In this document: in pieces, positions 1 to 64,000 of the stretch | Layout: each line of letters begins with the position of its first letter | Position numbering within the stretch: the stretch's first letter is position 1 | NCBI GenBank assembly: GCA_033580375.1 | Contig: GCA_033580375.1_4527.1 | Length of the DNA: 64,000 bases | Direction: 5' to 3' (one strand) | Source: a phage | Notes under the pieces: model-generated | What the model was told of the DNA's origin: nothing | Seen by the model: only the letters and a program-made list of their open reading frames with translations | Database searches by the model: none | Program-made: the position numbers and the translations under genes

Positions 1-269
1 ATTGCTTCACTTGTAATTTTTTCAACAATTCCTGTAGGAATAAATTTAGCAAATTGTGTTTCTGGAATAGAATTTTCTTCCAAGAAAGCAGTTGTTGCTT
101 CTAAATAAGACATACCAAATTGTTCAACCATGGATTCGATAATGAATCCGTTTTCTTGACGGTCAAGCAATTTAGCGATATCATCTTTATCGTGTTTTAC
201 TGCTAATTCTTGTTCAGATAAACCGGTCTCATCAACCGGTTTAATATCACTTAGTGAAAACTGTGTCAT
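1..269 (-). CDS. 33: Late-transcription accessory protein gp33, partial (N-terminal ~89 aa in window; C-terminus beyond window start)
   Basis: Hand translation of minus strand from ATG near 269: MTQFSLSDIKPVDETGLSEQELAVKHDK...SIPETQFAKFIP..., resembles remembered T4 gp33; position downstream of dsbA as in T4. Not in ORF track because truncated by window edge. Confidence 0.55.
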   Translation of the reverse strand, partial: MTQFSLSDIKPVDETGLSEQELAVKHDKDDIAKLLDRQENGFIIESMVEQFGMSYLEATTAFLEENSIPETQFAKFIPTGIVEKITSEA

Positions 270-534
270 AAAGCTCGACTACCTCTTCGTTTTCAGCTTC
301 AAATTGGTCACGAGCATCTTTATGATAAAGAGCTAACAAACGATTAAACATTTTTCCATCGACGCCAAGCTCTTCTTTAGCACGAGTACGAATGTCTTTA
401 ATCAGTTCATTATAACCAGAAATTTTAAGTTTGTTATCAGAAGCTTCTTTGACTAGTTTAGCCAGTTCTTCACCATGCACATCTTGATTAAATTCAACTG
501 CTTCTTTCTTAGCCATGTTTACCTCAGAATTCAT
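247..534 (-). CDS. dsbA: dsDNA-binding protein DsbA (alternative start at Met7 near 516 would give the T4-like 89 aa)
   Basis: 95-aa track ORF between rnh and gene 33, same order as T4; small basic/acidic protein. Assignment mainly positional. Confidence 0.55.
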   Translation of the reverse strand: MNSEVNMAKKEAVEFNQDVHGEELAKLVKEASDNKLKISGYNELIKDIRTRAKEELGVDGKMFNRLLALYHKDARDQFEAENEEVVELYDTVFTK

Positions 535-1441
535 TAATTACACTTGTTAATTTAGAAAGTCCAGATTTTACAAAGTACGAATAAATCTTGCCTTTAGGTT
601 GTGGTTTATATGAGTTATAATACTCTATAATGGTTGAAGCAATATTATCAGGGATATAATCAAAATCAATGAGAATCAAATTTTCTTGATACCGTTTATA
701 TTCTTCTGCACTTAATAATACTTCAGCTTGAGAACGGTCATTGGCAATTGCTTCAATAATTGATGTTTTCATGCTTGGAGTTCGTTCACCATCAACTCTG
801 GTAAACCAGAAGTCGCCACGAACTCGAACAGATGCAACACCATCTTTACGGTCGCCTTTAAGAATTTTAGTCATGCAATCAATTTCAGCAGAACCATTCT
901 TAATTTTAACCCATTTTTTCTGCGGTGGCGACCACTGTTTAACGTTAGGGTATTTGTGTAATTGTGTAAAGTCACCATCTGATGCAACAATACACACCTT
1001 ATGACCAGCTAATGACAAATATTTAGTTAATACACCGATATGGTCATCCGCTTCGTATTTGTCAATATCCATTACAACGTATGGCATATATTTCTTAATC
1101 TCATCAACGACTTGATGGAGTGCAGTAAAATATCCTTCCCAATCCCACTTTGAAGCTTCACGATCAGTTTTACGATTTTTCTTGTAATAGTAAGCAAAGT
1201 CGCGTCGCCAATACCCAGAAGTAGCGTTATCCATGCACAATACAAATTTTGTATAACCTTGCTTACGGAACATCACTACGTTTTTACGAATTGAATTCAA
1301 GACCACATGGCGAACCATCGGAACAGTAATTTTATCACCGTCTTCAAAGTTGTTTAATGCAGCTGCCAATGCAATGTTACTAAAGTCGGCAAGTGCAATA
1401 CCTTCTTTGTAATCTTCATCCAACATCATTTCTAAATCCAT
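524..1441 (-). CDS. rnh: RNase H / 5'-3' exonuclease (FEN family)
   Basis: 305 aa, same length as T4 RNase H; N-terminus MDLEMMLDEDYKEGI..., motifs KYEADDHIGVL, SDGDFTQLHKYPNVKQWSP, C-terminus KIYSYFVK.GLSKLT..INEF align with remembered T4 Rnh. Confidence 0.9.
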   Translation of the reverse strand: MDLEMMLDEDYKEGIALADFSNIALAAALNNFEDGDKITVPMVRHVVLNSIRKNVVMFRKQGYTKFVLCMDNATSGYWRRDFAYYYKKNRKTDREASKWDWEGYFTALHQVVDEIKKYMPYVVMDIDKYEADDHIGVLTKYLSLAGHKVCIVASDGDFTQLHKYPNVKQWSPPQKKWVKIKNGSAEIDCMTKILKGDRKDGVASVRVRGDFWFTRVDGERTPSMKTSIIEAIANDRSQAEVLLSAEEYKRYQENLILIDFDYIPDNIASTIIEYYNSYKPQPKGKIYSYFVKSGLSKLTSVINEF

Positions 1442-1519
1442 ATGAACCTCTTGTTCAGTTAGTCAACTTGGACCATAGTAACATACTAGTTCGAAAGCGT
1501 AAATAGTCTTTTACTCATT

Positions 1520-1527
1520 TATAAATA
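1520..1527 (+). promoter_or_regulatory. T4-type late promoter (TATAAATA) upstream of gene 34
   Basis: Exact TATAAATA about 35 nt upstream of the gene 34 ATG; gp55-dependent late promoter consensus. Confidence 0.55.
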
Positions 1528-1561
1528 GTAAAATAGAACACATGATGATAAGAGGACTACC

Positions 1562-4500
1562 ATGGTTGACATCAAACGTAAGTTCAGGGCCGAAGATGGT
1601 CTTGACGCAGGCGGTGATAAGATAGTTAACGTTGCGCTTGCTGACCGCACAGTTGGCACCGATGGCGTGAACGTTGACTTTTTGGTGCAAGAAAACACCG
1701 TACAGAATTATGACGAGACGCGCGCGTATACAAAAGATTTTATTGTTCTTTATGATAATCGTTTTTATCAAGCTTTAAACGATATTCCAGCTCCGGCAGG
1801 CCCTTTCTCTTTGGCTAAATGGAAGGCAACTCGTACAGATGCAGAATGGATTACAGTTCAAGGCGGAGATTTCCAATTATCAGTAGGTAACTCTATCGCG
1901 GTTGATACTTCAGCTGGCACTGATATTAATTTCACTTTGCCTCAAAATCCTTTAGATGGCGATACAGTTATTTTGTCTGATATTGGTGGTAGAGTAGGCT
2001 ATGTAAAAGTTCAAATTACTGCAGAGGCTCAAAGTATTGTAAACTTTAGAGGACAACAGGTTCGTTCAGTTTTAATGACGCACCCAAAATCTAAAATGGT
2101 CTTCATTTTTAGCAACCGCCTATGGCAAATGTATGTTTCTGATTACGAACGTAATGCAGTCACAGTAACTCCTGCTAAGCCATATCAGGCGCAACCTAAT
2201 GATTTTATCATTCGACGTTTTACATCAGCCGCTCCTATTAATATTACATTGCCTCGTAATGCTAATAATGGCGATATTATTAATTTAGTTGATTTAGACA
2301 AATTAAACCCATTATATCACACAATTGTCAAAACTTACGATGATACAACTTCTATACGAGAAGCTGGTGTTCATGTAGCAGAAGGACGTAATACTGCGGA
2401 AGCATTCTTTGTTTATGATTCTGCTAATAGCTTATGGCGTGTTTGGGAAGGTGACCAGAAATCTCGTTTACGTATAGTTCGTAATGATACTGATTTACGC
2501 CCTAATGAAGAAGTTCTTGTTTTTGGAACTAATAATGATACAATCTCAACGGTAAATCTTACTTTGCCTACAGATATTTTGTCTGGTGATACTGTTAAAA
2601 TATCGTTGAATTATATGCGTAAAGGGCAAACTGTAAAAATTAAAGCTGCTGAAGGCGATACAATTGCTAGCAGTATTTCTTTATTACAGTTCCCAAAACG
2701 TTCGGAGTATCCACCTGATGCACAATGGGTTTCTGTTAGTGAGCTGGAATTTAATGGTGATACTTCGTATGTACCTGTACTTGAGTTAGCTTATATAGAA
2801 GATTATTCATCTGAAACAAAATATTGGGTAGTTCAACAAAACACCGTAACCGTCGAACGAGTCGATGCATCGAGCAATACCACTCGAGCTCGTTTAGGTG
2901 TTATTGCTCTTGCTTCTCAAGCGCAAGCAAATGTCGATTTAGAAAATGCTCCTGGTAAAGAACTGGCTATTACTCCGGAAACATTAGCAAATCGTACAGC
3001 AACTGAAACTCGTCGTGGTATTGCTCGTATTGCAACAACTGCACAAGTTAACCAGAATACCGATTTTGCATTCCAAGACGACTTGATTATTTCTCCTAAG
3101 AAATTGAACGAACGTACAGCAACTGAAACCCGTAGAGGTGTTGCTGAAGTTGCAACTCAGGCTGAAACTAATGCTGGCACAGATGATACCACTATTATTA
3201 CTCCTAAGAAATTGGATGCCCGTCAAGGTTCTGAAGTTTTATCTGGTATTGTAAAATACACATCTACGACTGGTACTACAGCTGCTACTATTCGTGGTAA
3301 TGCTGGGACTAACGTTTATAACAAAGCCGTAGATAATTTAACTATTTCTCCAAAGGCTCTTGACCAGTATAAAGCTACCCCTACTCAACAGGGCGCAGTA
3401 ATTCTTGCTATTGAAAGTGAAGTTATCGCTGGCGAATCACAAGCCGGTTGGGCTAATGCTGTAGTGACCCCTGAAACTCTGCATAAGAAAACTTCTACTG
3501 ATGGACGTATTGGTTTAATTGAAATTGCTACGCAAGCAGAAACTAACACTGGAACTGATTATACTAGAGCAGTAACGCCTAAGACGTTAAATGATAGGAA
3601 AGCTACGGAAGGATTATCCGGCATAGCCGAAATTGCTACGCAAGTTGAATTTGATACTGGAACTGACGATACTCGTATCTCGTCTCCACTGAAAATTAAA
3701 ACTCATTTTGATTCTTCTGACCGTACCAGTGTTAATTCTGATTCCGGACTTATTGAAGAAGGAACCTTGTGGAACCATTATACTCTTGATATTTCTAAAG
3801 CAAATGAAACACAACGTGGTACACTTCGTGTAGCGACCCAAGCAGAATCTAATGCAGGAACTTTAGATGATGTTCTTATTACTCCTAAAAAGCTTTTAGG
3901 GACTAAGTCCACTGAAACGTCTGAAGGCGTGATTAAGGTTGCTACTCAGGCTGAAACTGTAACAGGAACTTCTGCTAATACTGCTGTATCTCCTAAGAAT
4001 TTAAAATGGATTGTCCAGAATGAACCAACATGGGCTGCTACTACTGCAATAAGAGGTTTTGTTAAAACTTCATCTGGTTCAATCACATTCGTTGGTAATG
4101 ATACAGTTGGTTCAACACAACCTTTAGAATCATATGAAAAAAATAGCTATGCTATATCTCCATATGAATTAAACCGTGTACTTGCTAACTATTTGCCATT
4201 GAAAGCTAAAGCCGTAGATAGTAATCTGTTAGATGGTCTAGATTCTCTTCAGTTCATCCGTAGAGACATCGACCAGACGGTTAATGGTTCTTTAAGTCTT
4301 ACTAAACAGACCAACCTGAGTGCTCCTTTAGTATCTACAAGCACTGCTTCTTTTGGGTCCGAAGCATCTGTTACTCGTAGATTAACTCTTAATGACTCTA
4401 GCGGTTCTGAAATAGTTTTCACTAAAGGAACCCAATCTCTTAGTAATAAAGAGAATTTCGTTGTTAGAGCATGGGGTAATAGCGCTACAGATGGTGCCCG

Positions 4501-5395
4501 TGATACAATATTTGAAGCTGGTGACGAAACCGGATACCATTTCTATTCTCAGCGCGCTTCTGATAATAAAGTATCATTTAATATTAATGGAACGCTTTAT
4601 TCAACAGGTATTGTTTCTACAAATGGATTAAATGTTACAGGTGTTTCTACCTTTACCGGGCCTATTAGTGCTACAGGTGAAATTGTTTCTAGTTCTCCTA
4701 TTGCATTCAGAGCTATTAACGGTAACTATGGTGTTATGCTTTATAATGCTGGTGACAGTTCTTATATTGCATTAACTAACTCAGGTGACCAGACCGGGAC
4801 GTTTAATAACTTACGCCCGATCACGATTAACAATGCCACAGGCTTAGTTCGTCTTGACAATGGTGTTCAAATCACAAGTGGTGCAACAATAACTACCGGT
4901 GGGTTAACTGTAAATAACAGAATTATTTCTAACGGCGTTAAAACTGCCACTGTTTATACCGATAAACCAACAGCTTCTACTGTAGGTTTTTGGTCTATTG
5001 ACATTAACGATTCTGCTGTATATAGCCAATTCCCTGGTTACTGGACGCGTGATAACAAAGGTAACCGTGACCAAGAAATTAAATATCCTGGTACTTTGAC
5101 TCAATTTGGTAATAGCTTAGATTCGCTTTATCAGGATTGGATTTGTTATCCTACAGGTGCAAATGGTGGTAGTATTCGTTATACTCGTACATGGCAGAAA
5201 AATAAAGATGCTTGGACCTCATTTGCAATGGTATTTGATAGTGGCAACCCACCTTCACCTAGCGATGTCGGTGCTATCCCATCTGATAATGCTGTGATTG
5301 GAAACCTTACTGTTCGAGACTTCTTACAATTAGGAAATGTGAGAATTGTTCCAGACCCGGTTAACAAAACAGTTAAATTTATATGGGTTGAATAA
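1562..5395 (+). CDS. 34: Long tail fibre proximal subunit gp34
   Basis: 1277 aa (T4 gp34 1289 aa); first gene of late tail-fibre operon after rnh; contains repeated ~40-aa motifs typical of gp34. Confidence 0.9.
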   Translation: MVDIKRKFRAEDGLDAGGDKIVNVALADRTVGTDGVNVDFLVQENTVQNYDETRAYTKDFIVLYDNRFYQALNDIPAPAGPFSLAKWKATRTDAEWITVQGGDFQLSVGNSIAVDTSAGTDINFTLPQNPLDGDTVILSDIGGRVGYVKVQITAEAQSIVNFRGQQVRSVLMTHPKSKMVFIFSNRLWQMYVSDYERNAVTVTPAKPYQAQPNDFIIRRFTSAAPINITLPRNANNGDIINLVDLDKLNPLYHTIVKTYDDTTSIREAGVHVAEGRNTAEAFFVYDSANSLWRVWEGDQKSRLRIVRNDTDLRPNEEVLVFGTNNDTISTVNLTLPTDILSGDTVKISLNYMRKGQTVKIKAAEGDTIASSISLLQFPKRSEYPPDAQWVSVSELEFNGDTSYVPVLELAYIEDYSSETKYWVVQQNTVTVERVDASSNTTRARLGVIALASQAQANVDLENAPGKELAITPETLANRTATETRRGIARIATTAQVNQNTDFAFQDDLIISPKKLNERTATETRRGVAEVATQAETNAGTDDTTIITPKKLDARQGSEVLSGIVKYTSTTGTTAATIRGNAGTNVYNKAVDNLTISPKALDQYKATPTQQGAVILAIESEVIAGESQAGWANAVVTPETLHKKTSTDGRIGLIEIATQAETNTGTDYTRAVTPKTLNDRKATEGLSGIAEIATQVEFDTGTDDTRISSPLKIKTHFDSSDRTSVNSDSGLIEEGTLWNHYTLDISKANETQRGTLRVATQAESNAGTLDDVLITPKKLLGTKSTETSEGVIKVATQAETVTGTSANTAVSPKNLKWIVQNEPTWAATTAIRGFVKTSSGSITFVGNDTVGSTQPLESYEKNSYAISPYELNRVLANYLPLKAKAVDSNLLDGLDSLQFIRRDIDQTVNGSLSLTKQTNLSAPLVSTSTASFGSEASVTRRLTLNDSSGSEIVFTKGTQSLSNKENFVVRAWGNSATDGARDTIFEAGDETGYHFYSQRASDNKVSFNINGTLYSTGIVSTNGLNVTGVSTFTGPISATGEIVSSSPIAFRAINGNYGVMLYNAGDSSYIALTNSGDQTGTFNNLRPITINNATGLVRLDNGVQITSGATITTGGLTVNNRIISNGVKTATVYTDKPTASTVGFWSIDINDSAVYSQFPGYWTRDNKGNRDQEIKYPGTLTQFGNSLDSLYQDWICYPTGANGGSIRYTRTWQKNKDAWTSFAMVFDSGNPPSPSDVGAIPSDNAVIGNLTVRDFLQLGNVRIVPDPVNKTVKFIWVE
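2950..4010 (+). repeat. Tandem in-frame protein repeats within gp34 (about 8 units of ...TPK.L...(A/S)TE...G....ATQAE...GTD...)
   Basis: Repeated peptide motif visible in translation (e.g. RTATETRRGIARIATTAQ... / RTATETRRGVAEVATQAETNAGTDDTTIITPKKL / TQRGTLRVATQAESNAGTLDDVLITPKKL / TSEGVIKVATQAETVTGTSANTAVSPKNL). Confidence 0.6.
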
Positions 5396-5403
5396 GAGGT
5401 TAT

Positions 5404-6528
5404 ATGGAAAAATTTATGGCAAGGTTTGGACAGGGATACGTCCAAACGCCGTTTTTATCGGAAAGCAATTCAGTTAGATTTAAGCTAAGTATAGCGGGTT
5501 CATGCCCGCTTTCAACAACTAATCCGTATATTTTGTTCCAAAATGAGCCTTTAGGGTTGCAGTCTTTTGGTATTGGACTAAATGTTAGGGTAATAAATCC
5601 GGAAAATGGAACTATAGTTGATAGTAAATTATACAATTTTGCGCCTACAAATAATGCAACTTCAGCTGCATTTATTTCGTTTGTTAATACATACGCAGAT
5701 AATTTCATTTTCGCATTTATTTCTAATAACAAATTTAATTTGCCACCAGAAATAATTGAATGGTTTAAAGCTGCTGGGAGTTCAGTTATACCGTCAATTG
5801 AAGTTGCTAGTCTTGTTGATATTTCATATTCAGCGTTTTATGTTTCAGGTAAAAATACTATTGCATTGGAACACATAAAATACAGTAATAAGAAAACAAT
5901 TTCTGATTACTCAACTCCATTAGATATTGTATATGACTCTATTGCTGATATAGGTGCTACCGGCTATCCTAGACGTACATACGAAGCTCTAGAAACGTTT
6001 TTATCTCCTGTTGGAGGAACTAACAATGAAATAAAAAGGGTGCCTACATCATCCCTTGTTACTCCTATCGCAAACTATGGATTAAAGCCTACAGATTTTC
6101 TTTATTTGAAATTTCAATTAATGGCTGATGAAGCATTACTAGAGGAAGGAACCACAAGACTTTCAATTCGTTTCTTTAAGTCTCCATCTAGCTCTCCTAT
6201 ATCGTCTAAAGATATAAACTTTGACGGAACTGCTGGGGTGTGGAAGCTGTATGAAGAATACGTTGAAATACCAGCTGAAGCCGATGGTTTTACAGTATAT
6301 TGTTACCGTACGGCCCCAGTCGGTCAAGGTGGACTAAGAAATGTTATTTTCACTGAAGTATCATGTAACGGAAGTATAGCAAAACCTGCCGAGTTTGGCC
6401 TAAATGGTATTCGTGCTAATTACATCGATGAATCATTAACCGGTAATGATATAATGGACTTGCCTACTCAGTTATCTAACGACACGGGTAAGGTATTTGG
6501 GCAGGAATTTAAAGAGTACACAGAATAA
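5404..6528 (+). CDS. 35: Long tail fibre hinge connector gp35
   Basis: 374 aa (T4 gp35 372 aa), directly follows gene 34 with RBS AAGAGG. Confidence 0.8.
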   Translation: MEKFMARFGQGYVQTPFLSESNSVRFKLSIAGSCPLSTTNPYILFQNEPLGLQSFGIGLNVRVINPENGTIVDSKLYNFAPTNNATSAAFISFVNTYADNFIFAFISNNKFNLPPEIIEWFKAAGSSVIPSIEVASLVDISYSAFYVSGKNTIALEHIKYSNKKTISDYSTPLDIVYDSIADIGATGYPRRTYEALETFLSPVGGTNNEIKRVPTSSLVTPIANYGLKPTDFLYLKFQLMADEALLEEGTTRLSIRFFKSPSSSPISSKDINFDGTAGVWKLYEEYVEIPAEADGFTVYCYRTAPVGQGGLRNVIFTEVSCNGSIAKPAEFGLNGIRANYIDESLTGNDIMDLPTQLSNDTGKVFGQEFKEYTE

Positions 6529-6529
6529 A

Positions 6530-6549
6530 GGAGACTTCGGTCTCCTTTT
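6530..6549 (+). terminator. Intrinsic terminator-like hairpin (GGAGAC-UUCG-GUCUCC + U-tract) after gene 35
   Basis: Perfect 6-bp stem with UUCG tetraloop followed by TTTT immediately after gene 35 stop. Confidence 0.5.
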
Positions 6550-6553
6550 CGCG

Positions 6554-6561
6554 TATAAATA
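6554..6561 (+). promoter_or_regulatory. T4-type late promoter (TATAAATA) upstream of gene 36
   Basis: TATAAATA about 27 nt upstream of the gene 36 ATG, followed by RBS AAGGAG. Confidence 0.55.
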
Positions 6562-6587
6562 CTTTAATATTAATAAGGAGACACGAA

Positions 6588-7244
6588 ATGGCCGATTTAA
6601 AAGCCGGAAGTACAGTTGGTGGTTCCGTCATATGGCATCAAGGCAATTTTCCTTTAATGCCAGCTGGCGATGACATCCTATATAAAACATTTAAATTATA
6701 CACTGAATATAACAAGCCAAAAGCGGCTGATAACGATTTCGTATCTAAAGCAAACGGCGGGACATATCTCAAAAAGGTAATCTTTAACGAAGGTGTTGCA
6801 GTCAAAACAGCAGATGACCAAACGAATGGTATTTTTTCTGGTGGTGGTGACGCCGCGACATTCGACCAAACAAACATGGATATTGTTTCGTGGTATGGTA
6901 TTGGGTTTAAATCATCTCAAGGTACCGGTGAAAGAACTGTTGTAATTGATACTCGCACCGGTAATATAAGTTCTAAAGGCGTTATTGAAGCATCTCAATT
7001 CAGAGCCACAACGTTAGCACCTTTAAATAATTACGACCTTACTCGCAAAGATTATGTTGATAGTCAAATAAATACAGTTAATGCTAATGCAAACAGTCGT
7101 GTACTCCGTTCAGGAGATACAATGACCGGTGCGCTAACCGCCCCAAACTTTTTCTCACAGAATCCTGCATCTCAACCCTCGCATGTTCCGCGATTTGACC
7201 AAATTGTTATTAAGGATTCTGTTCAAGATTTCGGCTATTATTAA
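6588..7244 (+). CDS. 36: Long tail fibre distal connector gp36
   Basis: 218 aa (T4 gp36 221 aa), position between 35 and 37. Confidence 0.8.
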   Translation: MADLKAGSTVGGSVIWHQGNFPLMPAGDDILYKTFKLYTEYNKPKAADNDFVSKANGGTYLKKVIFNEGVAVKTADDQTNGIFSGGGDAATFDQTNMDIVSWYGIGFKSSQGTGERTVVIDTRTGNISSKGVIEASQFRATTLAPLNNYDLTRKDYVDSQINTVNANANSRVLRSGDTMTGALTAPNFFSQNPASQPSHVPRFDQIVIKDSVQDFGYY

Positions 7245-7252
7245 GAGGACTT

Positions 7253-10200
7253 ATGGCTACTTTAAAACAAATACAATTTAAAAGAAGCAAAACCGCAGGC
7301 GCACGTCCTGCCGCTTCAGTATTAGCCGAAGGTGAATTGGCTATAAACTTAAAAGACCGTGTACTTTTTACCAAAGATGACCAAGGAAATATTATTGATC
7401 TTGGTTTTGCTAAAGGCGGTAGTATTGACGGGAATGTTATTCACACAGGTAATTATAACCAAACTGGCGATTATACTTTAAATGGCACCTTCACTCAGAC
7501 AGGTAATTTTAATTTAACTGGTATTGCTCGAGTAACTCGTGATGTTATTGCCGCCGGGCAGATTATGACTGAAGGCGGAGAACTTATTACAAAAAGTTCA
7601 GGTACAGCACATGTTCGTTTTTTCGATAACAATAGTCGCGAACGTGGAATCATTTATGCCCCGGCTAATGATGGTTTAACTACACAAGTACTTAATATCA
7701 GGGTTCAAGACTACGCCGCTGGTGATGAAAGCACCTATGCATTTTCGGGCAGTGGACTATTTACTTCACCTGAAGTATCAGCATGGAAATCTATTTCGTC
7801 TCCACAAATTCTGACCGATAAAGTTATTACAAATGGGAAGAAGACGGGCGATTATGATATCTATTCATTATCAAATAACACTCCATTGGCAGAAAGCGAA
7901 ACGGCTATTAACCACCTCCGTGTTATGCGAAATGCTGTAGGAGCAGGTATTTTCCACGAAGTTAATGTTAATGACGGAATAACCTGGTATTCCGGAGATG
8001 GCTTAGACACTTATCTTTGGTCGTTTACCTGGTCCGGTGGATTGAAAGCCGGTCATTCTATCGCTGTAGGTCTTCCAGGCGGTCCAAAAGGATATTCTGA
8101 ATTAGGAACGGCCTCAATTGTTCTTGGTGATAATGATACCGGATTTAAGTGGCATCAGGATGGATATTTCCATACAGTAAACAACGGAACAAAAACTTTC
8201 ATTTACGGTCCTGCGGAAACACAAAGCCTTAGAAAAATGGTTATGGGTTATTCTCCAGATGGGCTTCTTATGACAACGCCACCGACAGAAAACTATGCTT
8301 TGGCCACTGTTGTTACTTACCATGATAATAACGCATACGGCGACGGTCAGACTCTTTTAGGATATTATCAAGGCGGTAATTATCATCACTATTTCCGCGG
8401 TAAAGGTACTACAAACATTAATACTCACGGCGGTTTGTTAGTTACTCCAGGTAATATTGATGTTATTGGCGGTTCTGTTAATATAGATGGTAGAAATAAT
8501 TCTTCTACACTAATGTTTAGAGGCAACACAACAGGATACAGCTCGGTTGATAATATGGATATTAAAGTTTGGGGTAATACGTTTGTTGATCCAAGCGGAG
8601 GTATCCGTAAAAACATTATGGAAATTTCTGATGCAACTAGCTGGATGAGCTATATTCAAAGACTTACTACTGGCGAAGTAGAAATGAACGTTAATGGTTC
8701 ATTTGAATCATCTGGTGTTACTGCTGGAGATAGAGGAGTTCACACAACAGGTGAAATTTCATCTGGAGCAGTGAATGCTCTTCGCATTTGGAATGCAGAT
8801 TATGGAGCCATTTTTAGACGTTCAGAAGGAAGTCTTCATATTATTCCAACTGCTTACGGTGAAGGTAAACACGGTGATATCGGTCCACTTCGCCCGTTTA
8901 GTATGGCTTTAGATACCGGTAAAGTTACTATTCCGGATTTACAATCAAGTTACAATACGTTCGCTGCTAACGGTTATATTAAATTTGTTGGTCATGGAGC
9001 GGGTGCCGGTGGTTATGACATTCAATATTCTCAAGCGGCTCCTATTTTCCAGGAAATCGATGATGATGCTGTAAGCAAATATTATCCTATTGTTAAACAG
9101 AAGTTTTTAAACGGTAAATGCGTTTGGTCTTTAGGTACTGAAATTAATTCGGGTACATTCGTTATTCATCATCTGAAAGAAGATGGTTCACAAGGCCATA
9201 CGTCTCGTTTTAATCAAGACGGTACTGTTAACTTCCCAGATAACGTTTCTGTCGGCGGCGGTGAAGCTACTATTGCTCGTAATGGTAACATCTGGTCTGA
9301 TATCTGGAAAACGTTTACTTCAGCAGGCGACGTAACTAATATTCGCGATGCTATTGCTACTCGCGTTGCCAAAGAAGGCGACACGATGACCGGCACTCTT
9401 TGGATTAATAAAGATGCCGCTGGAATAGTTCTTAATCCTCCTTTGACCAGTGATTCATCATTTATTCGTTCTGATACGGCCGGGGCCAATAATTGGTATA
9501 TTGGTAAAGGCGGTGCCGACAATGGTCTAGGTTTTTACAGTTACATTACACAAGGCGGTGTATACATAACAAATACCGGTGAAATATCGCTTTCTCCTCA
9601 AGGACAAGGAACATTTAATTTTAATAGAGACCGCCTTTATATAAATGCTAGTCAATGGGTTGCACATAAATCTGGCGCTTGGGGCGACCAATGGGGCTTA
9701 GAAGCTCCTGTATTTGTGGATTTTGGCTACGTCGGTAATGATAGTTATTATCCTATTATTAAAGGAAAATCTGTTATTACGAATGAAGGATACGTGTCAG
9801 GCGTTGATTTTGGTATGCGCCGTACCCCTAATATGTGGGCACAAGGTATTATCCGTGTAGGCAACCAGGAAAACGGTTCAGACCCACAAGCCATCTATGA
9901 ATTCCACAGTAACGGTACTTTTTATGCCCCTAGCCTACTTAAGAGCAACAGAGTATCAGCAGGTGGCGGTGACCCCGTATGGGCCGGGCCATGTATTGTT
10001 CTTGGCGATAATGACACAGGTCTAGTTTGGGAAGCAGATGGTATTTTCAACGCATATGCAAACGGACAAGGTGTATTCAGTTTTAGAGCCGGTCTCGCAC
10101 AAACATTTGGTAACGTAGCGTTAAACGTTAACGCAGGTATGTATGTTCGTGATAACATTGATGTTAACGACGTTTATATCCGTTCTGATATTCGCTGTAA

Positions 10201-10504
10201 GTCAGAAATTAAGCTTATTAAGAACGCTCAAGAGAAATCTAAACTCTTAGGCGGCTATACTTATCTGCTTAAAAACTCTGTTACAGACGAAGTTAAACCA
10301 TCTGCAGGTTTAATTGCTCAGGAAGTTCAAGAAGTATTGCCTGAACTTGTTTCTGAAGATAAAGAGACCGGACTGCTTCGTTTGAACTATAACGGTATTA
10401 TTGGTTTAAATACTGCCACTATCAACGAGCATACTGACGAAATCAAGGAATTGAAATCTGAAATTGCTGAGTTGAAAGCATTAATTAAATCATTGATAAA
10501 ATAA
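7253..10504 (+). CDS. 37: Long tail fibre distal subunit gp37 with C-terminal intramolecular chaperone domain
   Basis: 1083 aa; N-terminus MATLKQIQFKRSKTAGARPAASVLAEGELAINLKDR is gp37-like; position and size. Confidence 0.9.
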   Translation: MATLKQIQFKRSKTAGARPAASVLAEGELAINLKDRVLFTKDDQGNIIDLGFAKGGSIDGNVIHTGNYNQTGDYTLNGTFTQTGNFNLTGIARVTRDVIAAGQIMTEGGELITKSSGTAHVRFFDNNSRERGIIYAPANDGLTTQVLNIRVQDYAAGDESTYAFSGSGLFTSPEVSAWKSISSPQILTDKVITNGKKTGDYDIYSLSNNTPLAESETAINHLRVMRNAVGAGIFHEVNVNDGITWYSGDGLDTYLWSFTWSGGLKAGHSIAVGLPGGPKGYSELGTASIVLGDNDTGFKWHQDGYFHTVNNGTKTFIYGPAETQSLRKMVMGYSPDGLLMTTPPTENYALATVVTYHDNNAYGDGQTLLGYYQGGNYHHYFRGKGTTNINTHGGLLVTPGNIDVIGGSVNIDGRNNSSTLMFRGNTTGYSSVDNMDIKVWGNTFVDPSGGIRKNIMEISDATSWMSYIQRLTTGEVEMNVNGSFESSGVTAGDRGVHTTGEISSGAVNALRIWNADYGAIFRRSEGSLHIIPTAYGEGKHGDIGPLRPFSMALDTGKVTIPDLQSSYNTFAANGYIKFVGHGAGAGGYDIQYSQAAPIFQEIDDDAVSKYYPIVKQKFLNGKCVWSLGTEINSGTFVIHHLKEDGSQGHTSRFNQDGTVNFPDNVSVGGGEATIARNGNIWSDIWKTFTSAGDVTNIRDAIATRVAKEGDTMTGTLWINKDAAGIVLNPPLTSDSSFIRSDTAGANNWYIGKGGADNGLGFYSYITQGGVYITNTGEISLSPQGQGTFNFNRDRLYINASQWVAHKSGAWGDQWGLEAPVFVDFGYVGNDSYYPIIKGKSVITNEGYVSGVDFGMRRTPNMWAQGIIRVGNQENGSDPQAIYEFHSNGTFYAPSLLKSNRVSAGGGDPVWAGPCIVLGDNDTGLVWEADGIFNAYANGQGVFSFRAGLAQTFGNVALNVNAGMYVRDNIDVNDVYIRSDIRCKSEIKLIKNAQEKSKLLGGYTYLLKNSVTDEVKPSAGLIAQEVQEVLPELVSEDKETGLLRLNYNGIIGLNTATINEHTDEIKELKSEIAELKALIKSLIK
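10184..10501 (+). other. Peptidase S74-like intramolecular chaperone / autoproteolysis domain at gp37 C-terminus (last ~106 aa)
   Basis: Motif ...DVYIR|SDIRCKSEIKLIK...YTYLLKN...GLIAQEVQEVLPELV...LNYNGIIGLNTATINEHTDEIKELKSEIAELK: Ser-x4-Lys dyad plus IAQEV..V.PE.V core, as in endosialidase/T5 pb1 C-terminal chaperone domains. Confidence 0.6.
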
Positions 10505-10509
10505 TAAAA

Positions 10510-10523
10510 GGGCCTTCGGGCCC
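10510..10523 (+). promoter_or_regulatory. RNA stem-loop (GGGCC-UUCG-GGCCC) between genes 37 and 38, immediately 5' of the gene 38 Shine-Dalgarno
   Basis: Perfect 5-bp GC stem with UUCG loop; no U-tract; followed by tGGAGGttttt-ATG. Confidence 0.4.
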
Positions 10524-10534
10524 TGGAGGTTTTT

Positions 10535-11314
10535 ATGGCAGTAGTAGGAATACCTGGTTGGATTGGAACATCAGCAGTGGCTGAAACAGGTCAACGTTGG
10601 ATGTCAGCAGCTTCTAGAGAATTACGTCTAGGGAACCCATCTTGGATGTCACAATTCGCTGGACGTTCAAGAGAAATTATTCACACTCTTGGAGCAGACC
10701 ATAATTTTAATGGTCAATGGTTCCGTGACCGTTGTTTTGAAGCCGGTGGCGCTCCTATAGTGTTTAATATCACAGGCAACTTAGTATCATATTCTAAAGA
10801 CGTTCCTTTATTCTTCATGTATGGTGATACTCCTAACGAATATGTTACTTTGAATATTCATGGTGGTGTTCATATGTGGGGCCGAGGTGGTAATGGTAGC
10901 GTAAATGGAAGCCCAGGCACTAATGGTGGCGACGTAATCCAAAATGATATTGGTGGACGACTTCGCATTTGGAACTATGGCGTTATTGCATCAGGTGGCG
11001 GTGGCGGCGGTGCAGTGTCGTTAAAGAATAGCTGGGATGCGTATGCTACGGCTGGTGGCGGTGGTGGTAGACCATTTGGTCTCGGCGGTGCTGGCGTTAA
11101 TTGGCCTGGCGGCAATGCTAGTTATGACGCCCCGGGCGGCGCCGGTTACACTTCCCAATTCGGCGGAGGCAATGGCGGTGATGCTGGGGGCGCTGGTGGT
11201 GACGGATGGGGCAGTCACTTATCTAGATCTGGTGGTGGTGCTCCTGGTAGAGCAGTATTCGGAAGTTCACCTTCATGGGGTGCTACAGGCACAATCTATG
11301 GCTCCTGGATTTAA
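10535..11314 (+). CDS. 38: Receptor-recognising adhesin gp38 (T2-type, glycine-rich motifs)
   Basis: 259 aa; conserved N-terminal half ([11 protein letters not shown]...QRWMS...[41 protein letters not shown]) then poly-Gly islands ([29 protein letters not shown]) typical of T2/K3-type gp38. Confidence 0.85.
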
Positions 11315-11332
11315 ACGATAATACCTCTCAAT

Positions 11333-11340
11333 TATAAATA
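11333..11340 (+). promoter_or_regulatory. T4-type late promoter (TATAAATA) upstream of holin gene t
   Basis: TATAAATA about 20 nt upstream of the t start region. Confidence 0.5.
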
Positions 11341-11359
11341 TTGATAAATGGGAGGTAAT

Positions 11360-12019
11360 ATGGCAGCACCAAAAGTATCATTTTCGCCTAGTGATATTTT
11401 ATTTGGGTTGCTAGACCGCATTTTCAAAGATAACGCCTCTGGAAATATTCTTATTTCCAGAGTTGCTGTTGTAGTTCTTTTGTTCCTAATGGCACTAATA
11501 TGGTACAAAGGGAGTATTTTTATGGATTATTACGTGAGGTCGAAATATGATACTTACACAGAAGTAATTCAAAAAGAAAGAAATACACGATTTGAATCTG
11601 CGGCTTTAGAACAACTACAAATAGTCCACGTCACATCAAGGGCGGATTTTAGTTCGGTGTATTCTTTCAGACCTAAAAATCTAAATTATTTCGTCGACCT
11701 TATTGCGTATGAAGGTAAGTTACCTAGCACAGTAACTGAAAAATCTATGGGAGGATTTCCTGTCGATAAAACGACAGCAGAATATTCGGTCCATTTAAGT
11801 GGACTTCACTTTACTTCTAAAACAGATTTTGCTTTCTTACCTACCAAATCAAAAACTCCGGAACTGGCATATATGTATAGTTGTCCTTACTTCAATTTGG
11901 ATAACATATATGCTGGAACTGTTTCTATGTATTGGTACAAGGGGTCGGATGTGTTAAATGAAGAACGCTTGGCAGCAATATGCAACCAAGCAGCAAGGAT
12001 ATTAGGGCGGGCTAAATAA
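11360..12019 (+). CDS. t: Holin T (track ORF starts at 11348 but the GGAGG-spaced ATG at 11360 gives MAAPKVSFSPSDILFG... as in T4)
   Basis: Near-identity to remembered T4 holin T along whole length (SFSPSDILFG, RVAVV.LLF.MA, LEQLQIVH, YSFRPKNLNYFVD.IAYEGKLPST, YMYSCPYFNLDNIYAGT, AARILGRAK). Confidence 0.9.
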   Translation: MAAPKVSFSPSDILFGLLDRIFKDNASGNILISRVAVVVLLFLMALIWYKGSIFMDYYVRSKYDTYTEVIQKERNTRFESAALEQLQIVHVTSRADFSSVYSFRPKNLNYFVDLIAYEGKLPSTVTEKSMGGFPVDKTTAEYSVHLSGLHFTSKTDFAFLPTKSKTPELAYMYSCPYFNLDNIYAGTVSMYWYKGSDVLNEERLAAICNQAARILGRAK

Positions 12020-12292
12020 TTAGTTGTTAGAATACATCGTCAAATGGCGATAAATATTTTCAAAACCTTCATTGAATTCACTAATCAGTGTTTTCTTTTC
12101 TTCGGCAGTTAAATTTGTAATTAGTTTTCTGAACGAATTCTGATTTAGCTGTCGACCATCTTTTTTAATTCCAATCTCATTCAAGAATCCGATGAAATTT
12201 GCTCGGTCTTCAACAATATCTTCCCTCGAGAATTTAATCAAAATAGAAGCAACAGTAATAATTTCACGTACAATTTCAATATCTTTATTCAT
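12020..12292 (-). CDS. asiA: Anti-sigma70 factor AsiA
   Basis: 90 aa; MNK.I..VREIITVASILIKFSREDIVE.RANFI.FLNEIG...NQNSFRK...DEFNEGFE matches T4 AsiA. Confidence 0.9.
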   Translation of the reverse strand: MNKDIEIVREIITVASILIKFSREDIVEDRANFIGFLNEIGIKKDGRQLNQNSFRKLITNLTAEEKKTLISEFNEGFENIYRHLTMYSNN

Positions 12293-12338
12293 AACGTTTT
12301 ATTCATTCCATTTGGTTGATACGATTATAGTACCATTA

Positions 12339-12554
12339 TCAGTGTTGATTGTAAACAGCTTTTTCTACACTTTTAACGTAATCAGTGTAGTCTTCCTGTT
12401 CATACGAGTGTAAGGCCAAGAACATGGCTAATAGTTCATTATAGACTAAAGCCTCACGCTCACGTTCTGCCTCTACTACGTTCTGAAGATTATGGCTCAT
12501 ATCATTCCTTATAACTATCAATGTAGTCCTGTATGTCAAAGAATGACATTTCAT
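12339..12554 (-). CDS. hypothetical protein (start may be internal; overlaps next ORF)
   Basis: Track ORF, co-directional, in asiA-motA early region. Confidence 0.3.
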   Translation of the reverse strand: MKCHSLTYRTTLIVIRNDMSHNLQNVVEAEREREALVYNELLAMFLALHSYEQEDYTDYVKSVEKAVYNQH

Positions 12555-12789
12555 ATTCTAGGACATTAAGAGCCCGTTCTTCAGTATAGTCAGAACCAAA
12601 TACGATAGTGATTTCACCAGGCTTCATATGATTGAAATCGACACTAAAAGGAATACGAGAACATACTTCGTCTGCCATATCTGCAACAACACTACGATAT
12701 ACTTCTCGGTTAACCTGATAAAGCTCTGCAAGTTCTTCGCAACGAATAACAAGTTCAGTAGCAGGATTTTCTTTGATTTTAGTAAACAT
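12502..12789 (-). CDS. hypothetical acidic protein (possible Arn-like anti-restriction protein by position next to asiA)
   Basis: 95 aa, strongly acidic; T4 arn lies next to asiA. Positional guess only. Confidence 0.35.
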   Translation of the reverse strand: MFTKIKENPATELVIRCEELAELYQVNREVYRSVVADMADEVCSRIPFSVDFNHMKPGEITIVFGSDYTEERALNVLEYEMSFFDIQDYIDSYKE

Positions 12790-12863
12790 AGTCTTTACCC
12801 TTATGTTTTTGTTTACGCTTAGATTGAAGTTCCGATTTCTTCTTGTCCTTATGGACAGAAGCC

Positions 12864-13091
12864 TTATTGAAATCGTGTTTTGCTACAAGATTGTTCATAA
12901 TGATTTATAACCTCATTTAAACATTTATCGGTAAAAGAAAACTTTTTAGCCACAGAACATTCGATAATGTGTTCTTTCAAATCTTTAGAGTCGGTATAAC
13001 CCATCTCAGTAATAAAGTGGCGAATTAAAGCTTTATTCTTATCATTAACAGAATTAAAATAATCTGCTTTAGAATCAATTATTCTCATCAT
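12864..13091 (-). CDS. hypothetical protein
   Basis: Track ORF, co-directional. Confidence 0.35.
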   Translation of the reverse strand: MMRIIDSKADYFNSVNDKNKALIRHFITEMGYTDSKDLKEHIIECSVAKKFSFTDKCLNEVINHYEQSCSKTRFQ

Positions 13092-13356
13092 CTAATTTCC
13101 TTAATTGATATTGCAACGAGCTAATAATTTCTTCGTTCATTTTAATATACATGTCACGCAAGAAAGGTTTTAACCCTTCACGAATAATTGCTAATGTATC
13201 ACCTTTACATAAATTAACCAAATAAGGATGATCTAAAGCGTCCCAACCAGGCTGATTAGCATACATGCCATAGTTTTCTTCCATCATATGATTAAGACGT
13301 TTGATATCTTGGATACGTGATTCAATAGCATCTTTCTGGAGTTGTTTAATATTCAT
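13075..13356 (-). CDS. hypothetical protein
   Basis: Track ORF, co-directional, start abuts next ORF stop. Confidence 0.4.
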   Translation of the reverse strand: MNIKQLQKDAIESRIQDIKRLNHMMEENYGMYANQPGWDALDHPYLVNLCKGDTLAIIREGLKPFLRDMYIKMNEEIISSLQYQLRKLDDENN

Positions 13357-13817
13357 TAATAAAGGTCCTCTGAATAAAGTTCTTTCTCACTTCCACCACG
13401 TTCAATACGCACCTGTCCAGCATACGTTGCAATAATCATTGCTTCTTCGCGCGTCCAGTAATTAGAGTATTGGTCAATAAAGCCTTGGTCGTCACCACAA
13501 ACTTGTTGCGAGACTAATTGAGGACCAACTATATCAAGTACTTCAGCCATATCTTTAGAGTAATGACGAACTCCAGGAATAACCAGAGTTCCACCACTCT
13601 TCAATTTAAACCTATTAGCTGCACATACTATAACACGTTGAACTTTTTGGTCATTATTCCAATAACACGTTTGCCAACAGATTTCAGGAACTTCATTCAT
13701 TATATCATCAGCAGAATAATTATAACCGTAGGACTGGAATTTTTCTGCTAGACTTTCAGGAGTCTCACGAGACAAGGCCAAATCTAATAGCTCTAAACGT
13801 TCTTTAAATGATTTCAT
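13356..13817 (-). CDS. hypothetical protein
   Basis: 153-aa track ORF with ATGA-type overlap to neighbours. Confidence 0.45.
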
Positions 13818-14143
13818 TTAAACCATTCCTTAATACGTTGCCAAATAGATTTTTGTGCTTGTTTATTTACACCAATCGAACGAATAACAGGTTGTGACTG
13901 CTGATATTCTTTATAATCTTCTTTATAGATTTCGTAAGCCGCATCAACAAATGAACTGATCGCTGCCATGTAGTTTTTACGAAGGCCAAATGGCGCATCA
14001 TTATTTTCACGAATAACCGTATATTGGCCTGCTTTAATCTTTACAATTGTCCCTAAATAAGCCCCGTGGTACCAAATATCCCATCCTTCCTGAGTAGGTT
14101 CTGCACATTTACGAAGTTCGTTAATAATATTCAGCTTATTCAT
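13814..14143 (-). CDS. hypothetical protein
   Basis: 109-aa track ORF immediately downstream of motA. Confidence 0.45.
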
Positions 14144-14153
14144 TATGTATTCC

Positions 14154-14786
14154 TCACAGTACGTTAGTTACAAGGGTAATGATTTCTTTGGACACATTAG
14201 GGAAGTCAATGTAAGTATATTTACCACCGATCTTAATCTTAACATCATTTTCAAGAGAAGTAAACAGCTTTGATTCAGTTTCTGACATGTTGTATGCAAA
14301 GATTCTAAGAGCGCCGTCTCGTCGAATTTCAATTTGGCGAATGCCTAGAACTCGTTTTGCAAATCGAACTTCTAAGTTACTACGGTTTTCACCAATTTCT
14401 TTAACTTCAACTTTATCTTTAATATTTTCAAAAACAAAGTTTGCTAATTCATGCATTTCAGGAGTAACTCCACGTGCTTTTCTGGTGTTACGTTTCTGAA
14501 GAAGTTCTGGAGCATTTTCTTGAGCAAATAGGTCTGCAGCTTTTTGGATAATATCCATTGCTTCGCCGGTTGCCACAAGTCCATCACCAGATTTTTCGAC
14601 TAAACCTTTCTTAATCAATACACCAATGTTAGAGTTAACAACTGATGCATTGTATTCTGCTTCCAGAGCTTCACGGACATTGGCAGCAGTGGTGAAGTTG
14701 TTCTTAATGATATAAACCATTATTGCAGCAGTTTTTTCATTCAGAGCGTTTTCAGAAGCTTTGATGATGTAAGTAACTTTAGACAT
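14154..14786 (-). CDS. motA: Middle-transcription activator MotA
   Basis: 210 aa (T4 MotA 211 aa); position between asiA region and gene 52; preceded by early promoter. Confidence 0.8.
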   Translation of the reverse strand: MSKVTYIIKASENALNEKTAAIMVYIIKNNFTTAANVREALEAEYNASVVNSNIGVLIKKGLVEKSGDGLVATGEAMDIIQKAADLFAQENAPELLQKRNTRKARGVTPEMHELANFVFENIKDKVEVKEIGENRSNLEVRFAKRVLGIRQIEIRRDGALRIFAYNMSETESKLFTSLENDVKIKIGGKYTYIDFPNVSKEIITLVTNVL

Positions 14787-14823
14787 TTTATTTCTCCAAA
14801 TTAGTATTTGTTTTGATAGGTCT

Positions 14824-14852
14824 ATAATATCACGTTTGAAGCAAAAGTAAAC
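14824..14852 (-). promoter_or_regulatory. T4 early-type sigma70 promoter (GTTTAC-17 nt-TATTAT on minus strand) upstream of motA
   Basis: Minus strand reads GTTTACttttgcttcaaacgtgaTATTAT about 38 nt upstream of motA ATG. Confidence 0.5.
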
Positions 14853-14889
14853 TTTATTTTGGGCTCTTTTTCAAAAGCCCTGGTAAAAT

Positions 14890-15105
14890 TTACAAACTCA
14901 TTTCTTTAATAAGGCCAATAAGTTTTGCCTTTTTAGAACGAAGCTTTTCTAAATGATATCCGTTTGAACCGCGAACAACTAAAGAATTGATTTCAACTTC
15001 TAAGAAATTTAATTCTTCAACAAGTGCTTTACGGGGAGCATTCATACCAGGTTTAACTTTACCAAAACGAGTAGTTGTGTTTTGGGTTAATTTCATTTTA
15101 GACAT
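14890..15105 (-). CDS. hypothetical protein (52.1-like position)
   Basis: 71-aa ORF with its own copy of the motA promoter/leader module. Confidence 0.4.
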   Translation of the reverse strand: MSKMKLTQNTTTRFGKVKPGMNAPRKALVEELNFLEVEINSLVVRGSNGYHLEKLRSKKAKLIGLIKEMSL

Positions 15106-15144
15106 TTTATTTCTCCAATTTGGTTGTTTTGTTTTGATAGGTCT

Positions 15145-15173
15145 ATAATATCACGTTTGAAGCACATGTAAAC
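15145..15173 (-). promoter_or_regulatory. T4 early-type promoter, near-duplicate of the motA promoter
   Basis: Same GTTTAC-17-TATTAT module and leader (agacattttatttctccaa) as at 14781-14852. Confidence 0.5.
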
Positions 15174-15180
15174 TGTTTTG

Positions 15181-15214
15181 TGAAAAAAATGCACAAAAGG
15201 GAGCCGAAGCTCCC
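15181..15214 (-). terminator. Intrinsic terminator (GGGAGC-UUCG-GCUCCC + U-tract, minus strand) downstream of gene 52
   Basis: Perfect hairpin with UUCG loop on minus strand followed by TTTTGTGCATTTTTTT. Confidence 0.55.
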
Positions 15215-15290
15215 TAATCGCGATTGTCCAACCAATACAGCCAAATCACTAGTGCAGCTATTGCACCGAGAAATCCTAAGGCTAGGGCAC

Positions 15291-16616
15291 TCAAAGTGCC
15301 TCCAAGTCTTTAGTGTACTCTGTCACAACATCAGTAGACTTCCAATACTCGTTTTCTTCTTTCTTAGCTTTAGCTTCTTCTGCTAGTTTACGTGCTTCGT
15401 CGGAAGTGATATGGAAGATGTTAAGACCTACCAGTTTATCGACATGTTCTTTATACATTTCGATTTGTGCTAGCTCTTCAGTCAAAGCTTTACGGGTCTT
15501 GCCTTGAATCACAATTTCGCCACTGATAACTTTTTTGATGAAGTGTGCCTTAGCAAAAGCAAGTTTAAATGCTTTTTCAGATTCAAGGATTTTGTTGTCA
15601 ATACGTTTCTGAACGTAAGTCTTACGGACTTCAACAAAATCTTTGATTAAGTCTACTACATTATCATAGACCGCTAATTTACCCTTTTCATTAATCACTG
15701 TGATGTTTTGTGAACGACGTTCGATGAGACTAAAATCTTTCATGATTTTTTCATGACGTAGCTCTTCATCATCAGGAAGCGAGTACTCTTTACGGAACTT
15801 CACCTTAAACCCAAAGCCGTGTTCACCACAATCGTCTTCCCATGAGATTAGTCCTTTGTCTTCCAACGGGTCAAGAACCTTACTCACATACGTTTCACGG
15901 TCGAATTTATATGGGATTTCAGTTATCTGCATTTGAGTGCGAGATGTGAACTTATATGTTCCGTGAATCTCATAACGCCCATCAACTTCATGTACTTCAC
16001 CACGGAATTCCGGGAATTCAACTTTTGGCTTAGTGACATTTTTACCTTGAAGAGCTTGTAATACTGCCTTTTTGACAGATTTAAAACTATGAGGCAGAAT
16101 ATTTGTTGCGTAACCGGTTGCAATACCGGAGACACCATTCAAAAGAACTGTCGGAATAATAGGAAGATAGAATTTTGGTGGAACGTGTTCTTTATCTTCA
16201 TGAGCTGGAGCATATTCAGTATCTTTATAGACATTATAGAAATTTTTACTTACACGAGCAAAAATATAACGAGATGCTGCAGCTTTTTGGACTGTTCTAG
16301 AACCAAAGTTGCCTTGGCCATCTAACAGTGGATAGTTGTTGTTCCATGTGTTAGCCATCAATGCGCCTGCATCTTGTGCAGAAGATTCACCATGGTGATA
16401 ACCTAAATCTGCAACACCACCCGCAATTGACGCAAGTTTATGAAATTTTTCTTTATTACCACGAGCCAAATCTAATGCACGATGAACCACAAAACGTTGA
16501 ACCGGCTTAAATCCATCAATCATATTTGGGATTGCACGGTTTTCAACGGTGTACATCGCGTATGCTAAGGCTTCGTTATCAATAATACTTTTTAGATTAC
16601 GAGAATTCAATTGCAT
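15291..16616 (-). CDS. 52: DNA topoisomerase II medium subunit gp52 (GyrA-like)
   Basis: 441 aa (T4 gp52 442 aa); position after motA; N-terminal region typical of type II topoisomerase A subunit. Confidence 0.85.
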   Translation of the reverse strand: MQLNSRNLKSIIDNEALAYAMYTVENRAIPNMIDGFKPVQRFVVHRALDLARGNKEKFHKLASIAGGVADLGYHHGESSAQDAGALMANTWNNNYPLLDGQGNFGSRTVQKAAASRYIFARVSKNFYNVYKDTEYAPAHEDKEHVPPKFYLPIIPTVLLNGVSGIATGYATNILPHSFKSVKKAVLQALQGKNVTKPKVEFPEFRGEVHEVDGRYEIHGTYKFTSRTQMQITEIPYKFDRETYVSKVLDPLEDKGLISWEDDCGEHGFGFKVKFRKEYSLPDDEELRHEKIMKDFSLIERRSQNITVINEKGKLAVYDNVVDLIKDFVEVRKTYVQKRIDNKILESEKAFKLAFAKAHFIKKVISGEIVIQGKTRKALTEELAQIEMYKEHVDKLVGLNIFHITSDEARKLAEEAKAKKEENEYWKSTDVVTEYTKDLEAL

Positions 16617-16760
16617 ATTTTCACCATATTAATGAACGAATAATCATTATAACATCTGAAATGAAAAGCACTACTTGGATTAGTCCAAACATCACACCGT
16701 AGTACAGAACCGTAAGCAACAACAAGAGCCCGAAGGCTCCTGCTAAGATGTTCTTAATCA

Positions 16761-16907
16761 TTACTCGCCTTTTAACACGTTAATAAGAGCTAAGACCGCT
16801 AAGGTACCTTGTGATACGGCCTGTTGAAATACTGTTGTTTCGCCCGTAACTAAAGTGTTAACGAATAAAAACGACCAACACAGCAATGCAATAATCCATG
16901 CTACCAT
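16761..16907 (-). CDS. small hydrophobic membrane protein (ac-like position), ~48 aa; coordinates approximate
   Basis: Hand-found ORF MVAWIIALLCWSFLFVNTLVTGETTVFQQAVSQGTLAVLALINVLKGE between gene 52 and ndd, where T4 has ac/stp. Below track size cutoff. Confidence 0.3.
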   Translation of the reverse strand: MVAWIIALLCWSFLFVNTLVTGETTVFQQAVSQGTLAVLALINVLKGE

Positions 16908-16959
16908 TTTAATTACCTCAAAAATAAATTAAAGGCCTAACTTAATAGGTCCGTATAAA

Positions 16960-17406
16960 TTAGTAACTCTGCAGAATGAATTTGAAATTATCAGCCAGAA
17001 GACGGTTCATTTCAGTGAGTGTTTGATATTCTGACGTATGGTTGCGAGTGAATGCCAGAGCCAATTGACCTTTACCATAACCAGTAGTCAGTGGTTTCAT
17101 GTTCTTAGCTGCAACAAAGATTACATCATATTCAGTATTGTTAGTGGCCATGGTACGAGCTAGTTGTGAACGGCCTTGACGAATGTGAGAAAGAATTGCA
17201 TCTAACCCTTGTTTAGAACGTTGACGTCCTACAAAGAATCGTGCTGCTACTTGACGCCAGTCAGATGAACCTTTAACGAAGAAGTAAAAACCTTCACGAG
17301 AACGAAACTCTTTAGAAACTTCAGAACCGTATTCGCCATTACGAACTACTGCAACAACTTCACCGCCAACTTCCAGAAGGTCTTTACGAGTTAAATATTT
17401 GGACAT
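16960..17406 (-). CDS. ndd: Nucleoid disruption protein Ndd
   Basis: 148 aa; FY.GNQRSKQG..A.LSHIRQ.RSQLART.A.NN..Y.V...[42 protein letters not shown] matches remembered T4 Ndd. Confidence 0.85.
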
Positions 17407-17482
17407 GCTAATTTCCTCAATTGATTAATGTTTTTGTAATCCATGAGAGCATTATACTCTGCTCTCAAGAGTTTGTACAATT

Positions 17483-17683
17483 TTATTCGGCTATATCAGA
17501 ACGTTCAAAAAGCTCTTCAACAGTTAAACATTCAGTGTCATCTTCAATAAAGAATCGAGTCCAACACGTTGGGGCGATACAGTTATGAGTTTGTCCGGCG
17601 ATAGAAGCTACACGAATAAGCTGCTGACCATTATTCAGAACAAATTTTTCGCCAATTTCAACATCTTTAAAAAGCTTAGCCAT
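17483..17683 (-). CDS. hypothetical protein
   Basis: 66-aa track ORF with Cys pairs. Confidence 0.35.
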   Translation of the reverse strand: MAKLFKDVEIGEKFVLNNGQQLIRVASIAGQTHNCIAPTCWTRFFIEDDTECLTVEELFERSDIAE

Positions 17684-17933
17684 TTTGTGTTCCTCATGTT
17701 TCAGTAAGACTACTATACTATAATCCTACCGTGATGTAAACAATTAAATTACATTAAAATATGTTAAAGCCAACCATGTTCCAGTGAACGAACATGCAAT
17801 GTAAAAAACCGTATCACAAATTGTTTTTAGTACAATAAGAAGTGCATTTTTCATAAGTACCTCAATGCAATTGAAAATATTATACAAATCATAGGGATAC
17901 TAAGCAACCATATTCCGATCCACATTTTAGAGC

Positions 17934-18197
17934 TCATATCTCAACTTCCGCGAGTTCCATATATCCTTTGCTGATAACCTCTTTAAGGTCTTTAGAAAGA
18001 ATAACATCAAAATGGTCGTTCATATGTCCATTAACCAGACGAGTTATTTCGGCTTCAGATGACATATAAGGCACGTCCGAGTCCCAATGAGATAGGCCTA
18101 AATGGGTATAAATCATCCCTTCGTCGTCTGCAGTGTTGTACATTGAAACAAACTCACCTGTCACTTTATGTTTTGCGTAGAAAAATTTAAATTTCAT
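17934..18197 (-). CDS. hypothetical protein
   Basis: 87-aa track ORF downstream of denB. Confidence 0.4.
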   Translation of the reverse strand: MKFKFFYAKHKVTGEFVSMYNTADDEGMIYTHLGLSHWDSDVPYMSSEAEITRLVNGHMNDHFDVILSKDLKEVISKGYMELAEVEI

Positions 18198-18265
18198 GAT
18201 GTTATCCTCTTTTAGATAGGACTACTGTATCATAGTCCTACTTAGTTGTAAACACTTTTATGAAA

Positions 18266-18823
18266 TTAAAGTTGAAGATACCACCCGTTGTAGTTGCTCT
18301 TGCGGACGATTTTCTTTAGGTCTTCATGGTCTCCCACGAACTTTATAGAATAAGAGAAGACGTCAGGTGAGGTTTCTTTGACATTCAATATAATAATACA
18401 GTCTGCAACTCGATGATTCAGGAATGGCCCTATGTTGATTCCGTTGCCACCCGGATAATCACCACTGTATCCTGTGGTAACAGAAATCCATTTAGAATCC
18501 ATCTGATGTGTCTTGACTTCTACACGAATTCCACAATATTTGGGATGGGCTAACACGTCCCATGCATATGTGTACGGGTCTTCTACGTCTTCATTACCTT
18601 TATTAACATATCCGTCTAGCCAATTTGCTACTACATACTCTGCAAAGACTGCAACCTTACAACGTCGAACTACATCTTCTTTGTTTTGGTCTGGATTTTG
18701 GCTCAATGAATACCGAGCAGTGTCAGCAATCTTCACTTTCATTTCACTAGTCAAAAACTCATTCGACAGGATAAATGTCGGAAGATTCTTCAGTCTCAAC
18801 AGTCCCAAGTTCGTCTTTACCAT
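18266..18823 (-). CDS. denB: Endonuclease IV DenB-like (start taken at internal Met giving 185 aa)
   Basis: Position between ndd and rIIB as in T4; internal-start length equals T4 DenB (185 aa). Positional/size inference. Confidence 0.5.
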   Translation of the reverse strand: MVKTNLGLLRLKNLPTFILSNEFLTSEMKVKIADTARYSLSQNPDQNKEDVVRRCKVAVFAEYVVANWLDGYVNKGNEDVEDPYTYAWDVLAHPKYCGIRVEVKTHQMDSKWISVTTGYSGDYPGGNGINIGPFLNHRVADCIIILNVKETSPDVFSYSIKFVGDHEDLKKIVRKSNYNGWYLQL

Positions 18824-19046
18824 AGATACCTCTGATGTGTAGTTCGCCAAAATAAATGCGGTCTCCTTCTTCAAGATAGTTAGCATCTACCGGTGGGATT
18901 TCAATAACAACTTCGTCGCATTCTAACCAGCCATAGTGTGCATCACCAGGATGTTTTACCAATTTAGCACAATAAACTGATTTACACTTATGATGACCAC
19001 GAAGATTAGCAATTTTGGATTCTGATACGTCAAATGGATGAATCAT
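18759..19046 (-). CDS. hypothetical protein (start uncertain)
   Basis: Track ORF 18759..19085; upstream part overlaps a terminator hairpin so a later start is assumed. Confidence 0.3.
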   Translation of the reverse strand: MIHPFDVSESKIANLRGHHKCKSVYCAKLVKHPGDAHYGWLECDEVVIEIPPVDANYLEEGDRIYFGELHIRGIYGKDELGTVETEESSDIYPVE

Positions 19047-19060
19047 AATTACCCCTAAAG

Positions 19061-19083
19061 AAAAAAAGGGGACCGAAGTCCCC
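19061..19083 (-). terminator. Intrinsic terminator (GGGGAC-UUCG-GUCCCC + U7, minus strand) downstream of rIIB
   Basis: Perfect hairpin with UUCG loop followed by seven U on the minus strand, 5 nt after rIIB stop. Confidence 0.6.
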
Positions 19084-19088
19084 AATTA

Positions 19089-20024
19089 TTATTCTGCAAA
19101 TAATTCAGTAACGTCTGAAATTACTTCATAACGACAAGTACGCATCTTAGCATCGCCATAGTCAACTGGGATAGATACAACATCGCGCGGATGAACTTTA
19201 ACCTTAACAACTTTATCTGAGCTAGAACCAAAGTAACGAATATATGATTTAGCGCAAACATGTAGACCACGGGAGCAGGTTTGCGTATCATCATCGTTAA
19301 CACGAGTACGAGGCATTGAAACAACTTTACCTGGTGAGTTATCAAATGTACCGCTATAGCAATCTAAATAATCTTTACGAACTACTTTCCACGCGTAGAA
19401 ATGCCCATCTTCAGTGATTTCAATATCATTTGCAACCAAGAAGTCGAATAAACGTTGTACAGCTTTTTCGCTCGGGTTTTCTAACAGGTTTTCAAGGAAC
19501 GGCAGATAGAATTTAAAGTCTTCGCCTTTTTCCATGGAATCAATAATACGATTAACCAGACCTGAACGAATTTCTATACCTTGATAAAATAAACTACCAC
19601 CTTCAATAGTAACATTACCATCAACAAACTTAGTAATAGCTTTCTTGACGTTAATAAGTTCAACAGCTTTACTAAGGTTTCCTGCGACCAGATTAGCTTT
19701 AATTTCTTCAAAATTTGCATGACTTGATGGGGTCGCATTGTATGCTACGCGTCCTTCAATGATTGAAATAAATTTAGATGACGCGTTCCATATGATTTCT
19801 GGACGATGTCCGCCGATAATAGGTTCATCATTTTCTGGGACCTGTTCTTCGTCTTCAAATTCAGCGGCTTTCTCTTCAGCTTTAAAATTCTTAACAATCT
19901 TACGAAGAGTATCTGTTGAAATGTCGAAGTAATCGGCAATTTCTTTACGAGTCCATTTGCCTGATTCAACCAGGCCATAAGCTTCTAACTGTTCTTCTTG
20001 GGGCAAGCATTTGATATTGTACAT
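19089..20024 (-). CDS. rIIB: rIIB protein
   Basis: 311 aa (T4 312 aa); MYNIKCL..., IIWNASKKFISI, GGSLFYQ.IE.RSGLV.RI.DSMEKGE.F.FY.PFLENLLENPS.KAV.RLFDFLVANDIEITEDG.FYAWKVVR, DDDTQTCSRGLHVC.KSYIR.FGSS match T4 rIIB. Confidence 0.9.
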   Translation of the reverse strand: MYNIKCLPQEEQLEAYGLVESGKWTRKEIADYFDISTDTLRKIVKNFKAEEKAAEFEDEEQVPENDEPIIGGHRPEIIWNASSKFISIIEGRVAYNATPSSHANFEEIKANLVAGNLSKAVELINVKKAITKFVDGNVTIEGGSLFYQGIEIRSGLVNRIIDSMEKGEDFKFYLPFLENLLENPSEKAVQRLFDFLVANDIEITEDGHFYAWKVVRKDYLDCYSGTFDNSPGKVVSMPRTRVNDDDTQTCSRGLHVCAKSYIRYFGSSSDKVVKVKVHPRDVVSIPVDYGDAKMRTCRYEVISDVTELFAE

Positions 20025-20033
20025 AATGTTTCC

Positions 20034-22247
20034 TTATTTGGCTGCTTCCACAGCCTTCATGAATTTAACGATTTGAGCGACCTGTTCTTTGGAAAGAGTA
20101 CCACGTCGTCCCATGTATTCTGACACAATATGATAATTGGTTTCGAATTCAATAACCATTTTATCATCATTATCGTAAGCATTATCTTTAAGCTTATCGA
20201 AAATTTTAGCACACAATTCTAACTTTTTATTCAGTTCTCTGTTAGTAGCACCTGAGAATCGATTCCATCCCCAACGATTATTTACTGTTGAGAGTTTTGC
20301 AAAATCTTTACTGATTTCTTTGTTTTTAGAGCTAAAATACTTACTAAGGAAGTTAAGCTCTTCATTACGAGTAATATGATTCAAATAAGGTTGAGCTCTA
20401 CGACTTGGTGATACATACTCATCATAATCCACTTTATCGATTAGCGTAATATAGTCGTTAATTGATTTTTCGAACAAGCATTCTACTTCGCCAAGTTTAC
20501 GAACTTTCTTAGCAATCTGTGGACGAACTACAGTGAACTCTTTAATACCTGACAAATCAGCAATACGGGTCAAGAAATTGGAGTCATAGTTCAACCAACC
20601 TTTATCTGCGTCAAGACATTCAGCATTAGAACGATTACGAACTATAGCATAACCTTGGATTTCATCTGCTTCACTTGCCGGAATAAAGAGGTCTTCTGAT
20701 ACCCAAACATCGTTTTCATTCTTAAAGAATCGATGAGCACTTGGCGATTTAGGACGAGGCTCATTAGTCCGTTTCCTGACTTCAATCCATGGCTTAACGA
20801 TTTGTAAAAGCTCTGAAGTCTTGTACATGTTAATGTTGTCGCCATCAAAGATAACTTTAAGGCGTTCCAGAAGTTTCATTGCATCTTCGTCTGTAGGGTC
20901 AACGAATAGTACGCTTTTACCAAAACCGCGTGGAACTTTACCGGTTAATTTAACCTCGTCTTTAGACATTTCAATTGAATTAAGAGCTCGCATTAATGGA
21001 ACGCGTCCCTTAACGTCGTCAATAACAATTTCAACGTTTTTAATGTTAATGCCAATCAGGCTGTTAATTGAAATAGTTGATGATGAGCTACCACTTTCAC
21101 GAATACGACGAAGACGAGGGGATTCAACGATATCGTATACGACGCCAAGATTACACCACTCAGGCCCCATTTTAAAACGTTTGTACAACTCAGAATAAGT
21201 TAGTTGTTCTTTAGAGTATTTCAGTGATTCAATATTAGACCCGGCCTTTTCCATGTATTTACGAGCGGTATAACCAAGAGAATCAATTTCACGGAACACA
21301 TGACGTGGGTATTTACAATCAATCCATTTCTTAGAATCTTCAGCGAACAATTTAGCATCGATTTCTGCAACGCGTTTATGGATATTTGCTACTGTACGTT
21401 TATCAAATGACAACGCTTCACGAGACGGAGCTACATCTAGTTCACCCATAGGGAATTTAATATAAGCTGTAGTGCATCGCGTCATCATCCATGTTTGTTC
21501 TTTAATAACACTTCCGATTGGATATACAATACCGCCGTAAACAGCCATGATATTACCACGTTCACCCCATGGAGCTTCCTTGGCCAAATATACATCGTCA
21601 AATTCTGGGAAGTATTTGATATCTTTAACACCACGAACTTCTGCAATATCACCGAGAGGACGCATAACATAAGCAATTTCGGATGCGAACTTTTCAAAAT
21701 CTTCTGGGTTAACCGGCACAACTACTTCTACACCCGTACGGTCATCAGGGCCCATTTTATCTACGAAGGTTGGCTTAATTTGTGGACCTGTGTCATCTTG
21801 GTAGATTACGTAACCACGAACTTCGCCGTTGTGATAAGACGTAAGGTTAAACGTATCGGTATATGCTAGTGGAGCTTTAGAGCCTAGACCGAATCCACCA
21901 ATGAAATCGTTACTCGATGTTTTAGTTGAAGCAAAATATGAGTTATAGATTCCTGGCTCTTCGTCATTACCTCGAATAGTGAAATCACTCATACCAGGAC
22001 CAAAGTCTCGAACTACAAAGCGTGGGTCTAAACGACCTGGAGCCTGAACAATAAACTTATCAGTGCAACCATTAAGAATTTGTCCATCAATACAGTTTGT
22101 GATTAATTCACGTACACAAGCCAATTCTTTGTTTGTATAAAGGTCATTAGACAAAATCTTATAAACTTTACTATTGCCTTGAATAGTGAATGCCGTGCTC
22201 TTACCGCCTGAACCAATAATCGTTTCTTTAGCCGTTTCAATAATCAT
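20034..22247 (-). CDS. rIIA: rIIA protein
   Basis: 737 aa (T4 725 aa); position upstream of rIIB; N-terminal GHKL/GyrB-like ATPase-type region. Confidence 0.85.
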   Translation of the reverse strand: MIIETAKETIIGSGGKSTAFTIQGNSKVYKILSNDLYTNKELACVRELITNCIDGQILNGCTDKFIVQAPGRLDPRFVVRDFGPGMSDFTIRGNDEEPGIYNSYFASTKTSSNDFIGGFGLGSKAPLAYTDTFNLTSYHNGEVRGYVIYQDDTGPQIKPTFVDKMGPDDRTGVEVVVPVNPEDFEKFASEIAYVMRPLGDIAEVRGVKDIKYFPEFDDVYLAKEAPWGERGNIMAVYGGIVYPIGSVIKEQTWMMTRCTTAYIKFPMGELDVAPSREALSFDKRTVANIHKRVAEIDAKLFAEDSKKWIDCKYPRHVFREIDSLGYTARKYMEKAGSNIESLKYSKEQLTYSELYKRFKMGPEWCNLGVVYDIVESPRLRRIRESGSSSSTISINSLIGINIKNVEIVIDDVKGRVPLMRALNSIEMSKDEVKLTGKVPRGFGKSVLFVDPTDEDAMKLLERLKVIFDGDNINMYKTSELLQIVKPWIEVRKRTNEPRPKSPSAHRFFKNENDVWVSEDLFIPASEADEIQGYAIVRNRSNAECLDADKGWLNYDSNFLTRIADLSGIKEFTVVRPQIAKKVRKLGEVECLFEKSINDYITLIDKVDYDEYVSPSRRAQPYLNHITRNEELNFLSKYFSSKNKEISKDFAKLSTVNNRWGWNRFSGATNRELNKKLELCAKIFDKLKDNAYDNDDKMVIEFETNYHIVSEYMGRRGTLSKEQVAQIVKFMKAVEAAK

Positions 22248-22259
22248 ATTTTTCTCTCA

Positions 22260-22460
22260 TCACAAGTTACGTTTAAAAATTTCTGCTACTTCAAGAAGTT
22301 CTTCTTTAGTGGCTGTATCGGTTTGTATTTTATATCGAATTTCTTTAAAGCGTTCTTTAAAGGACTCTGCTGACTCGATATCAAAAAATCTTTGGATAAG
22401 CCGGAATTCCCGGAGCACTGCTTTATCAAAAAGTTCCAAGTCCACGTTATATGTTCTCAT
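22260..22460 (-). CDS. hypothetical protein (rIIA.1 position)
   Basis: 66-aa track ORF immediately upstream of rIIA. Confidence 0.45.
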   Translation of the reverse strand: MRTYNVDLELFDKAVLREFRLIQRFFDIESAESFKERFKEIRYKIQTDTATKEELLEVAEIFKRNL

Positions 22461-22552
22461 AATATTCTCTTCAGTAGATTCCTAGGGCACTATTACTAAA
22501 GACCATATAATCTATCATCTTATGTGTAATAGCGCCTCAGGCGATTCAGGAT

Positions 22553-23653
22553 TTACGCTGTGAAGATTTTATCCCACATTGCAACAACTGCATCTCGGTT
22601 ATACTTCTTCCATACTGCTTCAGCACGTTTAACTCGAGCTTCGTACGTGTCAGTGAATTCTAATACAGCTTTTGTGTAAAGCGCAACTACTTCTTTCTTA
22701 GGAGTAGAGGAATCAATTTCTACACGCACAGTATCTGGGTCATATTCGAATGTCGCATGCGGATAATCCTTAAAAACTAACTGAATTACAGGGACACCTT
22801 TAGAGATGGCTTCAATAGAACTATTCTCTACCGTACCCGTGTCAGGACACGTATTAATAAGTGCTTTAGCTGTTTTAAGACGTTCCATGATTTCACTGTG
22901 TGGAGCATCAATAATAACAGGATACTTAGCTGGTGGTGCCCATTTGCTTGGACAATAACCAATACCATTTTCGCCTAGTGCTTTAATCGCTTCAAGAGCA
23001 ACATCAGTACGACGCATCTTAGTGTCATAACGTTGAGCACTAATAATCAAATCAGTTGCTGGAAGAACTTCAGGTTTCTCATTCAAACAAATAACCGGAT
23101 AATCTTCGGCTTCAAACAACGGATTTGCTCGCCAATAATCATAATCAATTTTGTCAGTCAGACCCGAAGTCATATAACAATATTTACGTTCAAATTCACG
23201 GAAGGCTTTAGTAGGAGCATAACTCTTACCACCATTCTTATGAATTTGAATAGTCTGGTCCCAAATTTGAACAATGCCACGAGATACCGGTTCAAATGGT
23301 GTTGCCATAAAATTCTTATGAACTTTAGAGAGACCTGCGTCTTTAATTGCCTGAACGGTTAGTTTGGTCGGTTCCATTGTAACAACGAAATCGTACTCAT
23401 TAATGCCGGCTAGTTCAACAATCTTACGAGCCATAGTATAACTCATACCTAGACTGAATTTAGTCAGATGACCAACAGGATGGTGTGTAACTTTCCAATC
23501 ACCAAATGTGTCATTATCAAAACCAATATAATCAATATCAGCACCGATGGACACAAGATATTTCAACACATTTAAATGTACTGCTTCAAGACCACCTTGT
23601 ACACGCTCTGGGTTAAACGGGACTGCGCGAGATGGGATAAACATAACTTTCAT
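22553..23653 (-). CDS. Putative GT-B-fold glycosyltransferase (candidate DNA hmC glycosyl/arabinosyl-transferase)
   Basis: 366 aa at the rIIA-39 junction where T4 carries gene 60/mobA; C-terminal E..SIEAISKGVPVIQ resembles the GT1/GT4 E-x7-E donor-binding region; size typical of GT-B enzymes. Confidence 0.5.
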   Translation of the reverse strand: MKVMFIPSRAVPFNPERVQGGLEAVHLNVLKYLVSIGADIDYIGFDNDTFGDWKVTHHPVGHLTKFSLGMSYTMARKIVELAGINEYDFVVTMEPTKLTVQAIKDAGLSKVHKNFMATPFEPVSRGIVQIWDQTIQIHKNGGKSYAPTKAFREFERKYCYMTSGLTDKIDYDYWRANPLFEAEDYPVICLNEKPEVLPATDLIISAQRYDTKMRRTDVALEAIKALGENGIGYCPSKWAPPAKYPVIIDAPHSEIMERLKTAKALINTCPDTGTVENSSIEAISKGVPVIQLVFKDYPHATFEYDPDTVRVEIDSSTPKKEVVALYTKAVLEFTDTYEARVKRAEAVWKKYNRDAVVAMWDKIFTA

Positions 23654-23679
23654 AATTAAGCCTTATTAAAATTAAAATG

Positions 23680-23697
23680 AAGCTCCCGAAGGAGCTT
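23680..23697 (-). promoter_or_regulatory. RNA hairpin (AGCUCC-UUCG-GGAGCU) overlapping gene 39 stop, 26 nt before glycosyltransferase start
   Basis: Perfect stem with UUCG loop; short U-rich tract after; too close to downstream ATG for a separate promoter, so read-through or attenuation likely. Confidence 0.4.
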
Positions 23698-25513
23698 AGG
23701 ACATCCATTCTTTACGAAGTTCTGAATCATCACCCAACAACATTTCAAAGAGTTCTTTCCAATTTTCAGGAAGTTTAACTACGTCGTACACAGGGTTTTG
23801 AATCATTTCACGATATTCTGACTTTTCAAGGGAGCCCAATCCCTTGATGTATCGAATACTATGCTTAGGCAGTGTATCTTTAGCTTCTTCATACTCAGCT
23901 ACAGTATAAAACCATTTTTGAGATTTGCCAATTTGTGCAATAATTACAGGCGTTTTAACGAAGCGAATACGTCCTTGTTCAAACAATTCAGGCCAATTAC
24001 TAAAGAAAGCAAGCAAAGCCGGATAAATACTTCCAAGGCCGTCATGATCGGCATCGGTCATAATTGCAATATTACGATAGTTCGTATTCTCTGCCTTTTC
24101 ACCAAGAATAAGACCTGTGATAGCACAGATATCAAAGAGCTCTTTGTTCTTCATCATATCAGCATATGACATACCCCAGCTATTCATCACCTTACCACGT
24201 AATGGGAATCCACCGTGTAGTTCACGGTCACGAACATCAATGAGATAACCAATTGCCGAATCACCTTCTGTTAAAAACAATGTCGTATCTGCATCTTTAC
24301 CACATTGGTTAGCTTTAATATGCTTATGAACCTTAGCTTTAGTTGCCTTTTTAGCGGCTTTAGTTTCTGCAGCCTTTTCTGCCGCTAATTTACGAGCTAA
24401 TGCTGCTTCAACAATAGGCATAATCAAGGCTTCGTTTTTAAGAAGTGCCTGAGCAATTTTCTTAGCATCTAATTGGATATGATTACGAATATCACCATAC
24501 GTTGACGTTAAACGTTCTTTAGTCTGAGAATCAAAACGCATGTTACTCATGTCTCTAATAAACATCAACATTGTGAGGCATTCTTTAACACGAGCTTTAG
24601 TGACTTCAATACCCTTATATTTCTTTTTAATACCGGGCAAAAGATGTTCGCAGATATCATCCATTACACATTCAACATGATGACCACCATTTTTAGTATG
24701 GATGTTATTCACATAAGTTAAATGACGGAAGCCATCTGGTGATGTTGTGAATGCTATAGAGACTTTATCATTTTCTTGAATGATGTTATCTTCACCAAAT
24801 TGTTTAGCAAATCGTTTAAAATTGCCATCAACCTTTTTACCATTAAATGTGAACTTGATATCAGGATAAACGACTGCCAATGTTTGAAGTCGGTCTAAAG
24901 TAATATCTAAATAAATTTGAGATAAATTATGCTCTTCAAATGAAGTGAAATCAGGAGTGAAGATTACTTTAGTGCCTTTACCTTTAGATTTCTTAGAAGA
25001 CCATGATTTGTTTTCCATTCCGTTTGAACAGTTAACAGTGATTTCATTTTCACCATCTGACGTGATGCCTGTAAACAACGTAGAGAAGATATTAGTTAAA
25101 CTACTCCCGACGCCGTTCATACCACCAGTCTTGCGTTCAGAGTCATCACCAAAGTTACCACCGGCCTTTGGAATAGTCCAGGCTGCTACAGGCCCAGGAA
25201 TTTGTTCGCCCGTTTGGTCGGTAACTAAACCTTGAGGAATACCACGTCCGTTATCTTCCACCGAAACTTGATTATTTTTAATTTGCACATCAATTTTATT
25301 TGCAAACTTAAATGATGTACGAATAGCTTCATCAACCGAGTTGTCAATAATCTCATCGATTAATTTTACCAGACCAGGAACATATTCAACTTGTTGATAT
25401 TTACCAAACAAAAAACGTTCATGTGCTTCTTTAGCAGAAGAACCAATATACATACCACTACGTTTCTTAATATGTTCTACATCTGACAATACCTTAATTT
25501 CATTTTTAATCAT
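23696..25513 (-). CDS. 39: DNA topoisomerase II large subunit gp39 (GyrB-like ATPase), uninterrupted 39+60 form
   Basis: 605 aa; GyrB-type ATPase motifs (E..DNS.DE, DNGRGIP, GG.FGDD, GG.NGVGSSL) and TOPRIM-like C-terminal part; T4 has this split into 39 (516 aa) plus 60. Confidence 0.9.
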   Translation of the reverse strand: MIKNEIKVLSDVEHIKKRSGMYIGSSAKEAHERFLFGKYQQVEYVPGLVKLIDEIIDNSVDEAIRTSFKFANKIDVQIKNNQVSVEDNGRGIPQGLVTDQTGEQIPGPVAAWTIPKAGGNFGDDSERKTGGMNGVGSSLTNIFSTLFTGITSDGENEITVNCSNGMENKSWSSKKSKGKGTKVIFTPDFTSFEEHNLSQIYLDITLDRLQTLAVVYPDIKFTFNGKKVDGNFKRFAKQFGEDNIIQENDKVSIAFTTSPDGFRHLTYVNNIHTKNGGHHVECVMDDICEHLLPGIKKKYKGIEVTKARVKECLTMLMFIRDMSNMRFDSQTKERLTSTYGDIRNHIQLDAKKIAQALLKNEALIMPIVEAALARKLAAEKAAETKAAKKATKAKVHKHIKANQCGKDADTTLFLTEGDSAIGYLIDVRDRELHGGFPLRGKVMNSWGMSYADMMKNKELFDICAITGLILGEKAENTNYRNIAIMTDADHDGLGSIYPALLAFFSNWPELFEQGRIRFVKTPVIIAQIGKSQKWFYTVAEYEEAKDTLPKHSIRYIKGLGSLEKSEYREMIQNPVYDVVKLPENWKELFEMLLGDDSELRKEWMS

Positions 25514-25535
25514 GTTGTCTCCTCGTTATGAAGGT

Positions 25536-25562
25536 ATTCTATCATCCGAAATCTAAAGCAAA
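25536..25562 (-). promoter_or_regulatory. Candidate MotA-dependent middle promoter for gene 39 (MotA box TTTGCTTTA, 12 nt, TAGAAT)
   Basis: Minus strand: TTTTTGCTTTAgatttcggatgaTAGAATacc about 23 nt upstream of gene 39 ATG. Confidence 0.4.
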
Positions 25563-25578
25563 AAGGGCCGAAGCCCTT
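25551..25578 (-). terminator. Intrinsic terminator (AAGGGC-UUCG-GCCCUU + U-tract, minus strand)
   Basis: Hairpin with UUCG loop overlapping the stop codon of the upstream 141-aa ORF, followed by TTTTTGCTTT. Confidence 0.5.
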
Positions 25579-26002
25579 ATTTAAATTTAATTTTCTGAAG
25601 TGCATCAATTGCAGCCAAACGCCCTTGTTCACTTTTAACTGTAATGACCACATCGCCTGATATGATCACCGAACCATCAACAAATTCTATAGAGCCTTTT
25701 TTGAAACCGACAGCTGTATCTTGTTCCGGGACTTCTTCAAAGAATTTAAATTCTGCACCATAAAGCAGAATATCACCTTGCATACTATGAATAGTTCGGC
25801 CATAATCGCCTACGGCTTCTACAGCAATAACCGAAACGCCGTAACCAATCATCTCTTCCACAATAAAATCTTTGGACAATAAAGTAGTATGCAGATTAGT
25901 ATTAAGACGTTTACCAGTCGTATTAAGAATTCTCAAGAAATTATCTTCCTGTCCTTTGATAATACGGTATTTCTTGCCAATTTCAAAACCTTTAAAAGCC
26001 AT
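25577..26002 (-). CDS. hypothetical protein (39.1/goF region)
   Basis: 141-aa track ORF. Confidence 0.45.
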   Translation of the reverse strand: MAFKGFEIGKKYRIIKGQEDNFLRILNTTGKRLNTNLHTTLLSKDFIVEEMIGYGVSVIAVEAVGDYGRTIHSMQGDILLYGAEFKFFEEVPEQDTAVGFKKGSIEFVDGSVIISGDVVITVKSEQGRLAAIDALQKIKFK

Positions 26003-26004
26003 AA

Positions 26005-26184
26005 TTATCCCTTCTTAAGTAAGTCGTAAAAACCACCGTTCACATGTTTAGGAGCAGAAACCCGACGAGTAGACAGACGGTGACATTCAGGGCAAACATC
26101 GTTTTCTCGTTCAGAAATCCTTTTAATTTTTTCATATTCATGACCACAATCTTCAGATTGACATTTATAGTCGTATAACGGCAT
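26005..26184 (-). CDS. small zinc-ribbon protein (CxxC...CxxC, FmdB-like), ~59 aa
   Basis: Hand translation MPLYDYKCQSEDCGHEYEKIKRISERENDVCPECHRLSTRRVSAPKHVNGGFYDLLKKG: two CxxC pairs. Below track cutoff. Confidence 0.45.
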   Translation of the reverse strand: MPLYDYKCQSEDCGHEYEKIKRISERENDVCPECHRLSTRRVSAPKHVNGGFYDLLKKG

Positions 26185-26186
26185 TA

Positions 26187-26615
26187 TTATTCCTTAAAAT
26201 GTGCTTTCAACATTTGATACAAAGACCATGCCTGGTCGTTATTTTCGATAGTAATCGTCATCACCGGAAATTCGGTCAATTCATCAAGTTCTCCAGAGTC
26301 TTGCTCTTCAGACGCTTGATATGGATTTCCAACTTCATCAAAAAACTCTGCTTCACTAGTAGAGAGCCAGATAAAGTTTTCATCAAGAATATCACCACCA
26401 GTGGCGTATCCAACCATGCCAGTAGATGTCACAATTTTAGTAGGTCGTCCAAGATGGTCAACATCTAATACTTTAAATGGTTCCATGCCAAGACGTCGTG
26501 CATAAATCCCATTATCAGTGTGGTTTTTAATAAACTCTTCTTGGGCACGTTTATCTTTAAATTGGTACCATGAGTTAACGCGGAATTTATTAGCCATTAG
26601 TAAGTTTCCTTCCAA
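26187..26615 (-). CDS. hypothetical protein
   Basis: 142-aa track ORF. Confidence 0.4.
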
Positions 26616-26869
26616 TAAGTTGTACCATTTTCAGTGATTTCACGGAAGATACCATAGATAGGCATTTCATCACCGAGTTTTTCGTAAACGTAAACCACTT
26701 CAGTGTAGCATAAAAATTCAGTCCAGTTTTTCTGTACAACAACTAAATCAGGATTAAATAGAACATCTTCAAACTCATCGATGTTTGAATCAGTAGTTAC
26801 GTTTTTAATGATTTGACGTTTCATAATATTCTCCTCTTGTTTTGATAGGTCTATAGTATCATAGCCCAT
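26597..26869 (-). CDS. hypothetical protein
   Basis: 90-aa track ORF. Confidence 0.4.
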
Positions 26870-26881
26870 AGTTGTTGTACA

Positions 26882-27406
26882 TCATTTTAGCAAAATAAAA
26901 TCAACTTGTTCTGCCAATGAACGTCTGAACATTAATTGACAACTTCCGAGGATGAAATCAGGTGCTTCATAGACCGCGATGTAGTATCCTTTAGCTTTCA
27001 AGAGTTCAACATCTACCTGGTCATCAAACCATGCATAAACCGCGTCAACACTTTCAAATCCAAAATAGAACCCTTGAGCCCAATCTTCACTCAATTCAAA
27101 TGTGTGCTCAATTCTATAGTATCTTAAGATATTTTTTTCAAGGAGTTTATCTTCATTTACTGTAGGACGATTAGGGACATTATAGTTGTCGCCGTGATGG
27201 TAGAAATTACCTGAGAGTATTCCATGTTTATCAAGGAACTCCCATGTTTCTTCAGAGTTGTCGGTGCCCGACCAACCGTATGGCGAACGAGGTTCTTTAT
27301 TCCAAGAGGTTTCCCAAATTCTGACGGCTTTACCGTCTTCAATAGCAATTCCTGGTAATGATTCACGTTGAGTACAAAAACTACGTTCTACGCGGTAAAC
27401 TAACAT
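26882..27406 (-). CDS. hypothetical protein
   Basis: 174-aa track ORF. Confidence 0.45.
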   Translation of the reverse strand: MLVYRVERSFCTQRESLPGIAIEDGKAVRIWETSWNKEPRSPYGWSGTDNSEETWEFLDKHGILSGNFYHHGDNYNVPNRPTVNEDKLLEKNILRYYRIEHTFELSEDWAQGFYFGFESVDAVYAWFDDQVDVELLKAKGYYIAVYEAPDFILGSCQLMFRRSLAEQVDFILLK

Positions 27407-27465
27407 ATTATTCTCCTCTGGTTGATATGGTTATAATATCAAAACCAGAGGAGAAGTAAACAACT

Positions 27466-27885
27466 TTATGCGAAAGCAGCCGGGCTATATTTTTTAATTT
27501 GGAATTCAGGAACTACCATGAACTGACCAGCGAAAACGATGTTATAAAGCTTAACACCATCTTCTACCCAACGGTCGCTAATAAATCCGGCGATTTGCTT
27601 AGTTTTCCATGGCGTTCCATCGGTTGCCGCAGCAATAGTGAATTCGTGGTCTTTTTCAACAGAAACTGATCTGCATAGTCCCCATTTGAACGCTTTTTCT
27701 TCTGGTTCAATGAATTGGCTTGAGACGTAACCAATGTTGCCATCAGCATCACGAACTTTAACTTGATGTGGACTAAAGAGTCCACAACTTACAGAAAGAA
27801 CTTCAACCAACTTCCCAGCAACTTTAGAGCGAGAAGCAACAGGTACATATACGTAATCACCAATAGAGAGATTTGCAATATTCAT
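27466..27885 (-). CDS. hypothetical protein, paralog family member 1
   Basis: 139 aa; shares N-terminal SRSK.AGKLVEV and C-terminal GFISD.WVEDG.KLYNIVF.G.F.VV with the next ORF. Confidence 0.5.
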   Translation of the reverse strand: MNIANLSIGDYVYVPVASRSKVAGKLVEVLSVSCGLFSPHQVKVRDADGNIGYVSSQFIEPEEKAFKWGLCRSVSVEKDHEFTIAAATDGTPWKTKQIAGFISDRWVEDGVKLYNIVFAGQFMVVPEFQIKKYSPAAFA

Positions 27886-27894
27886 AATAATTCC

Positions 27895-28380
27895 TTAAGC
27901 TTTACGAGGAGACACATAACGAGTGATTTCGGATTCTTTAACAACTCTGAAGTCACCTAAGAATACGATATTGTATAACTTTTCACCATCTTCAACCCAT
28001 TGGTCACTAATGAAGCCACACATAGTATCAGTTTTGCTTGGATAACCGTATTCATCGATGAAGTCAAATTCTTTATCAGTCTGGAATTCAACACCTTTAC
28101 ACAAGGCCCATTTGAACTGTGCATTATGCTCTGTGGATTCAACTTTTTCTCTTGAAGCAAAAGCACTACTCACAGGCGTTTCCAAGAACTTTGCACGAAC
28201 ATAAGCAAATTTGGTTTCCTGTGTCCCAAAACTAGGAATAATACGAACTTTTACCTCAGAATCTTCATCTTTAACGCCTTCTTTAAGTTGAATACTTACA
28301 ACTTCGACCAATTTTCCTGCGGCTTTAGAACGAGATTTGTTAGATACGCGAACGATTTCACCAATAATACCAAGATTCAT
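27895..28380 (-). CDS. hypothetical protein, paralog family member 2
   Basis: 161 aa; paralog of 27466..27885. Confidence 0.5.
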   Translation of the reverse strand: MNLGIIGEIVRVSNKSRSKAAGKLVEVVSIQLKEGVKDEDSEVKVRIIPSFGTQETKFAYVRAKFLETPVSSAFASREKVESTEHNAQFKWALCKGVEFQTDKEFDFIDEYGYPSKTDTMCGFISDQWVEDGEKLYNIVFLGDFRVVKESEITRYVSPRKA

Positions 28381-28412
28381 AATTTCTCTCTCTCTTTGTT
28401 TAAATTGAATTC

Positions 28413-28442
28413 ATTATACTCCGTCCATCCTTGGATGTACAA
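28413..28442 (-). promoter_or_regulatory. T4 early-type promoter (TTGTACA-17-TATAAT, minus strand)
   Basis: Minus strand: TTGTACAtccaaggatggacggagTATAAT, about 30 nt upstream of 28380 start. Confidence 0.5.
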
Positions 28443-28444
28443 CA

Positions 28445-28939
28445 TTAATTAAGGATATTAACCACAGCACTACGTGGAACTACACTAAAATCACCTGCAT
28501 GAACAACGTTCAGAAGTTCAACACCGTCTTCAATCCACTGGTCAGTTACCCATCCATTTACTGGATAAGCGAACGGGCGTCGAATTGAAACATATTTACA
28601 CAGCAAATCAGTAGGCTCAATAGGCTTAATCAGAGTACCGTACATACAAGCGATATCCATATCAATACAGACGTCTTTAACGGGTTCTACTTCTTCAATC
28701 AACAGTTCAAAGTCGGTGCTTGGAAGGGCGGTAGTAGAAATTGTATCGTATGAATTTTTAATTTCTAAGAATAACCAAGGGCCTTCAGCTTGTTTGATGA
28801 AGTTAACAATAGTGAAACTATTACCTTGAGTGGCACCTAAAATTTCACAAAACTTTTCGTAAGCTCGCACTGAAGCACTGTACCAGTTGATTTGTTTTTC
28901 GTCTTTCAGGATGTAAGTAGCCGTAGTATTGATATTCAT
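28445..28939 (-). CDS. hypothetical protein, paralog family member 3 (C-terminal module only)
   Basis: 164 aa; C-terminus WVTDQWIEDGVELLNVVHAGDFSVVP matches the family motif. Confidence 0.5.
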   Translation of the reverse strand: MNINTTATYILKDEKQINWYSASVRAYEKFCEILGATQGNSFTIVNFIKQAEGPWLFLEIKNSYDTISTTALPSTDFELLIEEVEPVKDVCIDMDIACMYGTLIKPIEPTDLLCKYVSIRRPFAYPVNGWVTDQWIEDGVELLNVVHAGDFSVVPRSAVVNILN

Positions 28940-28970
28940 AATGTTTTTCCTGTTTGGTTAAGATAGAAAG

Positions 28971-29000
28971 ATTATACTCCAACCATCCTTGGTTGTAAAC
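28971..29000 (-). promoter_or_regulatory. T4 early-type promoter (GTTTACA-18-TATAAT, minus strand)
   Basis: Minus strand: GTTTACAaccaaggatggttggagTATAAT; spacer nearly identical to promoter at 28413-28442. Confidence 0.6.
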
Positions 29001-29005
29001 TGATT

Positions 29006-29683
29006 TTATCGCTGTTTTACACTTAACGGGTCAGGATTCTCAGGGACATCTTCAAGACCAAGCGCATAACGCTGAGCATATTTTAACATCAAAATATCTT
29101 TAGCACAATCATGAATACTATCATGGGCAACGAATCCTTTTAGCGTACCCATCGGTAATGGACACATACTTAATCCTCGTGTCAACGAGTAAGCTTCGAT
29201 TGCCGTACGAATATCGCGTTGAGCCCAGAATTTAACCGGTTCTAATTTATCAGTATCAATATCTGGTTCAAGAACACCTTCATCACGATAGAGGTCACGA
29301 ATCAAATCGACCAAGATCGGGAAGTCAAAGCTCATACCACGGCACCACATTTGTGATTTCCATTGGTCAACTTTATTAGCTCGACAATAATCTAAAAAGA
29401 TTTTAATGCCTTCAAGCGTAGTGACATCGTCTTCAGACGGGGCCAGGTTTTTACGTGCTTCTGCCGATTGTTCTTTCCACCATTTCATAGTGGATTTAGC
29501 GAAAACTCGCTTCCCTTTTTGAGAAGCTAAATTAAATTTAATTCGCTTACCTCGTTGAACAAGTTCTTCGAATGTTTCAACAATTTCAGGGTCGGAATTA
29601 TATGCAATAACCGCAAGGTCAATAACAGCCGCTTTTGATGTATTGCCGAATGTTTCAAAATCTATAATAACATCAGTGCTCAT
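29006..29683 (-). CDS. dexA: Exonuclease A (DnaQ-like 3'-5' exonuclease) DexA
   Basis: 225 aa (T4 DexA 227 aa); N-terminal IIDFETFG exonuclease motif I; position next to dda. Confidence 0.8.
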   Translation of the reverse strand: MSTDVIIDFETFGNTSKAAVIDLAVIAYNSDPEIVETFEELVQRGKRIKFNLASQKGKRVFAKSTMKWWKEQSAEARKNLAPSEDDVTTLEGIKIFLDYCRANKVDQWKSQMWCRGMSFDFPILVDLIRDLYRDEGVLEPDIDTDKLEPVKFWAQRDIRTAIEAYSLTRGLSMCPLPMGTLKGFVAHDSIHDCAKDILMLKYAQRYALGLEDVPENPDPLSVKQR

Positions 29684-29692
29684 AATTTTCTC

Positions 29693-31006
29693 TCAAATAA
29701 AATGGACGTCAAAACGACCACGAGTTGTGCCGACATACAATAGTTGTTTAGCTAATTCTGAATCGGCATAATGGATACACGGTGTATAAACAAAGGCCGT
29801 GTCAACAGACATACCCTGAGCCTTATGGAAGGTTGATACTGGTAGTGCCTTCACCTTAGTGAACATACGTTTAGCATCCCAGAATTCACTCCATGGAGCT
29901 TTACCACCTTTATTCCAGAATTTGTATGTTTCTGCGGTCTTAGCCAAAAACAAATTGAATTTATAAAGCTCTTCTTCGGAAGAAATAACCTTTATATCCT
30001 CGCGGACGTATTCTTCATCATCCCCATATGTTTCTACTGTAAGATTCCAGTATCGTATCATATATTCGCCTGAAACACCACGTGCTTTAACGAATGTAGA
30101 CGTTTCTACAGCATCTCGAATACGAACGAATTGCCCGTTATTGAAAAGCATTTCGGTCATATTTTTGCCATCTAGCTTATATGTCTTAGTAAATGGCTCT
30201 TGTAGAACAATGACCTCGTCTTTAATAAATGGTTTTTCTGTTTCAAGAAGTTTTCGGCGAATAATTGAATTCAACTTGTCAACCGACTTATTTGTGAATG
30301 CCATCATTCGATTTTCGAAAAGGTCTTCAGGAGTTTTAACGACATTAAAATAGTTCATCATATACGATTTAAGGTCTGTATATCCATGAACACCATGTCC
30401 GTCAACTACTTTATCATAAATCCATTTGCCATTACGAATATCAGTCGCAACATCAATAATTGGTGCATTGCTACGTTTAACTTCTGTAAGGTTGCATTGC
30501 ACGAAGTCTTTGTGAGTGAAGAAAGGACTTAGATACGCAGTGGATTCGCCTGGGTCTACAGGTCGAATCTGACATCGGTCACCAATTCCAATTACTGTGC
30601 ACCATTTAGGGATACTAGCTAACATTATTTTAAACAGAGAACGGTCACACATTGATGCTTCATCAAATAACAGTACACGACACAAGGCTAAGTCGGGAAC
30701 CTTTTTCTGTTCAAACAATACGTTTTCTTCGTATGTGGTTGGGTTGATTTTAAGAATGCTATGAATGGTTGATGCTTCTTGTCCGGCAAGTTTGCTTAGA
30801 ACCTTTTTAGCAGCGTGTGTTGGTGCTGCTAAAATAATACCTGATTCTCCAGAAGAAATAAGGGCTTCAACGATGAATCTAGTAAGGGTTGTTTTACCTG
30901 TACCAGCAGGCCCATTAATAGTTACATGATGTTTCTTTTCTTTAATAGCGTTCATAACAACGTTGAAGGCGTTTTTCTGGCCGTCAGTCAAATCATCAAA
31001 TGTCAT
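29693..31006 (-). CDS. dda: SF1B DNA helicase Dda
   Basis: 437 aa (T4 Dda 439 aa); MTFDDLT.GQKNAF, Walker A GPAGTGKTT, helicase motifs. Confidence 0.9.
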   Translation of the reverse strand: MTFDDLTDGQKNAFNVVMNAIKEKKHHVTINGPAGTGKTTLTRFIVEALISSGESGIILAAPTHAAKKVLSKLAGQEASTIHSILKINPTTYEENVLFEQKKVPDLALCRVLLFDEASMCDRSLFKIMLASIPKWCTVIGIGDRCQIRPVDPGESTAYLSPFFTHKDFVQCNLTEVKRSNAPIIDVATDIRNGKWIYDKVVDGHGVHGYTDLKSYMMNYFNVVKTPEDLFENRMMAFTNKSVDKLNSIIRRKLLETEKPFIKDEVIVLQEPFTKTYKLDGKNMTEMLFNNGQFVRIRDAVETSTFVKARGVSGEYMIRYWNLTVETYGDDEEYVREDIKVISSEEELYKFNLFLAKTAETYKFWNKGGKAPWSEFWDAKRMFTKVKALPVSTFHKAQGMSVDTAFVYTPCIHYADSELAKQLLYVGTTRGRFDVHFI

Positions 31007-31314
31007 CGTAAAGTCCCTGCAATTGGAATACTAACAATACGGCCTGTGTCCAGGATTCGTTGATATAATCTTTGCGTCTCCGCATCTAGTTTAATGTGTT
31101 TCATTTCAAGCTTATTAAACCAGAACTTACGCGGAGTTTCGACCATTCTTAGAACTCCCATTTTTAAATCTGTTTTATACTGTGTTTTCAAAGTATCGAA
31201 AACTTTATCTGCAATATCCTTTCTAAAAAATACTGCAGGACGATGCTCATCAAGTGGAACCGGGACAGTAAATCCTTCCATATCTCGATAAACTATTGCA
31301 TATACATAAACCAT
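31003..31314 (-). CDS. hypothetical protein (dda.1 position)
   Basis: 103-aa track ORF overlapping dda start by 4 nt. Confidence 0.45.
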   Translation of the reverse strand: MVYVYAIVYRDMEGFTVPVPLDEHRPAVFFRKDIADKVFDTLKTQYKTDLKMGVLRMVETPRKFWFNKLEMKHIKLDAETQRLYQRILDTGRIVSIPIAGTLR

Positions 31315-31316
31315 AA

Positions 31317-32063
31317 TTAACCTTTAATTAGTTGGAATAATGATGCGCTAAGTGGTAAGCCACGTTTCAATTTTAATTTACCAATGAAACCAATCTTTTC
31401 AAAACGTTGCAAACCTTGGATAACTTTATCATATGTATCGAAAAGCGATTCAGCGTCAGTTAATTTAGTTTTAGTTTTCCAGTCAGAGCCTTTAAGAAGA
31501 ACGTTGAGTTTAGTAAGTTCATGGCCTTCTGCTTGATGTGAGCCATTAATGCGTGCCTTCAAAGCAACAATTCTAAGTTTAGATTCGTTAGATAAAGGTT
31601 GATTTTTCATCATGTTAGCCATATGCTTAACACGATTTTCACGTTTTGCTCGGATTTTTAAAATAGTACCATAAACCTTTTTAATTTGGGCCCATTTCTT
31701 CTCATCAAGATTAAGTTTCTCTACTTTACGGACAGAAGGATTAGCGATACGTCTTGCAATGGCATCACGTTTCTCAATAAGTTCTTCTAATGTTAAATCA
31801 GAACGAGCCGTGTTATATTTTTTCTTAACTGGGATAACATTACCTTTAATGTAGCCGATATCGTTATCAAAACGTTCTAAGGATAATTTCTCACCTTCAA
31901 CAGAGTTATTGAAAGATTCACCTGAGTAAGCGCAGACCTTTTGATCAAGAATGTTTTTAAGGTAATTAAAGTCTAAGTTAAAATCCTTAGAGCGTCTCTT
32001 CGCAGAAGCTCTGGTGTGGTCAAGACGACGATTGATTTTGTTAATTTTATTATTTGATAACAT
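31317..32063 (-). CDS. hypothetical basic protein (Srd-like by position and size)
   Basis: 248 aa, lysine/arginine rich; T4 srd lies after dda.1. Positional guess. Confidence 0.35.
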   Translation of the reverse strand: MLSNNKINKINRRLDHTRASAKRRSKDFNLDFNYLKNILDQKVCAYSGESFNNSVEGEKLSLERFDNDIGYIKGNVIPVKKKYNTARSDLTLEELIEKRDAIARRIANPSVRKVEKLNLDEKKWAQIKKVYGTILKIRAKRENRVKHMANMMKNQPLSNESKLRIVALKARINGSHQAEGHELTKLNVLLKGSDWKTKTKLTDAESLFDTYDKVIQGLQRFEKIGFIGKLKLKRGLPLSASLFQLIKG

Positions 32064-32215
32064 AATATTTTCCTCTGTCTTACGGACGTTAGGTCATTTA
32101 GCTGATAAGCTTATAATATCATGCCCTCAGGCAGTGTACACTCTTTTTTCATAAAATGCTTTAATTTTTTATGTGTTATAATGGTTCTGAGTTCCATCCG
32201 GTTATTCCAATCCAG

Positions 32216-32824
32216 TCAGTAACTGACAATAGTCAGATTCCAGATTGTATAATTTCCGTCTTGAATAATAGAATCTACACGCAGTGTAGTCCCTATAGGG
32301 AGCATAAATTCACATTCGTCAGATATAAGTCTAGCATTAGACCGTCTTGTCGCTTCAGGGAAAGCTCCATTGAACTCACAAGACGGCGCAGCCAGAATCA
32401 TATTAAGCATATGTTCACGGAAGTTGAAAGCAAATGGTGCATCTTTGATGCAGAACATATTAAATGTTCCGTAAAAATTATACGAAGCGAAGTTACGTGC
32501 TACACCGAACACCGGGCTGAAGCTCATTACTCTATCAAATTTAATAATACTACCAACGCCTTTATCATCAAGTGTGGCCATAGTTTTCTTAGAGATTCCA
32601 CGATACATTGTCTCAGGAACAGAAGACGACCAATTTCTACGAACAATTGCACTTAAATCTTGTTGGATGCTATCAGGCTTGTTTTCCATACACTGCCATA
32701 GTACACTTTGTTCAATGTCGCTGAATTGCTCATCGATTTTGTACTGAAGCATATCTTGATAATCTGGACATTGAGCACGTCGAACCATTTCCTCAATTTC
32801 ACATTCATTATACGGCATAAACAT
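32216..32824 (-). CDS. ADP-ribosyltransferase (ModA/ModB-like)
   Basis: 202 aa; R-S-E triad motifs visible: MYRGIS (Arg), MSFSPV (S-x-S), SDECEFMLP (catalytic Glu-x-Glu); position matches T4 modA/modB. Confidence 0.65.
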   Translation of the reverse strand: MFMPYNECEIEEMVRRAQCPDYQDMLQYKIDEQFSDIEQSVLWQCMENKPDSIQQDLSAIVRRNWSSSVPETMYRGISKKTMATLDDKGVGSIIKFDRVMSFSPVFGVARNFASYNFYGTFNMFCIKDAPFAFNFREHMLNMILAAPSCEFNGAFPEATRRSNARLISDECEFMLPIGTTLRVDSIIQDGNYTIWNLTIVSY

Positions 32825-33232
32825 TTTGGTTTCTCCTATGGTTGATAAAGGTATAGTATCATCATCGGAAGAGTTTGTACACTAAAAATTCAACATTTTC
32901 AAATGAATGATTTTGTATAATCGAGATAAAGGGATATATTCTAAGTCTTCAATTTCCACAATCTCAAATCTAGAGATACTTGAGACCATGTACTCTTATT
33001 CAGATTGACATGTCATGATAGACCTCCATTTAAAGATAAGCCTATCATAACACGAAAGGAGGGAATGTAAACTACTTTTTAAGCTTTCCTACTAAAGGAC
33101 CGTCAGGCCCAGGTTGTTCTAACATGAATGGTGATGCTTTAAGAAGCAATGCCAACCCTTTCACCATTCGATACCATATCTCAAAGTCCTTTTTCTTGGT
33201 TTCCACTAAGAATTGCTCTTTCAAATGCTCTT

Positions 33233-33421
33233 TCATTTCCAAGGACTCCACGGTGGTGGGTCGTCATAATAAGAGGCTAGGTCTTTCAGGACTTCTAATG
33301 GTAAACTAAAACCATGACGTTGTATAATACTATCAATTTCATTGACAAGTTCACCACGTTGTTCTTTAGGAGCCTTGACTTCAGGCTCATCAAACATACT
33401 CATCAAGTCCATATTATTCAC
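33233..33421 (-). CDS. hypothetical protein
   Basis: 62-aa track ORF. Confidence 0.35.
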   Translation of the reverse strand: MNNMDLMSMFDEPEVKAPKEQRGELVNEIDSIIQRHGFSLPLEVLKDLASYYDDPPPWSPWK

Positions 33422-33878
33422 CGAGATAAAAACTAGCCGGTTCAGAGAATGTTTCTAGTGCTACACCTTTTGTCTTAAAAAATTTCCAAATAGCTCGTTG
33501 CAAATGGATTAAATCTGCTAATGATGTAATAAAGTATTTTTTGGCAAAATACTTATGGTCTCGCTTTTCAAACAGGTCTAAACGCTTTTCAGGATTCACA
33601 TAAACAGCATTTTCTGTAGATTCGTACCCTAAATCCTTTATGCCTTCTTCAAGACTAAATGGAGAATTTTTAGAATGAGTAATAGCTCCAACTCGCTCTA
33701 CACGAATTTTGTAACCTTTAGGAATCTGCAATTTACAGAATTCTTCTACGATATATTGCGGATTATTTAGACTTTTGTTAATGAGAATAGCTATTTCTAG
33801 TGGAGTCTTATCTTCTACTGGTATATGTTTAAATGACTTGGCTTCAAGCAAATACATTTTAAATAACATAGCATCCAT
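33414..33878 (-). CDS. hypothetical protein
   Basis: 154-aa track ORF. Confidence 0.45.
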   Translation of the reverse strand: MDAMLFKMYLLEAKSFKHIPVEDKTPLEIAILINKSLNNPQYIVEEFCKLQIPKGYKIRVERVGAITHSKNSPFSLEEGIKDLGYESTENAVYVNPEKRLDLFEKRDHKYFAKKYFITSLADLIHLQRAIWKFFKTKGVALETFSEPASFYLGE

Positions 33879-34053
33879 TATAATTTCCTCAATGGTTCAC
33901 CCATATAAAGTTTTACAATACGTTCGCCTTCATCTTCGACGAGCTTTTCTTCATGTTTCTGGAGTTCTTTGACCATTTTCTCTTCAAAAACATCTAACCA
34001 ATCTTCTGGACCGACACCATCATTCAAGCTTTTAAACCATTTTACTATTCTGT

Positions 34054-34302
34054 TCATTCACAGCTCCCTGAGCTTGAACTACAATCAGAATCACTTGTCC
34101 CAGAATCACCAGGCCAAGACGATACGTATGAATGATTATAACTTGAAGAGCTTGAAGCATTAACCTGTTTTGTTTTTGGACGAATAATTTCTTCCATCAT
34201 TCCGTCACCGATATATTCCCAACTTTTTTCATGTGTATCAGGAATAGGCATCATCCCCTCGCCTGGTTTAGCAGCAAACAACTTCTTCAGCATCGTAAGC
34301 AT
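34054..34302 (-). CDS. hypothetical protein with Ser-rich C-terminus (start at internal ATG after RBS GAGGAA)
   Basis: Track ORF 34054..34377 trimmed to the ATG that follows the stop of the upstream ORF. Confidence 0.35.
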   Translation of the reverse strand: MLTMLKKLFAAKPGEGMMPIPDTHEKSWEYIGDGMMEEIIRPKTKQVNASSSSSYNHSYVSSWPGDSGTSDSDCSSSSGSCE

Positions 34303-34495
34303 TAATTGTTCCTCGAACAAAACGAACACCACCATCATCCCAACGGATTTCGGCATTAAATTTGACGTCTTCACCATCCATCATGAATGAGTGTACGACT
34401 ACATCATCGTAATATCCAAGACCGTATTTCAACGAAACTTCTTGAGCAATCAAAGCACCTAATGTGTTATTAGGTTTAATCCAACGATTTAACAT
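34268..34495 (-). CDS. hypothetical protein
   Basis: 75-aa track ORF preceded by early-promoter-like GTTTACA-17-TAAGAT. Confidence 0.4.
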   Translation of the reverse strand: MLNRWIKPNNTLGALIAQEVSLKYGLGYYDDVVVHSFMMDGEDVKFNAEIRWDDGGVRFVRGTINAYDAEEVVCC

Positions 34496-34560
34496 ATTGT
34501 TCTCCTCTTGAGTAAGTAAGAATATCTTAACATAGTTTTTAGTGGTTGTAAACTCTAGAA

Positions 34561-34587
34561 ACGAAAAAAGGAATCCCGAAGGATTCC
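34561..34587 (-). terminator. Intrinsic terminator (GGAAUCC-UUCG-GGAUUCC + U6, minus strand) downstream of soc
   Basis: 7-bp perfect stem, UUCG loop, followed by TTTTTTCG on minus strand. Confidence 0.6.
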
Positions 34588-34596
34588 TTAAATTAT

Positions 34597-34833
34597 TTAA
34601 CCACTTACTGGTGTAGGGGTAAACATTGTAGCGTTCTTAGTACGCCAATCTTCTGCGCTTGACACTACCGTAGTGTAAGCAGCTTTTTCAGATGGGAAAG
34701 TCTGATAATGAGCATCAGCAATTCGGTGCTCATTTGAGTAAATCTCAAACGGAACCGAAACTTCCATACCTTTAACTTCTTTGCCTTCACCAGCAGGATG
34801 CGTAAAGGTTTTGATGTTTACATAACCACCCAT
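34597..34833 (-). CDS. soc: Small outer capsid protein Soc
   Basis: 78 aa; GYVNIKTF...HYQTFPSEKAAY.TV matches remembered T4 Soc. Confidence 0.85.
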   Translation of the reverse strand: MGGYVNIKTFTHPAGEGKEVKGMEVSVPFEIYSNEHRIADAHYQTFPSEKAAYTTVVSSAEDWRTKNATMFTPTPVSG

Positions 34834-34864
34834 AATTAACTCCTTTGTTGTTTAATTACAGGTG

Positions 34865-34872
34865 TATTTATA
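34865..34872 (-). promoter_or_regulatory. T4-type late promoter (TATAAATA on minus strand) upstream of soc
   Basis: Minus strand TATAAATA about 30 nt upstream of soc ATG. Confidence 0.5.
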
Positions 34873-34878
34873 ACTTAA

Positions 34879-35415
34879 TTAGTACCCATTATCCTGACGT
34901 TCAAAGTTGTGTTGGTTTTTCAAGTAGTAAAGTTTAAAGATTTCTTCAGCCGAAAGACCTAGACCCTGGAACATATTTAGAACGAAATGCAGAATATCAA
35001 TCATTTCAAATTTAATTTCAAGTTGGTCTTCAGGAGACAGTTCATCGATACGACGATTTCGATATTCAGCATGTTGTGCTTTCCAAGGCTTCCATACACT
35101 GCTGGCAGCTTTTTCACCATTGCTCATACCACCAAGTGAAGTCAGCAGTTCACGGAATTCATCATCAATATAATCTTTCTGATTACGCAGCCAATCAACA
35201 ACATCGCCAGCAGTGACCAATTCATCAGGATGTTTGTTATGTTCAGGCTTGTCATTTGCCAGACGAACCTGTAAAGATTTCTGCATATCAAGCATTACCT
35301 GCAGTGGGTCTTTATCTTCGTGAATCAGAGCATTAAAATAAGCTTCTTCTGCTTTATCAACACCAGAAATAAGTTGTGAACATTCATTAAAGTGTGCCAT
35401 TATTTTTCCTTTCAA
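34879..35415 (-). CDS. 56: dCTPase/dCTP pyrophosphatase gp56 (MazG-like)
   Basis: 178 aa (T4 gp56 171 aa); position between soc and primase. Confidence 0.8.
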   Translation of the reverse strand: MKGKIMAHFNECSQLISGVDKAEEAYFNALIHEDKDPLQVMLDMQKSLQVRLANDKPEHNKHPDELVTAGDVVDWLRNQKDYIDDEFRELLTSLGGMSNGEKAASSVWKPWKAQHAEYRNRRIDELSPEDQLEIKFEMIDILHFVLNMFQGLGLSAEEIFKLYYLKNQHNFERQDNGY

Positions 35416-35489
35416 TTCAGTATAAGAGAGTTAATTCTAACATTAATTTTATAAAGCGTAATAAATAATAAGGTAACTAAGGAGATATT

Positions 35490-35687
35490 ATGTTTAAACT
35501 TCCATCGTTAATCAATGCTATTAAAGGCAATAAAAAGAAAACTGCTATCGCTGCAATAGTTGTAGGTGGCATTATTTCATGGAACTTCGGTATCGCACCG
35601 GTGTTAGTTGCTAATGGTATTATAGTTCCTTCTGTTCCGTTGGATACTGTTGTTGACCTAGCTTTTGCTGTTATAGGGCTAGTCTAA
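35490..35687 (+). CDS. small hydrophobic protein on opposite strand (candidate membrane peptide)
   Basis: 65-aa plus-strand ORF with strong RBS (AAGGAG, 7 nt spacing) in a minus-strand block; predicted hydrophobic helices; 3' end overlaps primase stop by 4 nt. Confidence 0.35.
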   Translation: MFKLPSLINAIKGNKKKTAIAAIVVGGIISWNFGIAPVLVANGIIVPSVPLDTVVDLAFAVIGLV

Positions 35688-36718
35688 ATTTTAGAATACC
35701 GAGATAATCTCATTTTAGCATGCAACCCACTTGAAATATTCTGTTTCATATATTCTAAAATTTCTTGTGGTGTTGCATTTTCTTTCATTACCATATCATT
35801 CACATCCTTTGATCTCCATGGAGCTCTATCCCAGAACATGACACGTTCGCCTGCATCAACTAATCGCTTCATACGAGCTATAGTATCCGGATGCCTAGGT
35901 TCATTATCCATTACCCATACCCGACGTTCTTTAAATGGTACCACATCTAAATCTATTGAGCCGCCTGTAATAGCGATTGCATTAGGTATGAATAAACTAT
36001 CAATAGGGCCTTCCATTACCCAGACGTCTCCTTCCTTAACACGTTCAACACCATAAATTTTTGTTGCGGACTCAAAAGCTTTAATAGTGATATATTTTTG
36101 AGGAGCATCTTTGCGAAGTGCACGTCCTTGAAATGACTCGGCCTTCCCGTCTTTATTAAAAATAGGAATCACTAAACGCGGTTCGGGAATCTCTTTCTTA
36201 TACGTACCAGGTTGAATCTTGTTGACCAATTTAGGCCATTCTAATGTGAACCATAATCTGTTCCACGATTCTTTAGGAATACACCGAGACTTAACATATT
36301 TCACAATAGGATGCTCTTCAGGCAACTTGTCCAGACGAGAACAAGACGGCAAAGAATTTATAGTCTTTTTCTCCGGTTCTGGTTTATGTTCAGGAACCTT
36401 TTCGATCTTTGGTTCCATTCTAGCTTTTTCTTTACGAACTTCCATTAGATATTCGCGATAAAGCTCTTCGTCATACTCTTTTAAGTATCCAGAAATCGTA
36501 TTATGATATTGGCAGTTATAGCAATGCACATTACCTGGAGTACCGCCATAATACCATCCGCGGGCTTTCATTGCATCTGTCTGAGAGTCGCCACAAACTG
36601 GACAACGAAACGTTAATTTAAATGTGCTTGAATTATTGATTTGTCTAAAACGAGGTAGGTGAGAAAACGCACGATAAGCAAATTCATTATCTATCCATTC
36701 AGCCATAGTATTCTCCAA
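35684..36718 (-). CDS. 61: DNA primase gp61
   Basis: 344 aa (T4 gp61 342 aa); zinc ribbon CPVCGDS...CYNC and TOPRIM motifs (VMEGPIDSLF, VWVMDNEPRH); N-terminus WIDNEFAYRA matches T4. Confidence 0.9.
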   Translation of the reverse strand: MENTMAEWIDNEFAYRAFSHLPRFRQINNSSTFKLTFRCPVCGDSQTDAMKARGWYYGGTPGNVHCYNCQYHNTISGYLKEYDEELYREYLMEVRKEKARMEPKIEKVPEHKPEPEKKTINSLPSCSRLDKLPEEHPIVKYVKSRCIPKESWNRLWFTLEWPKLVNKIQPGTYKKEIPEPRLVIPIFNKDGKAESFQGRALRKDAPQKYITIKAFESATKIYGVERVKEGDVWVMEGPIDSLFIPNAIAITGGSIDLDVVPFKERRVWVMDNEPRHPDTIARMKRLVDAGERVMFWDRAPWRSKDVNDMVMKENATPQEILEYMKQNISSGLHAKMRLSRYSKI

Positions 36719-36745
36719 AGGCCTTAAATTAATAAGGCCATCATA

Positions 36746-37240
36746 TCACAACTTATTGATATTTACTTTAATTCGCTTTCTTTTCTTGTAAGGAATTTGT
36801 TCTGGACCTTTATTTACGACTGCACCTGTAGTTGTTCCTGATGCAATAGCTTGAGGGCTGCCACCTGAATCACCGGCCACCATATCCTCAAATAAAGGGA
36901 GTTCTTTAAATATTTCTTTCTGTTGTTCTTCAGTAATGTTATAGCGTGAAGCTACAGCACTCCAAGCAGACATCATTGAGGCCATTCCATTAAGACCCGG
37001 AACAGTGCTCATCATTCGCTTCATTGAACGAACTGAAGCATGAAAAGGTGTATAAGCCGCTTTCTCTTCAGGAGTAGAAGGACGTTTAAGAACACTTCCA
37101 CGTTCGTCGATTATTTTGGCTTCGTACGCTTTCCATTCTGTAAAAGGTTTTTGCATTAGTCGAATAAACTTATATGCATAAACTGAATCTATTGCAGTGT
37201 TAATAATACCCATAGGTACCTCCTGAGTATATTTAATCAA
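36746..37240 (-). CDS. hypothetical protein
   Basis: 164-aa track ORF. Confidence 0.45.
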   Translation of the reverse strand: MIKYTQEVPMGIINTAIDSVYAYKFIRLMQKPFTEWKAYEAKIIDERGSVLKRPSTPEEKAAYTPFHASVRSMKRMMSTVPGLNGMASMMSAWSAVASRYNITEEQQKEIFKELPLFEDMVAGDSGGSPQAIASGTTTGAVVNKGPEQIPYKKRKRIKVNINKL

Positions 37241-37430
37241 TCACAAAGATCGCTTTATCGCCGTTCGCATCTGTGACTTCATATGTAGTGTCTTCATAGT
37301 GTGGAATATTCCAAATTACACCATCATTAGCTTTTACGCTAATATGACATTGGTGTTTTGAAACAACTTCATAATCTTCAAAACTTGTAAAAACACTAAT
37401 TTTAGAACCAGTGCAAATTGCAGTAGTCAT
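37233..37430 (-). CDS. hypothetical protein
   Basis: 65-aa track ORF. Confidence 0.35.
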   Translation of the reverse strand: MTTAICTGSKISVFTSFEDYEVVSKHQCHISVKANDGVIWNIPHYEDTTYEVTDANGDKAIFVID

Positions 37431-37431
37431 T

Positions 37432-38091
37432 TTAACCTCGATTCATAAATGCATTAAATATTTGGTCATCAACAGAAATTTCTAATTCGACTTCAATTGC
37501 TTCAGCCTTTTCTTCAGGTGGTAATTCGTATCCACACACTACAATTTTTTCATCGATATCAAAATATACAGAAGCAATATGATTAATGTTATTTTCAGTT
37601 AAGTCTAAATCAACATCAACATCTTTTTGACCTACACTTAAAGGATAACTAATACGGGTTATTTTATTATCTTTAACAAAGAGTCCACCAACATACTCTG
37701 TACTACGTTTGAAGTTTACACGTTTCCGAATTGAAAGATATGATGCATCTTTACCGTGGGCTCGGCTCATAGGACATAATGAATAACTAGAATAAGAGAT
37801 ATCAAATCCTACGCCTTCAACATGTGCCAGAGTATCATGAGTAAACCAATTATAGTCGTATGCCAAATCCATTAAATTATAATATGTGAATGGAACCGGA
37901 TTAACGTCATACGTTGTACCTTTAAAATCTGCCCAGGCAACGATTTCGTTATCTTTAACAATTACAAAAATTACACCAATATGGTATCCGTTATTATTTT
38001 CATTCGGCGTTATATTATAACATTGTGCATTAGGAAATTTACCATATTTAAATGGCGCGTTTTTGTGCATATAATAAATCATATTATTCAC
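37432..38091 (-). CDS. hypothetical protein
   Basis: 219-aa track ORF. Confidence 0.45.
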   Translation of the reverse strand: MNNMIYYMHKNAPFKYGKFPNAQCYNITPNENNNGYHIGVIFVIVKDNEIVAWADFKGTTYDVNPVPFTYYNLMDLAYDYNWFTHDTLAHVEGVGFDISYSSYSLCPMSRAHGKDASYLSIRKRVNFKRSTEYVGGLFVKDNKITRISYPLSVGQKDVDVDLDLTENNINHIASVYFDIDEKIVVCGYELPPEEKAEAIEVELEISVDDQIFNAFMNRG

Positions 38092-38377
38092 CTGTGATTT
38101 CGGTTACGATATCTTTGTTATCGAAATTAGGGTCACAATACAAAACATAGTTGTACTGCATGATACCGCCAGACTTAAGTTGTTCAACAACTTTATTAAC
38201 CATATTAGGACGGTCTCGTTTAGTGATGTTCATGATATCAGAGAAGATTTGTTGTTCAACATCTTCTTGATTTGCAGTCATTGACCACTCACAGAGGTCT
38301 TTATCATAACCTGCTGTAACTGGAGCTGGTGCACATGATACTGCAAGTAAGATTGCTGCCAATGATAACTTTTTCAT
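38084..38377 (-). CDS. sp: Spackle periplasmic protein Sp (lysozyme inhibitor / superinfection exclusion)
   Basis: 97 aa with signal peptide; GYDKDLCEWSMTA...DIMNI.KRDRP...QLKSGG.MQYNYVLYCD.NF.NK.I matches remembered T4 Sp. Confidence 0.8.
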   Translation of the reverse strand: MKKLSLAAILLAVSCAPAPVTAGYDKDLCEWSMTANQEDVEQQIFSDIMNITKRDRPNMVNKVVEQLKSGGIMQYNYVLYCDPNFDNKDIVTEITGE

Positions 38378-38440
38378 TTTAACTCCTTAGTTGATTTGAT
38401 AGGACTACTATACTATAGTCCATCTATAATGTAAACAAGT

Positions 38441-38689
38441 TTATTCTTTTTCGCGAATAATAATTACTTGTTGAGGCTGCTGAGCAGATTTCTTTTCGGC
38501 AACGATAGACCAAATTAAAGTTCCAATCCAACCAACCATCGTCCAGTTAAAGAGCAAAGATACAAAGAAGATTGCTGTTGTGCTTTTTGTGCCACGAATA
38601 AGTGCGATTACCCAAGGCAACATGTAAATGATGATTGAACCAATACCTGCGATTAAAACTGCTACTGAACTAGCTACGAATAATTCCAT
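38441..38689 (-). CDS. small integral membrane protein (two predicted TM helices; Imm-like?)
   Basis: 82 aa, hydrophobic (LIAGIGSIIIYMLPWVIALI...FFVSLLFNWTMVGWIGTLIWSIV). Confidence 0.45.
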   Translation of the reverse strand: MELFVASSVAVLIAGIGSIIIYMLPWVIALIRGTKSTTAIFFVSLLFNWTMVGWIGTLIWSIVAEKKSAQQPQQVIIIREKE

Positions 38690-38750
38690 GTTAATTTCCT
38701 CTTGATTTGTTATGTTTATAGTATCTTGTTTTAACTTTGGCGTAAACCAA

Positions 38751-39119
38751 TTAATTAAATTTGTTTAAACGTTCAATACACTGGACGTAGTTATTCGCGA
38801 TTTGTTTCTGGGTAGGCTCTTTACCAGTTGTTTCAACATAGCGAATGAATGCGATTTCAGTAGCCTGTAGACAATGTTCTTTAACGCGTTGTTCTTTTGT
38901 CAATGCTACAGTATCAGAGTCACGATAACGTTGAGCATGGGCATCGGCTTGAATCATTCGATTACCTACAGTAACCGGGTCTTCCACTTCAACTTTAGGT
39001 TGGTTGTACTGTTTAACATTCGGGTTATAAATCAATTGGCCAACATTATTAGGGATAAAGCCATGAGCACCACATCCAGTTAATCCGAATACCATTGCTA
39101 AAGCTATTAATTTTTTCAT
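38751..39119 (-). CDS. putative lipoprotein
   Basis: 122 aa; signal peptide with lipobox L-T-G-C (MKKLIALAMVFGLTGCG). Confidence 0.5.
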   Translation of the reverse strand: MKKLIALAMVFGLTGCGAHGFIPNNVGQLIYNPNVKQYNQPKVEVEDPVTVGNRMIQADAHAQRYRDSDTVALTKEQRVKEHCLQATEIAFIRYVETTGKEPTQKQIANNYVQCIERLNKFN

Positions 39120-39190
39120 TTCAATTTCCTCTGTAGTTGATAGAAAGATAGTAACACAGTATGCGGTGCTTGTAAACAGTTATTTTAAAA

Positions 39191-39379
39191 TTATCGAAAA
39201 TCTGCTTCAAAAACTTTCTCGTCATTAATAAATGCTTTAACTAATGCGTTGTTCACTTCAGCAAGTTGTACCGCAACCCACTCGATTTCTTCACGATCAC
39301 CTGATAACATGATATCTTTAGTGAACATCTCACCGCTTTTAAACCAGCCAATAAAAGTAATTTTAGTTAATTTGCTCAT
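39191..39379 (-). CDS. dmd: Dmd antitoxin (discriminator of mRNA degradation); track ORF trimmed to RBS-preceded Met
   Basis: ITFIGWFKSGEMFTKDIM...EVNNALVKAFINDEKVFEADFR matches remembered T4 Dmd; about 62 aa. Confidence 0.75.
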   Translation of the reverse strand: MSKLTKITFIGWFKSGEMFTKDIMLSGDREEIEWVAVQLAEVNNALVKAFINDEKVFEADFR

Positions 39380-39693
39380 ATTTCCTCGCAAAATGCCCAT
39401 TCAGCGTGATAAACTGTAGCACCTTTAGTATCATTCATTTGAACTACATCTACCGGAGAAATTACTCGATAGAGACGTGGTTCACCTCCATAAGAGCGTG
39501 CTGCTCGTCCTGCATAAATCTTTGCTAAACCGATATCTTCAGTAAAGAATACACGATCCAAGTTTTTCTTACGTCCGGTTTCAGACAGAACTCCTGTTTC
39601 TTCAGGAGGACAAAGCATGTTTTCGATGTTAGCTGAACTACTTGAACCGTGATAAAAAATCTTAAATTCTGCTTTACAATCAATGGTTTTCAT
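39376..39693 (-). CDS. hypothetical protein
   Basis: 105-aa track ORF; ATGA-type overlap with dmd start. Confidence 0.4.
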   Translation of the reverse strand: MKTIDCKAEFKIFYHGSSSSANIENMLCPPEETGVLSETGRKKNLDRVFFTEDIGLAKIYAGRAARSYGGEPRLYRVISPVDVVQMNDTKGATVYHAEWAFCEEI

Positions 39694-39748
39694 TTTGTTC
39701 TCCAGTAGTTGATATGTCTATAATAACACAACTACTGGAGAAGTAAAC

Positions 39749-40123
39749 TTAAAAACGTAATTTAGATATATCTGCGTTGATTTCGTTTTGGTTTGCGTCG
39801 TATGCAATTAAACGAACCGCTTTAGATGGGTCATTCAATGCATAGAAATGATGGAACATTGCTCGAACGATATCACCATTTACGAGTTCTACCTGGATAG
39901 GAGAACCTTTTTCGAGTTGGAAATGTTCATAAGCTTTGATGGTTCGCAGATAATCAAGTTTTTGATTTCCGGCTCCAACGATTTGTACGATACGTTTGCC
40001 CATGTTTTCCATACGAGATACAATAGTTTTAGGAGCAAGAATAACGTAGGTTGCCAGCGGAGAAACTACTTCAACAGTTGTGTTTTCGGTGATTGCAGTA
40101 AAAATTGCTTGAGACATATTCAT
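39749..40123 (-). CDS. hypothetical protein
   Basis: 124-aa track ORF preceded by early promoter. Confidence 0.45.
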   Translation of the reverse strand: MNMSQAIFTAITENTTVEVVSPLATYVILAPKTIVSRMENMGKRIVQIVGAGNQKLDYLRTIKAYEHFQLEKGSPIQVELVNGDIVRAMFHHFYALNDPSKAVRLIAYDANQNEINADISKLRF

Positions 40124-40152
40124 AATGTTTTCCTCTTGGTTGGTGTAAGTAC

Positions 40153-40182
40153 ATCATATCATGCCTAGAGGAAGATGTAAAC
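40153..40182 (-). promoter_or_regulatory. T4 early-type promoter (GTTTACA-18-TATGAT, minus strand)
   Basis: Minus strand GTTTACAtcttcctctaggcatgaTATGAT about 30 nt upstream of 40123 ATG, directly after the gene 41 terminator hairpin. Confidence 0.5.
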
Positions 40183-40189
40183 CCCGAAA

Positions 40190-40210
40190 GGAGACCGAAG
40201 TCTCCTTTTT
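40190..40210 (-). terminator. Terminator-like hairpin (GGAGAC-UUCG-GUCUCC) just after gene 41; orientation ambiguous (T5 tract on plus side, UUUCGGGGUUU on minus side)
   Basis: Perfect stem with UUCG/CGAA loop; same stem as the gene 35 terminator. Confidence 0.45.
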
Positions 40211-40211
40211 A

Positions 40212-41654
40212 TTAAAATTTTAACTCATTGGCTAAGCTATCTAGGTCAGCCCGTGTTGCCTTGGCTTTACCTACGCGTTCCGTGCGATTCACCTCTGCCT
40301 GACGCATCTGAGCACCTGCGTTTTCATTTACCGTGTTAGGTGTGTTCATGCCTTCTTGCTCAATCTCAACCCATTTCTGATTGCCTTTACGTACACCCAT
40401 CAAGAACTTGTTCCACTTATTCTTATCACCATATCGTGATTTGATTTGTTTGATAAGTTGTTGTTCAGCTTGTGCAAGTTCTTCGGTTTCAATTACGGCC
40501 AACATGAAATCTGCTGTCGCCGGTAAACCTGCTGATTCTGCAATATCACTCATGTTCATGTCTGAAGCATCCCATGCTGCACGTCCTACTTGAGCTGCAG
40601 TCCATAGAACTGTTTCAGATTCTACTGCTAATGCACGAAGTTCTTCTGCGATAGCTTTAACTAATGTGTAACTATTTTCAGTGTAAACTCTGATACGACA
40701 AGACCCACAAATACCTAAGTAATCGACTATAATTACAGACGGCACAAAGTTCTTCTTAAGTTTCAATTCATTAAGCAATGCACGGAATGTATTAGCATTA
40801 GCTCCACCAGTAGGATACTGTTTAACTACTAAACGTCCTAATGTTGATTTTGAACGCCATTTTTCCATCTTGGCTTTATATTCAGCATAAGATACGTTAC
40901 CATCATCGATATCATCGAGTGATACGTCAAGCATGTTTGCATCTATACGCTTAGCACAAACTTCTTCAGCCATTTCCATGGAAATATAAAGAACATTATG
41001 TCCTGTTTGAAGATAATCTGCAGCAAGTGAACAAAGGCCTAAAGATTTACCAACGTTAACACCAGCCATTAAAACGTTTAGTGTACCTGTTTCTGCACCA
41101 CCTTTAGTGATTTTATTCAGAATGTTTAATTTGAACGGGACCTTACGTGCTTTATTTAGATAAGAAAGCCAGCGTGATTCGTAGTCTTCCATCCAGTCAT
41201 GACCAACATAACTATCAAACGAAATTGAAAGTGCTTGACGCATAATATCAGGAATAGCTCCTACGTCAGGCATTTTCTTGTTACGTTGTTCTGGAGGTAG
41301 TTCGGCATTAGTCTGAATCTCAATGATTTTGGACGTGGCATTATACATCGCTTTTTGCTGGACATATTTCTCAGTTTCTTTAACCAACCATTCGTGGTCT
41401 TCAGGAGTATCAGCCAATTTTTCAATTAGGTCTGAAGTTCCTTTATATTCGGCTTCAGTTAAAGAACTGTTATCTAAAGCCACCTTTAATGCATTGATAG
41501 ATGGCATTGCATTATATTCGTTAACGTGGCTCTTTATAATTTTAAAGACATTTTTTGCCGGTCCACGCTCAAAATACTCAGAATCCATATAAGGCCAGAC
41601 CTTAGAAAAATAAGCCTGGTCGTATACGAGATGAGACAAAATAATTTCTACCAC
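40212..41654 (-). CDS. 41: Replicative DNA helicase gp41 (DnaB-like)
   Basis: 480 aa (T4 gp41 475 aa); Walker A GVNVGKS, DnaB-family motifs. Confidence 0.9.
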   Translation of the reverse strand: MVEIILSHLVYDQAYFSKVWPYMDSEYFERGPAKNVFKIIKSHVNEYNAMPSINALKVALDNSSLTEAEYKGTSDLIEKLADTPEDHEWLVKETEKYVQQKAMYNATSKIIEIQTNAELPPEQRNKKMPDVGAIPDIMRQALSISFDSYVGHDWMEDYESRWLSYLNKARKVPFKLNILNKITKGGAETGTLNVLMAGVNVGKSLGLCSLAADYLQTGHNVLYISMEMAEEVCAKRIDANMLDVSLDDIDDGNVSYAEYKAKMEKWRSKSTLGRLVVKQYPTGGANANTFRALLNELKLKKNFVPSVIIVDYLGICGSCRIRVYTENSYTLVKAIAEELRALAVESETVLWTAAQVGRAAWDASDMNMSDIAESAGLPATADFMLAVIETEELAQAEQQLIKQIKSRYGDKNKWNKFLMGVRKGNQKWVEIEQEGMNTPNTVNENAGAQMRQAEVNRTERVGKAKATRADLDSLANELKF

Positions 41655-41663
41655 GATAACTCC

Positions 41664-42026
41664 TTAAAAGAATTTAAATTTTTTCTTGGTTCGTTCATTA
41701 AAAGCTTGTTGTACCTGCATTGTAACACATTTTTCAACATGCGGCGCAAGTTCTGCTTTTCTGTCCTGGTCAAGAACTGCAAAGTCCATTACGATTTTAC
41801 CATCAACCCAGTCTAGTTTTGTAATATAGACTATATGATGAGAACCGTCTTCAAGTGTAATCAGAATCTCTTGAATGACGTTTTCCATTGCTGAACGGAT
41901 AATTTTAAGAGATTCATTAAACACTCGTTCTTTGCGAATGTCTTCCCCTTCCGAAGAAGGGGATTCATCAACGATTTCTAGATTTAAATCATCGAGATTA
42001 TTCATCGAAATCTTCCATTTCGTCAA
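41664..42026 (-). CDS. hypothetical protein at the gene 40 position
   Basis: 120-aa track ORF between uvsX and 41; assignment positional only. Confidence 0.4.
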   Translation of the reverse strand: MTKWKISMNNLDDLNLEIVDESPSSEGEDIRKERVFNESLKIIRSAMENVIQEILITLEDGSHHIVYITKLDWVDGKIVMDFAVLDQDRKAELAPHVEKCVTMQVQQAFNERTKKKFKFF

Positions 42027-43170
42027 GGTCGTTTTCTATATCTGCTGCAGATGGAGCATCAGAAGTTTTAACCGGAACTTTAGTTGTTGCTTTGCAATTA
42101 ATAAGGTCGTTAACTGCGTCATCAACTTCTTTAATAGAAGAGATAGCGCCTAGTTTATATTTAGTTTCAATTGCATCTCGGAAAGGTTTGTGTTTAAACA
42201 ACGGTCCCCAGAATTCTACGCAATCAGTAGCTTTAGCACGCCATGATTTCTCTTCACGAATCATTTCACCTGTTTCTTCGTCAAGGAATTCACGAGCATA
42301 CCAACCGGCTTTAGGTTTAACCACAAAACCAATTTCAGTTGCCATTTCTAACAAGCCACTGAATGGGTCAATACCGCCATCAAAATTAACCGTGATCGGG
42401 AAAGTAGATTTCTCTTTAACAGTACGAGATTTTTCTGCTTTCAACGTGAAGTCATAACCGGTCAATTCTGTACCTTCTTTAACCTGACGTTTAGAGATAA
42501 AGAATACAGTGTTAGCAGAGTAAAGAATACCTGTACCACCACCCATAATCTCTTTAGGATATAGTCCACCGATTTCCATTGCTGTATGGTTAATTGCAAC
42601 ACATGGAATATCTTTAATAGTCAGATACGGGGTCACAATACGGAACAGAGATTTAAGTGCCTTAGCACGAGACATATCACCTACGACTTTCTCGTTCAAT
42701 GCATCTTCGGTTTCTTTCTTAGATGCAGTATTACCGATTGAATCGATAAAGATAATAACTTTATCACCGCGTTCAATAGCGTCAAGCTGATTAGTCATAT
42801 CAACTTTAAGTTGTTCGACGGACTGAATTGGTGTGTGAACTACACGGTCTAAATCAACACCCATTGAACGAAAATAAGATTCTGAAGCACCGAATTCTGA
42901 ATCATAGAACAAACAAATTGCATCTTTATATTTCTTCATATACGCTGCAACCATGGTCAGCCCAAACAATGTTTTAAAATGTTTAGAAGGTGCAGCAAAA
43001 ATAGTCAAGCCTGATTGCAATCCTGCATTCAGAGCACCACCTAGTGCAATATTCAACATCGGAATACGAGTAGGGACTTCATCGCGATTATTAAACAGCT
43101 TAGACTTAGTCAAGTCTGCAGTCATTTTAGAAGTAGAAGCTTTAATCAGACGAGATTTTAAATCAGACAT
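41998..43170 (-). CDS. uvsX: RecA-like recombinase UvsX
   Basis: 390 aa (T4 UvsX 391 aa); N-terminus MSDLKSRLIKASTSK.TA.L.KSK.FN..D...RIPMLNIALGG; RecA core. Confidence 0.9.
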   Translation of the reverse strand: MSDLKSRLIKASTSKMTADLTKSKLFNNRDEVPTRIPMLNIALGGALNAGLQSGLTIFAAPSKHFKTLFGLTMVAAYMKKYKDAICLFYDSEFGASESYFRSMGVDLDRVVHTPIQSVEQLKVDMTNQLDAIERGDKVIIFIDSIGNTASKKETEDALNEKVVGDMSRAKALKSLFRIVTPYLTIKDIPCVAINHTAMEIGGLYPKEIMGGGTGILYSANTVFFISKRQVKEGTELTGYDFTLKAEKSRTVKEKSTFPITVNFDGGIDPFSGLLEMATEIGFVVKPKAGWYAREFLDEETGEMIREEKSWRAKATDCVEFWGPLFKHKPFRDAIETKYKLGAISSIKEVDDAVNDLINCKATTKVPVKTSDAPSAADIENDLDEMEDFDE

Positions 43171-43269
43171 TGTATTTTTCCATAGGCATCATTATATTTT
43201 ACTCATGTTTAAAAGATAAGATGATTATATACTAATGATTATACAGCATTTAAAACTTTAAACAGGCTC

Positions 43270-43818
43270 TTAACGAGCCCATTTGATGATTTCTGTAATC
43301 AAATCATTACGTTCGCTTGCATTAAATCCTATAACTTTGTTAGCACCATCATGATTAAGTAATTGATACGTTTGGATTTTGTTATGAATTGCAAACTCTT
43401 CAAAATGTGAAATGACTGTATTAAAACTGAGTGAAGACAAAGTAATAAGATCGTCTTCAAAACTTTCAGTCATTTCGTTACGTGTTAAAATAATTGTGAA
43501 CACGTCATGGTTTTGGCAAAGACGAACATAATCCTGCTCATAAACATCAAGAACCGAGTCCGCATCTTGTCGAATACGTCCATAAACCCAGTTACTAATA
43601 TATCCACGGTCTAACAGATAAATCTTAGTAGGGTCTAAATAATTCAACATCGTTTCGAAACAACCAACTTCATTTCGAGACTTAACATCGAAACGTCCAT
43701 CAACTGTTCGTTTAGGGAAATCAATCTTTACATATCTTTCACTAATTTCCATTATGACATTAATGAAAGTTGTTTTGCCGGCATTATCTGGGCCATCTAC
43801 TAAAATAATTTTAGCCAT
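43270..43818 (-). CDS. P-loop kinase-like protein (thymidylate/dNMP-kinase fold); function unknown
   Basis: 182 aa; Walker A ILVDGPDNAGKTT near N-terminus, DRGY motif (LLDRGYISNWVYG) like the DRY/DRX motif of nucleoside monophosphate kinases. Occupies the slot of T4 beta-gt. Confidence 0.5.
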   Translation of the reverse strand: MAKIILVDGPDNAGKTTFINVIMEISERYVKIDFPKRTVDGRFDVKSRNEVGCFETMLNYLDPTKIYLLDRGYISNWVYGRIRQDADSVLDVYEQDYVRLCQNHDVFTIILTRNEMTESFEDDLITLSSLSFNTVISHFEEFAIHNKIQTYQLLNHDGANKVIGFNASERNDLITEIIKWAR

Positions 43819-43819
43819 T

Positions 43820-44716
43820 TTATTCCTCGATTACGACATCTTCGTATTTAGGTATATTATACGGCGAAGAAATTAAAGCATTAAAGTAGATGAACTCACC
43901 AAGACCTGGATGGAATACTTCTTCAGGATTTTCGAAATATTGAATCTTCGGACGTCCTTTAAGAATTTGATAGTACTCAGTTTTAGTTGGTTTAAAAATT
44001 CGAATCAGCGCTTCTTCAGGATACTTATTTCTGTCGAAGCTATTATTTGGATCGGTTATATAAAGTGGTTGTCCTAATTGAATTGCACATTCAACCACTT
44101 GTTCAAAATGATAACACGGATCACTAATTCGAAATGGATGAAAAATACCATCTACATGAATAGGAGCCAAATCACCTACAAGACGCTGCATGATGGAAGG
44201 ACGTATAACTTTCTGCGTTACGATAATCTTATTATCTGCGCCAGCGTTAACCAGCACTTCTTTTTGACGTTCATTCAACACAGTAGTTTGAAGTGAACGA
44301 TTAACCGACAACATGTCGGTTTTTAAGAATTCGTCAATATAAAAACGTGGTTTATTAGGGTCTGCAGTGATATTGAAATTGAATTCTACATCAAAAGCGC
44401 CGTCATATCCAGTGATATCTGTGATTAGAAAATCACAATCATAATAAGCAATTAATGAATCAACAACAAATTCATTTTCAGACCAGAAATATTTACGAGT
44501 GTTATACGCGTTATCTTTATACCATAATGGAACAAACTTAAATTCTGGGAAAAGACGTTCACATTCTTTAATATCAGATGCATTACGTGGATATGTAATC
44601 ACATCACCCGGATTAGCACGGTGCAAATGAAGTTGGAAGTTGCCATCCTTAAGGATAGCATACTGTCCAGTTTCATAAGACCGCATACTCAAGATTGGTA
44701 CGCGGAAAATAGCCAT
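43820..44716 (-). CDS. hypothetical protein (298 aa) in beta-gt position; no motif recognised
   Basis: Track ORF tightly packed (2-nt gap to next gene, 1-nt overlap with gene 42 homolog). Confidence 0.4.
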   Translation of the reverse strand: MAIFRVPILSMRSYETGQYAILKDGNFQLHLHRANPGDVITYPRNASDIKECERLFPEFKFVPLWYKDNAYNTRKYFWSENEFVVDSLIAYYDCDFLITDITGYDGAFDVEFNFNITADPNKPRFYIDEFLKTDMLSVNRSLQTTVLNERQKEVLVNAGADNKIIVTQKVIRPSIMQRLVGDLAPIHVDGIFHPFRISDPCYHFEQVVECAIQLGQPLYITDPNNSFDRNKYPEEALIRIFKPTKTEYYQILKGRPKIQYFENPEEVFHPGLGEFIYFNALISSPYNIPKYEDVVIEE

Positions 44717-45432
44717 TAGTCAAGGAATCCTTTAACATAATCAAAATCACGTTCAAACACATGGGCACTTACCATGGTATGAGTATAATCACCAACTTCT
44801 ACACCGCATTCGTTAGCGATATAATGAAGTAATTTTCCTTGGAGATAAAAATCCAACTGCATAACAACAGCACAGTTCTGAGAACGCATATGACAGTGGG
44901 TATAAAGCTTACCATCACGAATATAATAAGTCACTGAGTCAGTACATGGATATTCAAGTGTTTCATCTGAATCAAGCAAAGCCTGATCAGAACTTTCTAG
45001 AATTTGGAACACAACTCTTCGAGAGTTAGGTTTTTCTTTAAGTTCTTTTAGAAGAGCTGGTAATTGAGCCGCAATGCGAGGACCATAGAAAGTGTTGAAG
45101 TTTGCAGGCAAAGCATCTGATTTTGGTTTAGAAATAAATTTAGCGACATTAGGATATGCCTTAAACGCTTCTTCTGCATCAGTACCACCGGAAATCATAA
45201 ACTTCCAGAAGTCTTCGGCATATTCATAAGATATGCGATTAATACGTGGGTCGGTCATTTTGAATGATGATGGAGTGTCAACAACTACTGTCATAGACCC
45301 AATTTCATTACAACGTCCAATACGAGAATCAGTTACGAATTCTGGGTTTTCTAAAATTTCACGATTGACTGCTTTAAATGCGGTTTGAAAATCTGCGGCT
45401 TTGATATATTTCATTGTGTTATGTTTTCCCAT
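44716..45432 (-). CDS. 42: dCMP hydroxymethylase (thymidylate-synthase superfamily), gene 42 homolog
   Basis: 238 aa; catalytic region YPCTDSVTYYIRDGKL...HMRSQN...MQLDFY aligns by eye with T4 gp42 FMCTNTVQYLIRDKKI...NMRSND...FRNDY (Cys148 nucleophile, Asp179 equivalent retained). Confidence 0.7.
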   Translation of the reverse strand: MGKHNTMKYIKAADFQTAFKAVNREILENPEFVTDSRIGRCNEIGSMTVVVDTPSSFKMTDPRINRISYEYAEDFWKFMISGGTDAEEAFKAYPNVAKFISKPKSDALPANFNTFYGPRIAAQLPALLKELKEKPNSRRVVFQILESSDQALLDSDETLEYPCTDSVTYYIRDGKLYTHCHMRSQNCAVVMQLDFYLQGKLLHYIANECGVEVGDYTHTMVSAHVFERDFDYVKGFLD

Positions 45433-45557
45433 GTTTACCTCAATACAATTTATTATATACTCAATTCGTAAAGCTTATTTGAATTTCTTGGCAATGTTGA
45501 TATAACGTAAAGCTTCAGCATCGATACTTCCAAGAACACTATGAAGAAATGCATCAG

Positions 45558-45713
45558 CTTAGTATTCTAATTGAACAGGTTCTTTAATCACTTTAGCCGC
45601 TTTGGTTTCAAACAGGCCCATAAGGGCCTTTTTAAGAATTTGTTCGTTAGTGTTCAGTTTCATAGTCAAAATCTCTTCATTAAGTTTATAATTAAAAGCT
45701 TTTCTAGAAATCA
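45558..45713 (-). CDS. small ORF (~51 aa) translationally coupled (ATGA) to the U32 gene; coordinates approximate
   Basis: Hand translation MISRKAFNYKLNEEILTMKLNTNEQILKKALMGLFETKAAKVIKEPVQLEY; start overlaps U32 stop. Confidence 0.25.
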
Positions 45714-46871
45714 TTCCGGGTACCTCAAAGCGTCATCAGAGTTAGTTATATCAATAATAGATATGGAGTTTTCTGCTAACCCGTTTTTAGATAATTGACG
45801 TTTGTAATATCTTTCACAATATGTACACGTTGACCCACAGATTTCATTAGCACAATCGAAATCCGGATGTCTGAACCACCTTTTTTCTAAAAAGCCATCT
45901 AACAAAGAGGTTTCAATATTTACTGTATGTGAAAACTCAGTCTCATTTTCAAGAGTGAAAATAGTCTCTAAAGGCTTCCACAGTTCTAACAAATTACCTT
46001 CAAACTTTTCAGAAGCGTATGCTTCAAGAACTTTCAAAATGTAGTCTGTGCTACCTGTACGTCCTGAAACTTTGAATTGAGTGATACCAATATCATTATA
46101 AAGTTTCAAATCTTGAGGACGAACAAAACGAGTTCTCAGCCAGTTAAATGGGTCTGTATCACGAGCTTTAATGCAGTGTTGCATTGGATATCCATTTAAG
46201 GATTTAGCATCATCAGCGGTAACATCAGTACTATGGAAAATATAGCAAGAGTCACGATAACTACAATGTGTTGTATACCCTTTACCAGCATTAGAACAGA
46301 ACTCATTTACAAGAACTTCAAATATTATATTGTTCTTATTGCAAAACTCTGCTGCACGCTTCAGGAAAGAAACTGAACGGTTCTTATGAATTCCACAGCA
46401 GACCTTTTTGATATTATATTGGTCATGCAAGTATTTGATTTGAGTTACGGCATCAACATGTAGAATTGTTGAAACTTCAATCTCAATATCTTTATTGACT
46501 TCACGAACAATTTCCATAACAACAGGGTTAGCGATAGTAATACGCCATACACCTATTGACCAAAGATACTGAACATAATCCTGAATAGCTTTCTTCTTCC
46601 ACTCAACTAGTTCTCTTTTTGAACCAGGATTTATCGTGTTGAGTGTATAGTTAAAGCAAATACCTAATTCGTTACAACGTTTAACATAGTCTTCTAACAT
46701 TTTTTTGTCAACGTCAGGAAGCCTAAAATCAGGTCTGGCTGCTACAAAAGCCATTTCTCTTGTAGAGCCATATACTTCGTTTATCAAGCTATTAGGATAA
46801 GTTTTATTGAGCTCTACGATTTTATCAAGAAGAGCTAAATCAAAATTCGTTCCGATTTTAAAAGTATTCAT
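45711..46871 (-). CDS. Peptidase-U32-family protein (RlhA/TrhP/UbiU-like putative oxygen-independent hydroxylase)
   Basis: 386 aa; N-terminal TIM-barrel signature NEVYGS...FVAARPDF...ICFNYTLNTI (cf. U32 DAVY.G...NAR.F...YVTLNTL), central ITIANPVVMEIVRE...EIEVS and Cys cluster EFCSNAGKGYTTHCS, plus C-terminal CANEICGSTCTYC. Confidence 0.6.
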   Translation of the reverse strand: MNTFKIGTNFDLALLDKIVELNKTYPNSLINEVYGSTREMAFVAARPDFRLPDVDKKMLEDYVKRCNELGICFNYTLNTINPGSKRELVEWKKKAIQDYVQYLWSIGVWRITIANPVVMEIVREVNKDIEIEVSTILHVDAVTQIKYLHDQYNIKKVCCGIHKNRSVSFLKRAAEFCNKNNIIFEVLVNEFCSNAGKGYTTHCSYRDSCYIFHSTDVTADDAKSLNGYPMQHCIKARDTDPFNWLRTRFVRPQDLKLYNDIGITQFKVSGRTGSTDYILKVLEAYASEKFEGNLLELWKPLETIFTLENETEFSHTVNIETSLLDGFLEKRWFRHPDFDCANEICGSTCTYCERYYKRQLSKNGLAENSISIIDITNSDDALRYPE

Positions 46872-46929
46872 TTTTTTGCATCTCGCGTTAATTGATGCGA
46901 TGGGTTTTTTGCAGGTCTTACTTAAATTA

Positions 46930-47331
46930 TTATAGATTCGGTTTATACGATTTAAATGTTTCGAATTCGCCTTTATTCATAAGAGCTTTGAATTCGTCAG
47001 GACGCATAGCTTTGTCGTCGATAATCCAATCATATACTGGTTTATGTGTTAGCAAATTATGGTACTTCAAACCAATGTTTTCCAAGTTCTGAATCAGACT
47101 TGGGAGAATGTCAATTGCTATACGACCAGGACCTACTGACTTCATACCACGAGCAGTGTAAAGCGTTATGGTATGCCCTGCATCATACAGGGCATTAATG
47201 GCGGTCACCATTTCGACGTCTGGTTTGAAGTTCGCGTAATCACGATTGTTATTCCATTCCGTGATGCAATCATCGACATCAAAACAAAGATTAAGCATGT
47301 TTTCTACACGGCGCATTAGATTCGTTCCCAT
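46930..47331 (-). CDS. HAD-superfamily phosphatase (KdsC-like sugar-phosphate phosphatase)
   Basis: 133 aa; HAD motif I FDVDDCIT, motif II LYTAR, motif IV YDWIIDD. Confidence 0.6.
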   Translation of the reverse strand: MGTNLMRRVENMLNLCFDVDDCITEWNNNRDYANFKPDVEMVTAINALYDAGHTITLYTARGMKSVGPGRIAIDILPSLIQNLENIGLKYHNLLTHKPVYDWIIDDKAMRPDEFKALMNKGEFETFKSYKPNL

Positions 47332-49001
47332 TGATGAGTGATATCGCCACCGATTGGACGATAGGAAACACCAGTTTCTTTATCAGTTAGTACCCATTTA
47401 CCAGGATTTTTTGTAATCAGAGTAGCCGTTACAGGTTCTGCTACGTCATAACTAATAGAGCCGTCTTGAAGTACACGACCCATGTTACGTAATTGCTTAG
47501 TCAGAAGTTCCATACCTTTATAATATGCGGCTACCGCTTTAAGTGGATTATTCTTGAAATAACCACCTAATGCAATCCAGATAATCGCCACTGCCAAATG
47601 ATGATACTCGTTAAACGAACTCATCTTTCCATATTTGTAAACTAATGGATTGATGTTAATAGTCACATTACAAGTTGTTTCGTCAATAGTAAACTGTCCC
47701 CAGGTCGGATTAGCATTGAATTCATCATAACCTGAAACAGCATAAAGCACTTTAGCTTCATCGTACAATTTTGGCCCGTAAATCTTGGTTTCACCAAAAT
47801 ATCCACGAGGGTCGATAAACTTGACTTCGCCGTTATCAGTAATCATAGTATTACTGAAGTTCGGGTCACCGTGAATAACAGAGTACTGTCCCTGAGAACG
47901 GTTATGATAACGAATAAGGTGTTCTAAAGCTTGTTTCAACATTGGCTTCAGACGTCCAATCTTAGTGTAGTTCACATGTGTGATTTTACCAAATGAATCA
48001 ATCAATGGTTGAATGCTTTCACAACGATCAATAACTTTCGTATAGAATTCTTTAGTGAAATCACGACGAACAGTTTCAGGACTTACAAAATAAATGTCTG
48101 TGCTGAATTTCAGTGCATCTAAAATTGCATCAACAATTTGTGGACGAGCAAGACTTGATTTGGATTTAATATATTCAAATGCTGGCTTACCTTTAATGCG
48201 TTCCATTTCAAAGTTATTTTCATTAACAGAAACTAACTGAGGAACTGAATCTGATTTTACTTTCAAATACCATGAAATCTCATCTTTTTGAAGAGCTCGT
48301 CCCTGTTCTGTTAATGCGAATTTAGTTACAGTTTCTTCACCAATTTCAACTGCATTAAAACTACGATTAAGTTCACGAACTTCATGAGCCTTTTCAAGTT
48401 TAGGCATATCACCTAAATCAATTAGATTCATAAGCTCTGATTTATTGAATGCACTGCCGTAAAGGAATTCTACAAAATCACGTCCTTTACAGTATTCGTG
48501 AATTTCCTCGTCAGTAGAACCCATGTAGAATTCCCAGTCTTTGAACTGATAAATTCCTACAACATTACCGCCTGTTGAACCTACGTTAGTGATATTTTCA
48601 CCATCGAAATTATATCGACATTCATCACCCTTAACATAGATTGCGTTAACATTCCAAGACCATGAACCAAAATCTGGAATAATATCACACCAGTTAACAA
48701 CTACGTTATGGCCGTCTAAATCTTTATGTAATTTAGCAAGAGCATAAGCAGAACCATACGCTTCATCAACTGTACGAATAGTCACATTGAACCCTTCTTG
48801 CTCACAATAAGCTCGAACAGTTTCAGCAAATTTTGAATGAACTACTACAATAATTTCATCTGCACCAAGGTCAGAATAAATTGTATACAAATTGCTCAGA
48901 ATAGTGTCTTGTTTATAGTTCACAAGAACTTTTGGAATATGGTGAGTAATTGGATATAAACGAGTTGCCAGTCCAGCACCAAGAATAACAGCTTTTTTCA
49001 T
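47316..49001 (-). CDS. Bifunctional sugar-1-phosphate nucleotidyltransferase (N-terminal) / sugar kinase (C-terminal, APH/ChoK-like)
   Basis: 561 aa; N-terminus KAVILGAGLATRLYPITHHIPKVLV matches the RmlA/GalU G-x-G-T-R-L signature; C-terminal HGDPNFSNTMITDNGEVKFIDPRGYFG resembles the catalytic loop of aminoglycoside/choline/anomeric-sugar kinases. Confidence 0.7.
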   Translation of the reverse strand: MKKAVILGAGLATRLYPITHHIPKVLVNYKQDTILSNLYTIYSDLGADEIIVVVHSKFAETVRAYCEQEGFNVTIRTVDEAYGSAYALAKLHKDLDGHNVVVNWCDIIPDFGSWSWNVNAIYVKGDECRYNFDGENITNVGSTGGNVVGIYQFKDWEFYMGSTDEEIHEYCKGRDFVEFLYGSAFNKSELMNLIDLGDMPKLEKAHEVRELNRSFNAVEIGEETVTKFALTEQGRALQKDEISWYLKVKSDSVPQLVSVNENNFEMERIKGKPAFEYIKSKSSLARPQIVDAILDALKFSTDIYFVSPETVRRDFTKEFYTKVIDRCESIQPLIDSFGKITHVNYTKIGRLKPMLKQALEHLIRYHNRSQGQYSVIHGDPNFSNTMITDNGEVKFIDPRGYFGETKIYGPKLYDEAKVLYAVSGYDEFNANPTWGQFTIDETTCNVTININPLVYKYGKMSSFNEYHHLAVAIIWIALGGYFKNNPLKAVAAYYKGMELLTKQLRNMGRVLQDGSISYDVAEPVTATLITKNPGKWVLTDKETGVSYRPIGGDITHQWERI

Positions 49002-49041
49002 GTTGAAGTCCTCATTGGTAAGTAGGAGTATTGTACACTAT

Positions 49042-49185
49042 TCTAGTTAAAGCATTCATACTTTGCTTGTAGTCCAATCATAATCCATCCAATTACAAGT
49101 GTTGGAATCATTACTGGAGCCGTTAAGCTCCAGTAGATAGTCATGACAAGCATCAATAGTAAAAGTCCTATTGTTATTGCTTTCA
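49042..49185 (-). CDS. small hydrophobic membrane peptide (~47 aa), ATGA-coupled to the SIS-domain gene; coordinates approximate
   Basis: Hand translation MKAITIGLLLLMLVMTIYWSLTAPVMIPTLVIGWIMIGLQAKYECFN. Confidence 0.3.
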
Positions 49186-49818
49186 TTGCTCGCCTCGTAA
49201 CATGGCACCTAGAGCACCGCCAGGGTGGAACTTAAGGAAATCATTAGAGGTAAATCCACGTTCAGACGAAAGGTTGATAGCAAACGTATCGATAAGCGCT
49301 AACAACAATGTAGTGGACATGGTCGGAGCTAAAGAGTTCTCGTCAACTTCTACCGCGATACCGGTACAGAACGTATAATCAAAAAGAGCTTCGTATTCTT
49401 GCGGAATGTCAGGGTTACAATGTAACAGAATCTGTTTAACCTGAGGACGAATCATACGAAGATGTTTAGCAACACCTATCATTTCTTCAGTCTTACCAGA
49501 ACGACTGATGTGAACTAATACATCATTAGGTGCAATAAATCCTGCGTCGCCATGAGAATAATGCCCAGTGTTCAAATACATGCTAGGAATACCGAGTGAA
49601 GCAAATGTCTCAGAAGCTTTAGTTGCAATATTAGCATTCTTACCAACACCTGTAATAATTACACGACTTTCATAATTACTCAGTCCAGGGCGTCGAAGAG
49701 TTTCAAGAATAGCATTATAACGAGCAGGGTTTTGACTAATTACTTTGGCCATAGCGGCCAAAGAAGAAGCTTGTTTTATGATTGCGTCAATAGCGATAGT
49801 AATAGGAGTAGTTTTCAT
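49183..49818 (-). CDS. SIS-domain sugar-phosphate isomerase (KpsF/GutQ/KdsD-like arabinose-5-phosphate isomerase, no CBS domains)
   Basis: 211 aa; SIS motifs VIITGVGKNANIATKASETFASLGIPS...HGD...DVLVHISRSGKTEEM and C-terminal HPGGALG. Confidence 0.7.
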   Translation of the reverse strand: MKTTPITIAIDAIIKQASSLAAMAKVISQNPARYNAILETLRRPGLSNYESRVIITGVGKNANIATKASETFASLGIPSMYLNTGHYSHGDAGFIAPNDVLVHISRSGKTEEMIGVAKHLRMIRPQVKQILLHCNPDIPQEYEALFDYTFCTGIAVEVDENSLAPTMSTTLLLALIDTFAINLSSERGFTSNDFLKFHPGGALGAMLRGEQ

Positions 49819-49858
49819 ATTTCTCTCATTTAATTAGTTTACCGTCCTTGGCATTATA

Positions 49859-52570
49859 TCAAAAATCGAACATATCGAATAGAGATGCTTTCTTCTCGTA
49901 ATCGAGTTTCGCTGCTGATGTGAATCCTTCAAGTGGTTTAATAAATGTCTTCTCAAGGAGAACAGTGTAGTCCATCCAATGAAGTACATCATCTTTGATT
50001 AAATCAGTGATTTCAGTACCAGAAGGCCATGCGATACATTTATCACCGAACGGGTTTCCTTCACGTAAAGGCAGAACATATACTTTTTCACCTTCTACAA
50101 CTTGTGGTGCATCGATATTACCTTTGATAGCCCGGTTATACGTCAGAATTCCACGAATATGGAACGGACATTTAGGACCAGGGAATCCACCTACATCATA
50201 TTTAGCAATGTTATTCGCAGAAGATACCGACGCGATGCTAATATAATTCAATTGACGGAATTCTTTTTCAAACTCTTTAAAATATTCTTGTAATGATTCT
50301 TCACCTTCTTGAAGCATACGACGAATACATTCTTTAAGAGCTTTCTGTACCGCTTTAGGAGTTGAAGATTTCTGTGTTTCGAGACCCATGATTTTGAGTT
50401 TAGGCTCAGCGTAACGAGTACCTTCCATATCCCACACGTTTAATGCATAACGTTTCTTACCAGTCCAGAATCCGCCAATACCTTTAGAACCGAGCGGAGG
50501 ACCAGCGATAGCTTCTCGGTCCATGAACATTAAGTGTTGTTTATTGTTCATGTATTCACACATTTCACGGAAACCTCTATCAATAGCCGGTTCCATACGT
50601 TCACGAGCGAACTTATCTAAGAAGTCTACCCAATGGTTGGTATCACGGAATTTAGATTCACCAACCTTATCAATAATTTTATCTGCAGATACATAAATGG
50701 AGTCTGTATCACCATAAAGAACGAAAGCTTCACCTTCTGTACCACAAACTTCGTTCAGATATTCATTAACTTTACGTTCAATCCACTGTAAAGCCATTTG
50801 CCCGAATGTTGTGATTGCAGTAGCATTACGCAAATCGTAATAACGGAACCAAACGTTTCCAAGTGCACCATAAAGCGAGTTGATGAGTAATTTACGGTTA
50901 ATCTGTGCAGTCATACCTGCAACTTCAGTACGTTGAGCTCTAAACAACATTTCATTAAGAGATTTAGCAGACAACTTTTTAATCTTTTCTTTAATCTCGT
51001 CAGTGAAGTCGAAACGATAATCAACATCTAATGGTTCATCAACAGAAAGATTAGGATTATGCAATGCCTCTTTAATTATTTCACCATTACGTTGAGCTGC
51101 AAGCATGTAACCTTTATGTTCTTTACGCTGATTAAAGACCTTAGTGATTTCGGTTGGAACTACACCATCACGGTCTTTATAATACATCATGCCATTAGGA
51201 GAGCAACTGTACACATCTGAAGGACGTTCAGCAACAGCGTTAATATAATCATGCAATGGAGCTACTTTAAACGTTCCTGCTATTGTTTCTGGGCTAATAT
51301 TCACTTGGCGAATAATACTTGGATACAGAGATGTAAGGTCGAAACTCATTACATATTTGTATCGATTTGGAATAGGTTCCTTAACAAAAGCGCCAGGATA
51401 AGGTTGAACCGGGTGAGAACGACCTTGTGGAATCACCTTGTTCTGCTCTTTAAGGCTATTAAAAATAATAGCATCCCATGTTTTAATTGGGCTAAACACA
51501 GATTGAATCTGTATCTTAGCATAATAACCCATGTCCAAACTCAAGTTGATGAACTGACGCTTAGCATCAATTTGCAATACACGATACACGTCGATAATGT
51601 TATAAGAAATATATCGTTGGTGATTGCTTTCACGAAGCTTAGAAATAGGGCCTTCATATTTCAGTTTACCAACGTTCAATTCAAATTCTGAAATGTAATC
51701 CAGAGAATACGACGGTTGATTGGTAAAAGAGAATTTTTTGTAAAGGTCAATGTAATCAAGAACAGAGATACCGAACAATGTAATGATTTCACGAGAACCA
51801 TACATGTTTTCGATAACTTTAACACGAGTTTTACGATGTGGTGATAAACGTTTCGCAGTAGATTCGCCAAAAATATTCTTGATTCGGTTATACACATATG
51901 GAATATCAAATGACTCAACGTTCCATCCAGTCAAAATGACAGGAGTTTTCTGTTGCCAGAAGTTGAGATATTCCATCAACAATTCTTTTTCGTTATCGAA
52001 CGGCATATAAATGATTTTATCAATAATTTCGGATGGAACTTCATCACCACCTTGTTCTTGAAGCTTAGCCGCAATTTCGATAGACCATTCTTCCACATTA
52101 CCATATGGAGAATTCAATAGATCAAATACGTAGAACCTGTCGTCAATTGAGTCATAATGGGTGATAGCATCAATCGGATGTTTTGCTTGTGACGGCTCAG
52201 GGAACCCATCCGGAGATGTTACTTCGATGTCGAAGTTAGCCACACGAATTTTTGTATGGTCGTATTTGATTTCATAGTTATAAGTGTCAGACAAATACGC
52301 TAATTTGAAATCGTCCATGCCAAGTGCTTCAAGTCCGATATCTTCCATGCGTTTAATCCATTGGGAGGCATCACGCATATTAGCGAACAACTTACGAGTA
52401 CATGGCTTACCGTAGATATCGAAATATTTCGTAGCCTGACTTTCTGGACAATGAGCAAACAGTGATGGTTTATATTCTACTTCACGAGTACGTTCACGGC
52501 CGTTAGAATCGATGTAACGTTCAAAAATTGAATCACCGATCTGTTCAACCGTTAAGTAAAATTCTTTCAT
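49859..52570 (-). CDS. 43: DNA polymerase gp43 (family B, with 3'-5' exonuclease)
   Basis: 903 aa (T4 gp43 898 aa); MKEFYLTVEQIGDSIFERYID N-terminus, exo motifs (FDIE), pol motifs (SLYPSII, YGDTDS). Confidence 0.95.
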   Translation of the reverse strand: MKEFYLTVEQIGDSIFERYIDSNGRERTREVEYKPSLFAHCPESQATKYFDIYGKPCTRKLFANMRDASQWIKRMEDIGLEALGMDDFKLAYLSDTYNYEIKYDHTKIRVANFDIEVTSPDGFPEPSQAKHPIDAITHYDSIDDRFYVFDLLNSPYGNVEEWSIEIAAKLQEQGGDEVPSEIIDKIIYMPFDNEKELLMEYLNFWQQKTPVILTGWNVESFDIPYVYNRIKNIFGESTAKRLSPHRKTRVKVIENMYGSREIITLFGISVLDYIDLYKKFSFTNQPSYSLDYISEFELNVGKLKYEGPISKLRESNHQRYISYNIIDVYRVLQIDAKRQFINLSLDMGYYAKIQIQSVFSPIKTWDAIIFNSLKEQNKVIPQGRSHPVQPYPGAFVKEPIPNRYKYVMSFDLTSLYPSIIRQVNISPETIAGTFKVAPLHDYINAVAERPSDVYSCSPNGMMYYKDRDGVVPTEITKVFNQRKEHKGYMLAAQRNGEIIKEALHNPNLSVDEPLDVDYRFDFTDEIKEKIKKLSAKSLNEMLFRAQRTEVAGMTAQINRKLLINSLYGALGNVWFRYYDLRNATAITTFGQMALQWIERKVNEYLNEVCGTEGEAFVLYGDTDSIYVSADKIIDKVGESKFRDTNHWVDFLDKFARERMEPAIDRGFREMCEYMNNKQHLMFMDREAIAGPPLGSKGIGGFWTGKKRYALNVWDMEGTRYAEPKLKIMGLETQKSSTPKAVQKALKECIRRMLQEGEESLQEYFKEFEKEFRQLNYISIASVSSANNIAKYDVGGFPGPKCPFHIRGILTYNRAIKGNIDAPQVVEGEKVYVLPLREGNPFGDKCIAWPSGTEITDLIKDDVLHWMDYTVLLEKTFIKPLEGFTSAAKLDYEKKASLFDMFDF

Positions 52571-52630
52571 TTAATTTCCTTTAGACGAGTTATTGTCTTT
52601 TGTTTGTTGATGAACTTATTATACTCCAAA

Positions 52631-52646
52631 TGGGACCGAAGTCCCA
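52631..52646 (-). terminator. Terminator-like hairpin (UGGGAC-UUCG-GUCCCA, minus strand) between regA and gene 43
   Basis: Perfect stem, UUCG loop, followed by UUUGGAGUAUAAU on minus strand. Confidence 0.45.
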
Positions 52647-52651
52647 TTGCT

Positions 52652-53029
52652 TTAATTACCAATTGTATATTTTGCTTTCAAAGTCCAGTCATCTTTCTGT
52701 TTAAAAGAGATAACACGGAAGTTATTAGTCAGGCTAAATAGATCTTCACGAGCAGAGTCTTCAATAACAATTAATCCCCAGTCTTCAAGCAACTGAGCAA
52801 TCGAATCACGTCGCTGATAGTCTTCACCATCAATATCAACCTGACGTCCGTCCATACGCAGCATTTCTTTAAAGTGGACGATGTAATATTTACCTTGCTT
52901 TTGGAGGATATGACAGGACTGATAAAGGATTTTATCCTTGTTATTAGCGATGCCCATACGGGTCAAAGTCTCTTTGACTTTCAGAAAATCTTCAGGGTTC
53001 TTCAATTTAATTTCAATCATTTTTACCAT
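52652..53029 (-). CDS. regA: Translational repressor RegA
   Basis: 125 aa (T4 122 aa); [23 protein letters not shown]...[20 protein letters not shown] matches T4 RegA. Confidence 0.85.
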
Positions 53030-53586
53030 TCCAATGCTAATTTTTTAAATTGTTTTTGTTCTTTTACGTTTTTAGTAACTTCTTTGAGAAATTCATCAGT
53101 GACCATGGCCTTCAGTTCTTTAAGGACTATTGGCAGCTTGTTATTTTTTTCAAGGAGCCGCTTATACTCGGTAGCATCATTCATGTTGATTGTGTAATGT
53201 TTCATCAACAGTTTGATAACTAGTAACTCTGAAGTGTCTTCGACTAGTTTAGCCCATTTAGAGAATCGACGACCACGCGGAATTGCCGCCATCATATAGT
53301 TGAAGTGCGCTTCATCACTTAATTCAGAACCGACTAAGTTCATCATGTAAACGGCTGGCATACATTCTGGGAACTGGGATAATGAGTTCTCAATCATAAA
53401 TTTTGAGTAGTCGACCTGAGCAATTGACATAGATTTCTTTTCATTAATGGCATTAATGATTTTAAAGAATTCATTCTCAGGTTTTTCTTTAAACATATCA
53501 GCACATTTTTGAATCGCATCAGCGTCATTAGACTTCCATGCAATTTGGTGCTCGTTAAGCTGGACGTCATCATCGAATAAGTTCAT
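53023..53586 (-). CDS. 62: Clamp loader small subunit gp62
   Basis: 187 aa, same as T4 gp62; position between regA and 44. Confidence 0.8.
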
Positions 53587-53587
53587 A

Positions 53588-54550
53588 TTATTTCCAAGTC
53601 AGTTCACAGGTCAGTTGAAGAAGCATATACATAACATGTAATTCAATATTACTTGCTAGTCCATGAAACTTATTATTTTCGCCTGCAATTTCGTAAAGCG
53701 AAATAATACTTTTACCAGGTGCAACTTGGTCATAACATTCTGAAACTAATTTATCGATGAACCACGAATAATCTGCAGCATATTTTGGAGCTAATGCACG
53801 AAGCTGTTTGATATCTTTGTTCTTCATTGCTTCGATAACATCAGAGACTGTTCCACGGTCATTAGTTACGATAGACAGAATACCTGCATCAAGAACACCT
53901 TTAGACGAGTACTGGTCTAATTGGCCGATTGTGCGACGAAAGTCTGGGAAGTTCTTTTTAACCAGAGCTGCAACAACTTTCATATCAGCGATTTCGATAT
54001 TTTCATTCTTACAGATTTCAACCATACGATGAATCATTTTCTTCATCATCGAGATTTTATCTTCTTCGGTCGGACGACCGAATTCGATAACTCGACAACG
54101 GCTACGTAATGGTTCAATAATTCCATCGATGTTGTTAGCAGTAATAATAATAGAACAGTTACTAGAGAATTCTTCCATGAATGTACGAAGGTGACGTTGT
54201 GATTCGGCGAGGCCACTACGGTCAAATTCATCAATAACAATAACTTTAGGCTTGCCTTCCATTGAGACTGAACGAGCGAATGCAGTTAACGGACCACGCA
54301 CAAAATCAATTTTACAATCAGAACCGTTGACGAACATCATTTCGGCATTGATATCATTACATAATGCTTTTGCTACGGTTGTTTTACCTGTACCAGGAGA
54401 TGGAGAGTGTAAAATAATATGAGGAAGTTTTCCTTTAGATACTAAAGACTTGAATGTTTCATGGTCATACGCAGGCAGAATACATTCGTCAATGGAAGAA
54501 GGACGATATTTCTGTTCTAGAATGTGTTCTTTGGAATTGATAGTAATCAT
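53588..54550 (-). CDS. 44: Clamp loader large subunit gp44 (AAA+ ATPase)
   Basis: 320 aa (T4 319); Walker [11 protein letters not shown], Walker [12 protein letters not shown] motif LRSRC. Confidence 0.9.
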
Positions 54551-54625
54551 GTAATTTTCCTCATTATCATTAAACTGGAGGATTTCTCCTCCATAATCGT
54601 ACTACATTAAACGTAAAGCTTTAAC

Positions 54626-55327
54626 TTAGAAGTCGTGGGTAGAATCGGCTTCCATCGCAATAACATAACTTACTTGAGAGCTTTCAAACTTAGCTGCAAC
54701 TTTATCACCAGCTCCCCACAACATTACTTTATAGTTACCTGGCTGGATTTTCATATTAGCCATATTGATTACGAAGTTAAAGTTATTAGAACCATCATAA
54801 TCGGTAAGAGTCAAAGAATACTTAGGACGAGTTAGTCCAGAATCTTCAACTTTATTATAACCGTTGATAACAATTTTACCATCTTTATTTGTAATAGCAA
54901 TTGTATCAATCTGAAGACCACGTGAAACTCGAAGCAATTGTTGAAGGTCTTCAGCTTTAATTTCAGTAATCACCGAAGCCACTGGGAATTGAATTGGCTT
55001 ATTAGGAAAAACAATGGTGCTCTTGTCGGCAGCAGGCCAATAAACTGTGGAACGTGTATCTGCAATTTTAATATTGCCATCGGTGTGCATTGAAATTTCA
55101 GCATCATCAGACACTAGACTCAAAATGCTTAAGAAGCTATTCAAATCATAAAGTGCTACGTCAAAATCAATTTCATCAGAGATATTTGCTTCCGCATAAG
55201 TGGTGCCATTAACTGCACGGGTCATAATAAATTTACCTTGACTCAGCAGAATGCCGGAGTTAATAGAGGCAAAGTTTTTCAGAATAGCGATAGTATCTTT
55301 AGACAGTTTCATTTTATTTCCTTTCAA
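54626..55327 (-). CDS. 45: Sliding clamp gp45
   Basis: 233 aa (T4 228); MKLSKDTIAILKNFASINSGILL N-terminus as in T4 gp45. Confidence 0.85.
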   Translation of the reverse strand: MKGNKMKLSKDTIAILKNFASINSGILLSQGKFIMTRAVNGTTYAEANISDEIDFDVALYDLNSFLSILSLVSDDAEISMHTDGNIKIADTRSTVYWPAADKSTIVFPNKPIQFPVASVITEIKAEDLQQLLRVSRGLQIDTIAITNKDGKIVINGYNKVEDSGLTRPKYSLTLTDYDGSNNFNFVINMANMKIQPGNYKVMLWGAGDKVAAKFESSQVSYVIAMEADSTHDF

Positions 55328-55354
55328 GACAATTCAAAGTTTAAAAAAAATTTA

Positions 55355-55771
55355 TTATGCAGCAACCATCTGCTTTTTAATAGCTTCAGGCAGTGATTCA
55401 ATATATTCTGGAATTTTAGAAGCAACAATTTCGCCGGCTGCAATTAATTGTTCGTCGGCATCAACACAGTAGAAATCTTCCAGACGCTCAGAACCATCTT
55501 TATCAAGAACGATTTTTCCACCAGCTTCAATAGAATCTTTATAGTGCTTACGCATCAGATGAATCCACATATCAGATACATCGTTGTCGATAAAACCATA
55601 AATCATAAAACGAGTTTCTTGTGGCAAAGATTGAAGCTTTTTAGCACTTGCGTCATCACAATGCAGGACCCATGCTTTACGAACACGATTATGGTTATGT
55701 GGGTTAGCGTCAGTACGGATAGAAGTAACTTTCAGATCAGCAGCAGTAAAACCTTTAGCAGTAGTAAACAT
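55355..55771 (-). CDS. rpbA: RNA polymerase-binding protein RpbA-like
   Basis: 138 aa at the position of T4 rpbA (between 45 and 46). Positional. Confidence 0.5.
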   Translation of the reverse strand: MFTTAKGFTAADLKVTSIRTDANPHNHNRVRKAWVLHCDDASAKKLQSLPQETRFMIYGFIDNDVSDMWIHLMRKHYKDSIEAGGKIVLDKDGSERLEDFYCVDADEQLIAAGEIVASKIPEYIESLPEAIKKQMVAA

Positions 55772-55783
55772 ATTATTTCTCTC

Positions 55784-55984
55784 TTATTCGTAGAAGTCGG
55801 TAACTGTCCATGCGGAATTGCGATTAGACATTATTTTATTATACTCATCTTTAAAAGCAGATTTGAGCATTTGTTCAGTAACAATATGTTCTTCACCTGA
55901 AAACGTATTGGTCAAAACATATTTTTTAATTTCAGGGACAACAAGAAGATGTTGTCCGGTTGAATACTCCATGTTGTTCTCCAT
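55784..55984 (-). CDS. hypothetical protein (45.2 position)
   Basis: 66-aa track ORF. Confidence 0.4.
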   Translation of the reverse strand: MENNMEYSTGQHLLVVPEIKKYVLTNTFSGEEHIVTEQMLKSAFKDEYNKIMSNRNSAWTVTDFYE

Positions 55985-56026
55985 TTAATTTGATGTGGTC
56001 ATTATAACCACATCGTGTTAAAGCGT

Positions 56027-57715
56027 TTATGAAACAGTCATTACCGTAAATCGTCCAACTTTGCTCATCTGAAGATGTTGTCCATAAGCTTGTGGGTCAT
56101 GGTCTCTGTGACTAATTATAAACACGTTTGCATCGGTTAGAGAGTTAAGAATTGTTGAAATAGCTTTAATACCTTCAGAATCAGTCGCGGAATCCATGAC
56201 TTCGTCCATAATTAATGTATTGATTCTAACACCAGAAACCTTTTCAGCAATATCTCGCCATGTAAACAACAATGCGATATCGATACGTGCTTTTTCACCT
56301 TGACTAAATGAAGCATAACTAAAATCTTCACGGCCGCGTGATTTTATAGATTCATTGAATTCTTCGTCAATAGAAAACACATAATCAGCTTCCATGATTT
56401 TAAGATAATGGTTAATCTGCTTGTTGAACAGAGGCACATATTTTTTAATGATAGCACCTTTAATACCAGAATCTTTTAACATATCTGTGATAATACCACG
56501 ATGGTATTTTTCAAGAACGATATCCGATTTTGTTTTAATGATTTTATCAAGTTCTTTTTGAAGCAAAGCTATCTCATCGGCATGGTCGATAAATTCCGCC
56601 GAGGCTTGTTCTATTGCAGCTTTAACTTTCTTAGCTTTATCAATAGTGGCAATCATTGCTTGTTTCTTGGTACGAATATCGGATGCAAGGTCCTGTTTAG
56701 TCTTAACATTAGCTCGATATTCGTCCACTAGGACACTCAGATTATCTCTGTGACAGGTAAGTTGCTCGAATGAGTGATTACATTCATGAAGCTTATCGGT
56801 AATCTTAGAGACAATAGGATCACCCTGGTGCAACTGCGATGCACAAGTAGGACATGTGCCACCATCGTGATACATCTTAATAACTTTGTTATATGAGTCA
56901 ATTTTAGATTTAATCAAGAATGCTTCTTGTCCGATCTTGTTGAACGCCTCAGTAGGGTCTTCATCAAGAACGATATTAAGTAGACGCTCATTAGCTTCTT
57001 CGATTTCTGCTTTTAATGAACGAGCTTCTTTGGCTAGGTCGTCATACATATTCTGTAGACGTGCTACATTATCGCCAGATAATTTCTTTTGACGTTCGAT
57101 ATTCTCGTTATAAATCTTAATTTGTTGGATAATACCATCTTTCTTGGCATCGAGAACTTGTCCCTGGGAATTAAGTTCGCGAACTTGAGACTTATTGATT
57201 TTATCCATTTCAGCGAGTGTGCCGACTTCTAAAAGGTCTTCGACAAGTTTTCTACGAGCAGGGGTGCTAAGAGCCATGAAAGGGGTATACCCTGCCGTCC
57301 CAAGCACAACGATTTGTTTAAAAGACGCGTATGACATTCCGATGCTACGTTCAAATTCTTCTTGGAAGTCACGACTGCTGGCAGATTCATCGAGACGAAC
57401 ACCGTCAACGGAGATTTCGAAAATATTGGGCTTTTGGCCACGTTTAATGAAGTATTTTTTACCATCGAATTCCATCCAAAGCTCAACTAAGAGCTCTTTC
57501 TTGTTCGTGCTATTAATGATTTGTCCTTTCTTAACATCACGAAATGGTTTACCGAAAAGTCCGAAAGTAATGGCTTCTAACATCGTAGATTTACCACCGC
57601 CATTTTTACCAGTGATTAATGTCTTTTGGACTTTATCTAATTGGATATCGATAGGATTCCCACCTACCGACATGATGTTTTGATAACGAACACGATTTAA
57701 TTTAAATGATTTCAT
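56027..57715 (-). CDS. 46: Recombination endonuclease subunit gp46 (Rad50/SbcC-like ATPase)
   Basis: 562 aa (T4 560); Walker A GKNGGGKST, coiled-coil middle, CxxC zinc hook (CPTC), C-terminal D-loop/signature region. Confidence 0.9.
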   Translation of the reverse strand: MKSFKLNRVRYQNIMSVGGNPIDIQLDKVQKTLITGKNGGGKSTMLEAITFGLFGKPFRDVKKGQIINSTNKKELLVELWMEFDGKKYFIKRGQKPNIFEISVDGVRLDESASSRDFQEEFERSIGMSYASFKQIVVLGTAGYTPFMALSTPARRKLVEDLLEVGTLAEMDKINKSQVRELNSQGQVLDAKKDGIIQQIKIYNENIERQKKLSGDNVARLQNMYDDLAKEARSLKAEIEEANERLLNIVLDEDPTEAFNKIGQEAFLIKSKIDSYNKVIKMYHDGGTCPTCASQLHQGDPIVSKITDKLHECNHSFEQLTCHRDNLSVLVDEYRANVKTKQDLASDIRTKKQAMIATIDKAKKVKAAIEQASAEFIDHADEIALLQKELDKIIKTKSDIVLEKYHRGIITDMLKDSGIKGAIIKKYVPLFNKQINHYLKIMEADYVFSIDEEFNESIKSRGREDFSYASFSQGEKARIDIALLFTWRDIAEKVSGVRINTLIMDEVMDSATDSEGIKAISTILNSLTDANVFIISHRDHDPQAYGQHLQMSKVGRFTVMTVS

Positions 57716-57960
57716 ATGTATTCTCTTCGAATGAAGTCCTCTACATATTTTAACATGTCATCCCTATCAGCAAAATATTCATCTAGTTCTGCATACATAA
57801 CAACACCCGGTGCATACTCACAGGTAACATACATTGTTCCAAAGAAACGAGGAGATGATTCCTCGTAATTCTCAGTCCATTCAACGATACCAATATAACC
57901 GTCGCCAATACTAAATTCATGACGATGGATTTCATAGTCAGTCTTCGTCATTATACGCAT
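57712..57960 (-). CDS. hypothetical protein (46.1 position)
   Basis: 82-aa track ORF. Confidence 0.4.
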   Translation of the reverse strand: MRIMTKTDYEIHRHEFSIGDGYIGIVEWTENYEESSPRFFGTMYVTCEYAPGVVMYAELDEYFADRDDMLKYVEDFIRREYI

Positions 57961-58195
57961 CCTCGATACATGCTTCAGCCATTTTAAGAATAGAGCCAGG
58001 AGTATCGTTGTCCATTATATTAAAGCTAAATTCAATAGCCCAGTCGGTACAGACATGAACGGCTTTAACTTCATTGCCTTCAACGCGTAATGGCTCAATC
58101 CAATACTTGATGGTGTTCTCGAATCCATCATCATCTTTAACGTCTATTTCAGCTTCAAGTCCGAGCCCAGCATTGTTAAATTCATCTAAAGTCAT
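57938..58195 (-). CDS. hypothetical protein (46.2 position)
   Basis: 85-aa track ORF. Confidence 0.4.
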   Translation of the reverse strand: MTLDEFNNAGLGLEAEIDVKDDDGFENTIKYWIEPLRVEGNEVKAVHVCTDWAIEFSFNIMDNDTPGSILKMAEACIEDAYNDED

Positions 58196-59211
58196 TGTGT
58201 TGCCTCAATATAAAGTTCGTTGGAATATTTGACCAGCGCTTCTCTGTCTTCGTCTGAGATATCTGGAATCGCGTCAATATATTCTTTAATGATATCTTGA
58301 AGTGATTTAATCTCGATTTCCTGGTCGTCATCAGATTCAACACTGTTATCAACTTTAGAAACCATACGAAGAGAGTGAACTACTTTTTCAAGTTCAGATT
58401 CAAACTTAGTCAACTCTGAATCAATTTCTGATACTATAACACGTACGGCTAGATTAGTATAATCAGAATAATTGATTTTGCCTTTAAACGGATAAGTGAT
58501 TCGTCGATGCCATGTTGTTTCATTAGGAATAAATTCCATACGTTCAACATCAGTGTCAAATACCCAGAATCCGCGCGGGTCGTTCTCGTCACCTGCAGTA
58601 AGGGTCCATGGTGTCCCAATATATTTGACGTTAGCAGCTTCAGAGATTGTGTGGAAGTGGCCAGACCAGACTTGTTTATAGGTCTTTAAGAAATCAGGTT
58701 CAAGCCCATGAGACTTCATTCCTTTATAGAAATAAAAGCCATTCAGTTCCCAGTGCCCAACACAATATGCCGCAGAAGAAGTCTTGATGTGCTCTAAGAT
58801 TTCACCTGTATTTTCTTCACACATCCACGGAACGATATCAATCAGACATCCGTCAAAATCTACAGTAGTTGGATGTTCGTAAATAGTAAAGTTTTCAAAT
58901 TGAGTTAACAATTCAGAAACAGTGTTAGGTGTTATTGTATTCTTAAACGCCATGTCATGGTTTCCTATCGTGACATGAACGTGAATGCCTGCTTTAGAAA
59001 TCATATCAACGATTTCACGATTGAATTCCATTGTACGATGTGTAATTGCTTTACGGACGTCAAACCAATCACCGTACTGAATCCAAGTTTTAATCCCGTG
59101 TTTCTTAGAGTATTCAATTGCTTGACGAATACCATCACGTTGAATATCTTGAACCCATGGGTCATCTTGTTTGACTCCGATATGGAAGTCGCCTAAGTGC
59201 AAAATTTTCAT
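58192..59211 (-). CDS. 47: Recombination nuclease subunit gp47 (Mre11/SbcD-like phosphoesterase)
   Basis: 339 aa (same as T4); MKILHLGDFHIG, calcineurin-like phosphoesterase motifs (GNHD, GHFH). Confidence 0.9.
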   Translation of the reverse strand: MKILHLGDFHIGVKQDDPWVQDIQRDGIRQAIEYSKKHGIKTWIQYGDWFDVRKAITHRTMEFNREIVDMISKAGIHVHVTIGNHDMAFKNTITPNTVSELLTQFENFTIYEHPTTVDFDGCLIDIVPWMCEENTGEILEHIKTSSAAYCVGHWELNGFYFYKGMKSHGLEPDFLKTYKQVWSGHFHTISEAANVKYIGTPWTLTAGDENDPRGFWVFDTDVERMEFIPNETTWHRRITYPFKGKINYSDYTNLAVRVIVSEIDSELTKFESELEKVVHSLRMVSKVDNSVESDDDQEIEIKSLQDIIKEYIDAIPDISDEDREALVKYSNELYIEATQ

Positions 59212-59234
59212 ATTATTTCCTCATTAGTTAATTC

Positions 59235-59260
59235 ATTCTATCATCCGTTTATAAAGCAAA
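59235..59260 (-). promoter_or_regulatory. Candidate MotA-dependent middle promoter for gene 47 (TTTGCTTTA, 11 nt, TAGAAT)
   Basis: Minus strand TTTGCTTTAtaaacggatgaTAGAATgaattaactaatGAGGaaataatATG; shares CGGATGATAGAAT with the gene 39 candidate. Confidence 0.4.
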
Positions 59261-59283
59261 AAAAAAAGAACTCCGAAGAGTTC
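59258..59283 (-). terminator. Intrinsic terminator (GAACUC-UUCG-GAGUUC + U10, minus strand)
   Basis: Perfect stem, UUCG loop, followed by ten U on minus strand. Confidence 0.55.
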
Positions 59284-59457
59284 CTATCCACATAGTACAC
59301 CGTACAGAGGCTCATTTGAACTTTTAAATCGAATGGGCTTGTGCGTAATAGTTCCTTCGGCTTTAGCTTTATCATAAGACTCTTTAAAACGTCTCATTCT
59401 TTCTGCTTTGCCTTTACGGATTTTATCGAAATTTTCAGAGGTCAGGTCGTTCGTCAT
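59284..59457 (-). CDS. small basic hypothetical protein (~57 aa); coordinates approximate
   Basis: Hand translation MTNDLTSENFDKIRKGKAERMRRFKESYDKAKAEGTITHKPIRFKSSNEPLYGVLCG; below track cutoff. Confidence 0.3.
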   Translation of the reverse strand: MTNDLTSENFDKIRKGKAERMRRFKESYDKAKAEGTITHKPIRFKSSNEPLYGVLCG

Positions 59458-59496
59458 GCATAAGCACCTCTCAGAAAATGCCTAAATCGATTTCTC

Positions 59497-59718
59497 TCAT
59501 CGTTTCCACCATTTCTTAACTTGAAATGAATCGACCCACACGAGTTGTTTTGGGTCTGCCTTTACAATAGGCGGACAAATTTCTGTAATAGAACCGTCGT
59601 GATATTCCTTTTCAGAAATTTTAACACAAAGAGGACCACCCAATTTAATGGTGAACCCTGCGTTCAGCTTCAGACGTTTAAATTTTGTTTGAACTAGCGC
59701 CATTAATGATGTCCTCAA
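59497..59718 (-). CDS. hypothetical protein
   Basis: 73-aa track ORF in the region where T4 carries alpha-gt. Confidence 0.35.
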   Translation of the reverse strand: MRTSLMALVQTKFKRLKLNAGFTIKLGGPLCVKISEKEYHDGSITEICPPIVKADPKQLVWVDSFQVKKWWKR

Positions 59719-60001
59719 TAGCCTGACGAGTAGTAATCCACTGGATTTTAATTAACTTGTCATTATATGGTTGTCGTAGAATATCCCGAGATTTCTTAAT
59801 AGCATATTCGTAAGCTTCGAAGTTGTTTTGAATTGCTGCTTCTTGAGCATGTGCATAAAGACGGTTTAGTTCAAAACGATTCTTTTTAAGAATCTTTTCA
59901 GATTTTTTACGTGCTTCAGCTTCATTTTTCTTTTGGATTTCTTGTAGCATTTTAGCCACTGCATCTTCTGCTTCTTTATTTTCAATAATCTCGGTAGTCA
60001 T
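59678..60001 (-). CDS. hypothetical protein
   Basis: 107-aa track ORF, Lys/Glu rich. Confidence 0.4.
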   Translation of the reverse strand: MTTEIIENKEAEDAVAKMLQEIQKKNEAEARKKSEKILKKNRFELNRLYAHAQEAAIQNNFEAYEYAIKKSRDILRQPYNDKLIKIQWITTRQAIEDIINGASSNKI

Positions 60002-60002
60002 A

Positions 60003-60216
60003 TTATCTCATTAAATTAAAATAAAAACGTCCGTCCTCTTCAATACAGAACTCGTACTCAACTGGAGTCCCATTTATCGAAAATGACACGTCATGTGGGT
60101 TCAAAGGGTCGATGTCAAAATTAATTTTAAATTCTCGACCCAACAGTTTTACCAAATAAGGGATTGCTTCGTCAAAAGGTTCTTCTAAGTAGTTAGAGAT
60201 ATCAATTGTCATCCTC
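60003..60216 (-). CDS. hypothetical protein (start trimmed to Met just after gene 55 stop)
   Basis: Track ORF 60003..60296 overlaps the gene 55 3' end in another frame; internal Met chosen. Confidence 0.35.
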
Positions 60217-60759
60217 ATATAAAAAATCCAAACTAGGTGAATCGCTAACAACTTCCTTCTTTTCAGCCCCAGGAGCTTTATAAGCGGATTCTTCATAATG
60301 CGTCATTTTATCGTAGATGTCTTGAATAAACGTTTCATCTACCAACGCTACCATATCATCGTCATGACTGTCGTAGACGTTATGAACGAAGTAACTATAT
60401 TTCTTTGCAACTTCCTTACGTTCTTTTTTGATACGTTGGACAAAAGCATTAAAACAAGCTCGAGTTATGTATGCATGTGGGTTATTGTACTTAGTTTCGT
60501 CGAAATTATGAAGTCCCTTAATAGAGGCTTCAATCCCATCTGCAATCATCTCCTGCTTCCAAGACTGGGTATATCCTGAAAAGTTGAAACGTTTGGACAG
60601 GCCTTCGGCGATAAGCATAATTGCTAAACCGATGGTATCATTCTGACGAATAATTTTGTTTGGGTCTTTATTATTTAAGAGCTCCTTTTTCCACTCGATT
60701 ATAGCGGCGAGAAGCTCTTTATTATTCACATAGTTATTTTTAGGTTTTTGTTCAGTCAT
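60202..60759 (-). CDS. 55: Late sigma factor gp55 (track ORF uses upstream TTG; ATG at 60759 gives the T4-like 185 aa)
   Basis: [27 protein letters not shown]..., region 2-like sigma motifs; length and sequence match T4 gp55. Confidence 0.85.
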
Positions 60760-60914
60760 AAGTACCTCTTGGCTCAATTCATAGGTCTATTATATCATAA
60801 TATTTAGAGACCTATCTTAAAGCACGAGATACTATCAAAGATACGTAACTTTCATAAAGTTGACGACTTAAAATTCACCAAACTTTTCTTCGGTTATAGC
60901 AATTCGAGATAGTT

Positions 60915-61142
60915 TCATTCTAATTCCTTCGCTGCAAATAAGGCAGCATCCAACGAATCAAATTGGTCAACGAAATCAATATTCAACGCATCGTCAACCG
61001 TAGCATATAACCACCATTGTTTGAATTCGTATTCTAGAATAAATCCAGGACCTTCAATCTGAGGAAGACCTAGGCTATTTGTACCAACTTCGTAACCAGC
61101 TAGACGCAGGTCATTAATCAAAGTTTCTGTTAATACGCTCAT
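60915..61142 (-). CDS. hypothetical protein
   Basis: 75-aa track ORF. Confidence 0.35.
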   Translation of the reverse strand: MSVLTETLINDLRLAGYEVGTNSLGLPQIEGPGFILEYEFKQWWLYATVDDALNIDFVDQFDSLDAALFAAKELE

Positions 61143-61519
61143 TTTACCGCCTTAACAATTTTCAGGTCAACGAATTTTTTCTTACGTTGATTTTTCATAC
61201 GACGGATAGTCTTTTCAGAGATTTCATGTTTCTGATAAGCTTTAGATTCAACACCAAATGCAGCAACGTCAAATTCAGAAAGAATATATTGTACTAGAAT
61301 TTCGCGAATAGAATTACGTCCAATTTTCTGGTCGTGTTTTTGCATGATTTCATAAAGACGGAATTCCCACGCATCAAGAACTTGAGGAGTAACAATATTG
61401 CCGGATTCCAGAAGAGCAACAACTTTATCGAAAGCGAAAGAATTAACTACGTTTTTGATTTTAGTAGACATATTATTTTCCTCGGTTATTTTATTATCCA
61501 ATGAGAGAATTATACTCAT
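61139..61519 (-). CDS. hypothetical protein
   Basis: 126-aa track ORF. Confidence 0.4.
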   Translation of the reverse strand: MSIILSLDNKITEENNMSTKIKNVVNSFAFDKVVALLESGNIVTPQVLDAWEFRLYEIMQKHDQKIGRNSIREILVQYILSEFDVAAFGVESKAYQKHEISEKTIRRMKNQRKKKFVDLKIVKAVK

Positions 61520-61776
61520 CTCTCAAGAGTTTCTATACTATTTTTAAGCATGAAAAGTAAGTAATTTGTATCACGTGGAGTAATATCAACACCCATATCA
61601 AAGATGCCTTTATAGATTGGGTATTTGTTTTCGGTTGTATCGAAGCTGAAACTATTTCCATCACATCTAACAGTAATAGCATCTGTTAAAATGTCATACT
61701 CAATCCTAACAATTGAATCCCCAATTTTAACGTCGAGGTGTTTTTTGAATTTGATAAAATCTAATTCTTCGGCCAC
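61516..61776 (-). CDS. hypothetical protein
   Basis: 86-aa track ORF. Confidence 0.4.
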   Translation of the reverse strand: MAEELDFIKFKKHLDVKIGDSIVRIEYDILTDAITVRCDGNSFSFDTTENKYPIYKGIFDMGVDITPRDTNYLLFMLKNSIETLER

Positions 61777-61839
61777 GATATTTTCCTCATTTTAAGACGA
61801 TAGGAAGATAATAACATGTCTTCCTATCGTTGTACATTA

Positions 61840-62040
61840 TTAACCGAACTTTTTAGCGCCTTTCCAGCCTTCGTACATAACTGCACAAGTCAGTAGTACA
61901 GCGTGCTGGCATTCTTTGTATTTGTAAATCCAGAACCAGCGTAAGAAGTCTTCGTCCTCAACACCATTGAGTTTCATATTGGCAAAGAATTCTGCACGTT
62001 CTTCACGAAGTTGCCATGACACAATATTTTCAGGATTCAT
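61840..62040 (-). CDS. hypothetical protein
   Basis: 66-aa track ORF. Confidence 0.35.
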   Translation of the reverse strand: MNPENIVSWQLREERAEFFANMKLNGVEDEDFLRWFWIYKYKECQHAVLLTCAVMYEGWKGAKKFG

Positions 62041-62265
62041 TTAAATTTTCCAGTTACCGTTTTCATCAATAAATTTAATCCAGTCATTTACTGACCACTT
62101 AGTTGTATCGCCTTTTGGAGCAGAATTTAAAGTGTAGAACCCTTGCTTAAAAAGCCAGCGTTTGATATTCATAATTTCCTCAACTGTAACGATAACATTC
62201 GTTAGCTTTACGTTTGGCTTCAGTATGAGAAGTATTATAATCATACTCTTCTTTACTGTAAACAT
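62041..62265 (-). CDS. hypothetical protein
   Basis: 74-aa track ORF. Confidence 0.35.
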   Translation of the reverse strand: MFTVKKSMIIILLILKPNVKLTNVIVTVEEIMNIKRWLFKQGFYTLNSAPKGDTTKWSVNDWIKFIDENGNWKI

Positions 62266-62500
62266 CTTTTTTCAACTTACGAACTTCTTTGCGGAGTTGT
62301 CGATTCATTTCATTCTTGACTTCAGAATCAACGCCTTTCATACGTTTCCATTTATCTGAGCGGAAGATGTTTTCAACCATGTCTTTGTGGCTAACACCGT
62401 CAGGAGCTTTACGCTTACCAAAATAGTCGTAATCGCGAACTTTCAAATCTTTACGACGATATGTTTTACCCATAAGTACCTCAGAGGTTGATTGATACAA
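62180..62500 (-). CDS. hypothetical basic protein (true start probably internal)
   Basis: 106-aa track ORF overlapping neighbour. Confidence 0.3.
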   Translation of the reverse strand: MYQSTSEVLMGKTYRRKDLKVRDYDYFGKRKAPDGVSHKDMVENIFRSDKWKRMKGVDSEVKNEMNRQLRKEVRKLKKDVYSKEEYDYNTSHTEAKRKANECYRYS

Positions 62501-62729
62501 TGCGTTTGATAAAATTCACTTCACTTACTGAAAGGTCTTTAAGACCGATTGATTCTAAACGCTGAGTAAGCGTCAACATTGGGATATAGTCCCAATGAGT
62601 TTTATTTGCTTGATAAGTACGAACGTCATTAGCAATTTCAACATGCAAATCGGAAATGGTAATGAATACCTGATGCTCGTCATTAACTTTAAGGGTTAGA
62701 ACAACCTTCTTTGAATCTAAACTAATCAT
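62481..62729 (-). CDS. hypothetical protein
   Basis: 82-aa track ORF. Confidence 0.35.
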   Translation of the reverse strand: MISLDSKKVVLTLKVNDEHQVFITISDLHVEIANDVRTYQANKTHWDYIPMLTLTQRLESIGLKDLSVSEVNFIKRIVSINL

Positions 62730-63070
62730 GGCTTAATTTCCTTCGCAATTGAACAGAAGATACTACGGTCACAAAGCATTTCACCAATTTCTGGATATTT
62801 GATTGAACGGTACCAAACATCCAGGCTTGAAACTCTGGTTATCTGTACTGCGTTACCGTTGACAGAATAGTACTGCTCAACCTTAATTTCTTTATCTTCA
62901 ATTGTCATTTTGTTTTCCTCTATAGCAGTTGGTTTAATCTTAACACATCTATCGAGGATGTAAACTGTTTTATGAAAAATATTTTTGATTTGAGAGGGGC
63001 ACAAGGAGATAGTGAAGTGAAGATTCCAATGGATTATATTAGAAATAGGATAAAGAAGACCAGGCGGCAC
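62726..63070 (-). CDS. hypothetical protein
   Basis: 114-aa track ORF. Confidence 0.4.
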   Translation of the reverse strand: MPPGLLYPISNIIHWNLHFTISLCPSQIKNIFHKTVYILDRCVKIKPTAIEENKMTIEDKEIKVEQYYSVNGNAVQITRVSSLDVWYRSIKYPEIGEMLCDRSIFCSIAKEIKP

Positions 63071-63074
63071 CTGG

Positions 63075-63380
63075 TCAATCTTCTATGATATCAGAGTCGT
63101 ATCCTAATGAAATCAAGGACTTTTTAAACTCTGCAATATTCTTTTGTTTCTTATCATTTAAAAATATGACAGGATAACGAATATTAAGTGAAGTGAATCC
63201 TGCACGTTTAGCAAGAGATACGATTAAAGGACGGTCGTATTCAATCTTACCATTATTAGTGAGGACTTTATAAAATGTATAAGGAACATTGAGCTCCTTT
63301 AAAAGTTTTGTAACAGTATAACATCCTGGACAACGTCCAACTTCTTCAGGGATGCCATAAATTTCAATCTTGTTCTTTAA
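63075..63380 (-). CDS. Glutaredoxin/NrdH-like redoxin (C-P-G-C active site); start uncertain
   Basis: C-terminal ~100 aa of track ORF 63075..63527: KIEIYGIPEEVGRCPGCYTVTKLLKELNVPYTFYKV is a thioredoxin-fold redox motif; N-terminal 50 aa of the track ORF overlap the upstream gene and are probably not translated. Confidence 0.45.
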   Translation of the reverse strand, partial: LKNKIEIYGIPEEVGRCPGCYTVTKLLKELNVPYTFYKVLTNNGKIEYDRPLIVSLAKRAGFTSLNIRYPVIFLNDKKQKNIAEFKKSLISLGYDSDIIED

Positions 63381-63681
63381 GTTCGAGTTTTGTTCCACGA
63401 GAAATAATTCCTTGGTAAGCCCAATAAGGAGGATTAACAGAATCCTCACCCGAGTTTTCTTCAGGAAAATAAACCTGGATAACGAAGCCGGATTCATCAA
63501 ATGTAAAATAAACTGTAGGCAGTTCACCTAACAATTCGGCGCGAGCATTAATTTCTTCGAGATCTCGTTCACGTCCAGCCCAAAAACTAGGATTTAGATT
63601 ACATTCGTAAAAATAATAGTCATTACCGAACATATCAAACCCATTCCAACTCTCTACCACGTACCGCTCAAAACTAATCAT
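63364..63681 (-). CDS. hypothetical protein
   Basis: 105-aa track ORF. Confidence 0.4.
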   Translation of the reverse strand: MISFERYVVESWNGFDMFGNDYYFYECNLNPSFWAGRERDLEEINARAELLGELPTVYFTFDESGFVIQVYFPEENSGEDSVNPPYWAYQGIISRGTKLELKEQD

Positions 63682-63683
63682 AA

Positions 63684-63899
63684 TTAAGCCTTTTTATCAA
63701 GAACAGAATTCAGTTTGTTAGTAATTTTATCCAGACGCTCATTGAACTCATTAGAAGATAAGCCCTTTTCTGGAGAAATTAAACTAATCACGAAAAATAC
63801 ACCAGTAAAAGGAATAAGAAAAATAGCTCCAACTGCCATAAACAAAAAGAACGTTACAGTTGTAAGAAAATCAGCTAAACCTTTACGAAATTTATACAT
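63684..63899 (-). CDS. small membrane protein (hypothetical)
   Basis: 71-aa track ORF with hydrophobic core FFLFMAVGAIFLIPFTGVFFVISLI. Confidence 0.4.
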   Translation of the reverse strand: MYKFRKGLADFLTTVTFFLFMAVGAIFLIPFTGVFFVISLISPEKGLSSNEFNERLDKITNKLNSVLDKKA

Positions 63900-64000
63900 A
63901 TTTACCCTTAATTAATTAACCAAGCATTGATAAGCACTAAACTATATTGCGAATAAAATTCTGGACCAAAATGAAAAATCATATCATTTATAGTATCCAT

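What the first reader, a model, noticed from the sequence alone, without database searches (positions are those of the whole stretch)
46930..49818. Phage-encoded three-gene module that looks like a complete free-pentose to NDP-pentose pathway (SIS isomerase, HAD phosphatase, fused kinase/nucleotidyltransferase)
Three adjacent co-directional genes directly downstream of the DNA polymerase gene encode (i) a SIS-domain protein with KpsF/GutQ-type arabinose-5-phosphate isomerase motifs, (ii) a small HAD phosphatase with the DxDx(T/V) motif, and (iii) a 561-aa fusion of an RmlA/GalU-type nucleotidyltransferase with an APH/choline-kinase-like sugar kinase. The logical chemistry is ribulose-5-P -> arabinose-5-P -> free arabinose -> arabinose-1-P -> NDP-arabinose, an activated sugar E. 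coli does not normally make. In a phage that keeps dCTPase (gp56) and dCMP hydroxymethylase (gp42) but lacks both T4 glucosyltransferases, this is the likely donor supply for glycosylating hmC DNA. I recall arabinosyl-hmC being reported for RB69-like phages, so this may be that system; the complete gene-by-gene pathway assignment here is inference.
Basis: partly seen in the sequence, partly recalled or inferred. Interest (0 to 1): 0.85.

Follow-up and report, generated by a model that had tools for sequence, protein, structure and literature searches.

The report
Known phage UDP-arabinose supply module
These three genes are the already published RB69-type pathway that makes activated arabinose to decorate the phage's modified cytosines, so the finding is real but not new; the unassigned iron-sulfur 'U32 peptidase' gene next door is the part still worth an experiment.

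Summary
The three ORFs exist exactly at 46930-49818, all on the minus strand downstream of DNA polymerase. The true order is SIS isomerase, then nucleotidyltransferase/kinase fusion, then small HAD phosphatase. The domain calls hold up. The window is a Mosigvirus, and these proteins are 96-99% identical to RB69 gp55, gp52:53 and gp51.

The pathway is published (Thomas 2018; Lee et al. NAR 2026, citing He et al. 2026 and Mahler et al. 2025).
- Reported route: arabinose-5-P, then arabinofuranose-1,5-bisphosphate (kinase), then Araf-1-P (HAD), then UDP-Araf. There is no free arabinose.
- The acceptor is 5-hydroxycytosine, not hmC. The "gp42" homolog here is 100% identical to RB69 gp48, an O2/flavin-dependent 5-hydroxy-dCMP synthase.

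Side lead: the adjacent U32-family gene (45711-46871) has invariant cysteine clusters. Among E. coli U32 paralogs it is closest to RlhA, the 5-hydroxycytidine synthase. In other genera it is followed by a chorismate mutase, which makes prephenate, and it is missing from the Acinetobacter phage examined. It may be an O2-independent route to 5-hydroxycytosine.

Verdict: already known; low interest for the finding itself.

The parts
49183..49818 (-). Single-domain SIS arabinose-5-phosphate isomerase (RB69 gp55 homolog): ribulose-5-P to arabinose-5-P
   Evidence: Pfam SIS 38.8 bits. NCBIfam KpsF/GutQ 110.7 bits, covering model positions 2-153 of 268 only, so no CBS pair. PDB 3etn E 1e-24, with shared GxGK, HGD, SxSGxTxE, PT(T/M)ST and HPGGxLG motifs. 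97.6% identical to RB69 gp55.
48402..49001 (-). N-terminal sugar-1-phosphate nucleotidyltransferase domain of the 561-aa fusion (RB69 gp53 part; AfhE-like): Araf-1-P + UTP to UDP-Araf
   Evidence: Pfam NTP_transferase 39.1 bits. G8AGLATR14 motif. PDB 1jyk E 2e-5, also MurU and GalU-type enzymes. 99.1% identical to RB69 gp53. The domain boundary is approximate.
47316..48389 (-). C-terminal APH/choline-kinase-fold sugar kinase domain of the fusion (RB69 gp52 part): arabinose-5-P to Araf-1,5-bisphosphate, per the literature
   Evidence: AF2 pLDDT 94.7. Foldseek PDB 3ham E 2e-7, also choline/ethanolamine kinases. H377GDPNFSN384 and D397PRG are invariant in 60 homologs. 99.4% identical to RB69 gp52. 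Substrate taken from PMC13326640.
46930..47331 (-). Small HAD-fold phosphatase (RB69 gp51; AfhF-like): Araf-1,5-bisphosphate to Araf-1-P, per the literature
   Evidence: PDB 9iqw about 97% identical; 1xpj E 1e-10. NCBIfam TIGR01689 50.8 bits and HAD-IIIA 16.2 bits. Motifs D18VDDC and D105D106. 96.1% identical to RB69 gp51.
44716..45432 (-). Thymidylate-synthase-fold 5-hydroxy-dCMP synthase (RB69 gp48). It makes the acceptor base and is not a hydroxymethylase.
   Evidence: 100% identical to RB69 gp48. 98.7% identical to PDB 9iqc/9ir2. D169N and N177D signatures visible in the alignment. Activity shown for RB69 gp48.
43820..44716 (-). Candidate DNA arabinosyltransferase 1 (RB69 gp46:47, intact here as a single 298-aa ORF)
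   Evidence: 98-99% identical to the two RB69 fragments. PHROG 3891 E 7e-154. Assignment from PMC13326640 Table 1. No Pfam, NCBIfam or PDB sequence hit here.
22553..23653 (-). Candidate DNA arabinosyltransferase 2 (RB69 gp3 / ORF003c homolog)
   Evidence: tblastn 98.6% over 366 aa. ORF coordinates. Assignment from PMC6024577 and PMC13326640.
34879..35400 (-). dCTPase (gp56 homolog) that removes dCTP from the pool
   Evidence: tblastn 96.5% to RB69p028. ORF.
45711..46871 (-). U32-family, cysteine-rich (Fe-S type) protein (RB69 gp50). Function unassigned; proposed here as an O2-independent C5 hydroxylase.
   Evidence: Pfam Peptidase_U32 42.2 bits. Ten invariant or near-invariant Cys including C340-X4-C-X3-C-X2-C352. 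AF2 pLDDT 92.3 with best PDB match 5d88. hhalign best to RlhA. Chorismate mutase is the next gene in LC53 and Entb_45.
45559..45714 (-). Truncated RB69 ORF049c homolog, sitting in the slot that holds chorismate mutase in other genera
   Evidence: TAC to TAA at codon 52 relative to RB69. PHROG 8601 matched over positions 1-51 of 79. No CM_2 hit.
43270..43818 (-). Thymidylate-kinase-like P-loop kinase (RB69 gp45); role in the pathway not established
   Evidence: PHROG 761 E 2e-44. 97.8% identical to RB69 gp45.

Best explanation
The module is the Mosigvirus (RB69/HY126-type) supply line for UDP-D-arabinofuranose.

Proposed route, step by step:
1. The SIS protein isomerises host ribulose-5-P to arabinose-5-P.
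2. The C-terminal APH/choline-kinase-fold domain of the 561-aa protein phosphorylates C1 to give arabinofuranose-1,5-bisphosphate.
3. The small HAD phosphatase removes the 5-phosphate.
4. The N-terminal nucleotidyltransferase domain condenses Araf-1-P with UTP.
5. Phage glycosyltransferases (window 43820-44716 and 22553-23653) then put one or two arabinoses on 5-hydroxycytosine in DNA. That base enters the DNA because dCTPase plus the thymidylate-synthase-fold 5-hydroxy-dCMP synthase (44716-45432) replace dCTP with 5-hydroxy-dCTP.

The logic is that of the ADP-heptose pathway: SIS isomerase, bifunctional kinase/nucleotidyltransferase, and HAD bisphosphate phosphatase.

Shown here: gene anatomy, folds and motifs, near-identity to the characterised RB69/HY126 proteins, and fusion of all four activities in other organisms.
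Taken from the literature: substrates, order of steps, UDP as the carrier, and the identity of the modified base.
For: - ORFs and their tight packing.
- Family and fold assignments.
- 96-100% identity of every cluster protein to RB69.
- The HAD and thymidylate-synthase-fold proteins are 97-99% identical to solved structures 9iqw and 9iqc/9ir2/9iqu.
- The module is conserved next to the thymidylate-synthase homolog in 374 phage records, including Serratia LC53, Enterobacter Entb_45, JS98 and Acinetobacter AM101.
- Rosetta-stone fusions: proteins of 890-955 aa carry HAD, SIS, NTP_transferase and kinase in one chain.
- Literature: the pathway and AfhE/AfhF activities (PMC13326640 section 27); 5-hydroxy-dCMP synthase activity of RB69 gp48 with 18O2 labelling; arabinose in RB69 DNA and the first proposal of ORF055c and ORF53_52c (PMC6024577); 5-ara-dC and 5-ara-ara-dC in Mosigvirus NP (PMC13390438).
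Against: - Nothing was measured for this particular phage.
- The order kinase-then-phosphatase rests on one paper's summary of He et al. 2026, which I could not read. Table 1 of that same paper still carries the older wording, 'dephosphorylates Araf5p to Ara; phosphorylates Ara to Araf1p'.
- My computations cannot discriminate between the two orders.
- The kinase domain misses Pfam thresholds, and the HAD and SIS proteins score below the NCBIfam curated cut-offs.
- JS98-type phages have the fusion and HAD genes but no annotated SIS gene, so the isomerase is not universally phage-supplied.
Confidence: 0.85

Rival explanations
1. The HAD enzyme first dephosphorylates arabinose-5-P to free arabinose. 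The kinase then phosphorylates the anomeric carbon, and the nucleotidyltransferase makes NDP-arabinose. This resembles the MupP / AmgK / MurU salvage route to UDP-MurNAc.
For: - Anomeric kinases of this fold commonly take free sugars, and the nucleotidyltransferase half resembles MurU (NCBIfam MurU 24.9 bits; PDB 4y7t and 8hhd are weak hits).
- Table 1 of PMC13326640 still words the steps this way.
- Domain content and the four-domain fusions are equally compatible with this order.
Against: - The text of PMC13326640 section 27 reports, from He et al. 2026, that HY126 AfhE is a D-arabinose-5-phosphate kinase plus UDP-arabinose pyrophosphorylase, and that AfhF dephosphorylates Araf-1,5-P2.
- The window's proteins are 97-99% identical to that system.
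- The HAD protein's weak family affinity is to HAD-IIIA, the GmhB bisphosphate-phosphatase group.
Confidence: 0.1
2. The module is a host-directed 'moron' that feeds capsule, Kdo or LPS sugar metabolism rather than DNA modification. Database labels suggest this: 'capsule biosynthesis protein', 'phosphoheptose isomerase', 'GlmU'.
For: Annotations under the matches. PHROG category 'moron, auxiliary metabolic gene' for the SIS and HAD families. NCBIfam 'capsule biosynthesis phosphatase'.
Against: - The genes lie inside the replication gene block, between DNA polymerase and UvsX.
- They are always linked to the 5-hydroxy-dCMP synthase and DNA glycosyltransferase genes.
- Arabinose is found on the DNA of RB69 and of Mosigvirus NP.
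- The database labels are homology transfers that fall below curated cut-offs.
Confidence: 0.03

Closest known systems
RB69 gp55, gp52:53, gp51 and E. coli phage HY126 API, AfhE, AfhF (UDP-arabinofuranose pathway for arabinosyl-5-hydroxycytosine)
   Same: Same genes, same order, same neighbours. Amino-acid identity to RB69 is 96-99%. The HAD protein is about 97% identical to PDB 9iqw.
   Different: No functional difference detected. Here the fusion gene and the glycosyltransferase gene are intact single ORFs. The RB69 reference record splits each in two, which Thomas 2018 and Lee 2026 attribute to sequencing errors. The ORF049c homolog is truncated in this phage.
ADP-L-glycero-beta-D-manno-heptose pathway (GmhA, HldE, GmhB); established knowledge
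   Same: Same logic and same division of labour: a SIS ketose-aldose isomerase, a bifunctional kinase/nucleotidyltransferase that makes a sugar 1,n-bisphosphate, and a HAD phosphatase that removes the distal phosphate before nucleotide activation.
   Different: The kinase here has the APH/choline-kinase fold and the transferase is RmlA/GalU/MurU-like. Neither is the ribokinase-like and cytidylyltransferase-like pair found in HldE. The sugar is a pentofuranose, the carrier is UDP, and the acceptor is DNA.
AmgK-MurU (plus MupP) anomeric kinase / uridylyltransferase salvage route; established knowledge
   Same: An APH-like anomeric sugar kinase paired with a minimal MurU-type uridylyltransferase. 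MurU is among the hits (PMC13326640 Table 1).
   Different: In that route the proteins are separate and the phosphatase acts before the kinase on a 6-phosphate. Here the two are fused, and the kinase is reported to act on the phosphorylated sugar.
T4 glucosyl-hydroxymethylcytosine system (gp56, gp42, alpha- and beta-glucosyltransferases)
   Same: The same strategy: dCTPase plus a thymidylate-synthase-fold enzyme replaces C before replication, and sugars are added on the DNA after replication. The cluster sits at the same genomic position, between gene 43 and uvsX.
   Different: The base is 5-hydroxy-C made with O2 and flavin, not 5-hydroxymethyl-C made with folate. The donor is a phage-made UDP-arabinofuranose rather than host UDP-glucose. 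No relation to the T4 glucosyltransferases is reported (PMC6024577 abstract).
U32-family O2-independent hydroxylation factors RlhA, TrhP, UbiU/UbiV (for the neighbouring gene at 45711-46871)
   Same: Pfam U32 domain above threshold. U32 fold. Invariant cysteines. Best E. coli match is RlhA, which is needed for 5-hydroxycytidine in 23S rRNA (PMC5727448). In related phages a prephenate-forming chorismate mutase is the next gene, and prephenate is the O donor for UbiU/V (PMC10990095).
   Different: Cys spacing is C-X10-C-X5-C-X23-C plus a C-terminal C-X4-C-X3-C-X2-C, not the canonical C-X6-C-X15-C-X3/4-C. The protein is a single 386-aa chain. The presumed substrate is a deoxynucleotide or DNA rather than RNA or a quinone. 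No activity data exist.

Membership tests
RB69/HY126-type UDP-arabinofuranose (Afh) module | Orthology to RB69 gp55, gp52:53 and gp51 in the same gene order between DNA polymerase and uvsX | tested here: met
   97.6%, 99.1%/99.4% and 96.1% identity. Same order and neighbours.
RB69/HY126-type UDP-arabinofuranose (Afh) module | Linked 5-hydroxy-dCMP synthase carrying the D169N signature, plus DNA arabinosyltransferases | tested here: met
   Thymidylate-synthase homolog 100% identical to RB69 gp48, with RSQN aligned to RSAD. gp46:47 and gp3 homologs are present.
RB69/HY126-type UDP-arabinofuranose (Afh) module | Enzyme activities: arabinose-5-P kinase, 1,5-bisphosphate 5-phosphatase, UDP-Araf pyrophosphorylase | not testable with these tools
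   Known only from the summary of He et al. 2026 in PMC13326640.
KdsD/GutQ/KpsF arabinose-5-phosphate isomerases | SIS domain with conserved phosphosugar-binding and catalytic motifs | tested here: met
   Pfam SIS 38.8 bits against 25. Motifs shared with 3etn and 5uqi in the printed alignments.
KdsD/GutQ/KpsF arabinose-5-phosphate isomerases | C-terminal tandem CBS domains and a full-length score above the curated cut-off | tested here: not met
   211 aa. Matches model positions 2-153 of 268 only. 110.7 bits against a cut-off of 203.7. It belongs with the single-domain SIS proteins such as 3etn.
HAD superfamily phosphatases | Motif I DxDx(T/V) and motif IV acidic pair on a Rossmann-like core | tested here: inconclusive
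   Motif I is D18-V-D-D-C22, with Cys in place of T/V. Motif IV is D105-D106. No Pfam HAD hit. TIGR01689 scores 50.8 against 162, and HAD-IIIA 16.2 against 44.6. About 97% identical to solved structure 9iqw and related to 1xpj. Literature describes an Mg2+-dependent phosphatase.
Sugar-1-phosphate nucleotidyltransferases (PF00483; RmlA/GalU/MurU type) | N-terminal GxGxxR nucleotide-binding signature and a Pfam score above the gathering threshold | tested here: met
   39.1 bits against 21.2, covering residues 3-99 only. G8AGLATR14. GxxxRLxPxTxxxPKxL is nearly invariant in 60 homologs.
APH / choline-kinase-like kinases | Bilobal kinase fold with Brenner motif HxDxxxxN and a metal-binding Asp | tested here: met
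   By sequence only sub-threshold: Fructosamin_kin 17.1 against 22.4. By motif and fold it is met: H377GDPNFSN384 and D397 are invariant; Foldseek 3ham E 2e-7, prob 1.00, on a pLDDT 94.7 model.
ADP-heptose pathway enzymes (GmhA/HldE/GmhB) | Ribokinase-like kinase fused to a cytidylyltransferase-like adenylyltransferase | tested here: not met
   No such hits. The kinase has the APH/ChoK fold and the transferase is PF00483. This is a functional analogy only.
   Asn at that position. 100% identical to RB69 gp48, which makes 5-hydroxy-dCMP using O2.
U32 prephenate-dependent hydroxylation factors (for the neighbouring gene) | U32 domain plus four conserved Fe-S cysteines (C-X6-C-X15-C-X3/4-C) | tested here: inconclusive
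   U32 domain 42.2 bits against 22.4, with the U32 fold. Ten invariant or near-invariant Cys, but with different spacing. hhalign to RlhA gives probability 80.5%.
U32 prephenate-dependent hydroxylation factors (for the neighbouring gene) | Dependence on prephenate | not testable with these tools
   Indirect only. A CM_2 chorismate mutase is the next gene in 54 related phage records. It is not detectable in this window.

The most novel reading that the evidence does not exclude
The neighbouring U32-family gene may encode an O2-independent, prephenate-dependent cytosine C5 hydroxylation route. The gene lies at window 45711-46871 and corresponds to RB69 gp50, which is left unassigned in the papers I could read.

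In most non-Mosigvirus relatives it would work together with a phage chorismate mutase. It would supply 5-hydroxy-dCMP, or 5-hydroxycytosine in DNA, when the O2/flavin-dependent thymidylate-synthase-type hydroxylase cannot work, for example in the anoxic gut. That would make an aerobic/anaerobic enzyme pair like NrdAB/NrdDG, UbiI-H-F/UbiU-V and TrhO/TrhP.

The three-gene sugar module itself holds no novelty.
Probability: 0.4. Interest if true: 0.75.

Novelty: already known. Interest (0 to 1): 0.22.

Why it matters
Arabinosylated 5-hydroxycytosine shields these phages from many restriction enzymes and from CRISPR-Cas. It also makes them targets of type IV systems such as BrxU, so it bears on phage therapy and on phage engineering. 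All of that is already established for RB69, HY126, NP and DLP3. This window adds one more Mosigvirus genome carrying the intact cluster.

What could still matter is the open gap the known pathway leaves. The published hydroxylase needs molecular oxygen, yet these phages infect gut bacteria and carry anaerobic ribonucleotide reductase. If the adjacent U32/chorismate-mutase pair proves to be the anaerobic hydroxylase, two things would follow:
- It would explain how the modification is made without O2.
- It would give the U32 family its first nucleotide or DNA substrate, and a tractable in vivo assay.

Tried and rejected
- Pfam on the HAD protein gave nothing. The assignment was resolved through NCBIfam and PDB sequence search instead.
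- PDB sequence searches for the U32 protein and the 298-aa glycosyltransferase found nothing.
- He et al. 2026 and Mahler et al. 2025 are not held in the library. The step order and any statement they make about gp50 are therefore second-hand or unknown.
- The afdb50 fold library was unavailable.
- I tested whether the small ORF between the U32 and thymidylate-synthase genes (the ORF049c family) is a diverged chorismate mutase. There is no CM_2 hit even for the read-through 79-aa form, and BLASTP against the Entb_45 chorismate mutase gives E 6.9. The idea is rejected at this sensitivity.
- The promoter and terminator scan of 43000-50000 is no richer than shuffled sequence: 24 against 27 +/- 5.6, and 3 against 3.5 +/- 2.0. 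No regulatory claim is made.
- Base composition shows no island (GC 0.32-0.42).
- The 'T4 gp42' and 'capsule/LPS moron' readings were considered and rejected; see the membership table and rival explanations.
- Literature searches linking U32, prephenate or chorismate mutase to phage 5-hydroxycytosine returned nothing.
- Presence or absence of the T4 alpha- and beta-glucosyltransferases was not tested directly. The window covers only part of the genome, so I rely on Thomas 2018.

Full report
**1. Observation**

The region holds three co-directional minus-strand ORFs immediately downstream of the DNA polymerase gene (49859-52570):
- a 211-aa protein at 49183-49818;
- a 561-aa protein at 47316-49001;
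- a 133-aa protein at 46930-47331.

The order is SIS, fusion, HAD, not SIS, HAD, fusion. The fusion and HAD genes overlap by 16 nt, or by 1 nt if Met6 is the start, as annotated in RB69. Base composition is unremarkable. Consensus promoter and terminator matches do not exceed shuffled sequence.

**2. Domain assignments**

*SIS protein.*
- It passes Pfam SIS at 38.8 bits.
- It matches the KpsF/GutQ and KdsD NCBIfam models over their SIS half only, at 110.7 and 105.2 bits. These are below the full-length cut-offs because there is no CBS pair.
- Its best solved relatives are the single-domain phosphosugar isomerase 3etn (E 1e-24), 5uqi, and the E. coli KdsD SIS domain 2xhz. The GxGK, HGD, SxSGxTxE, PT(T/M)ST and HPGGxLG motifs are shared.

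*Fusion protein, N-terminal domain.*
- It passes Pfam NTP_transferase at 39.1 bits.
- It carries G8AGLATR14.
- It matches phosphocholine cytidylyltransferase 1jyk and GalU/RmlA/MurU-type enzymes.

*Fusion protein, C-terminal domain.*
- Only sub-threshold kinase Pfam matches were found.
- H377GDPNFSN384 (Brenner motif) and D397PRG are invariant across 60 homologs down to about 30% identity.
- An AlphaFold2 model of residues 205-561 has pLDDT 94.7.
- Its best PDB fold matches are APH(2'')-IIa 3ham (E 2e-7) and ethanolamine/choline kinases. This reproduces Table 1 of PMC13326640.

*HAD protein.*
- There is no Pfam hit.
- It matches NCBIfam TIGR01689 'capsule biosynthesis phosphatase' at 50.8 bits and, weakly, HAD-IIIA.
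- It is related to 1xpj (E 1e-10) and about 97% identical to a solved structure, 9iqw.
Motif IV is DD.

**3. Identity of the window**

The 6.5-kb cluster is 97-98% identical in DNA to many Mosigvirus genomes.

| Window protein | RB69 counterpart | Identity |
|---|---|---|
| SIS | gp55 | 97.6% |
| Fusion | gp53 / gp52 | 99.1% / 99.4% |
| HAD | gp51 | 96.1% |
| U32 | gp50 | 99.2% |
| Thymidylate-synthase homolog | gp48 | 100% |
| Glycosyltransferase | gp47 / gp46 | 98.9% / 98.3% |
| Kinase | gp45 | 97.8% |

The fusion gene and the glycosyltransferase gene are single ORFs here. This agrees with published statements that the RB69 reference splits are sequencing errors. The window also carries the RB69 gp3 homolog (22553-23653, 98.6%) and the dCTPase (34879-35400, 96.5%).

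**4. What is already published**

- Thomas et al. 2018 found arabinose on RB69 DNA. They proposed ORF055c and ORF53_52c as UDP-arabinose genes.
- Lee et al. (NAR 2026) showed that the modification is mono- and di-arabinosyl 5-hydroxycytosine with an ether link.
- The same paper showed that RB69 gp48 is a 5-hydroxy-dCMP synthase that takes its oxygen from O2 and binds a flavin.
- It also reports that gp55, gp52:53 and gp51 convert ribulose-5-P to NDP-arabinofuranose.
- Citing He et al. 2026 on phage HY126, it states that the bifunctional AfhE phosphorylates arabinose-5-P to the 1,5-bisphosphate and later makes UDP-arabinose. AfhF is described as an Mg2+-dependent phosphatase that yields Araf-1-P.
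- PMC13390438 independently reports 5-ara-dC and 5-ara-ara-dC in Mosigvirus NP. It calls the earlier hydroxymethyl assignment erroneous.

The window's thymidylate-synthase homolog shows the diagnostic D169N and N177D substitutions.

The free-arabinose step, the hmC acceptor and the 'gp42 hydroxymethylase' label are superseded.

One caveat: I could not read He et al. or Mahler et al.. Table 1 of the NAR paper still words the steps the old way. My computations cannot decide the order of the kinase and phosphatase steps.

**5. Independent support obtained here**

A homolog search with the fusion protein returned 320 proteins. Among them are chains of 890-955 aa that carry HAD, SIS and NTP_transferase Pfam domains together with the kinase region. 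In P0206 the order is HAD 9-178, SIS 258-385, nucleotidyltransferase 424-559, then the kinase region. P0206 lies on a contig with MutS7-HNH and an RNA polymerase Rpb2 gene, which looks like a giant virus. Fusion of all four activities in one polypeptide is classic evidence that the three phage genes form one pathway. The HAD domain in those fusions is of the HAD_2 type, not the small phage type, so the phosphatase role has been filled twice independently.

**6. How it works, and what it works like**

The best analogy is the ADP-heptose pathway. GmhA is a SIS isomerase. HldE is a bifunctional kinase/nucleotidyltransferase. GmhB is a HAD phosphatase acting on a 1,7-bisphosphate. The phage uses the same logic with unrelated kinase and transferase folds, so this is analogy and not membership.

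**7. The neighbouring gene: the only open point**

Between the HAD gene and the 5-hydroxy-dCMP synthase gene lies a 386-aa protein at 45711-46871.

*Family and fold.*
- It passes Pfam Peptidase_U32 at 42.2 bits.
- PMC13326640 lists it only as 'sugar or heterocycle reductase' and does not discuss it.
- Its AF2 model (pLDDT 92.3) best matches the U32 structure 5d88.

*Cysteines.* In 121 homologs down to about 48% identity, C158, C192, C203, C209, C233 and the C-terminal C340-X4-C345-X3-C349-X2-C352 are invariant, and C177 is nearly so (118 of 121). That is enough for two Fe-S clusters, although the spacing differs from the canonical U32 motif.

*Known functions of U32 proteins.* The characterised U32 proteins are all tied to O2-independent hydroxylation:
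- UbiU/V, with prephenate as the O donor (PMC10990095);
- TrhP, for 5-hydroxyuridine in tRNA;
- RlhA, for 5-hydroxycytidine in 23S rRNA.

*Comparison with the E. coli paralogs.* I compared the profile of the phage clade with the four E. coli U32 proteins.

| E. coli paralog | hhalign probability |
|---|---|
| RlhA | 80.5% (E 1.3e-5, 205 columns) |
| TrhP | 11.6% |
| UbiU | 4.4% |
| UbiV | 0.6% |

*Chorismate mutase neighbour.* In Serratia phage LC53 and Enterobacter phage Entb_45 the next gene is a chorismate mutase. It scores 44.6 and 40.9 bits on Pfam CM_2 against a cut-off of 27, and its stop and start codons overlap the U32 gene and the thymidylate-synthase-fold gene. Such a chorismate mutase is detectable in 54 phage records. 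That compares with 68 U32 records in the 80-90% identity band, which I take to be the non-Mosigvirus ones.

*Distribution.*
- The U32 gene occurs in 222 phage records, always at 80% identity or more. The fusion protein, by contrast, drops to 42-57% across the same genera.
- The listed hosts include Escherichia, Klebsiella, Shigella, Serratia, Proteus, Yersinia, Enterobacter, Providencia, Edwardsiella, Pectobacterium and Shewanella. From general knowledge, these are facultative anaerobes.
- The 57 Acinetobacter phage records that carry the sugar module do not appear among the listed U32 hosts. At most 3 of them could carry the gene.
- AM101 has no U32 or chorismate mutase gene in its cluster. 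The DLP3 cluster, gp76-83, has none either. DLP3 nevertheless makes tri-arabinosyl 5-hydroxycytosine.
- Metagenomic homologs at about 50-58% identity sit next to dCMP deaminase, thymidylate kinase, UDG and DnaE on a 466-kb contig. Others sit next to NT5C, deoxynucleoside kinase, nucleoside deoxyribosyltransferase and a second paralog.

*Reading.* The gene is dispensable for both the sugar and the aerobic base chemistry. It is strongly conserved, and it is linked to deoxynucleotide metabolism and to a prephenate source. The simplest reading is an O2-independent C5 hydroxylase that backs up the O2-dependent enzyme. These phages also carry the anaerobic ribonucleotide reductase nrdD (mentioned).

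*Against this reading.*
- JS98-type E. coli phages lack the gene.
- This window has no detectable chorismate mutase. The slot holds an ORF049c homolog that is truncated by a TAC-to-TAA change.
- No U32 protein has yet been shown to hydroxylate in vitro.
- The two papers I could not read may already address it.
- No held paper links U32, prephenate or chorismate mutase with this phage pathway.

**8. Verdict**

The system is already known. Interest for the finding as given is low. The most novel reading left open concerns the adjacent U32 gene, which I put at about 0.4 probability of being both correct and unreported.

Noticed in passing
window 45711-46871 (-); L001 5992-7502; L002 4989-6397: A U32-family, cysteine-rich protein (RB69 gp50) sits between the sugar genes and the 5-hydroxy-dCMP synthase gene. 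Its closest E. coli paralog is RlhA, the 5-hydroxycytidine synthase. In other genera it is followed by a bona fide chorismate mutase, and the AM101 and DLP3 clusters (Acinetobacter phages) lack it. It may be an O2-independent route to 5-hydroxycytosine.
   Followed up: yes
window 45559-45714 (-), continuing in frame to 45478: The RB69 ORF049c homolog (79 aa in RB69; PHROG 8601) is cut to 51 aa here by a TAC-to-TAA change at codon 52. The remaining 27 codons stay in frame and conserved. The ORF occupies the slot that holds chorismate mutase in Winklervirus and Kanagawavirus, but shows no detectable similarity to it.
   Followed up: partly
L011 7001-9781 (protein P0206); also P0208, P0209, P0212, P0216, P0229: Single polypeptides of 890-955 aa combine HAD, SIS, nucleotidyltransferase and kinase, the whole four-activity pathway in one chain. 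P0206 lies on a contig with MutS7-HNH and RNA polymerase Rpb2 genes, which looks like a giant virus of eukaryotes. One related chain (P0211: HAD and SIS domains on record, no NTP_transferase) comes from a eukaryotic transcriptome.
   Followed up: partly
L006 7447-9086; L009 7504-9083; L007 8001-14357: Homologs of the phage U32 protein at about 50-58% identity lie beside dCMP deaminase, thymidylate kinase, UDG and DnaE on a 466-kb contig. Others lie in a cluster with NT5C, deoxynucleoside kinase, an NMN transporter, radical SAM/SPASM, nucleoside 2-deoxyribosyltransferase and a second, divergent paralog. This suggests a wider, uncharacterised nucleotide-modifying role for this U32 clade.
   Followed up: partly
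window 47316-49001 and 43820-44716, compared with L005 4373-6059 and 8656-9556: The fusion gene and the glycosyltransferase gene are intact single ORFs here. The RB69 reference record splits each in two. This agrees with published re-sequencing showing that the splits are errors in the reference.
   Followed up: yes
window 43270-43818 (-): A thymidylate-kinase-like P-loop protein (RB69 gp45) is conserved at the end of the cluster in every genus examined. The gp1-type dNMP kinase is already reported to phosphorylate 5-hydroxy-dCMP, so the role of this protein is unexplained.
   Followed up: no
L003 (phage JS98) 5062-10175: Dhakavirus JS98 has the fusion, HAD, kinase, thymidylate-synthase-homolog and glycosyltransferase genes, but no annotated SIS isomerase and no U32 gene. 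A 166-aa ORF of unknown function precedes the fusion gene. These phages presumably rely on host KdsD/GutQ for arabinose-5-P.
   Followed up: no
window 49043-49153 (-), in the 181-nt gap between the SIS and fusion genes: By coordinate mapping from RB69 (not checked in the window's sequence), this gap corresponds to the 36-aa RB69 ORF054c. In LC53 the same position holds a 47-aa predicted membrane peptide. A 50-aa GTG ORF at 49056-49208 overlaps it and has no PHROG match.
   Followed up: no

Follow-up and report, generated by a model that had tools for sequence, protein, structure and literature searches.

The DNA analysed here is a stretch of 64,000 nucleotides from a phage (hereafter, the window). 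Between genes 47 and 55 lies an interval of exactly 990 bp (59212-60201), and all local genes are encoded on the minus strand. The interval holds four small open reading frames, homologs of a-gt.2, a-gt.3, a-gt.4 and a-gt.5 of phage T4 (Table 1); the first 11 nt of the a-gt.5 homolog overlap the 3' end of gene 55, which carries the gp55 annotation in the records of both PhAPEC2 and RB69. A full-text literature search for functional work on a-gt.2 to a-gt.5 found none. Gene 47 and a-gt.2 are separated by just 72 bp of non-coding DNA (59212-59283).

Table 1. Features of the 47-55 interval and of the predicted cytosine-modification genes in the window. Percentages are identities to the named homolog.
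Feature	Coordinates	Strand	Basis
Predicted second DNA arabinosyltransferase, 366 aa, between rIIA and gene 39	22553-23653	-	99% RB69 ORF003c
RB69 ORF045c homolog	43270-43818		98%
Predicted first DNA arabinosyltransferase, GT-B fold, 298 aa, in the T4 b-gt slot	43820-44716	-	98% RB69 ORF046c+047c
Thymidylate-synthase (TS) homolog, predicted 5-hydroxy-dCMP synthase, in the T4 gene 42 position	44716-45432	-	100% RB69 gp48 (ORF048c); 24.8% T4 gp42; Pfam Thymidylat_synt
U32-like protein	45711-46871	-	99% RB69 ORF050c; Pfam U32
HAD-like phosphatase homolog	46930-47331	-	96% RB69 ORF051c
Fused NTP-transferase/kinase	47316-49001	-	99% RB69 ORF052c+053c; Pfam NTP_transferase
SIS arabinose-5-phosphate isomerase	49183-49818	-	98% RB69 ORF055c; Pfam SIS
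Gene 47, SbcD/Mre11-like recombination nuclease subunit, 339 aa (left boundary)	58192-59211	-	75.8% T4 gp47, full length; Pfam Metallophos
MotA-type middle-promoter-like element for gene 47	59235-59260	-	MotA box TTTGCTTTA (59260-59252), 11-nt spacer, -10 TAGAAT (59240-59235)
Intrinsic-terminator-like hairpin AGGAACTC-TTCG-GAGTTCTT and T-run	59256-59285 (stem-loop 59285-59266)	-	Terminator scan
a-gt.2 homolog, 57 aa	59284-59457	-	Pfam DUF5486 (E 6e-27); phrog_2140; 74% T4, 96% RB69 a-gt.2
a-gt.3 homolog, 68 aa (mechanical ORF 73 aa, from an upstream TTG)	59497-59703	-	phrog_1648 (E 5e-34); 71% T4, 98.5% RB69 a-gt.3
a-gt.4 homolog, 107 aa	59678-60001	-	Pfam DUF2654 (E 2e-27); phrog_951; 58% T4, 98% RB69 a-gt.4
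a-gt.5 homolog, 69 aa (mechanical ORF 97 aa)	60003-60212	-	Pfam DUF5491; phrog_1169; 47% T4, 100% RB69 a-gt.5
Gene 55, late sigma factor (right boundary)	60202-60759 (60777 with the mechanical TTG start)	-	90.7% T4 gp55

Read on the minus strand, the 72 bp region has the arrangement GGA-TAG-GAACTC-TTCG-GAGTTC-T10-GCTTTATAAACGGATGA-TAGAAT-...-GAGGAAATAAT-ATG. The terminator-like hairpin begins within the stop codon of a-gt.2, and the PhAPEC2 record annotates a terminator at the same site; its predicted RNA fold (-9.3 kcal/mol, z = -2.4) is a modest gain over shuffled sequence. The MotA box TTTGCTTTA directly abuts the hairpin, the two forming one fused cassette (59235-59285). MotA-dependent middle promoters of T4 are defined by two elements, a MotA box, (a/t)(a/t)(a/t)TGCTT(t/c)A, and, some 11-13 bp downstream of it, a sigma-70 -10 element, TAnnnT; the phage must also encode MotA. 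The segment 59260-59235(-) has both elements at this spacing, and motA is encoded in the window at 14154-14786 (Pfam MotA_activ, E 2e-39). Searching with the pattern TGCTTYA-N11-13-TANNNT gave a match at 59235-59258(-) and 15 matches in the whole window, compared to 1.7 expected; a sigma-70 promoter scan of the interval gave 8 against 6.7 expected, which is no excess over background. Of the promoter scans only the MotA-type pattern is informative, and from its sequence the element is predicted to function as a MotA-type middle promoter.

The window belongs to a Mosigvirus, an RB69-like T-even coliphage. Across the region surrounding the interval (58100-60900) nucleotide identity to PhAPEC2, ESh15 and phiC120 is 98%, and PhAPEC2 is assigned to Mosigvirus in its own record; the nearest relative, PECP20, is 96% identical over the first 25 kb of the window and 97.4% over the last 25 kb, and gene order is colinear with that of RB69. 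RB69 and other members of the genus (PhAPEC2, PECP20, NP, Bas47) share the order 47, terminator/promoter, a-gt.2, a-gt.3, a-gt.4, a-gt.5, 55, and the small proteins are 96-100% identical. Altogether 147 independent phage records have this same arrangement of the 47-55 interval, lacking a-gt, and we can therefore rule out that it arose through faulty assembly or through deletion in the laboratory.

In T4 the alpha-glucosyltransferase encoded by a-gt belongs to CAZy family GT72 and the beta-glucosyltransferase encoded by b-gt to GT63; T2 and T6 carry a beta-alpha-glucosyltransferase (ba-gt). The two canonical T4 loci, 47-55 and uvsX-42, both fall inside the window, which covers 64 kb of a genome of approximately 168 kb; the remainder was judged by way of PECP20 (96-97% identical), used as a proxy, together with the literature on RB69. 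Comparison of T4 a-gt and b-gt with the window (tblastn, phmmer) gave a best E of 0.2, which is at the level of chance. Neither a T4-type alpha-glucosyltransferase nor any similarity to T4 b-gt or to the ba-gt of RB14 and T2 was detected in the window: at E < 1e-3, T4 a-gt, T4 b-gt, RB14 ba-gt, 47.1 and mobB had no match either there or in the whole 168-kb genome of PECP20. A weak tblastn match of a-gt to PECP20_224 (E 0.04) is attributed to chance: 69 residues align, within a protein of 200 aa assigned to an unrelated PHROG. A clear homolog of a-gt is present in 657 other phage records. In RB69, likewise, a-gt, b-gt and ba-gt were undetected by BlastP, and the DNA carries arabinose, not glucose (Thomas et al. 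2018, PMC6024577).

The corresponding interval of T4 measures 3152 bp and reads 47, 47.1, a-gt, mobB, a-gt.2, a-gt.3, a-gt.4, a-gt.5, 55. The flanking genes (76% identity for 47 and 91% for 55) and the four small open reading frames (47-74%) are common to both phages, in the same order and orientation; the difference is a block of approximately 2.3 kb comprising the homing endonuclease gene mobB, a-gt itself (400 aa, 1.2 kb) and 47.1, in place of which the window has the 72 bp described above between gene 47 and a-gt.2. An earlier note on this DNA had described an interval of about 1 kb with four small open reading frames (57-107 aa), a terminator and a middle-promoter-like element but no a-gt. 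That description is accurate in every element (the four proteins measure 57, 68, 107 and 69 aa), and the absence of a-gt is borne out both by the similarity searches and by the 72-bp junction. The same note placed a-gt of T4 between genes 47 and 55, correctly, but its picture of T4 omitted 47.1, mobB and the same four small open reading frames. Because T4 has a-gt.2 to a-gt.5 as well as a-gt, the four genes are no substitute for the glucosyltransferase. T4 likewise has a TTCG hairpin and MotA-promoter cassette after a-gt.2 and before gene 47; its interval contains two or three such cassettes, whereas that of the window contains one.

How the window came to lack the block can be approached by comparison with more distant phages. 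T4, Klebsiella phage Roth79 and Erwinia phage Cronus all have the order 55, four small open reading frames, a-gt, 47, and in phylogenetic terms these three lie on either side of the window: in gp46, gp47 and gp55 the closest pair is that of the window with T4 (76-89%), while Roth79 and Cronus are more distant at 66-79%. Since a-gt occupies the same slot in all three, the likeliest history is that the module was lost in the Mosigvirus lineage rather than never gained, a reading that rests on a parsimony argument from four taxa, in a group of phages well known for mosaicism. Under the alternative, Mosigvirus never had a-gt: the window preserves an ancestral empty site, and the gene reached one and the same slot between cassettes in Tequatrovirus, the Klebsiella phages and Roskildevirus by separate insertions or by horizontal spread. 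Such mobility would suit a module that is complete in itself, promoter and terminator included, and that is accompanied in T4 by the homing endonuclease gene mobB, and Arbiol et al. (2010) reportedly described regulatory cassettes as shuffling points in T4-type genomes. We nonetheless consider this alternative unlikely. The identities of a-gt between T4 and Roth79 (66%) and T4 and Cronus (56%) roughly match those of neighboring core genes (66-79%), as fits vertical descent in place, and three independent insertions at one site are less parsimonious than a single loss.

If a-gt was lost, the fused cassette may hold a trace of the event. T4, Roth79 and Cronus each have, on either side of the gene, a cassette consisting of a GC-rich TTCG hairpin, a T-run, a TGCTTTA-like box and a -10 element. 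The cassette in the window resembles in its hairpin half the T4 cassette that follows a-gt.2 (GGATAGGAGCTTCGGCTCC), and in its promoter half the one that precedes 47.1 (GCTTTATACGGAG...TATAAT). We tentatively suggest, as a possibility about which we remain more doubtful than convinced, that 59235-59285 is a recombination scar, left when a crossover between near-identical flanking cassettes excised a-gt in the ancestor of Mosigvirus. Were this so, regulatory cassettes of this kind would serve T-even phages generally as places where DNA-modification genes are exchanged, and the retained genes a-gt.2 to a-gt.5 would be functionally independent of glucosylation.

The second T4 locus, uvsX - segA - b-gt - 42, has a counterpart in the window. 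Here too a glycosyltransferase gene lies immediately upstream of a TS-family gene and downstream of uvsX, with a nucleotide-kinase-like gene in the place of segA; the protein encoded at 43820-44716, however, is without sequence or profile similarity to b-gt. In profile comparison (hhalign) its family matched T4 a-gt and b-gt with a probability below 1%, and phmmer and profile hmmsearch of the family against PDB sequences gave nothing meaningful. AlphaFold2 run on the single sequence returned an unusable model (pLDDT 36.6), but with an alignment of 52 homologous sequences the model reached a pLDDT of 94.7 and a pTM of 0.89, and the protein is thus predicted with confidence to adopt a GT-B fold; T4 b-gt is absent from the top 60 matches of this model, and Foldseek agrees. 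A second candidate, between rIIA and gene 39, is nearly identical to PDB entries 9IQZ/9IR0, a crystal structure entitled 'phage HY126 glycosyltransferase' (E 2e-249). The window thus contains two GT-B arabinosyltransferase candidates, one adjacent to the synthase gene and one in the rIIA-gene 39 gap, and the paper on the Durham Collection names the same two candidate genes, in the sugar-gene cluster and in the gap between rIIA and the topoisomerase gene (PMC13390438). Both are relatives of a-gt at the level of fold only. Pfam finds no domain in either and PHROGs label both 'unknown function', so that family libraries alone would miss the pair. The earlier note had also reported b-gt as missing. 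There is indeed no detectable homolog in the window or in PECP20; yet, given that the gene at 43820-44716 sits between uvsX and the TS homolog, where b-gt sits in T4, the 'missing' b-gt is better described as replacement by a different GT-B enzyme.

The adjacent TS homolog bears on what these enzymes would act upon. T4 makes 5-hydroxymethyl-dCMP by way of gp42 and glucosylates the product, whereas the enzyme in the gene 42 position of the window is 25% identical to gp42 and, judged by sequence, is a predicted 5-hydroxy-dCMP synthase of the flavin-dependent, TS-homologous kind. RB69 gp48, with which it is identical, makes 5-hydroxy-dCMP and not 5-hydroxymethyl-dCMP, using molecular oxygen and flavin (Lee et al. 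2026, PMC13326640), an activity demonstrated in vivo by 18O2 labelling (PMC13326640). The modified base in this phage is thus probably 5-hydroxycytosine (5hoC) and not hydroxymethylcytosine (hmC), which would probably leave the a-gt and b-gt enzymes without a substrate. The genes for UDP-arabinose supply (isomerase, kinase/uridylyltransferase and phosphatase) are also present, at 96-99% identity to those of RB69, their functions being as proposed or shown for that phage (PMC13326640). In all, the window contains the whole RB69 arabinosylation set, that is, homologs of ORF003c, 045c-048c, 050c-053c and 055c, at 96-100% protein identity.

Taken together, these data lead us to conclude, with considerable confidence, that this Mosigvirus lacks the a-gt module and probably carries arabinosylated 5-hydroxycytosine in place of glucosylated hmC. 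The DNA of RB69 contains mono- and di-arabinosyl-5-hydroxycytosine, canonical cytidine being completely replaced (PMC13326640), and in Mosigvirus NP 5-ara-dC and 5-ara-ara-dC occur at a ratio of 1:4 (PMC13390438); by analogy, the same chemistry is to be expected in the phage studied here. The TS homolog (44716-45432) would convert dCMP to 5-hydroxy-dCMP, which would then be incorporated into DNA, and the GT-B enzymes encoded at 43820-44716 and 22553-23653 would arabinosylate the 5-hydroxycytosine once or twice, with UDP-arabinose supplied by the adjacent genes (45711-49818) as sugar donor. Neither a-gt nor b-gt would be needed by a phage that makes a different hypermodified cytosine, and, if the scar reading holds, excision of a-gt would have come after, or during, a switch of the cytosine modification from hydroxymethyl and glucose to hydroxy and arabinose. 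The earlier note held that hmC is not glucosylated in the manner of T4, and in this it is supported by the failure to find a-gt, b-gt or ba-gt and by the presence of the arabinosylation genes. Its premise that the base is hmC, implicit in the proposal to assay virion DNA for 'other hmC adducts', most likely does not stand: the TS homolog points to 5-hydroxycytosine, and assays on virion DNA should aim at 5hoC adducts instead.

Two other accounts of the missing genes were considered. The modified cytosine might be left unglycosylated, giving a genome of plain hmC or 5hoC that bears no sugar, as could be argued from the lack of a Pfam glycosyltransferase annotation for either candidate and from the fact that the first arabinosyltransferase is yet to be reconstituted in vitro. 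This is very improbable: both GT-B genes and the full sugar-nucleotide set are intact and 96-99% identical to those of RB69, a GT-B fold is predicted with confidence, and the DNA of RB69 and NP carries mono- and di-arabinosylated cytidines, which in RB69 replace cytidine fully. That a-gt and/or b-gt have moved outside the 64-kb window and still glucosylate hmC, as might be imagined where 64 kb of approximately 168 kb is in view, T-even genomes are mosaic and glycosyltransferase genes are differently placed among phages (Thomas et al., PMC6024577), deserves almost no credence, given that the search for homologs beyond the locus, as the earlier note had advised, left PECP20 with nothing but the single E 0.04 match, that BlastP found none in RB69 (PMC6024577), and that a TS homolog identical to the RB69 5-hydroxy-dCMP synthase means that the hmC substrate should not be made.

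That RB69-type phages lack a-gt, b-gt and ba-gt and rely on an arabinosylation pathway instead is already known, having been established for RB69 and its genus and published in 2018; that picture was refined in 2025-2026 by identification of the base as 5-hydroxycytosine. The practical value of the present analysis is one of annotation: it places the window in Mosigvirus and predicts DNA carrying mono- and di-arabinosyl-5-hydroxycytosine, from which follow predictions of sensitivity or resistance to restriction enzymes, to type IV systems (e.g., GmrSD/BrxU) and to CRISPR tools.

Differences from RB69 are minor. ORF046c/047c and ORF052c/053c, both split in the RB69 reference, are each a single open reading frame in the window; Lee et al. 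put the splits down to sequencing error (PMC13326640). RB69ORF072c is absent from the window. Within the cassette upstream of gene 47 the T-run is of ten residues here and six in RB69, and the -10 element reads TAGAAT here and TAAAAT in RB69.

Four small genes, a-gt.2 to a-gt.5, are conserved on the minus strand of the window (59284-60212; 47-74% identical to T4), although the phage lacks a-gt (the T4 alpha-glucosyltransferase gene) and is predicted to lack glucosylation. The four genes, despite their names, are unlikely to be accessories to glucosyl transfer; a literature search found no functional work on them. The homing-endonuclease genes that adjoin the glucosyltransferase genes in T4, segA beside b-gt (beta-glucosyltransferase) and mobB beside a-gt, are both missing from the corresponding slots (41998-45432 and 59212-59283, respectively): tblastn gave no match to mobB in the window, and segA was judged absent from its slot solely from the gene order there.

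Coordinates of promoter matches, a-gt regions and intact ORFs
Feature	Sequence	Position	Strand	Remark
MotA-type middle promoter, upstream of gene 39	window	25536-25560	-	pattern match
MotA-type middle promoter, upstream of gene 47	window	59235-59258	-	pattern match
a-gt with flanking cassettes	Klebsiella phage Roth79	3420-4775		
a-gt with flanking cassettes	Erwinia phage Cronus	3425-4748		
Predicted first arabinosyltransferase ORF	window	43820-44716	-	single, intact, 298 aa
Fused NTP-transferase/kinase ORF	window	47316-49001	-	single, intact, 561 aa

In Roth79 and Cronus, both distant Tevenvirinae, a nearly identical hairpin, AAAGGGC-TTCG-GCCCTTT, stands on either side of a-gt, and each copy leads into a MotA-like box and then a -10 element; this suggests that a-gt there is surrounded by a conserved, possibly recombinogenic, regulatory cassette. 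Across the whole window the MotA-box/-10 pattern occurs 15 times (1.7 expected), 11 of the 15 on the minus (early/middle) strand; the matches upstream of genes 39 and 47 share an identical downstream half, CGGATGATAGAAT.

The arabinosyltransferase and NTP-transferase/kinase ORFs are each divided in two in the RB69 reference genome (ORF046c/047c and ORF052c/053c), splits attributed to sequencing errors by Lee et al. 2026 (PMC13326640). Since both reading frames are intact in the window, they support that attribution independently.

The gap between genes 55 and 55.1 (60778-60914) lacks the 270-nt RB69ORF072c, as in PhAPEC2, whereas RB69 and PECP20 possess it; RB69ORF072c is a small presence/absence polymorphism inside Mosigvirus.
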